Made by a program: the position numbers and the translations under genes
The notes under the pieces: generated by a model
Told to the model about the DNA's origin: nothing
What the model saw: only the letters and a program-made list of their open reading frames with translations
The model's database searches: none
From: an uncultured Acidobacteriota bacterium
GTDB lineage: Bacteria; Acidobacteriota; UBA6911
Direction: 5' to 3'
Length of the DNA: 64,000 bases
Assembly: GCA_963809485.1 (NCBI GenBank)
Contig: CAWEJX010000007.1
Location: 608,001 to 672,000 of the forward strand
Shown: positions 1 to 64,000 of the stretch, piece by piece
Layout: each line of letters begins with the position of its first letter
How positions within the stretch are numbered: the first letter of the stretch is position 1

Positions 1-40
1 GTTTTGCGACAGTCCCTCCAGATCCGTTCGGCGGGTCTTC

Positions 41-1276
41 TTACCTGTATTTGCCGTATTCCTTGGTGAAATCAATCATTGTCTTCAGGTTCTCGGGCTT
101 GACTTCGTCGAGCGCCGAGGCGGGCGCCATGATGTAGCCCCCGTCCTTGCCCGCGACGTCGATAAGCCGCTTGCAGATATTTTTCACGTCGTCGATGGTG
201 CCCACCTGAAGCACCGAAACCGGCATATTGCCCGCGATACACACCTTGCCGCCCAGGATCTGCTTTGCCCGCACCATGTCGATCTGATCGAAGCGCGCTA
301 TGACTTTGCCTTTCGGCATCTCCGCAAGGTGTTCCAGCCGCGAATTGTAGTCGCCTTCGAAGAAGATATCCGGTGTGTATCCTGCATCCACGAGGGCCTG
401 GATGACTTTTTTCAGGTAAGGCCAGTAGAAAATCTCGAACTGTTTCAGCGACATGAACCCATGCGCTCCGCGGTGCAGAGCCATGAAAGCGGGGGTGAAT
501 TGAGTTGCTTTGGGCAGCTGTGCGATCCGCTCGAGCTGAATGCGATTTATCATTTCGATAGCCTGCAGAAGCTTTTCGGGGCGGCGGTACATATCCAGCA
601 TTGTGCCGCGCATGCCGCGCAGGAAATCGGAGATGCTGTCGAACGGCGCTCCTGCCATGGCGGGCGCAGCCCGGCAGAACAAACCATGTTCCGTCAGATC
701 GCGCATGAGGGAAGCGGTTTCGGTCTGCCACTCGACCGCCTCGCGCGATATCTGGATCAGCTTTTCCAGCATGCCGGAAAACTCGGGAGTGGCGATTGCG
801 TTGAAGGGGAGGCCCGTCATAAGAGCGTTCAAGGGAGGAAGCTTGCCGGCCGGCGCCAGGATGCCGTAAACGCGGGGGAGGTAGCGGCGGACCAGGAAGT
901 CGGAGGTGTCGTTGAGAAGGAGGTCGTACTCGTCCTCGAGCATGTACTCGCCTTCGACGAACTGGTGCGTGTGGTAGCGGGAGACTCCGTGGCCGGGCCA
1001 GCGCAGCTGTTTGGAATCCAGGGCTTCCAGGACGTTGCCCGACTGGTTCAGGACGACGAGGAGCCTGTCGGGCCCGTAGTAGCGGGCGGCTTTGATGTAA
1101 GCCTCCTTCCAGGCCGGCCAGTCGTAGTAAGCGGCCCAGGTGGTTGTGCCGGTGAATTTGGCCGGGAAGTAATTCAGCCCGATCGAAATCGGCACGCGGT
1201 CCGGCGTTTTGAGCTGCACCGCGTCCATGAGCCTTTGTTCTCTCTCTCTGAATGCCTTTTCCGCTGCTTGATCCAT
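41..1276 (-). CDS. Uroporphyrinogen decarboxylase family protein (MtaA/CmuA-like)
   Basis: KTPDRVP N-terminal motif, PFDSISDFLRGM, FMSLKQFEIFYWP, C-terminal GGYIMAPA...VKPEN; AAGGAG SD before ATG 1276. Confidence 0.85.
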   Translation of the reverse strand: MDQAAEKAFREREQRLMDAVQLKTPDRVPISIGLNYFPAKFTGTTTWAAYYDWPAWKEAYIKAARYYGPDRLLVVLNQSGNVLEALDSKQLRWPGHGVSRYHTHQFVEGEYMLEDEYDLLLNDTSDFLVRRYLPRVYGILAPAGKLPPLNALMTGLPFNAIATPEFSGMLEKLIQISREAVEWQTETASLMRDLTEHGLFCRAAPAMAGAPFDSISDFLRGMRGTMLDMYRRPEKLLQAIEMINRIQLERIAQLPKATQFTPAFMALHRGAHGFMSLKQFEIFYWPYLKKVIQALVDAGYTPDIFFEGDYNSRLEHLAEMPKGKVIARFDQIDMVRAKQILGGKVCIAGNMPVSVLQVGTIDDVKNICKRLIDVAGKDGGYIMAPASALDEVKPENLKTMIDFTKEYGKYR

Positions 1277-1568
1277 GGTTTTCTCCTTTTGAGTCTTCAA
1301 GTCCTGGAGTTTTCGAGTATAGCAAAAATCCGGCAAACCGTGCCTGACGCTCATTGTTGCCGCGCTTTGCCCTTTTGAGTCAGTCGTCAAACCGGGAGTC
1401 GTCCGATTATACACGGCGCGACATGCCTGCGCCCAAGCCAAAAGAGCGCTATCAAGCTATCATTTTTGTGACAACGGCTTACCAGAGGCTGTCCGATTCA
1501 CACAAAAAAGCTATGAAACGGCGGGTGACATTCTGGGGGAGACCGGATAAACTGCAGACAGATTTTGT

Positions 1569-1654
1569 GCCGGGGTGGCGGAACTGGCAGACGCACAGGA
1601 CTTAAAATCCTGGGCCTGGCAACGGGCGTGCGGGTTCGATTCCCGCCCTCGGCA
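1569..1654 (+). tRNA. trnL: tRNA-Leu(TAA), long variable arm, CCA not encoded
   Basis: GCCGGGG/CCTCGGC acceptor stem, CAGGA-CTTAAAA-TCCTG anticodon arm, GCGGG-TTCGATT-CCCGC T arm. Confidence 0.97.
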
Positions 1655-1849
1655 CTCAAAACAAAGCACTTGCGCCATTTCAAAAACCTCCGCAAAACCC
1701 GAAAAAGGGCCCTGTTGTACTTGAATTGTACTTATTGCACTAAAAAACGCCTATAGGAAATTAGATAAGCAGCTTATCAAGGGATGAACTGCTTATCTTG
1801 CACCGAGATACGGGCGCTGCTGCATAACTAAAGGGAGGCGATTGGCAAA

Positions 1850-3205
1850 ATGCCTGGCGACATATCTTTCGAAAAAAACCTGCCCCAGAGCGTCGATTCG
1901 GAAAAGGCTGTGCTTGGGGCGATCCTCCTGCATGAGAAGGCGATCTTCGCCGCGTCCGAAGTCTTGGTCGCCGACGATTTCTATCTCGAAGCCCACCGCG
2001 AGATATTCAAGGCGATGCGCTCCCTGGTCGAGGAGGAGGCCTCGATAGATCTCTTCACGCTCAGGGAGGAACTGCGCCGCCGGAACAAGGAGGAGGCCGC
2101 GGGAGGACCCGCCTACCTGGCGGCGCTGACCGACGGACTGCCTCGAGCACTCAACATCGGTCACTACGCCAGGACCGTCCGGGAAAAGGCGGCTTCCCGG
2201 CAGCTGATCGGCTTGGCCAACGAAATGACCGCCCGCTGCTACCGTGGAGAGGAACGCCCCGCCGAAATCCTCGAGCGGGTGGAATCGCAGATCTTCAGCA
2301 TAGCCGCGCGAGATGTCAGGGGAGGATTCCAGCCGGCGCTGGAACTCGCCGGGGCCGCCTATAGGGAAATCGAGGAGTCTTCGAGAAACAAGGGGATCGT
2401 GCAGGGGCTGGACACGGGCTTCGCAGACCTCAATAGGATGACGGGAGGGCTGCACGGGCAGAACCTGGTGGTGGTCGCGGCAAGACCCGGGCTCGGCAAG
2501 ACCTCCTTCTGCCTCAACATCGCCTGTCACTCGGCGCTCGCCCACGGGAAACGTGTCGGCATCCTCAGCCTCGAAATGTCCAAGTCGGAGATCATGAAGC
2601 GCATGATCTCCTCGGTTGCCGGGGTCGACGCCAACCGCATCCAGTCGGGATACCTCGCGAGGGACGACTGGGACAGGATCAACCGGGCCACCGACGACCT
2701 TTCCGCCGCTCCCATCTATATAGATGATACGGCAAACCTGACCTTACTCCAGGTGAGGGCGAAAGCTCAGCGCCTCGCCCTGGAGCACGGAGTCGATCTC
2801 TTGATCGTCGACTACCTGCAATTGGTATCGGGGTCCGGTCGCAGGTACGAGAACCGAACCCAGGAAGTGACCGAGATCAGCCGCGGTCTGAAGCATCTCG
2901 CGAAGGAACTGAACGTGCCCGTCATCGCCGTTTCCCAGCTGAACAGGGAGGTGGAGAAAAGGGCCGGAAGCAGGAAGCCGCAGCTCAGCGACCTGAGGGA
3001 AAGCGGCGCCATCGAGGCGGACGCGGATCTCGTGCTTTTCATCTCAAGGGAAGAGGACGCCAGCCCGGACGGCGACGACACGGCGGAAATCCTGATCGGA
3101 AAGCAGAGGAACGGAAGCACGGGAAGCTTCAGGCTGACGTTCCAGAAACGGATTACGAGGTTTTTTGACCTTTGCGAAAGAGATGTGCAAGTTGGCAACA
3201 AGTAG
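1850..3205 (+). CDS. dnaB: Replicative DNA helicase, element-borne copy
   Basis: AARPGLGKT Walker A, SLEMS, IVDYLQL, SQLNR, SDLRESGAIE, KQRNG. Confidence 0.95.
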   Translation: MPGDISFEKNLPQSVDSEKAVLGAILLHEKAIFAASEVLVADDFYLEAHREIFKAMRSLVEEEASIDLFTLREELRRRNKEEAAGGPAYLAALTDGLPRALNIGHYARTVREKAASRQLIGLANEMTARCYRGEERPAEILERVESQIFSIAARDVRGGFQPALELAGAAYREIEESSRNKGIVQGLDTGFADLNRMTGGLHGQNLVVVAARPGLGKTSFCLNIACHSALAHGKRVGILSLEMSKSEIMKRMISSVAGVDANRIQSGYLARDDWDRINRATDDLSAAPIYIDDTANLTLLQVRAKAQRLALEHGVDLLIVDYLQLVSGSGRRYENRTQEVTEISRGLKHLAKELNVPVIAVSQLNREVEKRAGSRKPQLSDLRESGAIEADADLVLFISREEDASPDGDDTAEILIGKQRNGSTGSFRLTFQKRITRFFDLCERDVQVGNK

Positions 3206-3968
3206 AAAAGATATTTCCAGAATGACGCGCTTCGAGGTATTCAAGCGTGACAACTTCAAGTGCCAGTACTGCGGTCGCCCGTCTCCCGAGGCGATCCTCC
3301 ATGTCGACCACATCAAGCCGATTGCCGCCAATGGAGACAATGCTATCTCCAACCTGATCACTTCCTGCAAGGAGTGCAACCTCGGCAAGGGACCGCGCGA
3401 GTTGTCAGACCGCTCCACAGTTGAAAAACAGCGGATGCAACTCGAAGAGCTGAATGAAAGGCGGTTGCAGCTGGAGATGATGATCGAATGGAGAGAGGGG
3501 CTGAGCCGGCTTGAGGATCAGAAAATCGACGCGCTCACAAAAGTGATCCAACAGACTGCCAAATGCGAAGTGACAGGGACCGGGAAGCAGAGCATCCAAA
3601 AGTGGCTCAAGCGTTTCACCCTGGAAGATCTGCTCCTCGCGGCCGAGGAAGCGAGATTTTATCTCGATTATGAAGAAGATTCGATCACTGAAGATTCCAG
3701 GTGCAAATACTTTGAGTTCATCCCGAGGATAGCTGCCGTGAAAAAACGGGAGCGGGATAAGCCGTACCTAAAGGATATCTATTATATCCGGGGAATCCTG
3801 CGCAAGAGGCTCAGCTATGTGGACGACTTTCTATCCATCAGGCTCATGGAAGCGGCCGTGGAAGCGGGGGTTGATATCGAGTTGATCAAAGAAATTGCCC
3901 TTACGGCTCGCAGCTGGAACAAGTTTCAGTATGAAGTCGAGAGGTTGATCGACCAGGAGGAGGAGTAA
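3183..3968 (+). CDS. HNH endonuclease with helical C-terminal domain
   Basis: RFEVFKRDNFKCQYCG...HVDHIKP...NLITSCKECNLGK; overlaps dnaB stop; exact start uncertain. Confidence 0.9.
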   Translation: MCKLATSRKDISRMTRFEVFKRDNFKCQYCGRPSPEAILHVDHIKPIAANGDNAISNLITSCKECNLGKGPRELSDRSTVEKQRMQLEELNERRLQLEMMIEWREGLSRLEDQKIDALTKVIQQTAKCEVTGTGKQSIQKWLKRFTLEDLLLAAEEARFYLDYEEDSITEDSRCKYFEFIPRIAAVKKRERDKPYLKDIYYIRGILRKRLSYVDDFLSIRLMEAAVEAGVDIELIKEIALTARSWNKFQYEVERLIDQEEE

Positions 3969-4865
3969 ATGGCGAGGATCAGGCAGATCAAACCGGAGTT
4001 TTACCTGGATGACGAGCTTGCCCAATGCAGCATGGAGGCCAGGCTTCTCTTCCCCGGTCTATGGATGCTGGCCGATCGTGCCGGCAGACTGGAAAACAGG
4101 CCTGCGAAGATCAAGGCTCAGATCTTTCCATATGACAGCGACATCGACGCTACGAAAACAGCCGAACTGCTGGCGCAGCTGGATGCTCACCGGTTCATTC
4201 TGATCTATGAGGTCAACGGCAAGTCGTACATCCAGATTCGGACGTTTGAAAAGCACCAGCACTGCCACCGGAACGAGCAGCCGTCGCAGATTCCCGCTCC
4301 GAATCAAGATAGGCACAACGAGAAATGTGCCGAAGCGGCGCCGGCATCGGAGCGGAACGATTCGGATCCGCAGGAACTCGGGGCAGATTCCGAGCGCTCG
4401 GGAAAAATCCCGAGCACTCGGGATACTTATACATATACTTCTACTAATACTTCTACAGACACTTCTACTTCCGCGGCTGACGCCGCCGTGTCGAAGAATC
4501 CGGAGGTCCTGGTAGAAATCTATAAATCGGAAAACAAAGTCCTGCCCCAGGTGATGGAGTTCACCCAGGAGCGCAGAAAGCAGTGCCGGACCAGGCTGGC
4601 GAGGGAGCCGGCGAAATTCATAGACCGCTTCACGAGGGCGGTGATCAAGGCGCAGGAGACTCCTTTCCTCCGGGGGGAGGGGCCGACAGGCTGGAAGGCC
4701 GATTTCGACTGGTTTATCGCAAACGACCGCAACGTCGTAAAAGTGCTCGAGGGCAAATACGACACTCATTCCCGGGCGGGTCCGGGCCCGGATCGCGGAA
4801 ACGTGTTCCAGAAACTGAGGCAAAACGAGAAAGGAGGCAATCATGGATCTGATCGCGTGGCTTGA
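3969..4865 (+). CDS. Phage replication initiator (replisome organizer-like)
   Basis: MARIRQIKPEF N-terminus, LADRAGRL, low-complexity TYTYTSTNTST linker, C-terminal WKADFDW...KVLEGKYD. Confidence 0.8.
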   Translation: MARIRQIKPEFYLDDELAQCSMEARLLFPGLWMLADRAGRLENRPAKIKAQIFPYDSDIDATKTAELLAQLDAHRFILIYEVNGKSYIQIRTFEKHQHCHRNEQPSQIPAPNQDRHNEKCAEAAPASERNDSDPQELGADSERSGKIPSTRDTYTYTSTNTSTDTSTSAADAAVSKNPEVLVEIYKSENKVLPQVMEFTQERRKQCRTRLAREPAKFIDRFTRAVIKAQETPFLRGEGPTGWKADFDWFIANDRNVVKVLEGKYDTHSRAGPGPDRGNVFQKLRQNEKGGNHGSDRVA

Positions 4866-5169
4866 AGACCTGGCATCGGCCTACAGGATCGAGCCCTCGG
4901 AGCAGACCGCCAGGCGATACCTGCGGTCGCTGAGGCAATGGCGCCTGGAGCGTGCGCAGTGGGAGCAACTGTCGGACCGCGCGGTGCTGCGGTACTCCAG
5001 GTTCCCGAGCATCTCGGAGCTCTTTGAAATAGCTGGCGAACTCAGGCGCGAGGCCGAGCTCCGCAGGAACACGGAAAGGATGGATAGCATGCGGCAGGAC
5101 TGGGAGCGGAAGGCGGGCGGAGCGGAGGGAAAGGTCAGCGAATTCAGGTCACGCACAAAACTTTCATGA
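4843..5169 (+). CDS. Small protein, possible helicase loader/inhibitor (G39P-like)
   Basis: AGGAGG SD, overlaps initiator stop, RFPSISEL motif; function inferred from position. Confidence 0.5.
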   Translation: MDLIAWLEDLASAYRIEPSEQTARRYLRSLRQWRLERAQWEQLSDRAVLRYSRFPSISELFEIAGELRREAELRRNTERMDSMRQDWERKAGGAEGKVSEFRSRTKLS

Positions 5170-5225
5170 TGATCAATGAACACCGGGGGATACGGCTCAA
5201 AGACGTTAATAATCCCTTCTCTTTC

Positions 5226-5276
5226 GGGGGGTGAACGGAACGGAAAACGGAAAGCCAAAAAAGTCTACGGCCGATG
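5226..5276 (+). repeat. About 50-bp direct repeat, copy 1 (copy 2 at about 6199-6250)
   Basis: gggggtgaacggaacggaaaacggaaa...ggccgatg present twice. Confidence 0.85.
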
Positions 5277-5467
5277 ACTGCCACCAGGACATGATCCGGG
5301 GCTGCGTGGGAGGAAATCAGAGCATGAAAGAATTCAGCTGAATCTTCGTTCGATTTCGGAAAACGTGGTTTTCACTGCCAGGCAAATGGCCGAGTTTTTG
5401 GACATATATTTTTCCTGCGGAGATTGTTACTCTTTGTCCGGCAGGCTAACTCATCGGAGGTGTTCCC

Positions 5468-6049
5468 ATGAAGATTGGAATTGTTTGGCTATCGATATTG
5501 TTGCTCATTGGTACCATCGTCCTTGCCCAGAACGCTATGCCGCCTCGGGGCAAGACAACCATCGACAAACTGGCCTCCATCGACTACGGGCGTCCTTCAC
5601 TGAAGGGCCGAAGCATCGATGACATGTTCCAAAAGCTGCCGGCCGATCGCGTCTGGCGCGCCGGCCAGAACCAGGTCACAATTCTCACGGCAGACCAGGA
5701 TCTTCTGGTTGGAAAAACAAAGATCCCAGCGGGCAAATACAGCGTTTATGTACACATAGGCGAAAGCGGCGAATGGTCACTCATCCTCAGTAGAGATCTG
5801 GGGAATGATCTCGTCAACATTTTCCCCAAGGCTCCGCCGCAAATGGCTCACGAAAAATGGCCCTATTACACCAACTACACCGAGAAAATCGCAGGCCAAG
5901 AAGTGGCTAGGGTCCCGATGCGGTCCGAAAAGCTTTCTGTCCCGGTGGACATGTTCACCATTGAGCTGATTCCGGATAAAAACGGCGGTATCCTCAAAAT
6001 GTCGTGGGGAGATCGCGCAGCATCAATCGCCATCACGCCGGCAAAATAG
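5468..6049 (+). CDS. DUF2911-domain secreted protein
   Basis: Signal peptide, IDYGRPSLKGR, VWRAGQN, IPAGKYS; GGAGG SD. Confidence 0.85.
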   Translation: MKIGIVWLSILLLIGTIVLAQNAMPPRGKTTIDKLASIDYGRPSLKGRSIDDMFQKLPADRVWRAGQNQVTILTADQDLLVGKTKIPAGKYSVYVHIGESGEWSLILSRDLGNDLVNIFPKAPPQMAHEKWPYYTNYTEKIAGQEVARVPMRSEKLSVPVDMFTIELIPDKNGGILKMSWGDRAASIAITPAK

Positions 6050-6344
6050 CGGCCGGCGGAGATCCTCACATGGGGCGTTTATCATGCACCACTGTCTAGC
6101 CACAAGGAGCGAGCGCATGAAACTACCGCTTATTATGAAGAGGGATACCGCCGGAAAACTTTCCGCGGAATATTCCATCCGCTTCACCCCCCCCTTTAGG
6201 GGGTGAACGGAACGGAAAACGGAAAACCAAAAACTGTCTGTGGGCCGATGCAAAATTCTGGCGAGGTGGATCAGTGAGCCATGGTGATTAGAAGCCGGCA
6301 GCTTTCAATTGTGTTCGATATCGAGTCCGTGAGTTGAAGAACTC

Positions 6345-6824
6345 CTACGTCAGTTCCACGAGCAACTCATGAATCTCTATGATACGACCTTGGCGAACCT
6401 TGAAGAACGCAGCAACTTCGAGGCGTATGAGGCCGCCCTTTGGATAACCTGCTATGTCCTGGCTTGTGATAGCTGACCACGTATAGTGCATGGCGCCCGC
6501 GGAACCATTTGCAACGACTTGCTGAAGAACCACGCGCCGATTTAAAAGGACCGATTGGCCAGCGGCAAGCGCTGGTCTTATTTGCGCCAGCGAACCCTTT
6601 CTTCCTTGCGGGTACATTTTCGTAGGCGACTCAGTCCAGACACAGTCTTCATCATAAAGCTGGAGGAACCGATCCGAGCCGTAGAAAGTTGGTGTTCCGT
6701 CGTTGTAGAGTTCGACCCACCGTCGCGCAACGGCCGCAGCATCCTCGTTTTCCGCTGCATGGCGGCAACTGACCGAAAGCAGTGATGCGCTCATCCAGAG
6801 CAACGCTATAAATCTCGACTTCAT
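6345..6824 (-). CDS. SnoaL/NTF2-like lipoprotein
   Basis: Lipobox-like LSVSC, LYDEDCVW, FKVRQGRIIEIHE; GGAGG SD. Confidence 0.75.
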   Translation of the reverse strand: MKSRFIALLWMSASLLSVSCRHAAENEDAAAVARRWVELYNDGTPTFYGSDRFLQLYDEDCVWTESPTKMYPQGRKGSLAQIRPALAAGQSVLLNRRVVLQQVVANGSAGAMHYTWSAITSQDIAGYPKGGLIRLEVAAFFKVRQGRIIEIHELLVELT

Positions 6825-6958
6825 GGCAAACCTCCGCATAGGGCTTTGCTGATTGACGAAAGATCAAGCCTCCAGGTTCATTTTGCGCAGCAGGGCGTGG
6901 CGGCGCGCATGGTCAGCAAGTGCCATGATTTTATTCAGACCATCCTGTTAGGAGCATT

Positions 6959-7213
6959 TTACTGAATTCGGTAAACCACGTTAGCCTTGTCACCGCCGAC
7001 ATAGATCGCGCCGGACGGGCCGACAGCCACGCCGTCAAATGTTCCAAATGGAATACCCATCAGCTGCGGAGAGCCGAGTTCAAGATTCTCCGCCACCGAA
7101 CTTACAGCTCCGCTCTGTGGATCAATCCGCGAAAGCCTGCCTGCCGAGCTTTCAACAACCAGCAAGTTGCCGTCTGCCTCAATAGCAATCCCCTCCGGCC
7201 CCTTCAGGTTGCT
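6959..7213 (-). pseudogene. C-terminal fragment of NHL/SMP-30-type beta-propeller protein
   Basis: NLKGPEGIAIEADGNLLVVE...DGVAVGPSGAIYV without an N-terminus. Confidence 0.65.
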
Positions 7214-7389
7214 AATTGCGGGAGAGGCTTTTGAGCCAATGATTCATCAGCCGCCTCCTTCTTTCGATCACGCTGAAGGTTTTCTGATCACGGCAGGATC
7301 GCAGCAGGCAACGCCCGCTTTCCCAATAATATGGGCCTGAATTTGGCTTATCCGGTGTCGCCCAGAATCCGTCTGAGGCTGAAGCAGGC

Positions 7390-7480
7390 ACGATATCCCC
7401 AGGCTCCAATCCTGCCCGCGCCGCCGCTGAACCGGGCTGCACGGTCTTGATCAACACTCCAACGGGCAATCCTTTTTTGT
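7390..7480 (-). pseudogene. PDZ-domain fragment
   Basis: GVLIKTVQPGSAAARAGLEPGDIV. Confidence 0.6.
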
Positions 7481-7575
7481 CTGTAATAGCTTGCCAGCTC
7501 ATACCATGAGATCAGTTCATGGGCGATGCCGCAGAGAGTGTCCGATGATGGTTTCAGCGCCATCCGCGTTTCATA

Positions 7576-7820
7576 ATGCATTTTATGCGTGCCTTGAGTT
7601 CATGGTTCAATATGGCGGAGCGCTGGTTTGGCGATATCAGCGGCAAGTGTTTACGGTGCGGAAGCTTCTCCAATGCTCTATCTTTTATCAACGCAATCAA
7701 TGATTATTTTGGCAACCGCAACCATAGCCCCCGAGCGTTCGTTCGGACTGCAAATCCGGCAACGATTCTGGAGAAGATCGCATAAGCAAGGAAGCTCTTG
7801 TTACGTTACGCCGGCACTGA
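7576..7820 (+). mobile_element. IS630-family transposase C-terminal remnant
   Basis: SSWFNMAERWF...RCGSF...AINDY...PRAFVRTA...ILEKI. Confidence 0.8.
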
Positions 7821-8159
7821 AATTTCCACAAAGCTGCCGCCCCCGGGAACTGTGGGCAGTCCCCTGGGCTTGGCAACTCCGAGCAGGTATTCGTCCCGAT
7901 ACAGGATTGCAAAGCACCGGGGAACATCAGGCTCGACCCAGGGCGGACGAACCCAACGCAGATCGCTGCCCGGCCGCAGAATTGTGTCTGGATTTACCGG
8001 GGTTCCATCCAGGAGGACACGGCCGGATTCAATCCGAGCCAGCCACTCTTGCCGTGTGAATCCCGAATAGTGCACGGACAGGTACTCAATCGCCGTGATG
8101 CCGGCGACATCCGCCCCGAGATGCTTTCTGTATTCGAAACCATGGTTCCATAGAGCCAT
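7806..8159 (-). pseudogene. RluA-family pseudouridine synthase, N-terminal part truncated at the IS630 remnant
   Basis: S4-like region plus ILYRDEYLLGVAKPRGLPTVPGG; HRLD catalytic motif absent. Confidence 0.8.
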
Positions 8160-8522
8160 TTGCCGGTGTCCTTGAAGCAGAAGTCTGATATTTCCGGGAG
8201 CGTTATTCACGCCTTTTTATGCGCGATCCGGCGTCATCCGCTTTCCTGTGCCGCCGGGTTATCAGACCCGATGGGATAGTTTGGATTAAGCCACGTGATA
8301 ACAACTGCGGGCGGGGGCGCAAACCCAGGCCGCAATCGTTTTATCGCGGTATGTGAACATTTGGCGGTACGGCTCTGGAGAGCCTGCGCCACATGTGAGT
8401 TCGGAAAAGGAGGAAAAACCGGAGGAGCTGTTGTTGAAATCCGGAGGAATCAAGTATGATTGCACGACTCAAAGCAACCAGATCTCCGGGCTGACCCGGA
8501 GCGATTCGGAGGAGAGGTGCTC

Positions 8523-10310
8523 ATGAATATTCCTATGCATCGATTCAAGTATTCGAAGCTGACACCACAGCAGATTGGGGAAAAACTCAAGGCTACCGAC
8601 GCCGGACCGAAATCCGTGTCGGCATTATCGGATGTCCTTGCCGGCAAGTCCTACAAAATCGTGACGGATAGTGGACCGGTTTTAAACTATGAGTTCACCG
8701 GCAGGAATCAGTTGACGCTGTCTGAAAACAACGGCGCCAAAGTCAAGGCTGCCTATGGCGCCCTGACATTGAAGCAAATTGTCTTTTTCTCCCACATGAT
8801 CCCCGGAACTTTCAGGGGCTTCAACGTATTCGTGGATCTCCAGACAAATCTTGCCACAGTGTTTGAAATTTGGCTCTGCAGTGACAAGAAGCAAATTACT
8901 ATGTCAAAAAAGGAAATCGTCCTGGATCCTCGAGAAGTACAGCGCCAGATCTATTTCGGTTACGTTGAAATCTCCGGGAAAGAGCCTCCCGAAACACGCC
9001 ACAACCTTACCAACAGGATTGAAGGGAAGGGAATACATTGGACGCAGGACAACGGCGTCGAAACCCTGGAACTGTACACCTCGGTTGTTTCCTCAAATTT
9101 CGTAGAACTGACGCGGCACGTGGATGATCTCGGCTATTGCGCACCGTCGGATTATGTCCTGATCAACGACACCATGTTCATCTATTCCCGGACTGAATGC
9201 GAATTTTCCGGAATCTTCACGCTCTTTGTCGCAGACCTTTTCTCTGAGACCCAGGCAGGTGTACGCCTCGGCTTCAATGAAAAGGATGAACTGGAATACT
9301 ACATGTTCCGCGGAACCGGCAAAATCGTGGGCCAGATTGCCTACCTGGAACCGTTCGATGAGCATGGCAAAAAGGGCATGGTGGCTCAGGCAAAAACCGA
9401 TTCGAAAACTCCGGAGAAGGGGCAGCGAATGGTTTACCGTCCTGTGAGAGACTTCCCGTATATGACCGATGAAGAAATGCACCAGGCAGCGATGAATAGC
9501 ACCAAAGCCTTTGCCGGCGGAGCTGTGGCGGCGGCTCAGGCGAATGTCACCAGGAATAATATGGCCTTTACCGATATGCTGGTCGGCAAAGAATTCACGC
9601 TCCGGTATGATAACGGCGGACCTTGTTGGCAATACAAGTTCACAGAAAAATTCAAGCTCCAATATAAGGAAGAAAAGGAAACTCGGTGGCATGAAGTTGA
9701 ATATCGAGCCTATGAAGGAGATGAAAAACTGGCGTTTTTTGCGCATATTCTCGAGGACAGCAAGCCGCGTTCGAGCGTGAAAATCGCCGTCGATTTTTTA
9801 AACGGGTTGACCACCTGCATCTACTCCCATATGGGAACCAAGTATTATGGAAATGAAACGACCTATCGCCCACTTTTCGGAGTGGCGGAAGGAAAAGGAT
9901 TCGAAGCGCCGCAACATATGCGCCACGAATGTACCGATGAGCTGGTAGGTCATGCCTTCTCATGGTCGTATAGTGACAAGATGACCTCGCTGCACGTGTA
10001 TACCTCCCCTCACTCCATGACCTGGACCATTTTCACCGACAACCAGACCATGGGCGCGCAGTGGGCGTCACCCTGCATCTTTGTCAAACTCCGGGATGGA
10101 GTTTATATCTTTACTCAGAATGAAGAGGCCTGCAACGGCAACGAGATGATCGAGTTGATCAATACGAAGATATCGCATGACTGCGGCTTCAATTATTCGG
10201 GTAGCGCAAAGGGTGTGAATCTCGGCGTGACGGGCGCTATCGGGCGTCACATCGGATATTTCGACATCAAGAAATTCTACGGCCCCAAAGTTCACGGGAA
10301 AGGAGCCTAG
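8523..10310 (+). CDS. MoaF-like protein with internal duplication
   Basis: Two related halves (LAGKSYKIVTDSG..LNYEF / LVGKEFTLRYDNG..WQYKF); GAGGTG SD. Confidence 0.7.
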   Translation: MNIPMHRFKYSKLTPQQIGEKLKATDAGPKSVSALSDVLAGKSYKIVTDSGPVLNYEFTGRNQLTLSENNGAKVKAAYGALTLKQIVFFSHMIPGTFRGFNVFVDLQTNLATVFEIWLCSDKKQITMSKKEIVLDPREVQRQIYFGYVEISGKEPPETRHNLTNRIEGKGIHWTQDNGVETLELYTSVVSSNFVELTRHVDDLGYCAPSDYVLINDTMFIYSRTECEFSGIFTLFVADLFSETQAGVRLGFNEKDELEYYMFRGTGKIVGQIAYLEPFDEHGKKGMVAQAKTDSKTPEKGQRMVYRPVRDFPYMTDEEMHQAAMNSTKAFAGGAVAAAQANVTRNNMAFTDMLVGKEFTLRYDNGGPCWQYKFTEKFKLQYKEEKETRWHEVEYRAYEGDEKLAFFAHILEDSKPRSSVKIAVDFLNGLTTCIYSHMGTKYYGNETTYRPLFGVAEGKGFEAPQHMRHECTDELVGHAFSWSYSDKMTSLHVYTSPHSMTWTIFTDNQTMGAQWASPCIFVKLRDGVYIFTQNEEACNGNEMIELINTKISHDCGFNYSGSAKGVNLGVTGAIGRHIGYFDIKKFYGPKVHGKGA

Positions 10311-10311
10311 G

Positions 10312-11043
10312 ATGGAAAAATCTTTATCCAAACCGAATACCGGACGGCGCTCCTTTCTGTGGAAAGCGGGCGCAGCGATGACGGCGGCAGCCGCGGCCGT
10401 GGTTCCCGGCGTGGCAAAAAGCAGTGCCGGCAACGACACTGAGGCGGAGGCGCTGGCTCGCAAGTTGGGAATGCTTGAAGACGAAAAGGTCATCCGGGCA
10501 CTGCATCAGACGTATGAAGCACTTCTCGACAGCGGCAACTATGAACGGGTAGCCGGTCTGTTCAGTGAGGATGCTGCCGTTGTATTCAACGGCGGAGTCT
10601 TCAAAGGCGTGAACAGCGTTGCCCGGCTGTATCGGGACCACTTCGGCGCGGGTATGAGCGGAAAAAAGCTCGGTCCGGTGCCGGGCGTCGAAGCTGCGTC
10701 GGAGACCGTTACCGTGGCTGAAAATCGCCAGTTCGCCAAAGCCCGGTTCCCCTATTCCATCCAGGTTGGCGCTCCCATACAGTCCGATTCATCACTGGTG
10801 CAAATGGCGCGCCTGCAGGGCGAAGGAATCATGAAATGGTGCGAATGCGGAACCTATGAAATATCCTATGCCAGGTGCGGGAAGGAGGGAAACTGGAAGA
10901 TAACAAAGCTCGAGTATCGGGTTTCGTCGAAGACCGACTACAGGCCCGGCAGAGCTTATGCCGACCCGATTACCGTTCCTCAATTCGAAAAAACCTATCC
11001 TGCAGAGGCCACGGGTCCGGACAGCCTGATTTCTCAGGGTTGA
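10312..11043 (+). CDS. Tat-signal SnoaL/NTF2-family protein
   Basis: GRRSFLW Tat motif, LEDEKVIRALHQTY..LD, LFSEDA, WKITKL. Confidence 0.8.
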   Translation: MEKSLSKPNTGRRSFLWKAGAAMTAAAAAVVPGVAKSSAGNDTEAEALARKLGMLEDEKVIRALHQTYEALLDSGNYERVAGLFSEDAAVVFNGGVFKGVNSVARLYRDHFGAGMSGKKLGPVPGVEAASETVTVAENRQFAKARFPYSIQVGAPIQSDSSLVQMARLQGEGIMKWCECGTYEISYARCGKEGNWKITKLEYRVSSKTDYRPGRAYADPITVPQFEKTYPAEATGPDSLISQG

Positions 11044-11057
11044 ACTCATTCCCATTC

Positions 11058-11109
11058 CTCCCCCGGATCACCAAGTTCCCGTATTCCGGGAGTTGGTGAT
11101 CCGGGGGAG
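11058..11109. terminator. Long intergenic hairpin
   Basis: ctccccc ggatcaccaa...ttggtgatcc gggggag inverted repeat. Confidence 0.5.
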
Positions 11110-11261
11110 ATATTCGAGATTGCGCAGGTTAAAGCATCGGCGGATATGCTGGCTAGTAAGCCGCCGATCGGCGTCTCTACGGATGCGAGTTCGACGCCTC
11201 GCAAACAAAAAGAGAATGCAATGTTGTGCTATGATGGGCCAAATTTCCTTGAGGTGACCAG

Positions 11262-12662
11262 ATGGCGGCACAGACGGCAGGCAAATCGATTTATGAGCCG
11301 GGACGTGAGATAAAGGTTTTGAAAGAGGCCGATGTAGTCGTGGTGGGCGGCGGACCGGGCGGGTTCGCTTCCGCGATATCCGCGGCCAGATCCGGCGCCA
11401 AAACGGTCCTGCTCGAGAGATATGGTCATCTCGGTGGAATGGCCAGCGGAGGGCTGGTCAACATCTTTCCGAATCTCAGCGACATCAGCGGGAAGCAACG
11501 CATCTTCGGGCTCAACCAGGAAATCATCGAACGGATGAAGGCCAGGAATGCCGCTTTCAGCCCAAACAGCGAAGACTGGGGAACCACTGACAGCAAGGTG
11601 ATCGAGTATTATCTGAACGCTAATATGGGATGGTTCTATGTGCGCAAGGATCCCAACATCGGAGGACGGGAGAGGCTGCTCTATAGCGCTGTCCTGGATC
11701 CTGAGGTGCTCAAAGCCGAGCTCAACGAGATGATGGCGGAAGCGGGGGTCCACCTGCTGCTCCATTCCTGGGGAACGCGCCCGATAATGGAGGGGAACAC
11801 GGTCAAAGGAGTTTTCTTCGAAAGCAAGTCGGGCCGGCAGGCGATACTCGCAAAAGTCGTCATCGATTCCACTGGGGACGGGGACATGTTTGTCGCGGCG
11901 GGGGCGGAGTTTGACGACGAACTCCCGAGCACCATCCGGACTGCTCTTGCTTTCCCGTTCTGGATCGCCAATGTCGATGCAAACAGGCTGCAGGATTTCC
12001 GTAAAACGCATCCGTCGAAATACGCCCAACTGATGCAGGATCTCAAGGAGAAGGGTGGCCATTCCTTCTTTTTCCATGGGCTTCTGAAGAACCAGGAGGG
12101 AGTGCTCTGGTTCCACCCGATGTTTGTTCAGGAGACGGCTTCGGATGCCATGGATGTCGAGGAACTTACGCGCATCGACAGGATCGGCCGCAAAAAAGCG
12201 CTGATTACCTATGAGTTCCTGCGAAAAAGCGTTCCCGGCTGTGAGAAGTGTTTCATCATGCAGGCGGCGCCTCAACTGGGAACCCAGGGCGGCCGGCGCG
12301 TTATCGGAGAGTATATTCTCAGCCCCAGGGACATGGAATCGGACGAAATATTCGAAGATACGATCGTGGTTTTGGCCAATAACGACAACGGTGAGATATC
12401 CGCAAAACATCCTTCCATCTGCATTCCATACCGATGCCTGGTGCCGGTCAAGGTTGACGGGCTTCTGGTTGCATGCCGTGCATTCTCGTCGAAAGCCAGC
12501 GTCAACCAGTGGTTCAATATCATCCCGCCCTGCATTTGCTATGGACAGGCCGCCGGAACGGCTGCGGCGCTCGCGGTTCAGGCGGGGATTCAGCCGCGCA
12601 GGGTCGATTACAAAGAGCTGCAGGCAAACCTGAGGAAGCAGGGGGTCCATCTGCCGAACTGA
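11262..12662 (+). CDS. FAD-dependent oxidoreductase (FAD_oxidored family)
   Basis: DVVVVGGGPGG, LGGMASGG, IDSTGDGD, IPYRCLVP, GQAAGTAAA. Confidence 0.92.
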   Translation: MAAQTAGKSIYEPGREIKVLKEADVVVVGGGPGGFASAISAARSGAKTVLLERYGHLGGMASGGLVNIFPNLSDISGKQRIFGLNQEIIERMKARNAAFSPNSEDWGTTDSKVIEYYLNANMGWFYVRKDPNIGGRERLLYSAVLDPEVLKAELNEMMAEAGVHLLLHSWGTRPIMEGNTVKGVFFESKSGRQAILAKVVIDSTGDGDMFVAAGAEFDDELPSTIRTALAFPFWIANVDANRLQDFRKTHPSKYAQLMQDLKEKGGHSFFFHGLLKNQEGVLWFHPMFVQETASDAMDVEELTRIDRIGRKKALITYEFLRKSVPGCEKCFIMQAAPQLGTQGGRRVIGEYILSPRDMESDEIFEDTIVVLANNDNGEISAKHPSICIPYRCLVPVKVDGLLVACRAFSSKASVNQWFNIIPPCICYGQAAGTAAALAVQAGIQPRRVDYKELQANLRKQGVHLPN

Positions 12663-12721
12663 AAAAAAGCCGACCACGTCTACGTCAACGAAAAACCGTG
12701 GATCAAGCTGGTCTCTGGGTG

Positions 12722-13010
12722 CTATGGGAGAGATCTCAGGATTCCCGTAACCGCCGAAATCGGTACATCTGTTTCCTGTCCCCATTGAGTTGCCGTGAAG
12801 GTTCCGGGCGAATTACTCGGCAAGATGTACCAGACTCCGGTGCCCGGTCTCCAAACAGCGATATCCAGCTTCCCATCACCATCGAAATCACCTGGAGTAG
12901 GGATATCCCCCGAGTTCCCCCAATAGGCGCCCTGATACGTTCCCGGGGCGCTCGTCGGCAGGATGTACCACATCCCGGTCGACGGGCACAGGGATGTCGG
13001 AAGGCAGACC
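12722..13010 (-). pseudogene. FG-GAP/VCBS repeat protein, C-terminal fragment
   Basis: DIPTPGDFDGDGKLDIAVWRPGTGVWYIL repeats; no N-terminus. Confidence 0.75.
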
Positions 13011-13210
13011 CCTAATCTGCAGGGAGATCCCCCGGGTGCTTCCGTCGTTGAGTGTTGTTGGGATTAACCTAAAGCTTTTTAGCACAGAATATTATAGCCG
13101 GTTTTGAGCCCACCGATTCTGACCTCGCGTTAAAACGAACATAAGTGCTTTGCTCAGAATTGGATAAAGACAAACCGCCAACAGCAGATTGCGGAAGCAC
13201 CCCTATATCG

Positions 13211-15389
13211 CTATCGATCCTCCTCCGGCAGATTCATCAGCTTAGCCAACTCTGACCATCGATGGCTGGACCGAAGGGACATTAACGCCATCTGACCGGC
13301 GCTTGGATGGCGTCGCTCAATTAGTGTCTCAAAGCAATCCGCGACTTTGTCAATTTCTCCGCAAAGGTAGTAATAGCCGGCCAGTCCATTGGGAGAGTCA
13401 TATCCAGCGCCAGGCATGAGTTCATGAATCAGAGCTTCAGCCCTAGCTGTTTCTCCCATACATTTGAGAATGCCTGCCTTCCATCCAATTATCCAAGGGA
13501 AAACAGGTGATGCTTTTTCGACAACAGAGTATGCCTCCTTCCACCTCTTTTGGCGTGCATATGACCCAGCCAGAAGCCAGGACGCCCATGGATGACCTTC
13601 CTGTAATTCCAAAATCTTCTCCGCTTCCAGCTGTGTATCCTCTACCCTCCCAGAGCAATAAAGAGACATGGCTAGTGTTACGCGGGTCAAAACATTCAAC
13701 GGATCTTCTTTGAGTCCCATCTTTTGTTGTTCAATTGCCTCCTCTATCCGGCCTGTAAGCAACAAATAAAAGAAGCCATACCAGGCGCGCACTCGAGGTG
13801 GCACAGGATCCTGAGCCATTGCCAGACGAAATCGCCGGCCCGCCTCTTTCCAGTCGTAGTCATAGGCAGCAGCAACAATGCCCAATATGGCCTGCGCCTC
13901 AGATAACGAGGGATCCGTTTCCAGGGCTTTCCGGGCTTCTTCGCGCACGATTGGCATTGCCTCACGCGCCGGAACGTACTGCGCTTCTATTATTTCCAAA
14001 AAGTGATCCGCGAGTCCGCAATGTGCCAGTGCATAGTTCGGATCCAGTGAAATCGCCTGCTCCAGATATTTTTTTGCTTGCGCCACAGCCTCCGGGTTGA
14101 GGTTCCCCCAGAGATATCGAGCCTTAAGGTAGGCTTCGTGAGCTGCAGCATTAGGTTTATAGTGCCGTCTCATCAAGGTCGCTGAGAGCTTTACTTCAAG
14201 AGCGCCCGCAATTGCTGCTGCAATTTCATCCTGAATCGCAAATACGTCTGTCAAGTCGCGGTCATAGCGCTCCGACCATAGATGGCTTCCATCGGCGGCG
14301 GTGATCAATTGTGCTGTGACGCGGATCCGATTCCCGGCTTTTCGCACGCTCCCTTCGAGGATGTTGCGTCACGCTGAGCGCCTCGGCGATCTTGCGGATG
14401 TCTTGCTCTTTGCCGCGAAAGGCAAACGCCGAGGTCCGCGCGATCACCTTCAGAGCCGGGAATCTGCGCCAGAGCATTGATGATCTCTTCCGCCAGCCCA
14501 TCGCTGAAGTATTCCTGCTCCTTGTCGCCGCTCATGTTGACGAACGGAAGCACGGCAATCGAGGGCTGCGGTTCGGCGGCGCTGACGTGTCGCCTTCTCC
14601 GCCGAAGACCTGTTCCAATGCCGTCTTGACCTCCGACATCGTCTGATAGCGCCCCGAGGGCTGCTTCGCCAGGCACCGCCGCACGATCTTTTCCAGCGAG
14701 GGAGATGCCTGCAGTGGAGGAGGCTCATCCTTCAACAATGCCGCCATGATTGCAGGAGTGCTGTCGCCGGAGAACGCTCTCCTCCCGCTCAGCATTTCGT
14801 ACAGCACCAGCCCGAAAGAGAAGATGTCCGAGCGCGCATCCGCCGGCTGGCCTTGCGCCTGCTCGGGCGACATGTAGGCGACGGTTCCGAGAACAGCTCC
14901 CGCCTGCGTTGCCGGGAAATCCGCCGTCGGCGATGTGGAACTTGATGCATCCTGCTCGTAGAGCTTCGCCAGGCCGAAGTCGAGCAGCTTCACCGAACCC
15001 TCGTCGGTGACCATGATGTTTGCCGGCTTCAGATCGCGGTGGATGATGCCTTTCTTGTGCGCCGCTTCGAGCGCGGTGGCGATTTGAATTGCCAGGCGCA
15101 CGGCTTCCTTTTCAGGCAGAGGGCTTGAGAGAGGTTTGCCCTCGACATATTCCAGGACGAGGTAATCCGGACCTATGTCGTACAGCTGGCAAATATACGG
15201 ATGGTTCAGCGCCGCAATGGATCTCGCTTCCTGCTTGAATCTCTCGCTGTGCTGCTCCTTGACCTTCTTGATCGCCACGATGCGGCCCAGGCGCGTGTCC
15301 CGCGCCTTCCACACTTCTCCCATCCCTCCCGCGCCGATGGGCGCGAGGATTTCGTAAGGGCCGAGTTTGGTGCCGGGTGCGAGTGTCAT
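13211..15389 (-). pseudogene. Ser/Thr kinase with TolB-N/TPR domains, frameshifted
   Basis: Kinase domain ([14 protein letters not shown]); [23 protein letters not shown] and TPR segments fall in different frames between about 14350 and 14620. Confidence 0.85.
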
Positions 15390-17968
15390 TTCTTCAGCAG
15401 GGAGGTCCAGTTAGAGATGACGTTGAGTTGAGAAGGGGAATCATAGAACTGCTGCAGCACAAAACGCTGACCGTCGGCGCTCACATCGTAGAGCGTACAT
15501 TCTCGAACGGAATTGAAGATCTTCGCATCGAACAAGGCAACGGGAGTCCCGAACGAGCACTCTTCCCCCAGTTTGGAAGGAACTGCCATCATTTTTCCGT
15601 CGGCCCCAACATAGAACAACTCTTGTCCGTTGCGCCGCCACCTGGGATCCGAGCCTCCGCTCATGCTGACTTTCCGCCGCCCGCTGCGAGAAGGAAATGC
15701 CTGTACGTAGATCTCCGGCTGCCCGGATTCGTCCGAGCTATAGGCAATCCAACGCCCATCGGGCGAAACCTTCCCCTGTGCCTCGCTGAACTCCGAGTCG
15801 GCGACCGGAAACGGCTTGCGGTCTCCAAAAAGGGGCAGCGCCCAGAGGTCCATGTTCGTACGCGAATCATCGTGCCTGTATATAATGAAGCGGCCGTCCG
15901 CTGACCAGTCCGTGGGCCTGGCTTGCATATCAAGCAACTTCTCCTCGCGTCTGCCGTCCATGGAAATCTGAAACAGCCCCGAACGTGAGAACGCGATTCG
16001 CTTGCCGTCCGGTGACCAGACTGGATGTTGATCCCATTCGGGATGGCGCGTCAGCGGTTCGTCAATTCCCCGGGATGTATCAATCAACCAGATATCTGTG
16101 CTGGCAAATTCCTCTTGATAGTATGTAGCTGCAATCAGGCTGCCATCCGGCGAAACCGCTGGCTGACTAGATGCGGCATACGCAGCGCTGATCTGCCTTC
16201 CATCGCGACCCACCCAGATCAGGGGGGTACTAGAAAATCCGATGCCGCTGCGATACACGAGAAGATTCGTTCTCGAAACTGCGAAAGCAGCAATTCCTGA
16301 GCGAATACTATAAACCCCTTGGCGTACGATGGTAACCGGATCGCCTTCGGCCTTCAACCGGTCCGGATTGAAGTGCTGGACGAGCAGGTCTCCAGCGCGT
16401 GAAAACACCAACCATCCAGGGTCTGCGAATACTGCGTTCAGGAGCCCTCCGACCACCCGAATCCGTACGTCCGAATCAAGCGCCCCAATGTAGACACCGG
16501 TATTTTCGGGACGCGTGCTGTTGGTGGTAAACAGAAAATGTTTTCCGTCGGGCAGGAAAGAGGGGAGTACATGAGATGTTTCCTGTCTATTTTTGTCGAT
16601 CGCAGTGACGGCAACGGGTCTCCCGCCGGAGGCTGGGATTCGATGCAACGGGCCGCTAGCGTATGCAAAAAGAAGAACGTCGTCTGAATTCCAGGTGCCA
16701 CCCCGGAAGAGCAGAGTGCCCGGAAGATCACACAAGGTTTCGGGATATCCTCCGGAAACGCTTACCTTCTTTACTTTGCCTCCCGCGCCAAATCCGATGA
16801 ATTGGCTGTCGGGCGACCAGAATGGATATAAAGCGTCCTCCGTGCCCTGAAGCGGACGGCTCTCCAAACCATCGAGCGGTCTCACAAATAGGAGGTACTT
16901 CCCTTCGCTTTTGCCAACAAACGCTATATAGCGCCCATCGGGTGAGACACAGGGCAAGGCTTGGGGCGTCATCTCCGGAGTATCCACCCGGAACCACATT
17001 CTCCGGTCATCCTCGGCGGCGGGGCGGCTGCGAACAAGCAGAGTTACCGCTGTGGCCAATGCGATAACCAGCAGCGCGGCAATCGCGGCCCAAGTTCGAA
17101 GGAATCGTGGCTTCCGCGCGGGCACAGATTCCGGCGGGCTCTCGACCCAAACCATCGCTTCCCCTATGTCCCTTAGCCGCTTCTTTGGATCTTTCTCCAG
17201 GCAACGGTGAAGCAGGGGACGCACTTTCGCCGGAACCGTAGCCAATTCCAGCTCTTTTGTCAGCACCGCCGCCAGCGTTTCCGTGACCGTCTCGCCCTCA
17301 AAGGCTCTCTTTCCGGTCAGGCATTCGTAAAGGATGCAACCGAACGCCCAGATGTCGGCGCGCTTGTCGACGGTTTTGCCTTTAGCTTGCTCCGGGCTCA
17401 TGTAAGCGGCGGTGCCGAGGATGACGCCCGGACGCGTCATTGCCTCGGTGAGCGTTGGCGATTGCGAGGAATCGATGCTCTGCCTTTCGTCCGAGAGCGC
17501 TTTCGCCAGGCCGAAGTCCAGGATCTTGACCTTGTCTCCTTCGGAGATCATCGCATTGGCGGGCTTCAGGTCCCGATGGATTACGCCCTTTTCATGCGCG
17601 GCTTCCAGCCCTTCAGCTATCTGGCGGCATATTCCCAGCGCATCTTCAACGGGCAATGGTCCTTTGCTCAGCGTCTGCGCCAGCGTTTCGCCTTCGACAA
17701 GCTCCATCACGATGAAGCGTTTTCCTTCTGCCTGTTCGAGCCCGTAGATCGCAGCGATGTTGGGGTGATTGAGCGACGCCAGGAGCTTGGCCTCGCGCTC
17801 GAAGCGGGCCATTCGCTCGGGATCATCGGCGAACGCATCGGGCAGGAACTTCAGCGCGACCTTGCGGTCAAGAGACAAATCATCGGCCACGTAGACCTCC
17901 CCCATACCGCCCTTGCCGAGCTGGCTGGTAATCTCATAATGTGCGAGTGTTTTCCCGATCATGGACAT
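15386..17968 (-). CDS. Ser/Thr kinase with TolB-like (PD40) beta-propeller
   Basis: [25 protein letters not shown] helix, repeated SPDG motifs; ATGA overlap with next kinase gene. Confidence 0.95.
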   Translation of the reverse strand: MSMIGKTLAHYEITSQLGKGGMGEVYVADDLSLDRKVALKFLPDAFADDPERMARFEREAKLLASLNHPNIAAIYGLEQAEGKRFIVMELVEGETLAQTLSKGPLPVEDALGICRQIAEGLEAAHEKGVIHRDLKPANAMISEGDKVKILDFGLAKALSDERQSIDSSQSPTLTEAMTRPGVILGTAAYMSPEQAKGKTVDKRADIWAFGCILYECLTGKRAFEGETVTETLAAVLTKELELATVPAKVRPLLHRCLEKDPKKRLRDIGEAMVWVESPPESVPARKPRFLRTWAAIAALLVIALATAVTLLVRSRPAAEDDRRMWFRVDTPEMTPQALPCVSPDGRYIAFVGKSEGKYLLFVRPLDGLESRPLQGTEDALYPFWSPDSQFIGFGAGGKVKKVSVSGGYPETLCDLPGTLLFRGGTWNSDDVLLFAYASGPLHRIPASGGRPVAVTAIDKNRQETSHVLPSFLPDGKHFLFTTNSTRPENTGVYIGALDSDVRIRVVGGLLNAVFADPGWLVFSRAGDLLVQHFNPDRLKAEGDPVTIVRQGVYSIRSGIAAFAVSRTNLLVYRSGIGFSSTPLIWVGRDGRQISAAYAASSQPAVSPDGSLIAATYYQEEFASTDIWLIDTSRGIDEPLTRHPEWDQHPVWSPDGKRIAFSRSGLFQISMDGRREEKLLDMQARPTDWSADGRFIIYRHDDSRTNMDLWALPLFGDRKPFPVADSEFSEAQGKVSPDGRWIAYSSDESGQPEIYVQAFPSRSGRRKVSMSGGSDPRWRRNGQELFYVGADGKMMAVPSKLGEECSFGTPVALFDAKIFNSVRECTLYDVSADGQRFVLQQFYDSPSQLNVISNWTSLLKK

Positions 17969-18153
17969 GAAGTCCCTCCGGGCAAAGATTGACCTGATAT
18001 GCTGACTGGTGATTCGTTGGGCTGATTATAAGCTGCTAATGCGGATGTCGATAGGGAAATCCTAGACAACAAAAAGGCCGCCCCGGAGAGCGGCCCTTTC
18101 CTGATCGAGCCTGCAACTTTGTCGGGGGTTCTGACTCTCAAGTCTGTTGTTGA

Positions 18154-18450
18154 TTATTCCGGCAGGGCCTTAGTGGCCTTGTTGACCTCATCAATCGTCA
18201 TTATCTCTTTGGTTGTGAATTTGACAAAAGGAACCCATCCTGCGGTAATGGCGTGGAGACCCACGGCCTTTCCTTCAGTAATTATATATCCGGTCATCTC
18301 CCCGGCGAATGCGCCCCATTCCTTGACGATGCCCTCCTTGAGCTGTTTCTTGACCAATTCCTGAAAGCCCAAGAGTAGGGCTTTCTTCGTCTTGGGATCC
18401 TCCGGGATTCTGCTTGCATCAACTTCCCAAAGCACCATATATCTGGCCAT
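18154..18450 (-). CDS. Small ferredoxin-like-fold hypothetical protein (DUF3303-like)
   Basis: AAGGAG SD; MARYMVLWE...KEWGAFAGEMTGYII; downstream hairpin at about 18071-18099. Confidence 0.6.
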   Translation of the reverse strand: MARYMVLWEVDASRIPEDPKTKKALLLGFQELVKKQLKEGIVKEWGAFAGEMTGYIITEGKAVGLHAITAGWVPFVKFTTKEIMTIDEVNKATKALPE

Positions 18451-18499
18451 TGTCTTACTCTCCTTCACTGCAAATGATTGGTTTGTTTTTACAGCCAAC

Positions 18500-18892
18500 T
18501 CATGCTTCCTGTTTAGGCCACTTCCATGCGTACCAGACGATCAGGAGGATCACAACAAATGCGAACACGATGTCGATCAGACGGATTGTTGGTAGTCCTG
18601 CAGCGGCATATCCGATAAATTGGACGATAAAATAAACGGCAAAGAGTATGCCCAAGACCAGATTTGTCCAGCGATTTGCCGGATCCTTCAGGGTCAGGGA
18701 CAACCAAGCCATGATGAAGGGAATGAAGAAGAGGACTGCGATAATCGGCCTCGTTCCCGTATCGGCCTGTGTTTCCAATAGTTCCTTAATTGTTCCCGGG
18801 CTAAGTAGGCCTAAGAAAATATAGGCCGAAAAATTCACTGTCAAAATCAACCACAACACCGCAATTCTTGTCTTCCATCTCAGTAATTCCAT
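18500..18892 (-). CDS. Four-TM membrane protein (DUF6326-like)
   Basis: AAGGAGG SD; hydrophobic helices; IPFIMAWLSLTLK..ANRWTN. Confidence 0.65.
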   Translation of the reverse strand: MELLRWKTRIAVLWLILTVNFSAYIFLGLLSPGTIKELLETQADTGTRPIIAVLFFIPFIMAWLSLTLKDPANRWTNLVLGILFAVYFIVQFIGYAAAGLPTIRLIDIVFAFVVILLIVWYAWKWPKQEA

Positions 18893-19276
18893 AATCAGCC
18901 TCCTTGTTATGGCTATTGTTCCCGGTTCGTTGCTTTCGTGAATTTTGCATTCGCACACTACCACTCGACCACAGAGATGCCTCCAGACGCTTTTGAGGAG
19001 CTGCTGCCTGTTATAGTGATTGTGTATTTGTTGCAATATTCCTATACCCATCTGCAGCCATAGTCAACAAAACTCTCCCAACCTATAGCCTCGCGGAAAG
19101 GCTAGCCAAATATTTGCACTGCATTTATAGGGAGATGTCTGCCACAGAGAGATGGGAGGGGAAGGATGGGACTATTGTGGAAGGGTAATCCTGTTATAAC
19201 AAAATTGCGCTGACAGCCTTTTTTGTCGCACTCTCGCTGAAAATGTACAGCCAATGCAGGTGATAATTGAGAAGAT

Positions 19277-19302
19277 GGAGGCTCCGTCTAATCGGAGCCT
19301 CC
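19277..19302 (-). terminator. Hairpin downstream of cold-shock gene
   Basis: ggaggctccg-tctaat-cggagcctcc. Confidence 0.6.
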
Positions 19303-19318
19303 CTGGATCCCTTGTCGC

Positions 19319-19522
19319 CTAAAGCTTTTTTACATTCTGAGCCTGCAACCCTTTTTCGCCTTTGGTCACATCAAATTCAACGCTATCGCCCTCATTGAGT
19401 GATTTGAAGCCCTCCCCCTGAATGGCGCTGTGATGGACAAAAACGTCATCCCCAGAATTGCGACTGATGAAACCATAGCCTTTATCGTTATTAAACCACT
19501 TCACTGTTCCTTGTTCTCTCAT
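19319..19522 (-). CDS. Cold-shock protein (CspA family)
   Basis: [24 protein letters not shown]. Confidence 0.97.
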
Positions 19523-20159
19523 TTGTTTTCCTAAAGTAATTCCTCCCTGCGGAGAAGGAAGGATGTGTTGGGTGTGCCTCTCCTAATTTCAGTAGCCGCA
19601 GGCTTTGGGGGGCAAGAATAAAGCTGCATTCCCGTTCAGAAATTTGCAGCTTATTTAAACAACAAAACTCTCACAAAACCTGAAGAGCTAATATTATAAA
19701 CCGCCTTGGATTATTTAGTCACTTCGGTGGATAGGTTTGATCCCCTTGGTTTGTTTCTTGGATTGGGGCCGATTGGTACTTGGTGTGATTTTGGTACCTT
19801 CGCCTGCCCGGGAAATGAACAAACTCAGCCCTGTCCCATTGGAAGCCGGACAAGAATTCGTGGTATCGGATTTCATTGGCAACCCAATGCCAATAATTTG
19901 AGAATCCCGCATACCGCCAGTTGCCGCACGCGGAATACGGGCTAAAAAAATTGTGATTGTGCATATGTTGATTGGGACCCTGGAATCAGGCCCTACCCTG
20001 GCAAGAGCTCGGACCTCCGGGGGGGGTATTGACCGTGCCCGTGACTTTGCCTATGGCGGTCAAAAAATACCCTATTTCACCCCGCTCCACCCAACTTTGT
20101 GTATCGGGAATCTATTTGATAAATCAAGCATTTACAGCAACTTGGGGTAGTGCCGGATC

Positions 20160-20219
20160 GGACTTAAAATCCTGGGCCTGGCAGCGGGCGTGGGGGTTCG
20201 ATTCCCCCCCTCGGCACCA
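20160..20219 (+). repeat. attR: tRNA-Leu 3' half ending in CCA
   Basis: ggacttaaaatcctgggcctggcagcgggcgtgggggttcgatt...ggcacca; no 5' half. Confidence 0.93.
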
Positions 20220-20747
20220 ACGAAACCCGCGTTGGACAAGCGTTTGCAGGCACTCGACCTCTTCTGCCATATCCTAGAAATACCCTCAAAATGCCCTAGT
20301 TGTGTCCGAAGCTGTGCCCGCGAGAATCTCGGCGTAACCAACTGCAACCAACTGAAGCCAAAATAGAGATAGATTTCATGTAACATATCATCACCGGCAT
20401 CCGTCGTTAAGCTCTTCAAACCAGTTCAAGACGATGTTGAATTTCCGTAATTGCAGATCTTGGCAGGTGCGGATAGTTGACATATCATTCCCTATTAGAA
20501 GCAGGAGAAGGAATCGTATCGGAGAACTAGTCGAAGCTGCGGCTTATACTTCTATGCACTGTACGCGGGCGCAAACGTGGGAACTAATCGATTGTTCGGC
20601 CGCGACCCATTTGCCCGCTCGATGCCCCGCCAGGCCGTGTCTGTCGCTGCACGGGGAATGCGGAAGAACCGATTTGAGTCCAACAAACTCGACGCAGTCT
20701 GCGATCTAAGTGCTGGAAACGGGCTCCGAACGTCGCAGGACGTAACC

Positions 20748-21887
20748 ATGGCAGGAGGTGCCGTCACGGAATCCTCTCGGGATGGTGGTGAGTTGCCGCT
20801 GATCCGCACTCTGACGCGAGACACGCGCTGGATCTTCGGCGAGGCTCGGCGGGGAGCCTTGCGCCGCGCAGTCGCGCGGACGTTCGAGGATCTGAAAGGC
20901 TTCTATCTCTCCGAGGAAAGGCAGCATCGGCTCGCCGGCATGGGCCGGGTCCGGCGCTGGCTGTACCTCGGCGCCTGGCTGCTCAAGAGCCTTTTTATGA
21001 ACCTCACCCCCGGGCGGCGGGTGCTGCTAGCGCTAGTGGTGCTCCTGCTCTTTGTCCGCGCACGGTGGGGCGGCCGCGGGCTCTCGCTGCAGATTGACTT
21101 CGGCGGCCTCGCGGTCGGCTTGCTGCTATTGCTGCTCATGCTCGAGCTGAAGGACAAGTTGGTGGCCAGGAGCGAGCTGCAGGCGGGCCGTATCATGCAA
21201 CAGGCGCTGCTGCCCAAGGAGGCACCGCGGGTCGCGGGCTGGGACGTTTGGATCTCGACCCAACCCGCGAATGAGGTGGGCGGCGACCTGATCGACTTCG
21301 TAACCCACGAGGACGGCCGCGTAGGGCTCGTGTTGGCTGACGTGTGCGGCAAGGGACTGCCGGCGGCCCTGCTGATGGCTCGGCTCCAGGCGACACTTCT
21401 GGCCTTCGTCCCGGAACTGCCCTCCCTCTCGGAGCTCGCCTCCAAGCTGCACAAGGTGTTCCCCAAGCTGGGCCTGGAGAACCGCTTTGCGACCCTCGTT
21501 TACCTGGTAATCGAGCCGGGATCGTCGCGGATCCGTTTAGTGAACGCTGGGCACATGCCTCCGCTGGTCGTCGGACCGGGTCAGGTCCAGCCGCTCCCTG
21601 CAGGCGGCCCTGCGCTCGGAATCCCTACGGCGGCGATGTACGAGGAGCAATCGGTCGATCTGGGTGCGGACCAGACCATGGTGGTGTACTCGGACGGCGT
21701 GACCGAGGCTCTGAACGAGGGCGACGCGTTCTTCGGCGACGAGCGGCTGCTGGCCAGCCTCTGCAAGACTGCCGGGCGCCCCGCCGCGGAGGTTGCGCAC
21801 CAGCTCCTCGGGGCGGTCGAGGACTTCGTCGGCGAGGCACGCCGGCACGACGATGTCTCGCTCGTGGTCGTGAGACGCGCGGGCTGA
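20748..21887 (+). CDS. Membrane-anchored PP2C/SpoIIE (RsbU-like) phosphatase
   Basis: VGGDLID, ADVCGKG, VNAGH, YSDGVTEA, DDVS; two TM helices; start uncertain. Confidence 0.9.
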   Translation: MAGGAVTESSRDGGELPLIRTLTRDTRWIFGEARRGALRRAVARTFEDLKGFYLSEERQHRLAGMGRVRRWLYLGAWLLKSLFMNLTPGRRVLLALVVLLLFVRARWGGRGLSLQIDFGGLAVGLLLLLLMLELKDKLVARSELQAGRIMQQALLPKEAPRVAGWDVWISTQPANEVGGDLIDFVTHEDGRVGLVLADVCGKGLPAALLMARLQATLLAFVPELPSLSELASKLHKVFPKLGLENRFATLVYLVIEPGSSRIRLVNAGHMPPLVVGPGQVQPLPAGGPALGIPTAAMYEEQSVDLGADQTMVVYSDGVTEALNEGDAFFGDERLLASLCKTAGRPAAEVAHQLLGAVEDFVGEARRHDDVSLVVVRRAG

Positions 21888-22884
21888 AAATCTCTATCTC
21901 CGAAGACAGCTTGCCCTCTTTGCGGAACGGGAGGTAAAGGCGCGACGTGCCGATGACGGTACTCGTCTCACCTTGGTGCTCCTTTCCCGGTTTTTTGCCT
22001 GGAAGGATGCTTTGGTCATTGTAAATCCGGAAACCCTGATTAGCTGGCATCGGAAAGGATTCCGTCTCTTTTGGCGTTGGAAGAGCAAAAGACGAGGCCG
22101 GCCACGGCTACCGATTGAACTTCAGCAGCTTATCTCTCAAATGGCTGAACACAATGCAACGTGGGGTGAAGAGCGCATCGCCGATGAGCTTCTATTGAAA
22201 CTTGGAATCCATGTGTCACCGCGTACGGTAAGGCGATATATGCCTAATGGCACAGGGCCTGGAAATCGGCTTTCCTCTCAACGGTGGACAACCTTTGTCC
22301 ATAACTATGCAAAATCTATTCTGGCTTCCGAATTTTTATTAACAGTAACGGCAAGCTTCCGAATCCTATATGTCTTTGTGATTATGGAAATAGCGACACG
22401 GAAGATTGTGCATTTCAATGTTACAGATCATCCCACTGCGGAATGGATGCTGCAGCAGTTCCGCGAGGTTATCCAAGAGAAGGAAGTGCCACGCTTTTTG
22501 ATCCATGACCGGGATAGCATTTATTCTACGGAACTGGATCTAGCCATCCAATCGATGGGCTTCAAGATTCTGAAAACGCCCGTGCGGTCACCAACAGCGA
22601 ACGCTTATTGTGAAAGATTAATCGGCACTATCCGGAGGGAATGCTTGGATTTCATGATTCCGCTGAATGAAAGGCATTTACGACGGCTTCTTTCAGAATG
22701 GGTGGTTCACTACAACCAGGGCCGCCCACACTCGAGTCTAGGCCCAGGGATTCCCGATGCTTCCGATGTCTTGCCGGTTGAAGAGCCTTCCAGACATGAG
22801 ATTTCGTATGATCATCGAGTGATTGCCAAATCTGTCTTGGGCGGGCTGTATCATGAATATCGACTTGAAAAGCTTGCAGCTTGA
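21883..22884 (+). mobile_element. Integrase-core (rve) transposase, 5'-truncated
   Basis: AENLYLRRQLAL in frame from 21883 with no start codon; LIHDRDSIY, SPTANAYCER, HYNQGRPH, LGGLYHEY. Confidence 0.85.
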
Positions 22885-23110
22885 GAATTGGGCAGTATGA
22901 GATCTATATCATTCGCTATTTTTTACGGATGACACCTACCAGGAGCAGTCCGGTAGCTGAAATGCTGCATCAGGTTGCCCTTCCTTACATGAGCGGATAC
23001 CCTACGGGCACAATGGCGCATGATCTCATTGTCGACAAACGGGCTTTTTGCTAAGTTTAGTGCAGGTTCTTTGATCCCAAGATAGCGTTGGTATTTCGCT
23101 TGGAGAGATA

Positions 23111-24259
23111 TTGATGGAAGGCAAGCTCGTCCTGGAACGCCGCGATCTCGACAGTGTATTCCTGTCTTTGCATTCGAACGGATATGCAGTCATCGGTCCA
23201 AGTATTGTCGACGATGCGGTCGTATACACGAGCTTGAATTCTCCAAACGAGCTGCCCGCGGGCTGGACCGATGAGCAGAACGGCGGAACATATCGGCTAA
23301 AGCGAAGAGATGACGAAGCGCTATTCGGTTATTCGGCCGCGCCTCAATCATGGAAGAAATTTCTCTTTCCTCCAACCCTCTGTCTCTGGAAATCATGTCA
23401 AACCGAGGAGAGCTTGCAGTTTTCAGCTCCGCAAGAGCCTCGGCAAAAAATGGCCTTTTTCGGTATACGAGCCTGCGAACTCAAAGCCATTGCCATACAG
23501 GATGGAATTTTCCTTCATGGGCCGTATGCCGACCCTTCCTACTCCCTGCTTCGAGGCAATACTCTGATCATTGCAGTCCAATGTTGCACGGCAGGCGGCA
23601 CCTGCTTCTGTGCCTCGATGGGGGCCGGACCCAGAGTGACCCACGGATTTGATTTGTCGCTCACGGAAATCATCGAACCCGGCCGACACTATTTTCTTAT
23701 TGAAGCAGGAAGCGAGAGCGGCGCGCGGATACTCGAGCCGATTCCCTGTCAGCCTGCGCGCGCTGATGAGATCGAAAAGTCAGAGCGCCTCCTGGCCGGA
23801 ACCGAGTCAAGAATGGGCCGCGTTCTGGACACATCGGATATCCAAGGACTGTTGTATCGCAATTACGAACACCCGCGCTGGATGGAAGTTTCGCGGCGCT
23901 GTCTCACCTGCACAAACTGTACGATTGTTTGCCCCACTTGCTTTTGCGCCGGCGTGGAGGATAGGACCGATTTAACGGGCCATAACGCCGAGCGTTGGAG
24001 AAGGTGGGATTCCTGCTTTACTATGGACCATTCCTACATCCATGGCGGAAGCGTTCGTTCCTCCGGGACCTCGCGCTACCGCCAATGGATGACACATAAG
24101 CTTGCGACATGGATTGACCAGTTTGGCGGCTCCGGTTGCGTCGGTTGTGGACGTTGCATCACTTGGTGCCCCGTCGGAATTGACATTACCGAGGAAGCAG
24201 CTGCAATCCGCTTGAGTGGTAATTTCGGCAGATCACTTTTTGGCAAAAGAGGAGAATAG
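23111..24259 (+). CDS. hydB: Group 3b hydrogenase beta subunit (4Fe-4S, AsrA-like)
   Basis: [33 protein letters not shown]. Confidence 0.9.
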
Positions 24260-24261
24260 CC

Positions 24262-24717
24262 ATGCAAACTCTTGAGCCTATTTTGGCACAACAGCCGTTT
24301 TTGCAGAACCTCGACTCGGAGCACTTGCAGCTCCTGGTCGGATGCGCTTCCAACGTTCGCTATGAAGCCGGGCAATTTCTGCTCCGCGAGGGGGAGGAGG
24401 CCAATGAGTTTTTCATCATCCGGAGCGGCAAAGTCGCTATTGAGATTTACTCTCCGGAACGCGGCCCGATCAACATCGAGACCCTTGGAGAGGGCGATGT
24501 GCTCGGCTGGTCCTGGCTGGTGTCTCCTTACCTGTGGCGTTTTGATGCGCGGGCGATAGAGCTGACCCGTGCCCTGGTTTTAGATGGCAAATGCTTGCGC
24601 GGTAAATGTGAAAGCGACCACCATCTGGGATACGCACTGCTGAACCGATTCGCGCATATTATCGATCGCAGGTTGCAGGCAACCCGAATCCAACTACTCG
24701 ATATCTACCGTGCATGA
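24262..24717 (+). CDS. Cyclic nucleotide-binding domain protein
   Basis: [25 protein letters not shown]. Confidence 0.9.
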
Positions 24718-24730
24718 GGAAAAGCTTAGG

Positions 24731-25570
24731 ATGAAAGACCGGGCGCCGGAGCCGATGCTACCCGAACCTTTTCGCATCGAGCGAATACTGAAAGAAACCG
24801 GAGACACTTTTACCTTTGAACTGGAACCCGCAAACGGTGCCGCGGGCGCTGCTTTTTCCGCCGGGCAATTCAATATGCTCTATATATTCGGGATTGGGGA
24901 GGTCCCTATCTCGATAAGCGGGGATCCGGGCAAATCCGGCCGTATGGTTCACACCATAAGAGCCGTCGGCGCCGTAACCAAAGTAATGCGGGCATTGAAA
25001 CGCGGCAGCGTGATTGGCCTGCGCGGGCCTTACGGTAAAGGATGGCCAATTGAAGAGTCACGCGGCAACGACATCATAATCATTGGAGGCGGCATTGGGC
25101 TTGCCCCGCTGAGGCCGGCTTTGTACCGACTGATTTCCGAAAGGGAAAAGTACGGCCGCGTCATCCTGCTTTATGGCACGCGCACGCCCGCGGACATACT
25201 TTTTCACAACGAGTTGGAGCGCTGGCGCGGGCGTCTCGATCTTGATGTTGAGGTAACCGTTGACCGGGCAAACATATCCTGGCGCGGACACGTGGGAGTC
25301 GTCACGACTCTTATTCCCAAAGCTTCCTTTGATCCTCTGCAAACGACCGCTTTTATCTGCGGCCCCGAGATAATGATGCGCTTTACCGTGTTGGAACTCG
25401 AAAGGAGAGGAATCCCTTCGGAGAATATCTATTTATCGCTGGAGCGCAGTATGAAGTGCGGCATTGGACTCTGCGGGCACTGCCAGTTGGGACCCTACTT
25501 CATCTGCAAGGATGGCCCGGTGTTCTGTTATAACAAGGTCAAGAGCTTAATCGCATTGCGGGAAATCTAG
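24731..25570 (+). CDS. hydG: Hydrogenase gamma subunit (FAD/NAD(P)-binding, 2Fe-2S)
   Basis: [41 protein letters not shown]. Confidence 0.9.
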
Positions 25571-25571
25571 C

Positions 25572-26351
25572 ATGCCTCGAGCAAAAAAACCCAAGCTGGC
25601 CTTCTGGAAATTTGCATCCTGTGACGGCTGCCAGATGACGCTTCTCGATTGTGAAGACGAGTTGCTTGCTGTTGCGAGTGAAATTGAAATCGCTAATTTT
25701 GCCGAAGCCACGAGCACCTTTATAAAGGGGCCCTACGACATTTCAATTGTCGAGGGATCCATTACCACACCCCAAGAGGAGGAGCGTATACACCGCATTC
25801 GCCGCTCATCCAAGTTCCTGGTGACCATTGGGGCATGCGCCTCCAGCGGAGGGATACAGTCTCTGCGCAATTTTAAAAACGTCCAGGAGTTTGTTTCTAT
25901 AGTCTATGCGACCCCGGCATACATTGAGACGCTCAACAAATCCACGCCGATGAAAGATCATATTCCTGTGGATTTCGAGCTACAGGGGTGTCCTCCGAAC
26001 AAATATCAGCTTCTGGAAGTGCTATCGGCATACCTGCATGGGCGGAAGCCGATCACTCCTCCCTATAGCCTGTGTCTCGATTGCAAGAGCCAAGGTATTG
26101 TCTGCGTCATGGTTGCCAACGGTATTCCTTGTATGGGCCCGGTAACCCATGCGGGCTGCGGCGCCCTATGCCCCTCGTATCGCCGCGGATGCTATAGTTG
26201 TTTCGGACCTAAGGAAACACCCAACACGGGCTCGCTGAGCGCATGGTTCAGCTCGCTGGGAAGGTCGAACCAGGATATTATCCGGTCTTTCCGCAGCTAC
26301 TATGGGTGGACTGAACCTTTTAGAAAAGAGAGTGAAGCGCTTGAGAAATAG
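25572..26351 (+). CDS. hydD: [NiFe] hydrogenase small (delta) subunit
   Basis: SCDGCQ, IGACA, GCPP, C-terminal Cys cluster. Confidence 0.9.
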
Positions 26352-26465
26352 GCAGACGGGCGTGAATATGAGGCGCGCGACAAAGTGCAACACTGCACGG
26401 GCGACCGGCCGCTCGCCCGTCGCAGTAGAAGGCTTGTGAGCAGTGCGCTTTTAAAGGCAAATTGC

Positions 26466-27752
26466 ATGAAAACCGTTAGCATCAAGATAGATTACCTTAC
26501 GCGGGTGGAAGGTGAAGGCGCACTGCGCGTCAAGATAAAGGAAGGCGCAGTGGAGGATGTGCAGTTACGGATCTTCGAGCCGCCGCGCATGTTCGAAGCA
26601 TTTATGCGCGGCCGCCACGCCTTTGAAGCTCCCGACCTTGCAGCGCGGATCTGCGGCATCTGCCCGATCGCCTATCAAATGAGCGCAGTCCATGCCGTGG
26701 AAGACGCTTTTGGACTGAAGATCGACGGCCCAATCCGCAATTTGCGCCGGCTGATTTACTGCGGGGAGTGGATTGAAAGCCATGCGCTGAGTATTTATAT
26801 GCTACACGCGCCCGACTTTCTGGGTTATCCCGGCGCTTTGGAAATGGCTGGGAAATATCCCGAGGCTCTGAATCGCGGCTTGCAGCTGAAAAAAACAGGA
26901 AACGAAATCGTCGCGCTCCTGGGCGGACGCGAAATCCACCCCATTAATGTCCGCGTTGGAGGTTTTTATCGGTCACCGGCCAAGCGCGATCTAGCAAAGC
27001 TCGCCGAACGCCTTAAATGGGCTCGAGAAGCAGCGCTTGAAACCAGCCGCTGGGTTTCAGCCTTTGAGTTTCCGGATTGCGAGCGAGATTACGAGTTCGT
27101 TGCGCTCTCACATCCGAGCGAATACCCGCTGAATGAGGGGCGCATGGTCTCTAATAAAGGTCTGGATATTGAGGCGTCCCGATTCGACGACTACTTTGCA
27201 GAGGAGCACGTAAAACACTCTACGGCACTTCACTCGGCGATTATCCAGCGAGGGTCCTATTTCGTAGGTCCGCTGGCCCGTTTCAATCTCAATTTTGACA
27301 AGCTGTCCCCTCTTGCGCGCGAGGCCGCCGAGGCTGCCGGAATGAAGCCTCCCTGCCACAATCCTTTCCGCAGCATTATCGCGCGCGCTGTTGAAATTCT
27401 ACACAGCTGCGATGAAGCGCTGCGCTTGATCGAAAACTTTGAAATGCCGGAAAAGCCCGCGGCGGAAGTTCAGATTCGAGAAGGCATAGGATACGCCTGC
27501 ACCGAAGCCCCCCGCGGCGTTTTGTATCACCGCTACCGCATCGACAACGAGGGCAACCTTCTCGACGCCAGGATAGTGCCGCCAACCTCGCAAAATCAGA
27601 AGTCCATCGAAGAAGATCTGCGGCAGTTCATCCCCAGGTATTCGAATCTGCCAAAAGAGAAGATCACGGCATTTTGCGAGCATGCAATACGTAACTATGA
27701 TCCGTGCATCTCCTGCTCCACGCACGTGATCAAAATCTGGAATTCCATATGA
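26466..27752 (+). CDS. hydA: [NiFe] hydrogenase large (alpha) subunit, group 3b
   Basis: TRVEGEG, RICGICP (L1), [14 protein letters not shown] (L2). Confidence 0.93.
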
Positions 27753-28044
27753 TTCGAGATCGAGAATTTTCAGCTTGAGCCGCAGAAACTATCTGCTTTC
27801 AGCAGAAGTGTGGGGAAATTCCCGTATGGTGAATATTCTTCGCCGTGGATCAAATGCGCTATTTCCGCAGGTTGTCATCAGAATGGCGGGACCTGTTCGG
27901 CCGATCTCAATAGACTGACGGACGAATTCTGGATACTGGGGAGGAAAAGGACCGGATTAACCATTTGGTTCCTCGGCCATGCATGGACGGCTGTGCACAC
28001 GATCAGGCTGCTCCCGAACGGCTTCCGTGATGAATCGACCGAGG

Positions 28045-28296
28045 TCATGCAGCTTCGCGGAAATAGTAACGCTGCAGTCCACCGAGCCGTTGCCGGCACA
28101 CGACCTCACCGGCCCTCTCGCCGACTTCCCTCCCAGGAATCAGCAGCCGGTTGCCCACCCCCTGATGGTTGCGCTCCGTAAGAAAATGATCCACATAGCT
28201 TACTGTGGCGGCATGGAGCGATTTCTCTCCGAAGAAGATCATGCGCTCCAGGCACTCCTCCTTCAGGCTTCGCATGAACCGCTCAATGTGCGCACT
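28045..28296 (-). pseudogene. rve transposase, C-terminal part displaced by insertion
   Basis: AHIERFMRSLKEECL...ERNHQG...RLGGLQRYY. Confidence 0.9.
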
Positions 28297-28646
28297 GGAA
28301 AAAGCCATCAACTGCGAAGTATTCGACAGAACCGCAACGATTTTTCACAGTAACGCATCCCTTCCATCCTCTTCATAACCGCCGGTTCGAGCTGGTTGCT
28401 TGTAGGCCAGCCTGGGGTGAGTCCAGAGTGTACTTCTACAACGAAGAGAATTGCCTTATAGCGATACCAACTGCATGGACCGATGCGGCAGCGCCGGATC
28501 CGTTCGTAGCCATTGCAGCGGGCAGGGCCTGCTTCCGCACGGAAGATCTCATTCAGCTCGCAGAGCTGGTGACGTTCTGTAAAAGCAAAATGCCCAAGAA
28601 AAGAGTCCGCGCAACATCTGTAAAGGAAAAGACGCCGCATGTGTAA
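28293..28646 (+). CDS. THPFHP-motif protein (DUF5372-like) with no upstream start in the integrated state
   Basis: Frame open from the att core through VTHPFHPL...PTAWTD...DPF...FR; in-frame TGA at 28275; first GTG only at 28428. Confidence 0.75.
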   Translation, partial: HWKKPSTAKYSTEPQRFFTVTHPFHPLHNRRFELVACRPAWGESRVYFYNEENCLIAIPTAWTDAAAPDPFVAIAAGRACFRTEDLIQLAELVTFCKSKMPKKRVRATSVKEKTPHV

Positions 28647-28794
28647 GAGTAATATCGCCGCATATCCGTTGTGCGCATCTGCAAACATTATTGATGGTAT
28701 GCGCATGATATGCTTGATAACGGCTAGCGTACGGTTGATGTCAACACGATTATCCTTGACATGCGGAGAGGAATAAGGCGTATATATTATTACA

Positions 28795-29265
28795 ATGAAA
28801 AAACAATTGCGCACAGCCGACCCAAAGATAAAAGCACTGAAACAGCAAGGAACCCTGAATCCTCATCCCGAACGGGTAACCGATTCACTCTTCCTCGAAA
28901 GCGAATTCTTCAATGCACGTGACGTAGTTCAGGTCAAGTACGAGATGCTGCGGCGGGTCGAAGCCGAGGGGAAGTCGGTGACTGCCGCTGCTGCCGCCTT
29001 CGGCCTCTCACGGCCAGCATTTTACCAAGCTCAGTCAATCCTGCGGCAAGATGGCCTTCCCGGGCTCATCCCCAAAAAACGGGGTCCCCGAAGTGGTCAT
29101 AAGCTTAGCGAAGAAGTCGTCGATTACATTGAGGCGGCCCGGGCTGCAAGCCAATCACCAACTGTTTCGGAGTTGATTTCCCTGGTCACCGAGCGCTTTG
29201 GCATTAAAGTTCACCGTCGCACCGTTGAGCGCGCCCTGCGCCGGCGGGAAAAAAAACAGCTATGA
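28795..29265 (+). CDS. Helix-turn-helix protein of the element
   Basis: VQVKYEMLR, SVTAAAAAFGLSRPAFYQ, GLIPKKRGP, VHRRTVERAL; TTGACA at 28756. Confidence 0.85.
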   Translation: MKKQLRTADPKIKALKQQGTLNPHPERVTDSLFLESEFFNARDVVQVKYEMLRRVEAEGKSVTAAAAAFGLSRPAFYQAQSILRQDGLPGLIPKKRGPRSGHKLSEEVVDYIEAARAASQSPTVSELISLVTERFGIKVHRRTVERALRRREKKQL

Positions 29266-29579
29266 AAGCCAGAAGGCAAGTTGATCAGGGACCTGATGCA
29301 CTGATGCGGATCAAAACGGCATACGAAAAACTGCGCAAACAGGCAATCGATCAAAGTTGTTGCACTCAAGGAGAACTTGGACTTGCCGTCTTGAAGTATC
29401 AAGGATTGGCGGCATGGATCGATGCGTGGTGGACCTATGCGAGCCCGGTTGTCCCTGAAGGCGCCGACAGCAAAATGGCTGACGACTTCCTTCCTGCGGG
29501 ATTACAGGGCGACATCGTAATGGTACTGTCGAGTATGGTTTTCCATGCGGCATCCACAGAGGTGAGCTATGGCGAGTGA
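29262..29579 (+). CDS. Hypothetical protein of the element
   Basis: ATGA overlap with HTH gene, overlaps recombinase start; YEKLR..GLAAW. Confidence 0.7.
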   Translation: MKARRQVDQGPDALMRIKTAYEKLRKQAIDQSCCTQGELGLAVLKYQGLAAWIDAWWTYASPVVPEGADSKMADDFLPAGLQGDIVMVLSSMVFHAASTEVSYGE

Positions 29580-31650
29580 GGGGAATCAGAAGATCCGGCC
29601 GATCCACGTTCAACGGAATGCCTATTTGTACATACGGCAATCGACGCTCCGACAGGTTTTGGAAAATACTGAAAGTACAAAACGCCAGTATGCCTTGAAG
29701 CAGCGCGCAGTTGCGTTGGGATGGCCCCAGGAGCGTATCATTGTGCTGGATACGGATCTGGGCCAATCAGGCGCAGCCGCTGCAGACCGCGAGGGTTTCC
29801 AAAAATTGGTGACCGAAGTTGGGTTAGGGCATGCAGGCTTGGTGATGGGTTTAGAGGTTTCTCGCCTTGCACGAAATTCGGCCGACTGGCATCGGCTGCT
29901 CGAAATGTGTGCACTGAGCGATACACTCATACTGGACGAGGATGGTATTTACGATCCGGCGCACTTTAATGACCGCCTGCTGCTCGGTCTCAAAGGTACG
30001 ATGAGTGAAGCCGAACTGCACATGCTTCGGGCTCGGCTTTTGGGCGGTATCGTGAATAAGGCACGGCGAGGTGAACTAGAGTGCCCACTTCCCATTGGTT
30101 TCATCTACGATGCAACAGGCAAAGTCGTGATTGATCCCGACCGGCAGGTTCAGGAGAGCATCCGCATGTTCTTCCGGACTTTTCGTCGTACGGGGTCTGC
30201 AACAGCAACAGTGAAAGCGTTTCGAAACAAGGGCCTGCTCTTTCCACGACGAGCCGATAATCATCAGAAGGGAGACTTGGCGTGGGGCCCCCTTTTACTC
30301 CATCGCGCCTTATGGCTGCTGCACAATCCACGCTTTGCGGGAGCATTTTTCTTTGGGCGTACTCGACAGCGCAAGTATGGCTCTAATGTTAGCAGTAGGA
30401 AATTACCGCGGGAGGAATGGATTGCGTTTATTCCCAATGCGCATCCGGGCTACATTTCTTGGGACGAATTCGAACAGAACCAGAAATGCCTGACCGAAAA
30501 CTCGGCGGCCCACGGCACCGACCGCCGCAAGAGCCCGCCAAGAGAAGGTCCTGCTTTGTTACAGGGGTTGGTGATCTGTGGAGTATGCGGCCGGCGTATG
30601 ACGGTTCGTTATCATGGTAGGAGACAAGGACTTCAGCCTGACTATGTGTGCCAGCGCGAAGGGATAGAACGCGGAGAGAGGATTTGCCAGCATATCCCGG
30701 GAGCGAATATCGACGAGGCTGTAGGAGCTCTTCTGGTTGAGGCTGTGAGTCCCATGGCTCTAGAAGTGACGCTGGCAGTGCAGCAGGAATTGCAGACACG
30801 TCTGAGTGAAGCAGACGCACTGCGAAAAAAACACGTCGAGCGAGCTCAGTATGAGGCGGATCTTGCCCGGCGGCGTTTTCTCCGTGTAGATCCAGAGAAC
30901 CGGCTTGTAGCTGCCTCACTTGAGGCTGAGTGGAACGAGAAACTCCGAGTGCTCGATGAGCGACAGCAAGAGTATCAGCGGGAATGCGAAAGGGATCGGA
31001 AGCTCCTTGATGAAAAGACAAGCACGCAGGTTCTTACTCTTGCAAGTGATTTTCCCAAACTCTGGCAAGATCAGCGGACAGAGGACCGCGATCGAAAGCG
31101 AATGTTGCGGCTCTTGATCGAAGATGTGACTCTTATTAGGAACAAAGAAATCAGCGCCAGTGTCCGCTTCCGAGGGGGAGCCACCAGGATACTGACACTG
31201 CCTCTTCCGCCTCCGGCATGGAAGATCCGGCAGACCAGTCCTGAAGTGCTCGCCGAGATCGACCGGCTGCTCGACAACCATACGGACTCGGAGATTTCCG
31301 TGATTCTCACCGAACGCGGATATCGCTCAGGCGAGGGAAAGTCCATTAATCACGCAATGGTCTACCGTCTTTGCCGCGAGTATGCAATGAAAACACGATA
31401 TCAACGACTCCGCGATCTTGGGATGATGACAGTTAATGAGACAGCAGCCAGACTCGATATCAATCCCGGAACGGTCAAGAAGTGGAAACGTGGAGGTTAT
31501 CTACACGCCCACTGGTACAATGACCATTCTTATCTCATCGAACGTCCTGGAAACAATAGGCCGCTTAAGCACAAGAGAAAACCGGGATGCTATCGATCAA
31601 AGGCAGAAAGAGCGACCCAAATTACGCATGAGGTGCAGTATGAAGCATAA
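29569..31650 (+). CDS. Large serine recombinase
   Basis: YIRQST catalytic Ser, DLGQSG, EVSRLARN, LHNPRFAG, zinc ribbon CGVCG, coiled coil, C-terminal HTH ending EVQYEA. Confidence 0.95.
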   Translation: MASEGNQKIRPIHVQRNAYLYIRQSTLRQVLENTESTKRQYALKQRAVALGWPQERIIVLDTDLGQSGAAAADREGFQKLVTEVGLGHAGLVMGLEVSRLARNSADWHRLLEMCALSDTLILDEDGIYDPAHFNDRLLLGLKGTMSEAELHMLRARLLGGIVNKARRGELECPLPIGFIYDATGKVVIDPDRQVQESIRMFFRTFRRTGSATATVKAFRNKGLLFPRRADNHQKGDLAWGPLLLHRALWLLHNPRFAGAFFFGRTRQRKYGSNVSSRKLPREEWIAFIPNAHPGYISWDEFEQNQKCLTENSAAHGTDRRKSPPREGPALLQGLVICGVCGRRMTVRYHGRRQGLQPDYVCQREGIERGERICQHIPGANIDEAVGALLVEAVSPMALEVTLAVQQELQTRLSEADALRKKHVERAQYEADLARRRFLRVDPENRLVAASLEAEWNEKLRVLDERQQEYQRECERDRKLLDEKTSTQVLTLASDFPKLWQDQRTEDRDRKRMLRLLIEDVTLIRNKEISASVRFRGGATRILTLPLPPPAWKIRQTSPEVLAEIDRLLDNHTDSEISVILTERGYRSGEGKSINHAMVYRLCREYAMKTRYQRLRDLGMMTVNETAARLDINPGTVKKWKRGGYLHAHWYNDHSYLIERPGNNRPLKHKRKPGCYRSKAERATQITHEVQYEA

Positions 31651-32632
31651 GCACTCAAATTCGGGGATCGTGCCGGCAGGCGGAGCGGCTTCACTCCGAC
31701 ATCCTCAAACGTGCCCCGGAACGCTTCCGAGAATTTCGTGTCTCGGTCCATCAGCAAGTATCGATTGCCACGAAGGAATCCGTCATCGGCGTCAGTCACA
31801 TTCCTGGCAACCTGAAGCAGCCAGGCTTCATCTGGATTGGTGGTGAGACCAGCAAAATGAATCCGTCGGGTTGCAATCTCCATGAAGAACAGCAGATAGT
31901 ATGTAACCAATCCCTTCTTCGTCCAAATCCCGATCGCTGTGAAATCAACCGAGGCAAGCATATCCCAGTGTGTGTTGAGGAATTCCTTCCAGCTGCCCTG
32001 TCTCTTTCGATCCGGGGCCGGGTCTATCGCATGGGCCCTCAGAATGTTTGCGACTGCCGTATCCGAAATCACGCTTCCGAGATTCGCGACTGCGCCCTGG
32101 ATGCGCTTGTAGCCCCAGCGTCGGATTTTCCTTAGCCAATTTGCAGAACGAGTTCACGATCTCCTGCGCAATCGGCGGCCGTCCGGCGCTCTGTCGTCGC
32201 TGGCTGTAGTCCCAGTGTCGTGCGACCAATTCACGATGCCAGCGAAGAATCGTTTCCGGAGTTACAATCCCAGCGACCTGCTCGAGCATCTTCCGACCGA
32301 GGATCTTGCCTTTGACGGCAAGGCGGCGCCGCTGTTCTTCATTCAGCAGGATTCGTCTTTTCCCCAGCTTCTGCCGCAACACACGATTTTCAACCAGAAG
32401 GTATTCGATCACATCCTGCTGCCGACGATTGACCCAGCCAGCGAGAACCAAAAGCAATAACTGCCAGGGGTGCAAAAGTACCTTCACATTCTCCTCCGGA
32501 ATTGCAGTGAGAATCTGCAGCATCCGGCAACACCGACTGCCTGTCAAGCCTCGTAGTGGACGCAACTGGCTTGCTCGGCAAGCGGTTCTATTTGCAGGCA
32601 TTTACGGCACGACTGAGTTTTTTCACCCTACG
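31651..32632 (-). pseudogene. rve transposase, N-terminal part (frameshifted) with probable left end
   Basis: EYLLVENRVLR, VTPETILRWHR, SVDF, LLMDRDTKF, RSPNL; end-like cgtagggtgaaaaaactcagtc at about 32611-32632. Confidence 0.85.
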
Positions 32633-32736
32633 CCATGGTGAGAGAATGAAGCGCTGTTGGGCTTCTAAAAGGGTCAAGAGCACCAAGCCAGCTTCCATCC
32701 GCGGATCTCGGTGGAACCGGGCAGCGCGATCCGGCT

Positions 32737-33140
32737 CGGCGGCGACCTGACGTTGTAGCCGACCTCGCGCCTCGGGATCGGGATCGGCGGCCCCCCCGAC
32801 CAGCCCGCGAACTTCGGCCGGATCGTGCTCTCGGTCGGGACCGTCCAACCGGCCGGCACGTTCGCGATCGACGTGTTCGACGAGTACGACCCGGCCGTCA
32901 CGGATACGTACCCGGTCATCACCTGCCAGGCGTCGAACTGCAACGGCTTCGGTTCGTTCAGCACCGTCGACACCTTCGTCGGCGCCGCCCGGTTCGACCT
33001 GGTCCGTTCGTTCGACGGCTGGACGCTGCAGGTCATCGAGGACAAGCACGTCGCCGACGAGTCCGGCAACATCGGCCACGGCTTCGCGATCGACGTCGAC
33101 TGGGGAGTCGTCGGCGAAACCGTCGCCGCACCGGGATCCC
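32737..33140 (+). pseudogene. High-GC fragment of a surface or autotransporter-like protein
   Basis: Strong GC3 bias; GGDLTL*PTSRLGIGIGG...DTYPVITC with internal stop. Confidence 0.5.
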
Positions 33141-33242
33141 CGGGCTTACATAACGGAATTTTATCGGAAGCTCGGGAGTCCGCCGGGGAGCCCGAGGGTT
33201 CATGGATGGGAACGCCTATTTTGAGAAAGGGCCCTTATTTCA

Positions 33243-33398
33243 CCTAGCGCGGCCCGGGGCCGCAACCAAATACTCGACACTGGCGATGGCCGCGCGCTTT
33301 CAGCTGTCAGCTTTCAGCGCTCAGCTTCCAAATATAAGTGCCAGAGTGCTTGATTCTAAAAGGGAAGTAAAACTTCTTTGCAAAACGCAAAGAAGTCA
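33243..33398 (+). repeat. 155-bp repeat, inverted copy at 38458-38612
   Basis: cctagcgcggccc...gcaaccaaa...cttctttgcaaaacgcaaagaagtca matches the reverse complement of 38458-38612. Confidence 0.88.
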
Positions 33399-33657
33399 TA
33401 GATATAGACTCTATCCGCAATCGCAATCAAGCCGATCGGCATCGTCCGTTCGCGAAGGAGGGCCGCGGGTTTCGGACTGCAGGAAGTAAACCGGATTCAA
33501 TTTCCGGGGGGGCTTGCTGCGGCTTTGCCTGAGCCCAACAATTACTTCCCGTCAATAGATGTCTCGGCAGAAAACTCGATTCGCTGGCAATCGGGTCTTT
33601 GAATCTCCGGATCTCTCGAAGTCTCAAAGACCCGCTAAAGCATTTTTGATCGCAGTG

Positions 33658-34329
33658 TTAGGCCTTCGGCTTGGATCTGCCAGGTGCGCCTTTGAATTCC
33701 ATATATCCCATGGTCTGGTAAACTCCGTTGAAGTAGGGCGCCAAATGAAGTGCGCTCCACAATATCGGCTTAGTGACTCTCTTGAAATCAAGAGGGTTAT
33801 GTTCCAGTCCCCTGGGGATATAAAGGACAGTGGCTTGGGTGATGGTGTGTTTTTCATACTCTGTGCCGATAAAGAGCTCAACCTCCGCATCAAAAGACCC
33901 CACGACGTCGGGCAGCGTTGCACCCAGGAGAATAAAATATTCATCAACGTCGTGATGATGGGATTCCAATTCCATTGTGTAGGGCTTCGTAATCAACTGC
34001 CACCCCATGTTCATCCCTGCGCCGGGAAGCACACTCTCGCCCCGAAAATATGCCTGAGGCCCTGGGACCACATCGGGGATGTTGCTGGGCTCTTTTATCT
34101 GTGTGCAGAACAGATGATCATATTTATTGCCTATGGTCCCCTTTGGCCATGGCGGAGGATTCTTGAAAAATTTGGCGGCCGTAGCCTTCTTAGGCGCCGC
34201 GTCCTGGGCGGCCATGACCGGAGCGCCCAATTGCGCGAAAGCGGTTGCGACGGCTATTCCCGCTGTGCTTGCCGTCACATCCTGAAAAAACGACCTTCGA
34301 GTCGTGCCTTCCTTCTTTGTAGAACTCAT
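33658..34329 (-). CDS. Tat-signal cupin-fold protein (paralog 1)
   Basis: TRRSFFQ; HHHDVDE...EVELFIG..EKH..YIPRGLEHNP. Confidence 0.8.
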   Translation of the reverse strand: MSSTKKEGTTRRSFFQDVTASTAGIAVATAFAQLGAPVMAAQDAAPKKATAAKFFKNPPPWPKGTIGNKYDHLFCTQIKEPSNIPDVVPGPQAYFRGESVLPGAGMNMGWQLITKPYTMELESHHHDVDEYFILLGATLPDVVGSFDAEVELFIGTEYEKHTITQATVLYIPRGLEHNPLDFKRVTKPILWSALHLAPYFNGVYQTMGYMEFKGAPGRSKPKA

Positions 34330-35128
34330 CGGTATCTCCTATCTTGGGTGGTTGAGGTAATTGGTTATATCGAATTTGCCGGAGATCGGCAACGGGAATG
34401 AATGTTCTTATTACCGCCGGCAATTGTCTGGCCATTTAAGGGCTCCCGGATAGTCTTAGGCGAAACAACTCACTCATACACGCGGTGTCACCCGGAATTC
34501 CTTTTGTTTCGGATTTTATTGCAATTGAAAACCGGATTACCCCCCTCGCAACGGCAGTCGAACTGCATCCCTTTTCAAGAATCACATGCATAAGCAAACT
34601 TGAGTGTTCGACAATTATCTTATCGAGCGTATACAAGTGCAATGAGATTTGTTCTCTGTGGATGGCAGGGTTATTTTCGGTAGCCGACAGCGAGGAGATC
34701 TAAAAATACTACCTTCCTGTACGACCGGGTTGAAGAAACCCACGTCCGAACAAACAATGGTCCGGAACCCCCCAGCTGAGAAATGATTTTTTCATGATCC
34801 GATAGCTTACTTCCAGGCAAGAAAAACGTCATTGGTGAGGACAACGGACGCAGCACTTTTTTTGATCATATCGAACTCATATTTTATTGAATCAAATATT
34901 CTATTTCAGGAAGTTGCTGCGGTGGTTCCTGCTGCCACTTCTGTGAAAAAATCCCTTCGCGTGATGTCGGCTCTGTCAGATCTGTCATCGGAAGGATGGA
35001 TTATCGATGGGCCGCACGGGAAGCAACCCACGATGAAGCACGACGCCGACCGGCATATTTACGGGTATGCGCTGATGCGGACGGTGCATTGAGCAGGACA
35101 AAATCGGCTGGCCTTCGTGTCTTCAGGG

Positions 35129-35482
35129 TCAGCGCTTGTTTGCATCGCCCTTTGGGGCGAGTTTCTTCTGAGGAGCCGATGATTTCTTCGCCTTTTCTTC
35201 TTTCACACCGCCCGCTGGTGTCGGTTTGGGCTCGGAAGCCGGTTTGGTGCTCTTGACCCTTTTCGAAGCCCAATACCGCTTCATTCTCTCGCTGTGGGCC
35301 TTCCGTTCGGCAGGAGTTTTTCTCCTGCTGCGGGGGCCGGCTGATGGAACGGATCTACTTTCCCGGGCGGCCGATCCGGTGCCTTTTAGTTCAGCCTCTA
35401 ATGTCTCGATTTCAGCCTCGATTCCCGCCTTGCGGCGCGGAAGCTCTTCCAGTGCCAGTTCCAACAAACGGTTGCGATCCAT
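35129..35482 (-). CDS. Small basic coiled-coil, possibly nucleoid-type protein
   Basis: IEAEIETLEAEL, ERKAHSERMKRYWA, Lys-rich tail; a 60-bp inverted partial copy lies at about 32639-32696. Confidence 0.6.
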   Translation of the reverse strand: MDRNRLLELALEELPRRKAGIEAEIETLEAELKGTGSAARESRSVPSAGPRSRRKTPAERKAHSERMKRYWASKRVKSTKPASEPKPTPAGGVKEEKAKKSSAPQKKLAPKGDANKR

Positions 35483-35697
35483 GGTCCCTCTCTTGCCATT
35501 GAGATAGCAAAGGCGTCAATATAGAAGCGTGTGTAGCTGAATAGCAAGCAGGATCGAAAAGTCGGCGAGGTGTACAATTGGGCGTTATTTCCTCGATCGC
35601 GATTTCGTGGGAATAACCGGTCGAAGCTCACGGCGGGAAGTTTATATCCCATCCGGAACTATGGCATTCAGACCACATCTTGGATTACAATCGCCAT

Positions 35698-35800
35698 ATG
35701 ATTACGCTTAGCGTGGAGCTCGAGCAGGAAGAGGACGGCAGGTGGATTGCCGAGGTCACTGAACTTCCGGGCGTTGTCGCCTATGGTGACACCCCCCCGG
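35698..35800 (+). pseudogene. HicB-family antitoxin N-terminal fragment
   Basis: VELEQEEDGRWIAEVTELPGVVAYGDT, then truncated. Confidence 0.8.
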
Positions 35801-35859
35801 GATGCGCTGTCGGTCTAACGGGGTCGGTCTAACGGGGGGTCTAACGGGGTCGGGTCTAA

Positions 35860-36106
35860 CGGGGTCGGACCACGATAAGTCCTTCATGCAATTATTGATA
35901 GCCTAAATAAGAAGAGGGAAAACATGTCCTAGGCGCAATTTTGGGACCCATTTATTGCGCGCAAGCATATAGCTATTCGCATCAGAATTCCGTCTATTTC
36001 TGAAAGTCAAAACATACCCCTCGAATTCCTTGTCCAAGGCCTTTGTAGATATATAAAATTGCATCTATCCATTTGGATGCCCATAATTTATCGTGGTCCG
36101 ACCCCG
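35860..36106. repeat. 250-bp MITE/REPIN-like element, copy 1
   Basis: 19-bp terminal inverted repeat cggggtcggaccacgataa/ttatcgtggtccgaccccg. Confidence 0.92.
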
Positions 36107-36434
36107 ATCCCCGGAGCGGACCAATCCCAATTCATGCATTACAACCGTGTGATCCGGAGAGATTTGTTGTGTCTGTTTTGCGTCCTGGCAGCAACCCCTT
36201 GTTGGCCCAAAATGTCGGAAATCCTTACAGAATAGCTAAAGATTGTAAGAATCTTTTACATGAAAGGCTCTCAACAAAGCACGCGCTTCAAATGCGGCCA
36301 TGATTTTGTAGATCGCACTATTTCATTGATCCAGTTATGCTTAGACCAGACAAGCGACCATTCGCGGTTTGTTTCGCCAATTATGGCATCCTAATTGCTT
36401 GATTCAATCCAAAATCAATGAGCCGAGGTGCGCT

Positions 36435-37157
36435 ATGAGGACAATAACTCCAAGTCTTACACTTGTGCTTTTTTGCCTTGTGCTTAATCCTGTTGTGTTT
36501 GCTGATCCGCTTACCAACGGGGGGTTCGAAACAGGACTGGCCCCGTGGACTTCCATCGGCACTGCAGGATCCACCGGGTCGGTGACGGCTGGCTCGCTGA
36601 CACTCGATCCCTTTGATGGTGCCGCCCAGGGATTTGCTCAATCCGGATATGGCCTAAGCGCTGTCCCCTTATACACAGATGGGGCGGGCGGTGATCTATT
36701 CAGCTTCGCCGGTTTGACGGATCCCAGCATTTTGCCGCCGGACTACGCGAGCTTTAGCGGTTCTGCAATTAGGCAGACATTCACGGCAAATGCGGGTGAT
36801 GTACTTTCCATGCAATACAATGTTGCAACCAACAGCGGTGAAGGCTCTCAGGGGGATCCTGCGGCACTCATTATTCTTGCGAGTGATGGATTGCTTGATC
36901 TTTTTATCAATGATGCCGACTTTGGCGTAACCGATTGGAATGAATTGGGGTACCTGCCGTACACGTACACGTTTTTGGAAGGAGGAAATTTTGCCTTAAC
37001 CGTGTTAACCGTCGATGAAAATGATAGCCCTGTCAGTACTTACCTATTCGTCGACAATGCAGAGATCACAGCGATTCCTGAACCCGCCTCCTTCCTGCTC
37101 CTGGGCACGGGATTGGGTGTAGTGAGCCTGATTGTTTATAGGAAAAAAAGGAAATAA
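36435..37157 (+). CDS. PEP-CTERM sorting-domain protein
   Basis: Signal peptide, NGGFETG, IPEPASFLLLGTGL...RKKRK; downstream hairpin at about 37191-37217. Confidence 0.93.
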   Translation: MRTITPSLTLVLFCLVLNPVVFADPLTNGGFETGLAPWTSIGTAGSTGSVTAGSLTLDPFDGAAQGFAQSGYGLSAVPLYTDGAGGDLFSFAGLTDPSILPPDYASFSGSAIRQTFTANAGDVLSMQYNVATNSGEGSQGDPAALIILASDGLLDLFINDADFGVTDWNELGYLPYTYTFLEGGNFALTVLTVDENDSPVSTYLFVDNAEITAIPEPASFLLLGTGLGVVSLIVYRKKRK

Positions 37158-37264
37158 CAGCCTCACCCACACCAGTAACACCTGCTAAGTGAGGCCGCCC
37201 TGAGCGGCGGCCCTCTTTGCGCAGGATCAATACATTTTGCTTACAGACTAACGGGGTCGACTAA

Positions 37265-37515
37265 CGGGGTCGGACCACGATAAGTCCTTCATGGAATTAT
37301 TGATAGCCTAAATATGAAGAGGTAAACATGTCTTAGGCGCAATTTTGGGACCCCTTTATTGTATTGCGCGCAAGCATATAGCTATTCGCATCAGAATTCC
37401 GTCTATTGCTGAAAGTCAAAACATACCCCTCGAATTCCTTGTCCAAGGCCTTTGTAGATATATAAAATTGCATCTATCCATTTGGATGCCCATAATTTAT
37501 CGTGGTCCGACCCCG
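37265..37515. repeat. 250-bp element, copy 2
   Basis: Same inverted repeats and internal sequence as copy 1. Confidence 0.92.
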
Positions 37516-37820
37516 ATCCCCGGAAAGCTCTGCCGGATTAATCCCCCAGGGGCCGTGCATAGGAACGCTTGGTTAAGACACGTATTGAATGAGCGAATTG
37601 CATTTAACGAAATTTTTCGTCTCTGGCGGTCAGCAAAGGGCCGTTCTTGGTAGCGGCCTTTTGCCGCCATGGATATGCTTTCCAGCCTCAGCCTTGACCG
37701 CATTTAATCGGCTTCACAGATACTCAAGCAAAGCGAAACAGAATGATTTCCTGCGACGGGGAAGACGCCGGCCAAAATCGGAGCATCACTCTCGCAGTCA
37801 TCCAGGGGAGAGGACGTAAA

Positions 37821-38354
37821 ATGAAAAAATCAAAATATGAAAAATATATCGTCAGGAAAGGAGTGGGCCATCCTGCAGGCGCCCAGGTGATCTTCTCCAG
37901 CGACCTCGTTGCCGACGCCAAAACAAAGATCGAATATATCTATATTAATAATGACGTTGCAGTTGGGACGGGCAAAGATTTCCCTCCGCACAAACACGAC
38001 TACGAGGAGATATTTCTTTTCCTGAGCACAGATCCCAAGGACACAACCACGCTTGGAGCAAAAGTCGAGTTTTGGCTTGGCCAAGGCAGCGATGCGGAAA
38101 AATTGGTTTTCACCACTCCATCCGCCATATACGTTGCTCCTGGAGTAGTCCATTTCCCTCAAATATGGAAAAACGTACGACGTCCCGTACTGCTGATTGT
38201 AGTAATGCCCACTACCGGTGAAAGCAAGATTGAACCAGCGCCGAGTCGCAGGACGGCGACGATGCGCCGAGTTGTCCGGGTTGCACAGCGAAGGAAGGGA
38301 CCGGGGCAGGCGGGGAAAGAGGCAGGAGAATCCGGGCAAAAGGAGCGCAAATGA
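37821..38354 (+). CDS. Cupin-fold protein (paralog 2, no Tat signal)
   Basis: HKHDYEEIFLF...VEFWLG...YVAPGVVHFP. Confidence 0.8.
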   Translation: MKKSKYEKYIVRKGVGHPAGAQVIFSSDLVADAKTKIEYIYINNDVAVGTGKDFPPHKHDYEEIFLFLSTDPKDTTTLGAKVEFWLGQGSDAEKLVFTTPSAIYVAPGVVHFPQIWKNVRRPVLLIVVMPTTGESKIEPAPSRRTATMRRVVRVAQRRKGPGQAGKEAGESGQKERK

Positions 38355-38391
38355 CATTGCGGATGGTCCGGAAATGCCAGCGCCGAAATTT

Positions 38392-38460
38392 AATCTAATG
38401 GGGTAATCTAATGGGGTCTAATGGGGTCGGACCACGATAAGTCCTTCATGGAATTATTGA
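38392..38460. repeat. 250-bp element, copy 3 (left end only)
   Basis: ctaatggggt stutter plus ggggtcggaccacgataagtccttcatggaattattga. Confidence 0.88.
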
Positions 38461-38743
38461 CTTCTTTGCGTTTTGCAAAGAAGTTTTTCTTCCCTTCTAG
38501 AATCAGGCACTTTTGCGCCTATATTTGGAAGCTGACCGCTGAAAGCTGGCAGCTGATAGCGCGCGGCCATCGTCAACGTTTCATTTTGGTTGCGACCTCG
38601 GGCCGCACTAGGCGGAATTACCTGCAATTTCCACTAATCCCCAATAGCATTAGCACCTCCACATCTGATAGGAAGCCTTATGGGAAACAGGCTACTTAAT
38701 GCAAACTGCAAGAACGGCAAAGAAGGAAGTGAGCTTTGTCAGC

Positions 38744-38929
38744 TTATCGACGCTTGGTTTTTTGACGATATTCTTTGGTGAGATCTATGATTTTGCCATC
38801 TTTGATGACATAGACCGGCGTGCCGGTCTGGAGCCCTATTGCCAGCGCCTTTTTAGCCGCCCTCCGGAGAGCTTTCTCTGAAGCAATGATATCGGGATCC
38901 TTCGAACCCATCGCTTTTATTTTCTTCAT
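38744..38929 (-). CDS. Small partner protein of zeta-like ATPase
   Basis: ATGA-coupled; ALRRAAKKA...TGTPVYVIKDGKI. Confidence 0.7.
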   Translation of the reverse strand: MKKIKAMGSKDPDIIASEKALRRAAKKALAIGLQTGTPVYVIKDGKIIDLTKEYRQKTKRR

Positions 38930-39450
38930 ATGTTATCTCCAGCGGCAAACAATCTTGGCACCGATCCGGAATTGTCGTATAAAACCCAACTGTTTACCAG
39001 GTTACGATAAATGGTTTCGAAGTTTCTCAACCCCGCATCAAATCGTCTTCGGATTACGTCCTCCGGTACCGAATGTCCTCCTTGGGCAACACGAGATGAC
39101 ACCCTTGCCGCCGCCAAATCGGGTGTCGGCAAACTGAGAAAGAGAGGTTTCACATAGTATCCCTCTTTGCGCCAGTCCGGGATGAGCCGAGCATAATGAC
39201 GGCCGGACAATGTTGTTTCGAACGCAAAGCTCTCTCCACTGCGAATTCGTCTCTGAATCTCCAAAATCATCAATCGGCCGGCTCTGAGGGACGCCCGTTC
39301 AGGATCAAAAGGCGACAGCCCTGCCGCTATCAGGTCAACATTGACAAAATCCGGACAGTCCGCCTCCTTTGGAAGGAACTCCCTGGCGAAGGTGGTTTTC
39401 CCCGCGCCATTGGGGCCGGCTATTATAAAAATCTTCTTGCCAGAACTCAT
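38926..39450 (-). CDS. Zeta-toxin-like P-loop ATPase
   Basis: IAGPNGAGKTT, SFAFETTLSG, RVAQGGH, YDNS. Confidence 0.88.
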   Translation of the reverse strand: MSSGKKIFIIAGPNGAGKTTFAREFLPKEADCPDFVNVDLIAAGLSPFDPERASLRAGRLMILEIQRRIRSGESFAFETTLSGRHYARLIPDWRKEGYYVKPLFLSLPTPDLAAARVSSRVAQGGHSVPEDVIRRRFDAGLRNFETIYRNLVNSWVLYDNSGSVPRLFAAGDNI

Positions 39451-39549
39451 GGGTTGGTGCCCTGTCTTGTCCGTTCAGCAATCATTAGTTGCAGATTATC
39501 TTGTCAAAGGCAAGCCGCATTTGTATGCCGAACAAGACCGCTCAGATGC

Positions 39550-39800
39550 TCAGGACACGCTCTCCGCATCCGCTTCTTTCAGTCCGGAAACCAAAACCAT
39601 CAGATGTTTGCTCCAGGATTCCAGCGCTTGGCGCTTTTCCTTATCATAGGAATGACGATCATAAACCGCAGTAACTCCCGGTTCGACATGATTCAGAATT
39701 TTCTGAACTGTCAGCCTTTGGATTCCCATGCCGGTCATCATGCTCGCTGCAGTGCGACGCAGATCATGGCCTCTGAAGGATATCCCAGTGGTTTCAGGTC
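39550..39800 (-). pseudogene. Tyrosine integrase C-terminal fragment
   Basis: HDLRRTAAS...ILNH...VYDRHSY...KRQALESW; cut at element copy 4. Confidence 0.88.
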
Positions 39801-39807
39801 CGACTAG

Positions 39808-40054
39808 CGGGGTCGGACCACGATAAGTCCTTCATGGAATTATTGATAGCTTAAATATGAAGAGGGAAAACATGTCCCAGGCGCAATTTTAGGACCCATT
39901 TATTGCGCGCAAGCATATAGCTATTCGCATCAGAATCCCGTCTATTTCTTAAAGTCAAAATATACCCCTCGAATTCTCTGTTTAAAGCCTTCGTGGATAT
40001 ACAAAATCGCATCTTTCCATTTTGATGCCCATAATTTATCGTGGTCCGACCCCG
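39808..40054. repeat. 250-bp element, copy 4 (more diverged)
   Basis: Same inverted repeats, several internal substitutions. Confidence 0.92.
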
Positions 40055-40452
40055 ATACCCCGATTCCTGCAGCCACCGGTCCCTCGAAAACAGGAGCCAA
40101 GGCCGCGTCTTCTGAGGCGGATTTCTCGTCCCGGCAAATCATGGCGATGGAGTCCCCGTCGTTCGTCTGAGCGATGCCGTGGACGGGTAGAACCAAAAGC
40201 CCTTTCCACGATTGTGAGAAAAGCAGGAATGCGATAAAGGTCCGGCTCTTGTTTTCGGGATTCGCTGTTTAAACGGCGAGCCTGATACAGCCTGGTAATA
40301 TGTATCTTATAGGGTACAGTATTGGCGTGCGCTGCTTTACGGCCAACAGGAATTCCTGAACTGAAAAACAAACGTCAGACTGCCTGAAAGGCCGAAGCTT
40401 GCCCGTCGGGCCAAATTCTTCCGCGAAAATCCATGCAATCCGTGGCGTTGTT

Positions 40453-42927
40453 TCAGATCTTGCCGAGGGCTTTTAGCGCCCGTTGCGGTGTCAGCGGATA
40501 GTCGAGAGCCCATTTGCCGGTGGCGTTGAAGAATGCCCCGGCGGTAATTCCCGACATGGACGCGCCGGAAGCTTCGCCGACGCCGCAGGCGCCGTACGAC
40601 GAGTAGCCCATGTGGCTCTCATTGAGGATGCACTTTACCTCGGGGTAGTCGTTCATCGTGCCGATGTGGTAGCCGATGTTGTCGAAGTTCAGGCCGACGC
40701 CGGTGCGCGGGCAGTAGACCTTTTCTTCGGTTGCGCTTCTCCCCAGGCCCATGATCGCGCCGCCATATTGCTGCGCCTCCGCGCCGCGGCGGCTGAAAAG
40801 ATGTCCCACATCATTGACGCAAACCACGTTGGTAACGATAATTTCGCCGGTCTCGGTATCCACTTCCACCTCGATGAAATGCGCCTGGCGGCTCATGATG
40901 TACATCGCCGGATGCGGTTTCCCGTCTAAGGTCAAGCTTGTTATGGCCGGCGCAATCGGGTGGGTAATGGCCGGATCCTCTCCCCAGAAAGCATTCGCAA
41001 CTTCTTTGACGCTTTTTCTGTTGCCGGGATTTGCTTTTTCGAAAATGTAGCTATCCCTGATATCCAGCTCTTCAACCGTTTTCCCGGGAAACATCGGTTG
41101 AGGCGTGGCCTTCATCGGCATCATCATCCCCCCCGGACGCGACCGCACGGCGAAGCTGAGGATTTTCTTCTTCATCTCTCTCGCAGCCAGTACGAGCTGC
41201 GGCGTGGAATTTCCGATCCCCATAGCTCCACCGGGGACCCAGAACTGATAAGCGTGCGCGTCGGATCGCTGCACATGTATCACCGTGTCCTCGTATCGCA
41301 CTCCCGCTTCCGATGCCACGCATTTCCGGAATGATGATTCCGTATCCATCCCGAAATCCGCCCGTTCTCCAATAATGTGGATCTTTCCTTCGCGCAGAAT
41401 CAGGCAGCCGAAATGCCGTCCCGCCATCCAGCTCCACTCGTTAATGTGGACGAAACCCAGTCCGTGCATTCTCCCGTTCGGCAGTCTCACGGCTCCCGGG
41501 GCATGCCGTTTCCTGTCCCAGTCGATTGCCTTTTTCCCAAGCTCAATAACTTCCTTCAGACTTTGCCGCTGAGGGAAGCTGTTTTCCTTCTGGTAATTTG
41601 TGACCCAATCCCAGTCGTGTCCCTGGCAACCGTCATTTTTGAGGGCAACTTCTGTCGGGTCGAGGCCGAATTCTGCAGCGACTTTGTCGAACATTACGTT
41701 GTGTGGTACGCAGCAGTGGGCGCCGTGTCTGAAGCAGATGTGATGGCCTGTGTTGATAAGAGCCCATTCCTGCGTGTTCCGCAGGCTGGGAATGGCGGTG
41801 GACTCGTGGGTTTTGTCAATGTGCAGCTCCCCGAAAGGTCCGATGACGTGCCAGTCGCAAGCCGTAATCGTCCCGTCCTTTTTTGCGCCGACCTTGCATC
41901 TGTAGACAGCCGTGTCGTCGCCATTCGCATAAAAATTGCTCTCGTCATACAGCACCTTCACCGGACGGTTCTTGGCTCTTTTGGCCAAGATTGCCGCCAT
42001 GCGTATGAAAGCCACGGAATAGGCGAGCCACGCGAGGCCGCCGTACCACGCGCCCTGGTACGGAGTGTTCACGGTAATCTTGTTGTAATCGCAGATGGCG
42101 GGAATCGGATCTGTCCGGTCCTTGGGCGGAGATTTAACTTCGAGAGAAGAGGGGCTGTATCCAAGTGCGGTATTGGCCAAAGAGAATGAGGGCGAAACGG
42201 CACTGGCCAGAATGGGCTGCATGTGGGCCGTGTGGTGCGGCCATATATCGAGGCAATCATCTCTCCACTGGACGACGCAGGCCATAGCTTCGACGCCCGC
42301 GACAGTATTGGTCGCCCTCGTCAGCGCGTATTCGATAACCTTGTCCGCTTCTGCAAAGCCCTTCTGGATATCGCCGATCTCGGTCGTCTTCGTCACAAGG
42401 GTGTTGGGCGGCTTCGCTTTGGGATTATTGCGCAGCACTTCGGGCATTATCTTTGGAGCGTCCGGTTTCATCGATTCTTCCATGTCCAGGATGAACGGCT
42501 GCTCTTCCCATTGAATCTCAATCAGCCGGAGCGCGCGGTCGCAAATTTCTTCGCTTTCTGCCACTACGACGACGCCCATCGGGTGCTGATAAAAGTCGCT
42601 GGTGCGGGGAAGCGTGAGGATGTTGTACTGACTGGAACAATATCCACCGGTGCAATTTTCCAGCGCGATGTCCGGATCGTCGAATCTCAATATATCGCGG
42701 ACTCCCGCGAGCGCTTCGGCTTTGCGGGTGTCCATGCTCACGATTCTGGCGTGCGCGTATGGCGAAGTAAGAATCTTGGCATACAGCATGCCGGGAAAGT
42801 TCAAATCCCTTGTATAAAGCCCTTGGCCCGACAATTTATCGTGCGCGTCATGCCGCGGGGTGCTGTATTCAACCGGCGTGAAACCTTCGGGAATTTTCCA
42901 TGTCCAGGGCCTATATTCTTCCGGCAT
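40453..42927 (-). CDS. Xanthine dehydrogenase-family molybdopterin-binding subunit
   Basis: GMLYAKILTSPYAHARI, EVEVDTETGE, QQYGGAIMGLG, GVGE; AAGGAGG SD. Confidence 0.92.
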   Translation of the reverse strand: MPEEYRPWTWKIPEGFTPVEYSTPRHDAHDKLSGQGLYTRDLNFPGMLYAKILTSPYAHARIVSMDTRKAEALAGVRDILRFDDPDIALENCTGGYCSSQYNILTLPRTSDFYQHPMGVVVVAESEEICDRALRLIEIQWEEQPFILDMEESMKPDAPKIMPEVLRNNPKAKPPNTLVTKTTEIGDIQKGFAEADKVIEYALTRATNTVAGVEAMACVVQWRDDCLDIWPHHTAHMQPILASAVSPSFSLANTALGYSPSSLEVKSPPKDRTDPIPAICDYNKITVNTPYQGAWYGGLAWLAYSVAFIRMAAILAKRAKNRPVKVLYDESNFYANGDDTAVYRCKVGAKKDGTITACDWHVIGPFGELHIDKTHESTAIPSLRNTQEWALINTGHHICFRHGAHCCVPHNVMFDKVAAEFGLDPTEVALKNDGCQGHDWDWVTNYQKENSFPQRQSLKEVIELGKKAIDWDRKRHAPGAVRLPNGRMHGLGFVHINEWSWMAGRHFGCLILREGKIHIIGERADFGMDTESSFRKCVASEAGVRYEDTVIHVQRSDAHAYQFWVPGGAMGIGNSTPQLVLAAREMKKKILSFAVRSRPGGMMMPMKATPQPMFPGKTVEELDIRDSYIFEKANPGNRKSVKEVANAFWGEDPAITHPIAPAITSLTLDGKPHPAMYIMSRQAHFIEVEVDTETGEIIVTNVVCVNDVGHLFSRRGAEAQQYGGAIMGLGRSATEEKVYCPRTGVGLNFDNIGYHIGTMNDYPEVKCILNESHMGYSSYGACGVGEASGASMSGITAGAFFNATGKWALDYPLTPQRALKALGKI

Positions 42928-43177
42928 CTGAGTCCTCCTTCTCCAACAATAGCAACAACTATAACTCATCGGGGTCGGAATCGGGGTCGAAATTAATCCA
43001 GAAAAAGCCGACCCTGATTCCGAATCATAATCGTTTTATCTTTCCCCAATGCGTTGAGTCAAACGCGGCCAGATGCCGAGGCTGCCTTATGGACAAAACA
43101 GCCGCGAATTTCGCCTGTTCTGATGCCAATATTGGTGAAATTCGTGGCTGTTTTGGGGAAATGCGAAGGAGAGAAAA

Positions 43178-43275
43178 ATGAGCTTTAAGGAATATGTTGA
43201 TTTTGCCAATGTGAACAAGACCTGTTACCTGCCGACCGTCGAGGGGGATCAGCCGAGAGTGCTTTTGCATGTCTG
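43178..43275 (+). pseudogene. Pyridoxamine 5'-phosphate oxidase-like N-terminal fragment
   Basis: AAGGAG SD; CYLPTVEGDQPRV then breaks off. Confidence 0.6.
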
Positions 43276-43339
43276 GCGCGCCGGTGACAATAAGGGCCGG
43301 CATTGCGCTCAAGTGCCTTTTCAACGCGTTCATCATGTG

Positions 43340-43572
43340 GCGTGGATTCGGCTGGGGATCGGTTGCCGAAATGTCGAAGAAGTACCCAGAGGCGGGGGCG
43401 CTGCAGCAAGTGACAGAAGTAGGAGCGCTCACGTCGCCGGCGTTTGTATTAACCATCAAGAATCCGGATCGTTTCCAGAAGAACCGCGATGTGGGTCCTT
43501 ACTTGGGGCTGGCGCCGAAGCAGGATGAATCGGGGGAGAGCTCGCCGCAATTGAGAATCACCGAGACAGGAG
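43340..43572 (+). mobile_element. IS110-family transposase internal fragment
   Basis: VGALTS..FVLTI..PDRF..RDVGPYLGLAPKQDESG..QLRITETG. Confidence 0.8.
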
Positions 43573-43723
43573 TTCTGAATTTCGGAGCAAAGGCTTTTTT
43601 TAACCGCCGATTAGCTGTAGATTAGGCGGTATAAATGGTTCGTGTTTGCCACGGTGTGGCGGGATGTCAAGCCGGACAAGGCCCGGCCCAACCTTTCTGC
43701 ATGAAAAAGGGAGGAGAATAGAG

Positions 43724-45739
43724 ATGGCTAACGGGTACGCAGGAAGGATACTGAGCGTCAATCTGACGACCAAGGAAACCGGCACCATCGACACCGCCAA
43801 GTACGAGGAATTTGGGGGCGGCTACGGAATGGGAACGGCCCTCTTCTGGGATCTGGCGGTAGCTCCGGGTACATGGGATTTGAAGGATGCTTACGATCCC
43901 CGGAATGTCCTTTCTTTTATGGCCGGTCCTTTGGCTGCCACGGGCGTTCCGGGCGCGGGAAGAACAAGCATTTGCGGGCTGTCTCCGGAGACGTTTCCAA
44001 CCTGCGAATTCTGGCGGGGCAATTTCGGCGGCCAGTTTGGAACCATGATGAAACTTGCGGGTTGGGACGGAGTTGTGGTGGAAGGCAAGGCCGAAAAGCC
44101 GGTGTGGATCAACATCATTAACGACCAGGTCAAGATTGAAGATGCCAAAGAGCTTTGGGGCCTGGATACCTGGGAGACGCAGAACCGAATTACGTCGATG
44201 GTGGGCGGGAAAACCCGTTTTGGCGAAGAATGGCAACAGATCGGGGAATCCTATACCACCGCCCGACCGCAGATCGTCTGCATCGGTCCGGTGGGCGAGG
44301 CCAGGTCAAGACTCGCCGCCCTGATTTCCGGCAGCGGGATCAATGCGCGGATCGGCGGCTACGGTGCGGTTTTCGGGGCCAAGTATTTGAAAGCTGTCAG
44401 CGTAGTCGGAACCGGCGGCGTGCAGATGTCGGACCCCGCGGGTGTCCTGGAAGCCAGACTCCGCCAGATGCAGTCAGGGAGAGTTTTTCCGCGCCGGACC
44501 GGGGCGGCGTCCTGTTCTCCCTGCCTGAACGGAGATCGGCGTAGAAGCAATTATTACGGCGGCGAAACCATGTGCGCCTGTCAGGGCTGGCTCGGTGGCG
44601 GTAAGAGCCCGACGGATCAGGACCGGGCTTCCGAAGCGTTGATAAAATACGGCCTCAGCAGTTGGTCGGCCCATTGGAGCAGGGACACTTATGAGTATGC
44701 CGGCGCGCCGGAGTTTTTCCATGGGAAAGTGCCGTCAGACTGCGGCCTTGGCGATTATCTTCGGTACCTCTACGAGCAGGGGCTGCTAGGCCCGGGAAAG
44801 CAGATCGATTCGGCGCCGTTGCCCATGGATCAATTTGACGGGCTTGGTTTTCGCCTGGCTTTCCTGGACGCGATTTCCCGGCGCGTTGGGATTGGCGATG
44901 CCCTGGCCGAGGGCTGCTGCCGGGCCGCTCAGAAATGGGGACGGCTGGAAACCGACAGGGATAGCGGCGCCCTGCGCCTTCCCGCCTGGGGAGCTACAAG
45001 CCACTGGCATATGCCCTGTGTGGAATGGGCCTATGCGTACATGCTCGGAGCGGGCGATCCTGCCTGGCATGGATTCATGGCTGCTACCGGCCCTTCCCGC
45101 GACGGTACCCCCTTGGAAAAATCTCTGGAGAATTTATCGAGGAAGACCATCCCGTATACGGACGACATCTTCATGTTCAATTATGCATGGAAGGGCGAAG
45201 AGGCCTGGAAGACCGGCATCTATTCCCCGCATAAAGCCAAGCAAGTGGCCTGGAGCCGTCACTATTCTTCATTCTGGCATGAGTCCATGGCCTTTTGCGA
45301 GATGCTCCATGGCGGAATAGGCAACAATAGTCCGGAGATGGAAATCAGTTACTTCAAAGCCGTTACCGGGAAAAAGGACTCCTTTGCCGATACGATGCGA
45401 ATCGGTCAAAAAATCTGGACCCTGGAGCGCGCCATCCGCGTTATGCACGGGAGAAGCCGGCAAACGGAAGACTTCTTTCCGTTCATGTACAAGCCGGGAG
45501 CATCGGGCAAGGCTAAGTACGGCGGAGTGCCTATCTACGAGAACGGCAAATGGCGCTACGATGCAGCCCCGGATATGTACCTCGACCGGAAGGGTGTGGA
45601 CGATTTCAAAAGCCACTTCTATGACCTGGAAGGCTGGGACAAAGAACACGGCTGGCCAACCCGAAAAACATTGGAAGACTTTGGCCTGAAGAGAGTCGCC
45701 GATACGATGGCGGCCAAGGGAAGGCTGGGAGCTTCCTAA
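43724..45739 (+). CDS. Aldehyde:ferredoxin oxidoreductase family (tungsten-type)
   Basis: GYAGRILSVNL, AGWDGVVVEG, CIGPVGE, GAVFGAKYLKA, GWD..GWPTRKTLEDFGL. Confidence 0.92.
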   Translation: MANGYAGRILSVNLTTKETGTIDTAKYEEFGGGYGMGTALFWDLAVAPGTWDLKDAYDPRNVLSFMAGPLAATGVPGAGRTSICGLSPETFPTCEFWRGNFGGQFGTMMKLAGWDGVVVEGKAEKPVWINIINDQVKIEDAKELWGLDTWETQNRITSMVGGKTRFGEEWQQIGESYTTARPQIVCIGPVGEARSRLAALISGSGINARIGGYGAVFGAKYLKAVSVVGTGGVQMSDPAGVLEARLRQMQSGRVFPRRTGAASCSPCLNGDRRRSNYYGGETMCACQGWLGGGKSPTDQDRASEALIKYGLSSWSAHWSRDTYEYAGAPEFFHGKVPSDCGLGDYLRYLYEQGLLGPGKQIDSAPLPMDQFDGLGFRLAFLDAISRRVGIGDALAEGCCRAAQKWGRLETDRDSGALRLPAWGATSHWHMPCVEWAYAYMLGAGDPAWHGFMAATGPSRDGTPLEKSLENLSRKTIPYTDDIFMFNYAWKGEEAWKTGIYSPHKAKQVAWSRHYSSFWHESMAFCEMLHGGIGNNSPEMEISYFKAVTGKKDSFADTMRIGQKIWTLERAIRVMHGRSRQTEDFFPFMYKPGASGKAKYGGVPIYENGKWRYDAAPDMYLDRKGVDDFKSHFYDLEGWDKEHGWPTRKTLEDFGLKRVADTMAAKGRLGAS

Positions 45740-46232
45740 AGCGGCAATTTGGCGCCCAAAGCCCACAACGCGGTCAGACGGCCCTTCCCCCGCCAGCGGC
45801 AGCGGGGATCCGTCAATCTGAGGGACGGTCCGCCGACGCCAAAGTATTGGCCCAATGTGGATCCGGAACAATATCCACTCCCCGGCCAGATCATAGTTCC
45901 TCCACCGTCATTCAGCGGCAATTCCGGGCGGCCGGTTTTTATGCCGAACGGCAGTGTTAAAAGCATGGCCTGAAAAAGCCAAAAACAGACCGCTTCGGGC
46001 AGAAAGAAGGGACGCGCGGGATGAGCGTTTTTCTTGGATGTCCCAAAAGAATGGAGCGAAATTTTCACAGGATTGGATCGATTGAGAAAGGCTGTGAAAC
46101 GATCGAAGCATTGAGGAACGCGTCACTGAATATTGGGAATCCTGCTTCCAGTAATTGCAGCATATGCCGTAAAGAGCTTTTGGTATTCAATATTCTCTGC
46201 AAACCATTTGTTTCAAACCTGAAGGAGGTTAT

Positions 46233-46802
46233 ATGAAAACCAAACCATCGCGCAGGACGTTTTTGCAGGCAGGACTGATTCTGCCCTCAGTCGGAATAGT
46301 TATTCCTCCCCTAAACCTGGAAGCGGCCTTTCAGGCGCCCGATGCAAAGACACCCCCCAAACAGCAGCAGCCCGCAGGCTACACAGACAGCGGCAAGTAT
46401 GGGAAATATGTAATAAAGGAGCCTTATGTGAAGCATCATCAGCTGGAAGATATTACCGTAGGTTCGCAGCAGCTTATGGCGGACTGCATTATGACGCACC
46501 AGGTGTTTTTTAAACAGGAAATGATTGTTGGAGTGCCTATGGCGCACGATTTTGTGCAGATCATCGGTTTCATTGGAACAAATCCGATGAATTGCCGGGA
46601 GTTTGATGCAGAAATCGAATTTTGCCTGGGCGAGGAATTGGAAAAACACACCATAAACGTGCCCACCGTGGTGTCTATCGCAAAGGATTTATTCCACGGT
46701 CCAATCGAGATTAAGAAAATCAACAAGCCCTTCATCTTTCTCGAGATTATGCTGACGTCCAGCTACGGCAAGCCGAAAATGCTGCCCAAGCCTTCTGCCT
46801 AA
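46233..46802 (+). CDS. Tat-signal cupin-fold protein (paralog 3)
   Basis: SRRTFLQ; AHDFVQ..GTNP..EIEFCLGEELEKH..FHGP. Confidence 0.8.
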   Translation: MKTKPSRRTFLQAGLILPSVGIVIPPLNLEAAFQAPDAKTPPKQQQPAGYTDSGKYGKYVIKEPYVKHHQLEDITVGSQQLMADCIMTHQVFFKQEMIVGVPMAHDFVQIIGFIGTNPMNCREFDAEIEFCLGEELEKHTINVPTVVSIAKDLFHGPIEIKKINKPFIFLEIMLTSSYGKPKMLPKPSA

Positions 46803-47483
46803 GACAAAGACCGGACGCCTGAAGATTTGGTATCATCCTGAGCCCGTGTCGCTGTTAGCGCCGTCTCTGGAAGAGGCTCATGGATAGTGGGGAATTTGCG
46901 TCCTTTTTATTGCTGATTGGGCGGGCGCAAATGCAAACACCTTAGGGCAAGGACTGCGCTCATAGGCCCGCCCACGGCATACGGAAAGGACGCGGAGCCC
47001 TCCGGCAAGTTTGTGGTCCGGGAGGACGGCAGGTTCCACAGCTGCATCGAAAATCTACAGCCCTGGAACCATCAGGGAAGAAATCATCTTCCATGCTGTC
47101 GGCGCCCATGTCCCGTATCCGCTTCTGACAGCTGCAGGAAAACCCGAAAGAAATACCGGAGCCCTGCAAGAAGGGAATCCGTGGATTACGAAGCCGGCTT
47201 CATTTTCAGGGAACCGAGGCCGCGGTTTAGCCAGGCCCGCGATACTCGCCAGTCCGGGCGGCGCCTTTTCCCGAATGATTTTTAGCGTATGCCTGTTTTT
47301 ATGTGGAGCCGATACTCCATCCAGCCCCCACATAAAACAGGCTCGGATGAGCAGTTTGGCCCCTATGCTTCCCCTGTCACAGCACTTGTTCGAAGTGCGG
47401 CCAAATCACAAATCATAAATGAGCTTACATCCGATCTGTGATACGATCCCTGCGTTATGAAGAATCGAAAATTGGAGGAGTGC

Positions 47484-48344
47484 ATGAAGTGCTTACTGAA
47501 TGGGATCGCGTTATTGTTTCTCGTTAGCCCCAGTCTGATTGCGGCTCCGGCCTGTGACCGCCAGTGCCTTGCCGGGTTTGTGACCCAGTATTTGGATGCC
47601 ATGGTAGCGCGCAAGCCGGGAAGCCTGCCGGTCGCTGCAAACCTGAAGTACACGGAAGACTGCAAGCAGATCAAGCCGGGCGAAGGAGAATGGACCAAAA
47701 TCTCCGGGCTGACTGCATACCGGAGAGACATCCTGGATGTTCGTGAGGGAGTCGCTGTCTCCTTTCTCGTGATCGAAGAAGACAAGTCTCCCGTGTTGTA
47801 TGCGCTGCGGCTCAAAATCGCGGACAAAAAGATAACCGAAATCGAGTCGATGGCGGTTCATGGTCAGAAGGAGGGGATGATCCTCGACACATCCAATCTT
47901 CAAACCGTCAGCAAAATGATGGTGTCGTTTCCGGATAAAACACAGCTGGGTACGCGGGAAGAGATGATCAAGGCGGCCTTGACCTACCCGGCGGGCCTGA
48001 AAATCGGCAGCTTTGTTAAAGTCGACTCGCCGATGGCGACCGATGCCTACCGCTTCGAGAACGGGAAGCTGATGGCCGGCCCCGGATGCACATTTTTCCC
48101 GACCTGCGATGTTATGAAGACTCAGAAAATCCCCGTTTTATCCGGGATCACGCAGCGGGTTATCGCCGTGGATGAAGAGCTTGGAGTTGTAGCTCTGAGG
48201 ATGAACTTTGGCCCGGGTTCTCTTTTTAGCGGAAAGGGCGAGTTGGATGTCTGGCATTCGTTCAAGATCACCGGCGGCCTGATTCGCGCGGCGGAAGCCT
48301 TCTGCAAACAGATGCCTCCCGCCACGAAATCCGGCTGGGAATAA
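47484..48344 (+). CDS. Secreted CDRxCL-family hypothetical protein
   Basis: Signal peptide, CDRQCL, RFENG, AVDEELG; paralog of 57006-57980. Confidence 0.75.
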   Translation: MKCLLNGIALLFLVSPSLIAAPACDRQCLAGFVTQYLDAMVARKPGSLPVAANLKYTEDCKQIKPGEGEWTKISGLTAYRRDILDVREGVAVSFLVIEEDKSPVLYALRLKIADKKITEIESMAVHGQKEGMILDTSNLQTVSKMMVSFPDKTQLGTREEMIKAALTYPAGLKIGSFVKVDSPMATDAYRFENGKLMAGPGCTFFPTCDVMKTQKIPVLSGITQRVIAVDEELGVVALRMNFGPGSLFSGKGELDVWHSFKITGGLIRAAEAFCKQMPPATKSGWE

Positions 48345-48516
48345 AAAACGAACCGCAGAACTTCGAATGGCGGATATAGAACCCGAAATTGGAAATTCTG
48401 CGGTTTGCTTTTTCCAGCAAGGGCGGGGTCGGACCGGAAGAAGCTGAAGAAATACAAGGGCATCCGCTGAAAAGCCGCCCAATTTTTGCCCGCGCATTTT
48501 TCAGCAAAAATCCTGA

Positions 48517-49128
48517 TCAAAACCGTTCAAGACGGTCCTGTGCTGTTTGGCATGGGACCAGGCCGTGCGACGCCGATTGATTCGACCTGCAGAATCCGCA
48601 TTTTCGATTATCCCCAGTATTCTCTCCTAGAACATGCCGTTCGGGTTTGACCGCCTTCACCGGGACGTCCTGAATCGCATCCCAGTGTTCCACGACTTTG
48701 CCGTGTTCATCAAACCGGAAACAGTCGAAAATCGCGCGGCCCGGGGTGTTGGGTGTCCGGATGGAATGCACATGAATAATCACGTAATTTCCATCAGCAA
48801 AAACGCGTTTCACTTCACTGTGCGCCTGGGGAAAGTCCCTTTTCAGCATGGCAAGAAACTCCCTGAAGCCTTCCTTACCGTCTCCTACCAGCGGATTATG
48901 CTGTTTATAATCGGCGCCGAGGTATTTGGATGCTGCTTCGTAGTCCTTTTTATTGATTGCAAAATCGTAGAACTCAAGCGCCGCTTTCTTGTTCCTCTCC
49001 ATGACGTCTCTTGAAACCGGCGCCGGTGAGAATGGGGCATTTTTTGCCTGAGGAGGCGCCGCGCCTGAAACTCCCAGAACCACAGGAATCAACACAACCG
49101 AAAGCAAAAAATATTTCAACATTTTCAA
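48517..49128 (-). CDS. Secreted SnoaL-like protein (C-terminus possibly frameshifted)
   Basis: YKQHNP, DGNYVIIH, FRFDEHGKVVEHWD; AGGAGG SD before TTG. Confidence 0.8.
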   Translation of the reverse strand: MKMLKYFLLSVVLIPVVLGVSGAAPPQAKNAPFSPAPVSRDVMERNKKAALEFYDFAINKKDYEAASKYLGADYKQHNPLVGDGKEGFREFLAMLKRDFPQAHSEVKRVFADGNYVIIHVHSIRTPNTPGRAIFDCFRFDEHGKVVEHWDAIQDVPVKAVKPERHVLGENTGDNRKCGFCRSNQSASHGLVPCQTAQDRLERF

Positions 49129-49758
49129 CCTCCTGATAGTGGGTTACACGGAAATGCAGCCGATGCTACTGCGCATCAGGCTAAAACCCCGCTTTATGGT
49201 AACTTTCCCGAATCGTCATCAAACCTTCGAAAGCGATTATGCTACAAGCTGAAAATGACGGCCATGGATTTTCCGCATCGCTTTCTTCTCTTACTTGATC
49301 AGGTATGCGTCGTAGAGTACTGCATGCACAGCCGCATGCCGGCGCCGATTCCTATGGCACGATTCAGCCTGCACCATAGGTGTATTTATGATCTCTATCT
49401 AAAACCTACAACCTATTGTAAAATCAAGCCGTTACAAACAAATCGGCAAGGGCGGATGCCCGAAAGCTACATAATACCTCTGAGCAGAAACAGTGTAGAA
49501 GGCATCCGGGAAGCGGAATAGACGCCTGCCAGGCAAAGCGGCAGCTTGAACTTCCTGGCGCGGCCCGAGGCCGCAAGCAAAATATCCGACATTGGCGATG
49601 GCCGCCGGCAACGCCAAACGATCGGCAGCGTTTTTTGTTTGCACAAGGACGGCATTCCGCTATAAAATCCGGATTCTGATCTCGACGGCTGGACAGGGTT
49701 TGCTGGTTTCAAGGCAGCGTCCTGTTCTCAAGTCCTAATTCCTAACCTTTGAGGGAAA

Positions 49759-51339
49759 ATGATGTTTGATGAAAAAGCGAAAAAGCAGGTTAGCCGGCGC
49801 AGATTCCTGAAAGGAGCTGCCGTTGCCGCTCCGGGCGTGGCCGCCGCAAGCGTTCTGAATGCGCTGCCGCAGGCATCTGCCGCAATTCCAAAGAAGTGGG
49901 ACAAAGAAACAGACGTGGTCGTCATCGGTACAGGATTTGGCGGTCTATCGGCCGCTATTACCGTGAAAGACGCGGGAGCGAAAGTTTTGATCCTGGAGAA
50001 AATGGAACAGAAATATGAGGGCGGCAACAGCAAAGTATCAGGGAACATGTGGTGGACGCCGACCAATCTGCCGGAGGCGCTCACCTATATGGAAGCGCTC
50101 AACTATGGCCTCACAGACAAAGAAAGCGCGCAAGCCCTTGCCGAAGAAATGATGAAGCTGAACGATTGGCTTGCGAAGCTGGGAATCAATCCCAAACCGC
50201 TCGGGATGTTCCAGCCGGAGCATCCCGAGCTTCCGGGTTCGAGCTGCGTGCGCACATGGAACAACGGTGGAGTCGTGGGTGAGGGCAAGCTATGGATTCC
50301 TATCCGCGAACAGGTCGAGAAACGCGGGATCGAGATACTCTATGAAACGCCGGCAAAGGATTTGGTCCAGTCGCCGACAACGCGCGAGATCATCGGCGTT
50401 ATGGCAACCAGCAAAGGCAAACCAATCTCGGTTAAGGCGCGAAAAGGAGTTATCCTGGCCTGCGGCGGCTTTGAGTTCGATTTCGAGATGCAGAAGCAGT
50501 TTCTTCCCGGCTGGCCCACGTACGGCATGGGAACTCCCGGCAACACCGGAGATGGGATCCGAATGGCTCAAAAAGCGGGGGCAGCCCTTTGGCACATGAA
50601 TAATTCGCTTGCAGGGATAGGCTGCCTGATGGTGCCTGAGTATGCCCCTTTGATGATCTCAGCCGCATTGCCCACCCGCGCATATTTATATGTGGACAAA
50701 ACCGGCAAACGCTTCATGAACGAGTTGCGGACAAGCCGCCACGGATTTGGACACAAAGAAAATCTGCTGTATTTCGATGGAATCGTTGGGGATTTCACAC
50801 GGATTCCCACTTACGCCATATTCGACGAAACCACGCGAACCAAGGGCCCGATTATATCCACCTCCAAATGGAAATTCGGCTGGGCCGGCTGGCATATCCG
50901 CTACCAGTCAAGCAGTGACAACTCCAAAGAGATTGAGAAAGGGTGGATCGTGAAGGGAGACACTCTCGCTGATCTCGCAGGCAAACTTGGAATCAAGCCG
51001 GCCGACCTGGAAGAGACGGTGGCCAGGTACAACGGATATTGCAAAAACCAGGTCGACACCGAATTTGGGAGGCCCAAAGCAAGCCTGGTGGCGCTTGAAA
51101 AACCGCCATTCTATTGCATCAAACTCTACCCGTCCACGTTCAATACCCAGGGCGGACCCCGGCGGAACGGCAAATGCCAGGTGGTGGACCCCGATAACCA
51201 GCCGGTCCCGAGATTGTATAGCGCGGGCGAGCTGGGTTCCTTCTGGGGTTGGATGTATAACGGCGGCGGAAACAACGCGGAGGCCCTTTGCACAGGCCAA
51301 ATTGCAGGAAGGAATGTGGTCGCGGCCAAGCCCCGGTAA
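49759..51339 (+). CDS. Tat-exported flavoprotein (fumarate reductase/3-ketosteroid dehydrogenase family)
   Basis: SRRRFLK, DVVVIGTGFGG, ILACGGF, NTGDG, RFMNE, TQGG, LYSAGE. Confidence 0.92.
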   Translation: MMFDEKAKKQVSRRRFLKGAAVAAPGVAAASVLNALPQASAAIPKKWDKETDVVVIGTGFGGLSAAITVKDAGAKVLILEKMEQKYEGGNSKVSGNMWWTPTNLPEALTYMEALNYGLTDKESAQALAEEMMKLNDWLAKLGINPKPLGMFQPEHPELPGSSCVRTWNNGGVVGEGKLWIPIREQVEKRGIEILYETPAKDLVQSPTTREIIGVMATSKGKPISVKARKGVILACGGFEFDFEMQKQFLPGWPTYGMGTPGNTGDGIRMAQKAGAALWHMNNSLAGIGCLMVPEYAPLMISAALPTRAYLYVDKTGKRFMNELRTSRHGFGHKENLLYFDGIVGDFTRIPTYAIFDETTRTKGPIISTSKWKFGWAGWHIRYQSSSDNSKEIEKGWIVKGDTLADLAGKLGIKPADLEETVARYNGYCKNQVDTEFGRPKASLVALEKPPFYCIKLYPSTFNTQGGPRRNGKCQVVDPDNQPVPRLYSAGELGSFWGWMYNGGGNNAEALCTGQIAGRNVVAAKPR

Positions 51340-51727
51340 ACTCCCGGCTCTGCCGGGGGACTCAAAGAGTTTGACAGCTCCGTATTTTGAAACGCTGAGG
51401 TACGCTGATAAAAGCGCTGACAAACGCCGATTTGTTCGGCGAGGGTCGGCGAGCAAAAGCCGATGAGGCGCTTCCGATGGAGTTTTCTGCGGCGGCACTG
51501 TGGCAAACGCCCGGTTTCTCATACCCTTCGTCTGCTTGCCGCACGGCGCTTGCCACAGTGCCGCCGCAGAAAACTGCCCAGCGCGGAGCGCTGGCCCCTG
51601 CGGGAATCGGAAGCGCCTCATCGGTTTTTGCCCGCGTAAGTCAGCGTTCAAGACCGGCGTAACTCTTCCAACCGCTTTGAGCGGTACAAATCTTTCAAGC
51701 CTCGGGCTTTGCCGGAGGTACCTGACT
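51335..51727 (+). mobile_element. Non-autonomous IS200/IS605-type palindromic element, long form
   Basis: End hairpins cccggctctgccggggg and ggctttgccggaggtacctgact; nested inverted repeats; no transposase. Confidence 0.8.
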
Positions 51728-51744
51728 TCCGCCAAGACTCCGAA

Positions 51745-52173
51745 TCAGACCCGGAAGATTTCGCCGGTTGCCTTGCGCTTATAGAATCCTTTCTGCTGGA
51801 GCGGCCAGTTAAACTTGATGGCGCCGAGATTTAGACGAGGACACTCATTCACACAACAGCCGCAATACCAGCACTCTTCGGGATGGAGCGTAATTGGAGG
51901 TTGGCCTTTTTCCGGACTTGGCACGTATACGTCCACCTGGCACACATCAACACACGTGTTGCAGCCGTTGCAGATTTCAGGATTTCGAATGACCGGACTG
52001 TTCGGCGTAGCCACGTTGGGAAGCAGGTATACCTTTTCAGTATTGTCTTCCGCACTCTTGAGGATATCGCTGGCGCCCTCAAGAGTTACTGCGGCACCGG
52101 CCGCGCCGGCTACCGCACTCGCCTTCAGGAAATCCCTGCGTTTCATTGTCGAGCGTTTCTTTTCCTTCTTCAT
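51745..52173 (-). CDS. 4Fe-4S dicluster ferredoxin (AprB-like) with Tat motif
   Basis: KRRDFLK; CNGCNTCVDVC; ECWYCGCCVNECP. Confidence 0.88.
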   Translation of the reverse strand: MKKEKKRSTMKRRDFLKASAVAGAAGAAVTLEGASDILKSAEDNTEKVYLLPNVATPNSPVIRNPEICNGCNTCVDVCQVDVYVPSPEKGQPPITLHPEECWYCGCCVNECPRLNLGAIKFNWPLQQKGFYKRKATGEIFRV

Positions 52174-52229
52174 AGCCTTTCCTATCATTTATGGGTTTAG
52201 GCGAAATTGGAGCTTCTCCGCGACCCTGC

Positions 52230-54080
52230 TTAGCCGGCGTAAACCCCCTTGTAGTCCCTGTTGTGGGCTTCGTAGTTTTCTTTGAGAGTGCCCCAATAAG
52301 CCTGGGGCAGCTCTCCCACCTTCAGTTTGCCGTTCTCCTGCTTAAGAGTGATGAACTTCTTCCATTCGGGCGGATCCATTTGCGGATAGTCTATCCGTTG
52401 GAAGCCCAAATACCGGCTGCTGGCTTTACGCGCCAGTGAGCCTTGGATAATGAGCTGAGAGAAGGCAAGAATGCTCAAATCCTCAAGACTGCGCATCAGC
52501 TTGTGCGGGTCCAGGGCATATAGCTTCGGCACCCAGTTTTGTTCAATGTCCTTGAGCGCACTCAGTCCCATGTTAAGAAGCTTTTCGGTTTTATATTCGC
52601 TGCAGAAGTATTGCATTGTCCGCGCAATTCCGGCGTGCAGCTCTTTCCACTCCATGCCTTCCTTCCTTTTGATCGGGGCATAGATGCGTGTCTTTTCACG
52701 CGCGATCTGCTCCGTTGATATTGCCGGCCGGCTTGCCTGCGAGGCATAGGCAGCCGCTTTTCTGCCGGCATACCTGCCGGTGGAAGCTGCGTAGCTATGA
52801 TCCCCTGGGGAATACATCTGCTCTCCGGCAGCATACAGCCCCTCCAGAGTTGTCTTCAAATCCCAGTCGACCACAACGCCGCCGCGGGCAGTCATGCTGT
52901 CGGGAGAGCGGAAATGGGCGGGGCTGGCGCCCTCAATCAAAGTGTGGTTCATCATCATATCCTTCTTGGGATCATATCCGGCGTCCTCAAAACACCGTCG
53001 CATTGCCAGTGCCGTTGACTCTTCCCTGTACCCCAAATCCCAATTGATCTTCCTCCAGCCTTCCGACATAGCGGGGAAATCCCCCCAGAAAGGCAGGGCA
53101 TATTCTCCTTTCAGCACAGCCTCCCGATTCGCCTCCCCGCTCTTTAATGGTTTGCCGTTGTCATCGACGGATGGAACCATTTCGAAAACAGGATCGTTGC
53201 CGCCTGAATCGATCTTGTGCTTATAGCCGGTTCCCAGGACCAGAAGCCCGGACTTCTCCATCGCGGTAAGCTCGGCGCCGGCCCTATAGGCCATAACCGT
53301 GCCGTCGCCTGCCGCGTTGCGGGACCTGAAGGTTGAAATACCCGCCAGTTCCGTGTTGAAAACCCAGATGGATCCCACTCCTGCCGTGGCCAGGATGATC
53401 GCTTTGGCTTTAAAAATCATGAATTCGCCGGTTCTGGTATTGACTCCGGTGGCGCCTGCCGCCCTTGCGCCCTGGATGCCCTTTTCGTTCAGCAGGCTGG
53501 TGACCATAATCCTGTCGTAGATCGTGACTCCCAAACGCTGGCATTCCTTCCTTAATTTTGGCTTAAGCGTCGATCCCCAAAAGCGAAAAGCTGCATTAAG
53601 CGGGTCGTATCGGGCGGCGACTATGATTTTGGTTTTATCATCGCGGCCCGGGGCGCCCACGTACTCATCATCCGTATCCCGGACTTTGCAGCCAAGCTTC
53701 TCCATTTCCAGAAACGTGTCGTAGCTTTCCCGGCATTGTATTTCGCGTCCAATGCCGCAGGCGTATCCGCCCTCATTGTCGATGATGCTCTGGCATCGTT
53801 TTTCAGGGTCCATCTTGGATAGAGGGCTCGTCATGGGATTTTCCCAGTGATCGCCTCCCGGTCCTCCAGCTCCGCTTCTTATCGTTGCCCCTTTTTCGGC
53901 CAGGGCAACCCTGACGCCTTTGTTTCTGGCGGCGCTGATGGCCGCCCAGCATCCGGAAATGCCGCCGCCGATAACCAGGATATCCGTGTCAATTTCCTGT
54001 TCCTGTTTGTAATGTATCGGGTACGGCCATTCAGGCACGCCTTTACCTTTTCGCATGAGCTCATGCCACGAAGAAGTCAT
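52230..54080 (-). CDS. AprA/SdhA-like flavoprotein
   Basis: DILVIGGGISG, RSGAGG, ILATAG, GLYAAGE, ARKAS..RIDYP. Confidence 0.88.
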   Translation of the reverse strand: MTSSWHELMRKGKGVPEWPYPIHYKQEQEIDTDILVIGGGISGCWAAISAARNKGVRVALAEKGATIRSGAGGPGGDHWENPMTSPLSKMDPEKRCQSIIDNEGGYACGIGREIQCRESYDTFLEMEKLGCKVRDTDDEYVGAPGRDDKTKIIVAARYDPLNAAFRFWGSTLKPKLRKECQRLGVTIYDRIMVTSLLNEKGIQGARAAGATGVNTRTGEFMIFKAKAIILATAGVGSIWVFNTELAGISTFRSRNAAGDGTVMAYRAGAELTAMEKSGLLVLGTGYKHKIDSGGNDPVFEMVPSVDDNGKPLKSGEANREAVLKGEYALPFWGDFPAMSEGWRKINWDLGYREESTALAMRRCFEDAGYDPKKDMMMNHTLIEGASPAHFRSPDSMTARGGVVVDWDLKTTLEGLYAAGEQMYSPGDHSYAASTGRYAGRKAAAYASQASRPAISTEQIAREKTRIYAPIKRKEGMEWKELHAGIARTMQYFCSEYKTEKLLNMGLSALKDIEQNWVPKLYALDPHKLMRSLEDLSILAFSQLIIQGSLARKASSRYLGFQRIDYPQMDPPEWKKFITLKQENGKLKVGELPQAYWGTLKENYEAHNRDYKGVYAG

Positions 54081-54481
54081 GTTCCAGCCTCCATCCGGGC
54101 GCGGATGCGCCTGTTCTAACCAGCAAGTTGTTGTTTGCAAACACAGAGATTATGGCGACCATGCTTTTGGGGAGCAACTCTTTTCTCGGAGCAATCGATG
54201 ACATTGAGGACTGAAATGGAGGACGGCCACCTTCTTTCGCTCCTCCCGCTCCGAGTAGAAATTCAGGTTGCAGGTCGAGATACAGCCGAGCGCAGGAGTC
54301 GTTGACCCCGATGGCGGCACGCCGCCGGATATCGGCGAGAAAGCGAGCTCATGCTCGATTATTTCACTGAAAGGCTTGTTTGCATGAAGTGATTCGATGA
54401 AATGTGCCGGGGTGCAAGCCCACCGATCAGCGGAATTCACAACCCGTGCAACCCGTTACTTGCCTTTCCTTTCTTAACTAT

Positions 54482-55066
54482 CTATCTCTTGGACCAGTAT
54501 TGGACCTCGTATTTGGAAGTGAGCGCCACTGCCATACACAGAAAGGGCTGCTGTATTTTTAAGGTATACGTTGGGTTGTGCCACACCCCTTTAGGAATGA
54601 CGACAACGGTGGGAGTCGAAAATATGTGGTCCTCCATCCCACCATCCCCCGGGCCGATCTGAAAGTTCACCTCTGCTCCGAGCTCGATGCTTTTTGGATC
54701 GGACCCTATGAAATACATGGCTTCATCGTGATCATGGATGTGGGGCTCTGTCGATCTGCCCAACAGTCCGGTCTTGGTTCCGAACGCCCAAATGATATTG
54801 CAGGGGAATCCATTGAGTTTTTCGGCACCGGTTGAAAACATACAGGTCTCGGCCATCTTTCTGATGGGTAGTGGAACAATGCACCTTCCGTACTTGCTCT
54901 TGCCATCGGAGGTCTCTTGGGAAACGACACCCTGCAGAAGCGGGCTCGCATTGACAGTCCAACCAAGCATAGCGCCTGCAGCGGCAACAGCGGCGCTGCC
55001 GACCGTCACCTCCTTCACGAATCCCCTTCGGGATGTGCCGTCATTCTTCCTATGAATTGAACCCAT
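54482..55066 (-). CDS. Tat-signal cupin-fold protein (paralog 4)
   Basis: SRRGFVK; HIHDHDE..GSDP..LGAEV..IPKGVWHNP. Confidence 0.8.
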   Translation of the reverse strand: MGSIHRKNDGTSRRGFVKEVTVGSAAVAAAGAMLGWTVNASPLLQGVVSQETSDGKSKYGRCIVPLPIRKMAETCMFSTGAEKLNGFPCNIIWAFGTKTGLLGRSTEPHIHDHDEAMYFIGSDPKSIELGAEVNFQIGPGDGGMEDHIFSTPTVVVIPKGVWHNPTYTLKIQQPFLCMAVALTSKYEVQYWSKR

Positions 55067-55704
55067 CGCTGTTTCTCCTTTTACAGAAATTTGTGAATGC
55101 CTCCGCGAATGCTTCCCTGAGCCCGTTCATTTATCCGGAAGATATGCCCCATTGTGCCGTTTCCCAATGGACCGCGCTGTTGTCTGTAGTCGGTGCCGTA
55201 CGCTGCTCCGGTCCTGAACTGGCCGGGAGCGGGATCGGGCCAGACTAATCAGCAATCCGCGCGTCATCGTCCTGTCTCTCGATTGTTTCAATCAGCGCTC
55301 TATCGCCCGGACCTTGGGAACCCACAGAGCCACCGCGAAAAGCACGACCAACAGTTAGTAAGCGAGCCATGAAAATCTGATGCGCAGTCAGAACTCATCC
55401 CCTGGAACATGACACCAGCCCACAAATGCACCATCAGCATGTATCGACGAATCCGCCGCAGCCATTCCCGCAATCGGAAGTAACGGGAAACGGATGAATC
55501 CATCATGATAATCCTATATTATAGCGAATCGGGTCGATAAGCCCATCCATATGGGTTATCTTGCGAAAGAAGTTATACGATGTTCCTGAGGGAAATAAGA
55601 TGCAGTTCTGGGATTACGGAATCGCCTGTCATAGGCTGGGAAAACCCCTGTTGAGGTAGAAACGAGGGAAAATGACAATGGGTTGCGGGAAGAAGGAGGG
55701 AAAA

Positions 55705-56241
55705 ATGGCTGCGCTCAGGAAATGCCTCAAATACATAGCCGCAGGTGTTATGGGTCTGGCTGTTTCGGGTTCATCCGGCTGTTCGGAACCAACGCCATCC
55801 ATCAAAGACCTGGGAAGGAGAGTTCAGGTTTTGGAGGATCTCGAGGAAATCAAGAAACTGCATCAGAAGTATATCAACCTCATGGATAACCTTCGCTATG
55901 ATCAAGTGCTGGAGCTTTTCACGGAAGATGCGATTGTGGAAATCCGAAATTACGGAATCAGGAGGGGCCGGAAGGAAATATCGGAGGTCTATATAGGGAC
56001 ATTGGCCAAAAATCGGGGCGATAAGCGGTACGACGGACATATGGCGGTTGAGCCCGACATCCGGGTTAACGGAAACACCGCAAGCGGCTCCTGGCTGATT
56101 TATATGCTTTTCTCCAAACCCTCCATCCAATGGGTGCAGGGGATGAATGAATGCGAGTACAGAAAAGAGCGCGGCGAATGGAGGATCAGCCGGCTCAAGT
56201 TTACCCGCACACTGGCTTCAGATCCGGCGTTGTATCCCTAG
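55705..56241 (+). CDS. SnoaL/NTF2-like lipoprotein
   Basis: SSGC lipobox-like, LEDLEEIKKLHQKY..MD, LFTEDA, WRISRL. Confidence 0.8.
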   Translation: MAALRKCLKYIAAGVMGLAVSGSSGCSEPTPSIKDLGRRVQVLEDLEEIKKLHQKYINLMDNLRYDQVLELFTEDAIVEIRNYGIRRGRKEISEVYIGTLAKNRGDKRYDGHMAVEPDIRVNGNTASGSWLIYMLFSKPSIQWVQGMNECEYRKERGEWRISRLKFTRTLASDPALYP

Positions 56242-56376
56242 CGAAAATGCAAGATGCCGGCTTTGCCGGAGGTGCCCGACTGCAAAAACGGGCCGGACTT
56301 CCATGATGTTGATTTCTACACACCGGCTTCCTGAACTTGAATATTTCCTGCAACGGTGAGGGTATCCAGGATCCCG

Positions 56377-56877
56377 CTACTCCAGTCGTTTGAACCGGTA
56401 CTTCACGGCCATGTCGCCATAGCCCATTTTCCCATCCGCTGAAGGCTTGATGCCCTCCATTCCCGGCATTTTCATTTTGTCGTATTGCGGTTCCAGGATA
56501 AGAATATTGTCCCCTTCCATGGAACATTTGAACGTCATCGATCCCAAAACGGGGAATGCGGATGCCATATGATGAACAACCAGCTCTTTCCCGTCAAATT
56601 CATAGGTCCCGGCATCCGCTGCTTTGGAATTGGCGGTGCTTGATTTTTCCGCCAAATCGCGAATAGCACTGTAATATTTCTCCGTAATGAAAATCATGAA
56701 CGCCTTTGGAACGATCGTTTTCCTGTTTTGAACGGTTCCCGTGTCCATCGTCTCGATCGACCATACACCTCGAATTTTTTTCGCGTCAACCGAGGCCGGC
56801 TCTTTAGGTTCCGCATGACAAACCGTTAAAAGCAACACGGCAATAACGATACAGGTGGAAAATGAAGCATACTTCAT
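56377..56877 (-). CDS. Secreted lipocalin-like protein
   Basis: Signal peptide, IRGVW, AGTYEFDG, YRFKRLE. Confidence 0.6.
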   Translation of the reverse strand: MKYASFSTCIVIAVLLLTVCHAEPKEPASVDAKKIRGVWSIETMDTGTVQNRKTIVPKAFMIFITEKYYSAIRDLAEKSSTANSKAADAGTYEFDGKELVVHHMASAFPVLGSMTFKCSMEGDNILILEPQYDKMKMPGMEGIKPSADGKMGYGDMAVKYRFKRLE

Positions 56878-57005
56878 AAAACGTCTCCTTTTGGGGGGGC
56901 GGATTCGGGAAACAACAAACATCAGATAAACCCTGTTTATACAGGTTGCACTGCCGTTCGGAAAAACGATCGCTTTCCTCAGCGAATTGATGTTTGTCGG
57001 AGAGA

Positions 57006-57980
57006 TCATTTGAATAGAGGCCCGGCCCAGCCATCCCCTAATCCATAGGGTACCTGGACCCCGACAGCAAAGGTGTCGCGAATCTTGCCGCTCTTTATCT
57101 TAAACATCTCGGATATCGGCATGCTGTTCGGCCTCCGTTCGTAGGAATTACGTGTGCTTCCGTCCCTCATCTGGACTGTGAGCACACCCCGGTGGTTGAA
57201 ATTGTACACACCCCAGGTAGTACCCCTTTCTTCATCAACTACCGCAACGCGCCGCGGGCGAATGCTATAGATGGTTTTGAGAATTCCCGAACTCAATCCA
57301 TCTCGGCATGTAGAACCGCTTGGTATGGCGCTCGGCGCGTCTGCCGGAGTTGCGGCAGGGGCAGCCGGTGCATTGGCAGGGCTAGGGCTGGCCCTCAGCA
57401 TGCCGTTTTCAAGGCGGTAACATTCCGGATCCCAGGGAACGATATCGCCATCGGTCTTTTCGATCCCGTCGAAATAGAGGTTGGAGATCCTAATGAGCTC
57501 TTGGCGTGACACCCGCTCTGAGGGAGGAAGGGGCTCGGAAAACGCAGGCGGCGGGGTTTTTAAATTCACAAGGCTTTTTTCGCTCACGTTGCGGACCACT
57601 ATCGATTCAGCCTCTGTGATCTGCCTGTTCACAACCTTGAGACGCAATGAAAGAAGAACAGGCGAATCGTGTTCCTTGACGATGCCGACGTATCCGACCT
57701 GCCCTGCCTGGGGATCAGAGACGTAGAATTTGTAGTCGCCAAGGCCCGTGGCTGTAAACCAAAGGCCCTCTGTGGGAGGAAGCTTTACGGCGTTCTCCGT
57801 AAATTTGAAGGTTTTGGCGAATGGCGCTTTGGAAGCATCGTGCGCCGTCATGGCCGCAAGATACTGGTTAACCGTGCCCTCCAAGCAAGCACGATCGCAC
57901 GAACCGGATTTTTTGCCTTGAGCGGCCAGAGTTCCCACCGCCAAAATCACCATAATCACAATCACGAAACACTTCCGCAT
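57006..57980 (-). CDS. Secreted CDRxCL-family hypothetical protein
   Basis: CDRACL, FTEN, EGLW, CYRLENG, VVDEERG. Confidence 0.75.
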   Translation of the reverse strand: MRKCFVIVIMVILAVGTLAAQGKKSGSCDRACLEGTVNQYLAAMTAHDASKAPFAKTFKFTENAVKLPPTEGLWFTATGLGDYKFYVSDPQAGQVGYVGIVKEHDSPVLLSLRLKVVNRQITEAESIVVRNVSEKSLVNLKTPPPAFSEPLPPSERVSRQELIRISNLYFDGIEKTDGDIVPWDPECYRLENGMLRASPSPANAPAAPAATPADAPSAIPSGSTCRDGLSSGILKTIYSIRPRRVAVVDEERGTTWGVYNFNHRGVLTVQMRDGSTRNSYERRPNSMPISEMFKIKSGKIRDTFAVGVQVPYGLGDGWAGPLFK

Positions 57981-58504
57981 AGTATCCCTCCGTCGATACA
58001 TCTATGTTTGAAACTGCCCTAAGGAATGGCGCAAAGCTGCGCTATGCTTGCCACATGAACCTGCCGCCGGCCGCTGATTGAAAATATTGCCACCATGAAA
58101 CAGGCGGGCACGATCTCTTGATAGAAAATTTGTTTTCCCATGACGCGCGCGGCGCCGGGTTCGGTTCACAGGACAAGGACCGGTAGAAATTTATCTATCC
58201 GCTGCCGAACTCAGCACCAGGCACATTCTATGCGCTTGGCATCTGCGATTCCAACAGAAATCAAGGCTCGTCGCGCAGGCCTGCCTTTCGCAAAAGGGCG
58301 CAAAAGGCGCCTGCCCCAGGCGATTTACCTGATCATCCCCTCGGAGCGGCTGAGAAATTGGCAAACGGGGGTTGACGTCCCCGATTTCCAATCGACATTT
58401 TGGTAAGTTCCAGCCACGACCTCGATCACGGGACACGTCAGCGGTCCCTGCAATCAATGTTTCTGCGGGGGCGCATTAAGGGATGCCCATTGCGTTGCGC
58501 GCAC

Positions 58505-59440
58505 TCAGGCTTCTCGACGTACTGCTATGATTATGGCGAAGTCATGTTTGAGTGTCCCATTTGCGATCCATTGATCCTCCACGTCGAACAAATGCTGAAG
58601 GTACTCCATCGCCTCCGGATCCTTTTCATCAAAATTTCCAGCGATCTGATCCAACAAGAGATGCAGTAGGCTCCCTCCGCAACCTTTCATATCGACGACA
58701 TCGAAGAACTTGGAAACCAACGGTAGAATCTCGGACGATCGAATTGCCTCTGAAGGATCGAACAAGTTAATCTCTTGAAGGCATAATCGCGTTACGGGGT
58801 TTTTGAGGATCCCCGGGGAGTTTATGCACCGTTTGAAACGTTCGGGAAGCACCGCAATTTGAGCATTGATTGCTGCAAGTTGCGAATCGGGCCATTGAAA
58901 TTGAGAGGGCCCAATAAACTCATCCAGGAAAAAGTACCCTCCAGGCTTGAGACTCCTCGAGACCTGTTTGAAGAGGCGCTCAAGAGCAGCTACGTGATGA
59001 ATAGAACCAATGCCGAAAATGACGTCGTAATATTTTGGGGGCAGTCGGATATAATTAAGATCACCGACACGATACATGAGATTATTGAAACCAGCTTCTT
59101 TCGCCAATCGGGCGGCCTCGGCAACGGCCCCGTCAGAAATGTCCACGCCCTCATGCCGCAACGCAAAACCGTATTGCGATAAGCCCCTTTCGAGTTCGCC
59201 GTGCCCGCATCCCAATGTGAGCGCCCGCTCCACTGGCATTCTGTCTTGAAGGTAATGCTCCATGAAATAGTTAAAGCGATTTTTGAACCGGTCTCCGCTG
59301 GTCAGCAGGTTCAATCGCTCTTGCACCTTCGAATGCTGTGTCCAATGTATGCATTCGGCGCCTCGCCAAGCTGTGGCGGCCGCTCCTTTCCCCCATACGT
59401 CCTTTACTTTTTTTATTTTGATTTTATCTAAAAATCGCAT
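58505..59440 (-). CDS. Class I SAM-dependent methyltransferase
   Basis: LTLGCGHG, GVDIS, YDVI..IHHV, LKPGG. Confidence 0.88.
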   Translation of the reverse strand: MRFLDKIKIKKVKDVWGKGAAATAWRGAECIHWTQHSKVQERLNLLTSGDRFKNRFNYFMEHYLQDRMPVERALTLGCGHGELERGLSQYGFALRHEGVDISDGAVAEAARLAKEAGFNNLMYRVGDLNYIRLPPKYYDVIFGIGSIHHVAALERLFKQVSRSLKPGGYFFLDEFIGPSQFQWPDSQLAAINAQIAVLPERFKRCINSPGILKNPVTRLCLQEINLFDPSEAIRSSEILPLVSKFFDVVDMKGCGGSLLHLLLDQIAGNFDEKDPEAMEYLQHLFDVEDQWIANGTLKHDFAIIIAVRREA

Positions 59441-59594
59441 CCTGTATTGTTTCTGTGTCCATTCAGTTGTACATCGCATGCCATTATAATGCAGCGTAGT
59501 GGAATGTGTCTTGTATTCGTCTTCTGCTTGCACGATCGAGCCGGTTTTCGCGCAAGAGAGGATTGGCAAAAAGCGCACAAAGGTCATCCGAGGT

Positions 59595-59779
59595 GTCAGG
59601 TGCCTCCGGCAAAGCCGCAGGCTTTAAAGATTTGAACCGCTCAAAGCGGTTGGAGGAGTTAGGCCGGTCTTGAACGCTGACTTCCGCCGAACCTCGCCGA
59701 ACAAATCGGCGTTTGTCAGCGTTTCAAAATACGGAGCTGTCAAACTCTTTGAGTCCCCCGGCCGAGCCGGGGATTTGCC
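59595..59779 (-). mobile_element. IS200-type palindromic element, short form
   Basis: Reverse-complement match to both ends of 51335-51727. Confidence 0.8.
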
Positions 59780-59947
59780 CCGGAATAGACGCCTGCCACC
59801 GCAAAACGGCAGCTTGAACTTCGTGTTCCCTGATATAATGCGCTTCCATTCTTTGATGTGCAGCATTCTTTGACGTGCAGTTAGGAAGAAGTTTCTCCAC
59901 GGGCCCGCAAGGGAAAGGAAACAGGCGGCTATCTCATCGGAGGTTTT

Positions 59948-60562
59948 ATGAAAGCCAAGTCATCACGCAGGACGTTTTTGCAGGCAGGATTAGGTTTGCC
60001 CGCAGCTGGGTTTGTTATCAATCCAATTAGCCTGCAGGCGGCTTTTCAGCAGTCCACAGGACAGCGGCAGCCCGCAATTTACACGGGAGGGAGCCAAAAG
60101 AGTCAATCAAAATTTGAACAGTACATTGTAAGAGACTTGTGGCATAAATCGTACCCTCAGGACTTCCATGTCGAGGTTACAAAACCAGTTCTCGGTCTGA
60201 GGATGAAAAAGGAGGAAGGTACCACCTATTCTCCCTTCGCGTTATCCTGGGTGCCGATAACGAAAGAGTTTTTAATGGCACCGGAACCTCACATCCATGA
60301 CTGGGACGAGTTTCTCATGTTCATCGGCGGAGATACGACCAACCTGTTAAACCTGGGGGGTGAGGTCGAATTTTCTTTAGGGGACGATCCGAATAATATG
60401 GAAAAGTTTGTCTTTACCTCTCCTGCGGTCGTTCATCTGACCAAAGGATTGTGGCATTGCCCACTCAATTTCAAGCGAGTCGATGATCCTTCCAAGCCGG
60501 TCCTTTTCACGAACCTGATGTTTTCAACCGATTACACGGCGAGAAAAGCACCCAAACAATAA
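59948..60562 (+). CDS. Tat-signal cupin-fold protein (paralog 5)
   Basis: SRRTFLQ; HIHDWDE..LGGEVEFSLG..KGLWHCP. Confidence 0.8.
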   Translation: MKAKSSRRTFLQAGLGLPAAGFVINPISLQAAFQQSTGQRQPAIYTGGSQKSQSKFEQYIVRDLWHKSYPQDFHVEVTKPVLGLRMKKEEGTTYSPFALSWVPITKEFLMAPEPHIHDWDEFLMFIGGDTTNLLNLGGEVEFSLGDDPNNMEKFVFTSPAVVHLTKGLWHCPLNFKRVDDPSKPVLFTNLMFSTDYTARKAPKQ

Positions 60563-61113
60563 AATGGCGACGGAATCGCAAGTGATCTCTTAGGGGCCGC
60601 GATAAAGACAGCAGAAAAGACGATCCGGTTAGAGTTTTGCCTTTCTGAGAAGCTCAGACATTTTATCGCCTGGGACCGATGCTATTCCATGCATTGCCCC
60701 GAGTGTAGGATGTCGCTGTCTCCGCCTGATTTGCCCAATACAAGTAATATCAAGCCTACAGATATCTGCCAATTACCGCTGACTCATTGCTTCCTTTAGC
60801 CGCAGCTCCTTTACCAAACCGGCGCAACGGTGGAACGAGGTTGCATGAAGGCGAGATCAGTGCTTGTATGGAAAAGGCGTTAAGGGTCCAGAAAACTCCG
60901 TACAGCACTGGAAGAAGCCGATAGCTTGTTTATTGACTTAAATCCATCCCCCTCGGTCCGGAAATTTGCCAATTTGCTCGTAGAAGCGGTTTGAAATAGC
61001 CTGGTTTTTTGGCGGTTTGTGCTTTGGCGCCGATCTCTAAACGACCTATAATCCTTTGCGATGCAATCATTTCTCTATTGCATCACGCTCAATATTCAAA
61101 GAGGAGATGCGTG

Positions 61114-63534
61114 ATGACGGAACGAGTCCATCGGCTGAAGAGCAAAATAATCACCAGCGGCCAGCATATTGGCATCGAAAAAATCAAGATCATCGTCCAT
61201 TCTGAAAAACAATGCACCGGCTATCCGCCTATCCTCCGGCGGGGCATTACCCTGAAAAACGTTCTCGAGCAGATGCCCATTATTATCCAGCCTGATGAGC
61301 TGATTGTCGGGAATCCGGCCAGCCACCCATACGGGCTTGAAATTGAGGCCGGACTCGGCAAATGGGATAAGGACGAAGTCGATGCGCTCAGAGCCGACGG
61401 GTATAAGTTCGATGAGAAGGACGAGATCGAGATGCTGTCCATGAACGAGCAGTTCAAGCCCTTCGGAATGTATGATGGGGCAAACCTCATTATAGCCGCC
61501 GACGACAGGCTTGATGTTTTCGCGCGCTGCGGCATGATGCTCGCCCCCTGGAAAAAAGACAAAACGCTCGGGAATCGAGTCGGAGGCGGGGCCGCATGCT
61601 CAGGCCTGGGCAATGGGCCCGGCTGGAATCTTCTTTGTATCAACTTCTCCATCCCGCTCACGAGAGGCCTGAATGCCCTGATCGAGGAGTGCAGGGCCGA
61701 ACTGAAAAAGAACCGCTATTTTGACAGGCTCTCTTACGAAAGAGGAATTGCTCTGCAGGCAATGATCGTTTCGCTGGAGGGGCTGGTCCATTACGCTTCG
61801 CGTTTTGCCAGGCTCGCCGATGACATGGCTTGCATGGAAGAGAACGCGCAGAGGAAAAAAGAGCTGATGGAGATTGCCGGGATTTGCAGGCGAGTGCCGG
61901 CCTATCCCGCGCGAACATTTAAGGAAGCCCTGCAATGCTTCTGGTTTGTCTTCCTGCTAATGAATCCCTCGCCGACTCCCGCGATGGGACGCTTTGACCA
62001 GTACATGTATCCGTATTACAAGGCAGACATTGAGGCGGGCAGAATAACCAGGGATGAGGTGCTGGAATACCTGTGCTGCCTGCGTATCCGCTGCATGGAA
62101 CTGAATCAGCAGTCAGGGAAAGAAATCCGCAAGCGCACCTCCGCAGGAGCGCGTTGGATCAATATGACCATCGGCGGGGTGAAGCCCGATGGCAGCGATG
62201 CAACCAACGAATTGACTCACTTGATTCTGGACGCACTGATGGAGTGTCCGACAACTCACCATACCATCACGCTCCGCGTCGCCGACTCTACGCCGGATTC
62301 CATCATGCTGAAAGCTGTTACAGCTCAGGCAAAGGGAATGAGCATGCCGGCTTTTGTCGGAGATAAATCCTATATCAACTATTTCAACAGGCCAGACGAT
62401 CCTGACGATGGGCTTGACATTGAAATTGCCAGAGACTACTGCATGACCGGCTGTATCGACGGCAACATCGCCGGGCGCACACGCACGATGGGAATCACCA
62501 TGTTTGTCGTGCCGAAGGTTCTCGATCTGTTCCTGCACGACGGTTGGGACGCAAAAATCGAAGAGCAGGTCGGGCATAAAATCGGCGATCTGAGCAGGTT
62601 TGCTACATACGAGGAATTTCTTGAGGAATTCAAAAAAGAATTCGCTTACTTTATCCGGCTTTCGGCGGAAAAGCTCAATATCGAGAGCATCGTTTTTCAA
62701 AACATGTTTCCCGATCCGTTCCGCGCAGCCCTCATGGACGGCGGCATACAGTCCGGGCTTGACTGCTATGCTCAACCGTATGGTTTCGAAAACAATCAAC
62801 TCCTTAATCCGGTTGGGATGGTCAATCTTGCCCAATCGCTCTATGCAGTCAAGAAGCTTGTTTTTGAAGAAAGGACCGTCAATTTCACGGAGCTGTTGAG
62901 GGCATTGGACGCCAATTGGCAAGGCTATGAAACGCTGCGGGCGAAGTGCCTTGCACTGAGCCACTACGGAAACGGCGTCGATGAGGTTGATGAGATCGTC
63001 GGCGACTGTTACTCATTCTGGGCTGATGTCGCCGACACGATCCCATCCATCCTGGGCGGGCATTTCAGATGCTCTGCAATCTCAATCACGTCCCACCAGC
63101 CGGGTGGCGCACTCGTTGGAGCCACGCCGGACGGGCGTCACGCCGGGGAGATCCTCGCCGACGCCTGCGCATCTCCGATGAGGGGCACCGATACCAAGGG
63201 CCCGCTTGCTGTTTTCCGAAGTGCTCTTCATATTCCTCAGGACCGTTTCCAGGCCATGCTCATGAATATGAAAATCCATCCGTCGGCCCTTGAATCGGAT
63301 AGCAGCAAGCTAAAGCTGGCAAGCGCCATAAGGACGTATTTCGCCAATGGCGGCAAGCATGTGCAATTTATTGTGTGCGATGCGAAGACGCTTGAGGACG
63401 CGAAGATCCACCCCGAGGACCACCGCGATCTCATGGTACGTGTTGCGGGTTATAGCGCCTATTTTGTCCAGCTCACGCCTGGACTGCAGGATGAAGTAAT
63501 CGCGCGCACGGCTCACAAGCTGTGTGAATCCTGA
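61114..63534 (+). CDS. Glycyl radical enzyme (PFL2/dehydratase-like)
   Basis: IQPDELIVG, GRFDQYMYPYY, TGCID Cys loop, GATPDGR, VRVAGY glycyl loop. Confidence 0.93.
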   Translation: MTERVHRLKSKIITSGQHIGIEKIKIIVHSEKQCTGYPPILRRGITLKNVLEQMPIIIQPDELIVGNPASHPYGLEIEAGLGKWDKDEVDALRADGYKFDEKDEIEMLSMNEQFKPFGMYDGANLIIAADDRLDVFARCGMMLAPWKKDKTLGNRVGGGAACSGLGNGPGWNLLCINFSIPLTRGLNALIEECRAELKKNRYFDRLSYERGIALQAMIVSLEGLVHYASRFARLADDMACMEENAQRKKELMEIAGICRRVPAYPARTFKEALQCFWFVFLLMNPSPTPAMGRFDQYMYPYYKADIEAGRITRDEVLEYLCCLRIRCMELNQQSGKEIRKRTSAGARWINMTIGGVKPDGSDATNELTHLILDALMECPTTHHTITLRVADSTPDSIMLKAVTAQAKGMSMPAFVGDKSYINYFNRPDDPDDGLDIEIARDYCMTGCIDGNIAGRTRTMGITMFVVPKVLDLFLHDGWDAKIEEQVGHKIGDLSRFATYEEFLEEFKKEFAYFIRLSAEKLNIESIVFQNMFPDPFRAALMDGGIQSGLDCYAQPYGFENNQLLNPVGMVNLAQSLYAVKKLVFEERTVNFTELLRALDANWQGYETLRAKCLALSHYGNGVDEVDEIVGDCYSFWADVADTIPSILGGHFRCSAISITSHQPGGALVGATPDGRHAGEILADACASPMRGTDTKGPLAVFRSALHIPQDRFQAMLMNMKIHPSALESDSSKLKLASAIRTYFANGGKHVQFIVCDAKTLEDAKIHPEDHRDLMVRVAGYSAYFVQLTPGLQDEVIARTAHKLCES

Positions 63535-63541
63535 TTCCATT

Positions 63542-63751
63542 GGTAAACCCCCGGCTCTGCCGGGGGATTCAAAGAGTTTGACAGCTCCGTATTTTGAAAC
63601 GCTGACAAACGCCGATTTGTTCGGCGAGGATCGGAAGCGCCTCATCGGCTTTTGCCCGCGTAAGTCAGCGTTCAAGACCGGCGTAACTGGTCCAACCGCT
63701 TTGAGCGGTTCAAATCTTTCAAGCCTCCGGCTTTGCCGGAGGTACCTGACT
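63542..63751 (+). mobile_element. IS200-type palindromic element, medium form
   Basis: Same ends as 51335-51727, lacks the innermost palindrome. Confidence 0.8.
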
Positions 63752-63944
63752 CTTTGCCTGTGTGTGTCGCCAAAATCCTGTAACGCCATAGCTTCAACAG
63801 CCTGACGGCGCCCTCTTCCTGATATACATCCAACCCATGACTCCCCTTATCTCCGTATTTTGGCATTCAGGTTCGAGCTTTGCTCGGAATGCAGCTGCCT
63901 ATATAATACGTTGAAAAACGAAACCGGTGTTCAGGAGGCAAATT

Positions 63945-64000
63945 ATGCGAGTCATTCCAAGGCGTCGATTCCTTACCAACATAACCTGCGCGGCCGGCGG
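63945..64000 (+). CDS. Partial ORF with Tat-like motif, runs off the window
   Basis: AGGAGG SD; MRVIPRRRFLT. Confidence 0.5.
   Translation, partial: MRVIPRRRFLTNITCAAG

Follow-up and report, generated by a model that had tools for sequence, protein, structure and literature searches.

The choice between integration and excision by serine integrases is central to the biology of phages and mobile elements, and also to genome engineering. In phiC31 (Int/gp3), Bxb1 (Int/gp47) and SPbeta (SprA/SprB), a large serine recombinase (LSR) is paired with a small unrelated cofactor, the directionality factor (RDF), encoded by an ordinary gene, which the integrated element can express to bring about its excision. 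In other elements (Tn4451/TnpX, IS911, IS30), the joining of the ends reportedly makes an expression signal found in the circle alone, which serves re-insertion. Attachment sites are also said to interrupt genes: SSV1-type archaeal viruses reportedly have their integrase gene split by its own attachment site, and in mycobacteriophage BPs integration is said to alter the 3' end of the repressor, both forms being translated (integration-dependent immunity). For IS621 (IS110/IS621), one report describes the bridge RNA as weakly expressed from integrated loci (PMC13626964). Multi-targeting or transposon-type LSRs (TndX, TnpX and the DUF4368 clade) are treated in parts of Durrant et al. 2022 (PMC10083194).

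Here we analyze an LSR element in a 64,000-nt stretch of DNA from an uncultured Acidobacteriota bacterium (the window, to which all positions refer), for which a preliminary description had proposed a first gene completed only on excision. The element shares with the LSR/RDF systems the enzyme class (by Pfam and a modeled coiled coil), a central dinucleotide flanked by two arms, and a small unrelated cofactor, predicted here at the junction of zinc-ribbon domain (DBD2) and coiled coil, where RDFs bind their LSRs according to passages of two reports (PMC12286644, PMC11722253). It differs from these phage systems in that the cofactor gene has no start when integrated, and in its size of only 3.3 kb, without phage or conjugation genes. 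As in the circle-junction promoter systems (Tn4451, IS911, IS30, IS110/IS621), the joined ends would create an expression signal present only in the circle; those systems, however, assemble a promoter from -35 and -10 halves, whereas here a ribosome-binding site with five codons meets the body of a gene, so that the split part would be a translation start and the product a cofactor rather than the recombinase. As in SSV1 and BPs, attP lies inside coding sequence, and the integrated and free states encode different products. But SSV1 splits the integrase itself and BPs the 3' end of a repressor, both with a tyrosine enzyme, whereas here a serine enzyme would remove a 5' end with its start signals, which makes for an all-or-none switch of the recombinase's partner. 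Finally, as with the multi-targeting LSRs in those parts of PMC10083194, the LSR moves a small non-phage element to many sites with a motif around a TT core, although DUF4368 is absent from the window LSR and insertion occurs at a long, conserved coding motif in rve transposase genes instead of at short AT-rich sites. The main-text passages of that paper on transposase, multi-targeting, start codon and DUF mention neither DUF5372 nor a split gene, and our literature search found no paper on a recombinase helper gene completed by circularization.

An LSR element inside a transposase gene

The element lies antisense within the rve transposase gene of a host insertion sequence (IS) on the - strand (Table 1), with the gene order DUF5372 ORF, HTH gene, small ORF and LSR. 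Pfam rve_3 is matched at 28045-28311(-), and the identity of the left flank to a second genomic copy begins at about 27884. The LSR gene matches PF00239, PF07508 and PF13408, and its structure model shows a coiled coil at about 379-516, with long helices (379-439, 445-479 and 482-516) between the zinc-ribbon strands; as matched and modeled, the domain layout is that of a large serine recombinase, and of an LSR mobile element. The HTH protein matches Pfam HTH_28/23/32 and positions 2-106 of the NCBIfam IS481 profile, the latter under the family cut-off. Family searches gave no family for the 105-aa ORF, which is detectable by tblastn in 21 of 42 related elements. A consensus scan for promoters found no full sigma-70 site; TTGACA occurs within about 250 nt upstream of the HTH match in 29/43 elements.

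Table 1. Features of the element and its surroundings in the window
Feature	Position	Strand	Remark
Left flank	27884..28291	-	host IS 3' part (rve_3 part of transposase gene)
Left core copy	28292..28296	+	GCACT, 5 bp
DUF5372 frame	28293..28646	+	no start codon when integrated; stop TAA 28644-28646
Crossover dinucleotide CT	28295-28296 (left), 31654-31655 (right)		by family geometry
LSR element	28297-31655	+	3359 bp, one core copy counted
Left (P') arm of attachment site	28297..28321	+	
THPFHP motif	28353-28370		in DUF5372 frame
TTGACA hexamer	28756..28761	+	before HTH gene; possible operon -35 (weak)
HTH protein	28795..29265	+	156 aa; like N-terminal DNA-binding part of IS481/IS630 transposases
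105-aa ORF	29262..29579	+	
Large serine recombinase	29569..31650	+	693 aa; Resolvase, Recombinase and Zn ribbon domains, C-terminal HTH modules
Right (P) arm of attachment site	31618..31655	+	
GAGG	31630-31633		right arm; Shine-Dalgarno-like
Inverted repeat GGTGCAGT	31632-31639		right arm
Start codon ATG	31640-31642		right arm
Right core copy	31651..31655	+	GCACT
Right flank	31656..32633	-	host IS 5' part (rve transposase gene)

Relatives were sought in species-representative genomes: at least 503 were confirmed by tblastn among at least 598 pattern matches listed, and the best 80 were kept. In the resulting set of 81 loci, 35 were unusable (17 truncated by contig ends and 18 without a recognizable right end), and 46 could be anchored by the repeat alone, 3 of which were discarded as false matches. 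This left 43 elements from many phyla, the window included, with lengths of 3262-3546 bp; HTH and LSR are present in all 42 besides the window. The inverted repeat GGTGCAGT is common to both arms, 14 nt from the central dinucleotide, which is TT in 41 elements, AC in one and CT in the window. In the window's left arm, the inverted copy ACTGCGAA (28311-28318) lies at the same distance from the crossover and occupies codons S-T-A near the 5' end of the DUF5372 coding frame.

We observed a precise empty site in a 1127-nt metagenome contig (run X1) that fuses 28291 to 31651, where the five letters GCACT fit both sides. This, together with a central dinucleotide that is identical at both ends in 42/43 related loci (our anchoring did not require identity), marks the insertion as conservative, as for an LSR element. 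A second copy, on contig C20 of the same genome, differs at 2/3359 element positions, whereas the host IS sequences around the two copies differ at 40 of about 1390 positions (Fisher p = 1.4e-19). These near-identical copies inside diverged IS copies, like the natural joined ends of relatives described below, speak only indirectly for activity of the recombinase on its sites. The family inserts into the transposase genes, of the DDE (rve) type, of several other IS families, always at one long, conserved coding motif, and so inactivates them.

The attachment site appears to split the DUF5372 gene

In the integrated element, the frame that encodes THPFHP is closed upstream by TGA (28275-28277), which is followed by ACC GCT CAA TGT GCG CAC TGG; the first ATG, GTG or TTG after this stop is GTG 28428, and the sole listed ORF in the frame accordingly spans 28428..28646 (72 aa). 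The frame matches Pfam DUF5372 (PF17342) with E 5e-26 and 90.9 bits, against a curated cut-off of 25. Because the match begins only at residue 20 when the frame is read from 28293, translation from 28428 would lose the first 26 residues of the domain. At the other end, an ATG lies upstream of the LSR stop (TAA 31648-31650), within the codons for the C-terminus EVQYEA. When the ends are joined in silico anywhere in the core, they read ATG AAG CAT AAG CAC TGG AAA AAG CCA, in frame, for 121 aa: the right end supplies the ribosome-binding site and the first five codons, and the left end the remainder of the DUF5372 gene. The preliminary description had noted the THPFHP frame as open from the core, with an in-frame stop at 28275 and no start before GTG 28428, the Shine-Dalgarno-like GAGG and the ATG at 31640 in the last recombinase codons, and the in-frame 121-aa product; our reading of the sequence, the ORF listing and the computed junction agree on all of these. 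Its shared core GCACT also stands, but it had put the start of this core at 28293, one position after the actual 28292.

Among the 43 elements, the triplet after the right repeat is ATG in 36, GTG in 6 and CAC in one (L042), where another ATG lies in frame 12 nt farther upstream. The second and third positions of this triplet are invariant in the 39 elements that share the commonest spacing. GGAG, GAGG or AGGA precedes it by 4-16 nt in 40/43. The joined frame is stop-free in 43/43 and each other frame has stops in 35/43, although the in-frame relation follows from fixed site geometry (14+2+14 nt) and the 43 loci are not independent tests. Moreover, the frame runs open for 21 codons or more ahead of THPFHP in each of the 74 loci with a left end not truncated by a contig end, and the left repeat lies 42, 45 or 48 nt before THPFHP; therefore, indels between them come in threes. 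The DUF5372 gene thus reads as whole only once the ends are joined, an arrangement beyond chance that recurs in 43/43 placed homologs, and the junction frame, on whose non-randomness the idea of a gene completed by excision depended, opens on ATG or GTG in 42 of them.

Joined ends in metagenomes and a predicted complex with the LSR

We searched for natural joined ends with a pattern requiring the right repeat, RTG, TT and the THPFHP codons within one stretch. It matched four metagenome contigs (L090-L093). In L091, L092 and L093 the 3' end of the LSR gene continues directly into intact ORFs of 112, 102 and 103 aa, all matching PF17342 with 53-92 bits; the L090 junction is out of frame and decayed. 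The pattern was absent from 401 genomes of the window's phylum and from the viral contigs examined. For the window element itself, the contigs of four metagenome runs held no back-joined contig; assembly drops rare forms.

A structure model of DUF5372 with the LSR reached an ipSAE of 0.72 in three runs, against 0.00 for the best of 3 controls; 58/80 solved complexes and 2/110 mismatched pairs attain this mark, counts that apply only approximately here, because the alignments were our own. At least 70% of the contacts recur across the runs, and the partner pLDDT is 68 or higher. The modeled contacts on the LSR (336-341, 392-412, 478-516 and 521-539) fall on the zinc-ribbon strands and on the proximal parts of two helices, 379-439 and 482-516. 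DUF5372 is thereby predicted to sit at the base of the LSR coiled coil, the binding place of directionality factors, a placement that may partly reflect likeness to the solved LSR-RDF complexes that exist. A fold search with DUF5372 gave no PDB match at E <= 0.001. The preliminary description had guessed at a directionality, targeting or maintenance factor, coupled to the recombinase and expressed only from the circle. The first of these roles gains support from the model, and the coupling fits, since no more than about 30 nt separate the start from the LSR stop in the anchored loci; molecules with joined ends, circles or tandems, do occur in nature for relatives, as the three metagenome contigs with intact junction ORFs attest.

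Alternative explanations

The right-end GAGG...ATG could be no more than part of the recombinase's binding site. The integrated copy would then yield DUF5372 from an internal or non-canonical start, such as the V/I codon before THPFHP, and the in-frame junction would be a by-product of att geometry. The ATG indeed abuts the inverted repeat GGTGCAGT present in both arms, and since ATG and part of GAGG lie in or beside this recombinase-binding repeat, constraint on the DNA site alone could conserve them. The linker codons from left repeat to domain also lack coding periodicity (1.37/1.35/1.44 bits by codon position, versus 0.76/0.69/1.42 in the domain); what is conserved there is the openness of the frame, not the residues. 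On the other hand, the frame stays open across repeat and crossover in 43/43, and indels between repeat and domain come in threes. At the mirror positions, the left arm has TGACGG instead of ATGAAG. Of the right arms (46 rows, counting the 3 false matches), 91% have G at position -2, which makes GAGG, but 67% of left arms have C there. The start triplet varies only between A and G, except at the one locus with a substitute in-frame ATG. As to an internal start, RefSeq and gene callers assign such starts to DUF5372 genes, and the codon before THPFHP is GTG in 34/81 loci, 54% of the valine codons there compared with 38% GTG among valine codons of the LSR genes. In the other 47/81, however, it is a non-start codon (GTC, ATC, GTA, ATA, GTT or ATT; GTA in the window), and a Shine-Dalgarno-like motif precedes it in only 6/43. 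The position equivalent to GTG 28428 is GTC in 37/81 and GTG in 34/81, and the stretch from crossover to THPFHP has no ATG, GTG or TTG in 22/43 elements, with GTG directly before THPFHP in 14/43 and some other in-element start in 7/43. By these counts the family has no conserved internal start, in keeping with the original claim, and we regard translation from the integrated form, with the right end serving for binding, as very unlikely.

Alternatively, the joined ends in metagenomes may be head-to-tail chromosomal tandems rather than free circles, DUF5372 being expressed from these and serving, for example, to mark or resolve multimers. The three contigs, of just 1.1-2.7 kb, consist entirely of element sequence, which fits either topology. 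Yet neither the 401 genomes of the phylum nor the window's own genome contain a tandem, and recombination by an LSR between attL and attR in direct repeat is an established route to a circle; tandems as the source seem to us very unlikely. It is less improbable, though still unlikely, that the gene is split as described and DUF5372 acts as a canonical RDF, promoting attL x attR and blocking attP x attB: a rare first or incoming circle would then trigger a burst of excision of other copies by positive feedback, with no help to re-integration. The predicted binding site is that of excision-promoting RDFs, and the two integrated copies in the genome are possible targets of a factor acting in trans. 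But a circle-only factor could not start the first excision, and an integration blocker made only by a non-replicating circle would hinder its own re-insertion. Moreover, the window has no ATG, GTG or TTG between crossover and THPFHP from which an RDF might be expressed in the integrated element. Circle-only expression would thus argue against the canonical direction.

Proposed mechanism

The best reading of the model and the junctions is that DUF5372 serves as a directionality cofactor whose production is confined to the circle or to a head-to-tail tandem. We assign a probability of about 0.72 to the proposal as a whole, in which the attachment site splits the 5' end of DUF5372, the gene is rebuilt on end joining, and the cofactor acts on the LSR. 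The element is one copy of a widespread, conserved four-gene LSR family that targets rve transposase genes, and its attachment site would lie within the 5' end of its DUF5372 gene. While integrated, the frame lacks a start codon and would yield no protein. When the LSR brings the ends together, be it in an excised circle or in a head-to-tail tandem, the gene would be rebuilt right behind the LSR gene, transcribed from the upstream LSR operon and translated as the last, coupled cistron of HTH-ORF105-LSR. The protein is predicted to be an SH3-like barrel with helices and a disordered N-terminal tail, the latter encoded by the attachment site, and would bind at the contact between the zinc-ribbon domain and the coiled-coil base. 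Through a cofactor made only when excised and acting at the RDF site, the element would sense its own topology and alter the behavior of its recombinase only while excised.

The effect would most likely favor re-integration or block re-excision. A bolder version, which we hold only tentatively, reverses the RDF logic: in a 3.3-kb family of hyperparasites hunting the conserved coding motif (K/N)G.(V/I)ER of DDE transposase genes, the LSR alone would excise, and the circle-assembled DUF5372 would lock it into integration until insertion destroys the gene. If true, this would be a self-contained topological toggle that needs no outside regulation. In either form, a translation start split over the attachment site would tie the presence of the predicted cofactor to the topology of the element's DNA. 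If confirmed, this would be a new and very compact kind of self-limiting recombination, with a cofactor present only as long as the cargo remains excised; it would also assign a role to a domain of unknown function that hundreds of genomes encode, and account for the truncated or non-canonical DUF5372 starts from annotation pipelines. One DUF5372 subfamily, not placed on DNA, has a longer conserved N-terminus (MDKN.../MGRS...LPQKVRITHPFHP) and may have its own start. The element family as a whole extends to >500 loci over bacterial phyla, with one locus in a genome labeled as an archaeon.

The DUF5372 gene is split by the attachment site

The element carries four genes, in the order DUF5372 ORF, HTH gene, ORF105 (105 aa) and large serine recombinase (LSR). 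Its attachment site, attP, sits in the first codons of the DUF5372 gene, and integration leaves codons 1-5 with the ribosome-binding site at one end of the element and the remainder at the other. Related elements share this split, and forms with joined ends and intact ORFs exist. In the window, direct reading and an ORF listing place a TGA at 28275-28277 of the THPFHP frame, which is open from 28278 and offers the GTG at 28428 as its first ATG, GTG or TTG; the preliminary description, which had placed no start for this ORF ahead of that GTG, is thereby confirmed. With the frame counted from 28293, residue 20 is the first of the Pfam domain DUF5372 (PF17342, E 5e-26), so that a start at 28428 would cost the first 26 domain residues, THPFHP among them. 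Joining the ends at any point in GCACT brings the ATG of the right end into frame with THPFHP, and the computed junction agrees with the 121-aa protein that had been proposed.

Coordinates of the element and of the features that meet at its joined ends
Feature	Position	Strand	Remarks
Element	28297-31655	+	3359 bp
5-bp core GCACT, two copies	28292-28296 and 31651-31655		
HTH gene, 156 aa	28795-29265	+	
LSR, 693 aa	29569-31650	+	Resolvase, Recombinase and Zn-ribbon domains (Pfam)
GAGG	31630-31633	+	within last LSR codons
ATG	31640-31642	+	within last LSR codons

A promoter scan of 28200-31800 returned no sigma-70 consensus site.

Conservation of the split in related elements

We scanned the DUF5372 alignment against one genome per prokaryotic species and obtained at least 598 matching stretches, at least 503 of them confirmed by tblastn. 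The best 80 of these confirmed relatives were retained (L010-L089); they come from many bacterial phyla and from one genome labelled archaeon. L016 is an intact element in a culturable host, Paraburkholderia nodosa DSM 21604. Among the 42 related elements with both ends placed, tblastn found the HTH gene and the LSR in all and the 105-aa ORF in 21. The elements are 3262-3546 bp long, and identity to the proteins of the window is 53-65% for the LSRs and 40-57% for DUF5372. NCBIfam and PHROGs gave no match for DUF5372 or ORF105, and none of 28 short contigs, L056 included, has a terminal overlap.

Right ends were anchored by the 8-nt repeat alone, with at most 2 mismatches and a dinucleotide matching that of the left end, because a 15-mer containing ATGAAGC would skew the count of start codons. 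Of 81 loci, 46 passed, and three of these (L029, L030, L063) were set aside as false: they are 2-mismatch matches that lack the rest of the motif, in loci without an intact LSR ORF. The other 35 are either cut by contig ends (17) or show no recognisable right end within 3.0-3.7 kb (18), many lacking an intact LSR; L044 and L055, where the motif is visible by eye and the automatic rule failed, were left out of the count. In the resulting 43 elements, the window included, the triplet after the right repeat is ATG in 36, GTG in 6 and CAC in one (L042, where an ATG stands in frame 12 nt upstream and a TTG follows one codon later). Its second and third letters are invariant in the 39 elements with the commonest spacing, and 40 of the 43 have GGAG, GAGG or AGGA at 4-16 nt upstream of it. 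The LSR stop shifts around the motif, as a TGA before it, an ATGA overlapping it, or a TAA/TAG eight letters past the ATG, so conservation of the motif is not due to LSR coding. The start signals overlap the recombinase-binding repeat, and constraint on the DNA site is thus confounded with coding constraint.

From this triplet to THPFHP, the joined frame is free of stops in all 43 elements, and hence not random, whereas each other frame has stops in 35. In each of the 74 loci with a left end uncut by a contig end, the openness extends at least 21 codons upstream of THPFHP, beyond the crossover. Left repeat and THPFHP are 45 nt apart in most loci, 42 in several and 48 in one, which means that indels preserve the frame. 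The alternative that the integrated gene uses an internal start finds some footing in annotation, as gene callers do assign such proteins (P0001, P0003 and P0004). We looked for a conserved start of this kind and rejected the GTG at 28428 (72-aa product), since the codon at that position is GTC in 37 of 81 loci and GTG in 34. Between crossover and THPFHP, ATG, GTG and TTG are all absent from 22 of the 43 elements; in 14 the only start is a GTG directly before THPFHP, and the remaining 7 have another start, at scattered positions. Immediately ahead of THPFHP, 34 of 81 loci have a GTG codon and 47 have GTC, ATC, GTA, ATA, GTT or ATT, and only 6 of 43 elements have a Shine-Dalgarno-like motif upstream of that codon. 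In the stretch of roughly 10 codons that links the left repeat and the domain, the third position shows no excess (1.37/1.35/1.44 bits, versus 0.76/0.69/1.42 in the domain), which counts against a read-through reading; openness alone is conserved there. Such a pattern would fit a disordered tail, the structural model having pLDDT below 50 at residues 1-11.

The repeat GGTGCAGT stands inverted at both ends, 14 nt from the central dinucleotide. With ends anchored by the motif and identity not required, left and right dinucleotides agree in 42 of 43 loci, and L055, where they do not, has a misplaced left anchor; the dinucleotide is TT in 41, AC in L021 and CT in the window. The left repeat falls inside the DUF5372 frame, where it is read as 'S-T-A-P' codons, and the left-arm TCA codon lies 14 + 2 + 11 = 27 nt from the triplet that comes after the right repeat. 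The arms are asymmetric: mirror positions read TGACGG in the left arm versus ATGAAG in the right, and position -2, over all 46 rows, is C in 67% of left arms versus G (making GAGG) in 91% of right arms. The LSR has extra helical modules beyond the zinc-ribbon domain, at residues ~550-660, including an HTH_17-like stretch at 619-657 (E 1e-4, under the Pfam cut-off). These modules might read an extended outer repeat, CAnC-N6-AT(G/C)A, which precedes GGTGCAGT in both arms. L021, from a genome labelled Candidatus Argoarchaeum ethanivorans, has AC at both ends, a right repeat ~50 nt beyond the LSR stop and a rebuilt target without a transposase motif.

Plasmid a of Sinorhizobium fredii NGR234 has DUF5372 in three places; in one of them (L094, NC_000914.2 289024-289287) RefSeq begins the gene at an ATA, 15 nt ahead of THPFHP, and the reading frame continues open far upstream, with no canonical start among the 33 codons that precede THPFHP. 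This choice of start fits annotation pipelines left without a proper start. The pNGR234a copy is a diverged relative: neither an intact LSR ORF nor a right-end repeat (at most 1 mismatch) was found 2.8-4.4 kb downstream. A subfamily marked by LPQKVRITHPFHP (LPQKV; P0008, P0013, P0014, P0016, P0017, P0021, P0023, P0033, P0040) has a conserved N-terminus of ~24 residues beginning M-[DG]-[KR]-[NS], and may carry its own start. We sought DNA of this subfamily and found no relative in viral contigs and plasmid matches of at most 44% identity.

Naturally joined ends

A pattern specific to the junction (repeat, RTG, 11 nt, TT, 53-59 nt, THPFHP codons), which permits all three frames, matched four metagenome contigs (L090-L093) and was absent from viral contigs and from 401 genomes of the phylum of the window. 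In L093, a 705-aa LSR frame ending in EVQYEA is followed by GAGGTGCAGT, the ATG and a 103-aa ORF; past the junction, L092 has a 102-aa ORF and L091 one of 112 aa with a GTG start. The junction ORFs of all three contigs match PF17342 (E 3e-19, 3e-26 and 3e-14), and the contigs are compatible both with circles and with head-to-tail tandems. The fourth contig, L090 (5906 nt), is a joined-end relic: right-end repeat and ATG are fused to the DUF5372 frame through a spacer 2 nt longer, out of frame, and the other element genes are absent downstream.

Predicted binding of DUF5372 to the recombinase

The AlphaFold model of DUF5372 (13-row alignment, mean pLDDT 70.9) shows a barrel of five strands and, after it, two helices. 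Searched against the PDB, it had no match at E <= 0.001, the top ones being SH3-like barrels (eS4, NdhS, PsaE) at E >= 0.016, and a search of the ESM Atlas returned DUF5372 clusters only. When DUF5372 was modelled with the LSR (32-row alignment), ipSAE was 0.72 in each of three runs, versus 0.00 for the best of three controls; the mark used for ipSAE is met by 58 of 80 solved complexes versus 2 of 110 mismatched pairs, rough counts since the alignments are self-made. The runs have at least 70% of contacts in common, with partner pLDDT at least 68. On the LSR, predicted contacts involve residues 336-341, 392-412, 478-516 and 521-539. The LSR model (pLDDT 79.9) puts these residues at the base of the coiled coil, on zinc-ribbon strands and on the proximal stretches of the long helices 379-439 and 482-516. 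On DUF5372, the predicted contacts comprise the PFHP motif (residues 23-27), residue 58 and residues 69-100, and leave out the tail that the junction encodes. The prediction supports binding between the two proteins, although existing solved complexes of LSRs with recombination directionality factors (RDFs) could colour the model. According to excerpts of PMC12286644 and PMC11722253, RDFs of diverse structure share a binding site at the DBD2/coiled-coil junction and exert their effect by redirecting the coiled coil.

A factor proposed to be made only from joined ends

We suggest that in the integrated state HTH, ORF105 and LSR would be the only possible products. Once the ends are joined, transcription of the HTH-ORF105-LSR operon would continue into the rebuilt DUF5372 gene. 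The rebuilt gene would be translated with coupling to the LSR gene's end, and its product would then bind the LSR at the RDF site. DUF5372 would favour re-integration or prevent re-excision, and vanish when integration breaks its gene; we prefer this direction because a self-made factor of a non-replicating circle would be most useful so. DUF5372 may instead act in the canonical RDF direction, opposite to the re-integration reading, and its predicted contacts lie at the site that RDFs use.

In enzyme and site design, the element matches large serine integrases. Formation of a circle is known to create an expression signal through junction promoters in Tn4451, IS911 and IS30, and element genes split by attP include SSV1-type integrases and the BPs repressor. 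IS621 belongs with these circle-junction cases; integrated copies of it express the bridge RNA weakly (PMC13626964). Our literature search found no paper on DUF5372 or a function for it, on this element or on its transposase-hunting LSR family, and neither a translation start split from a recombinase-cofactor gene nor a cofactor gene that attP divides; such elements may stand in tables of predicted LSR targets. Excerpts of PMC10083194 (Durrant et al. 2022) name neither DUF5372 nor a split gene, and the tables of that paper may list such LSRs.

Insertion into transposase genes

Removing the element in silico restores a minus-strand ORF of at least 170 aa over the joint in 32 of the 36 loci with enough right flank. 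Directly past the joint (^), our count gives a [K/N]-x-x-x-E pattern in 29 of the 36 contexts (..SPQA^KGRVER.., ..TPQT^KGKVER.., ..DSFD^NALAET.., ..SPWQ^NGFVES..), the common target motif being ..PQ(A/T)^(K/N)G.(V/I)ER..; the joint of the window reads ..SPNL^SAHIERF... Among 32 loci, window included, with a minus-strand frame of at least 60 aa right of the element, the right flank of 19 yields a fragment with a Pfam rve match. Where a long ORF is rebuilt (32 loci), the transposase is always encoded opposite to the element genes, on the one strand examined. Judging by the shapes of the motifs, the targets presumably come from several IS families. Given this antisense insertion at one conserved coding motif of DDE (rve) transposase genes, in the window between minus-strand IS parts at 27884-28291 and 31656-32633, the family behaves as a parasite and inactivator of other mobile elements. 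The HTH protein of the element is similar to the DNA-binding N-terminal region of IS481/IS630 transposases (positions 2-106 of the NCBIfam IS481 profile, far under the family cut-off), a stand-alone transposase-like DNA-binding domain within an element that targets transposase genes, and may have a role in targeting or repression.

We compared the contigs, rather than the reads, of four public sequencing runs with the region. A 1127-nt contig (depth 9.6) from the wetland metagenome run X1 is an empty site: it fuses 28291 to 31651, omitting 3359 bases at a joint where 5 letters fit either side, and differs at 6 and 12 letters over flanks of 392 and 400 bases. This joint fixes the boundaries of the element. 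Outside this contig, cover of the element in the public runs is patchy, with only 27995-28244 of the host IS in the RNA run X20, and no contig of the four runs is back-joined, contigs carrying no information on circles or expression.

A second copy of the element lies in the same genome, on contig C20, and both copies occupy the identical place in two copies of one insertion sequence (~27884-32633 in the window). Between the element copies there are 2 differences in 3359 positions, and between the IS copies around them 40 in ~1390 aligned columns (Fisher p = 1.4e-19). Near-identical elements in diverged IS copies point to separate insertions, or to conversion that would have been confined to the element. 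The host IS transposase is itself split in the window, into overlapping minus-strand frames at 31945-32601 and 31590-32072, and in the C20 copy an additional G aligns at 32032 and the T of 32121 is missing; frameshifts separate from the LSR insertion may thus be present in one of these IS copies. Directly left of the host IS, ORFs at 25572-27752 (+) have translations that we take to resemble the small and large subunits of an [NiFe] hydrogenase.
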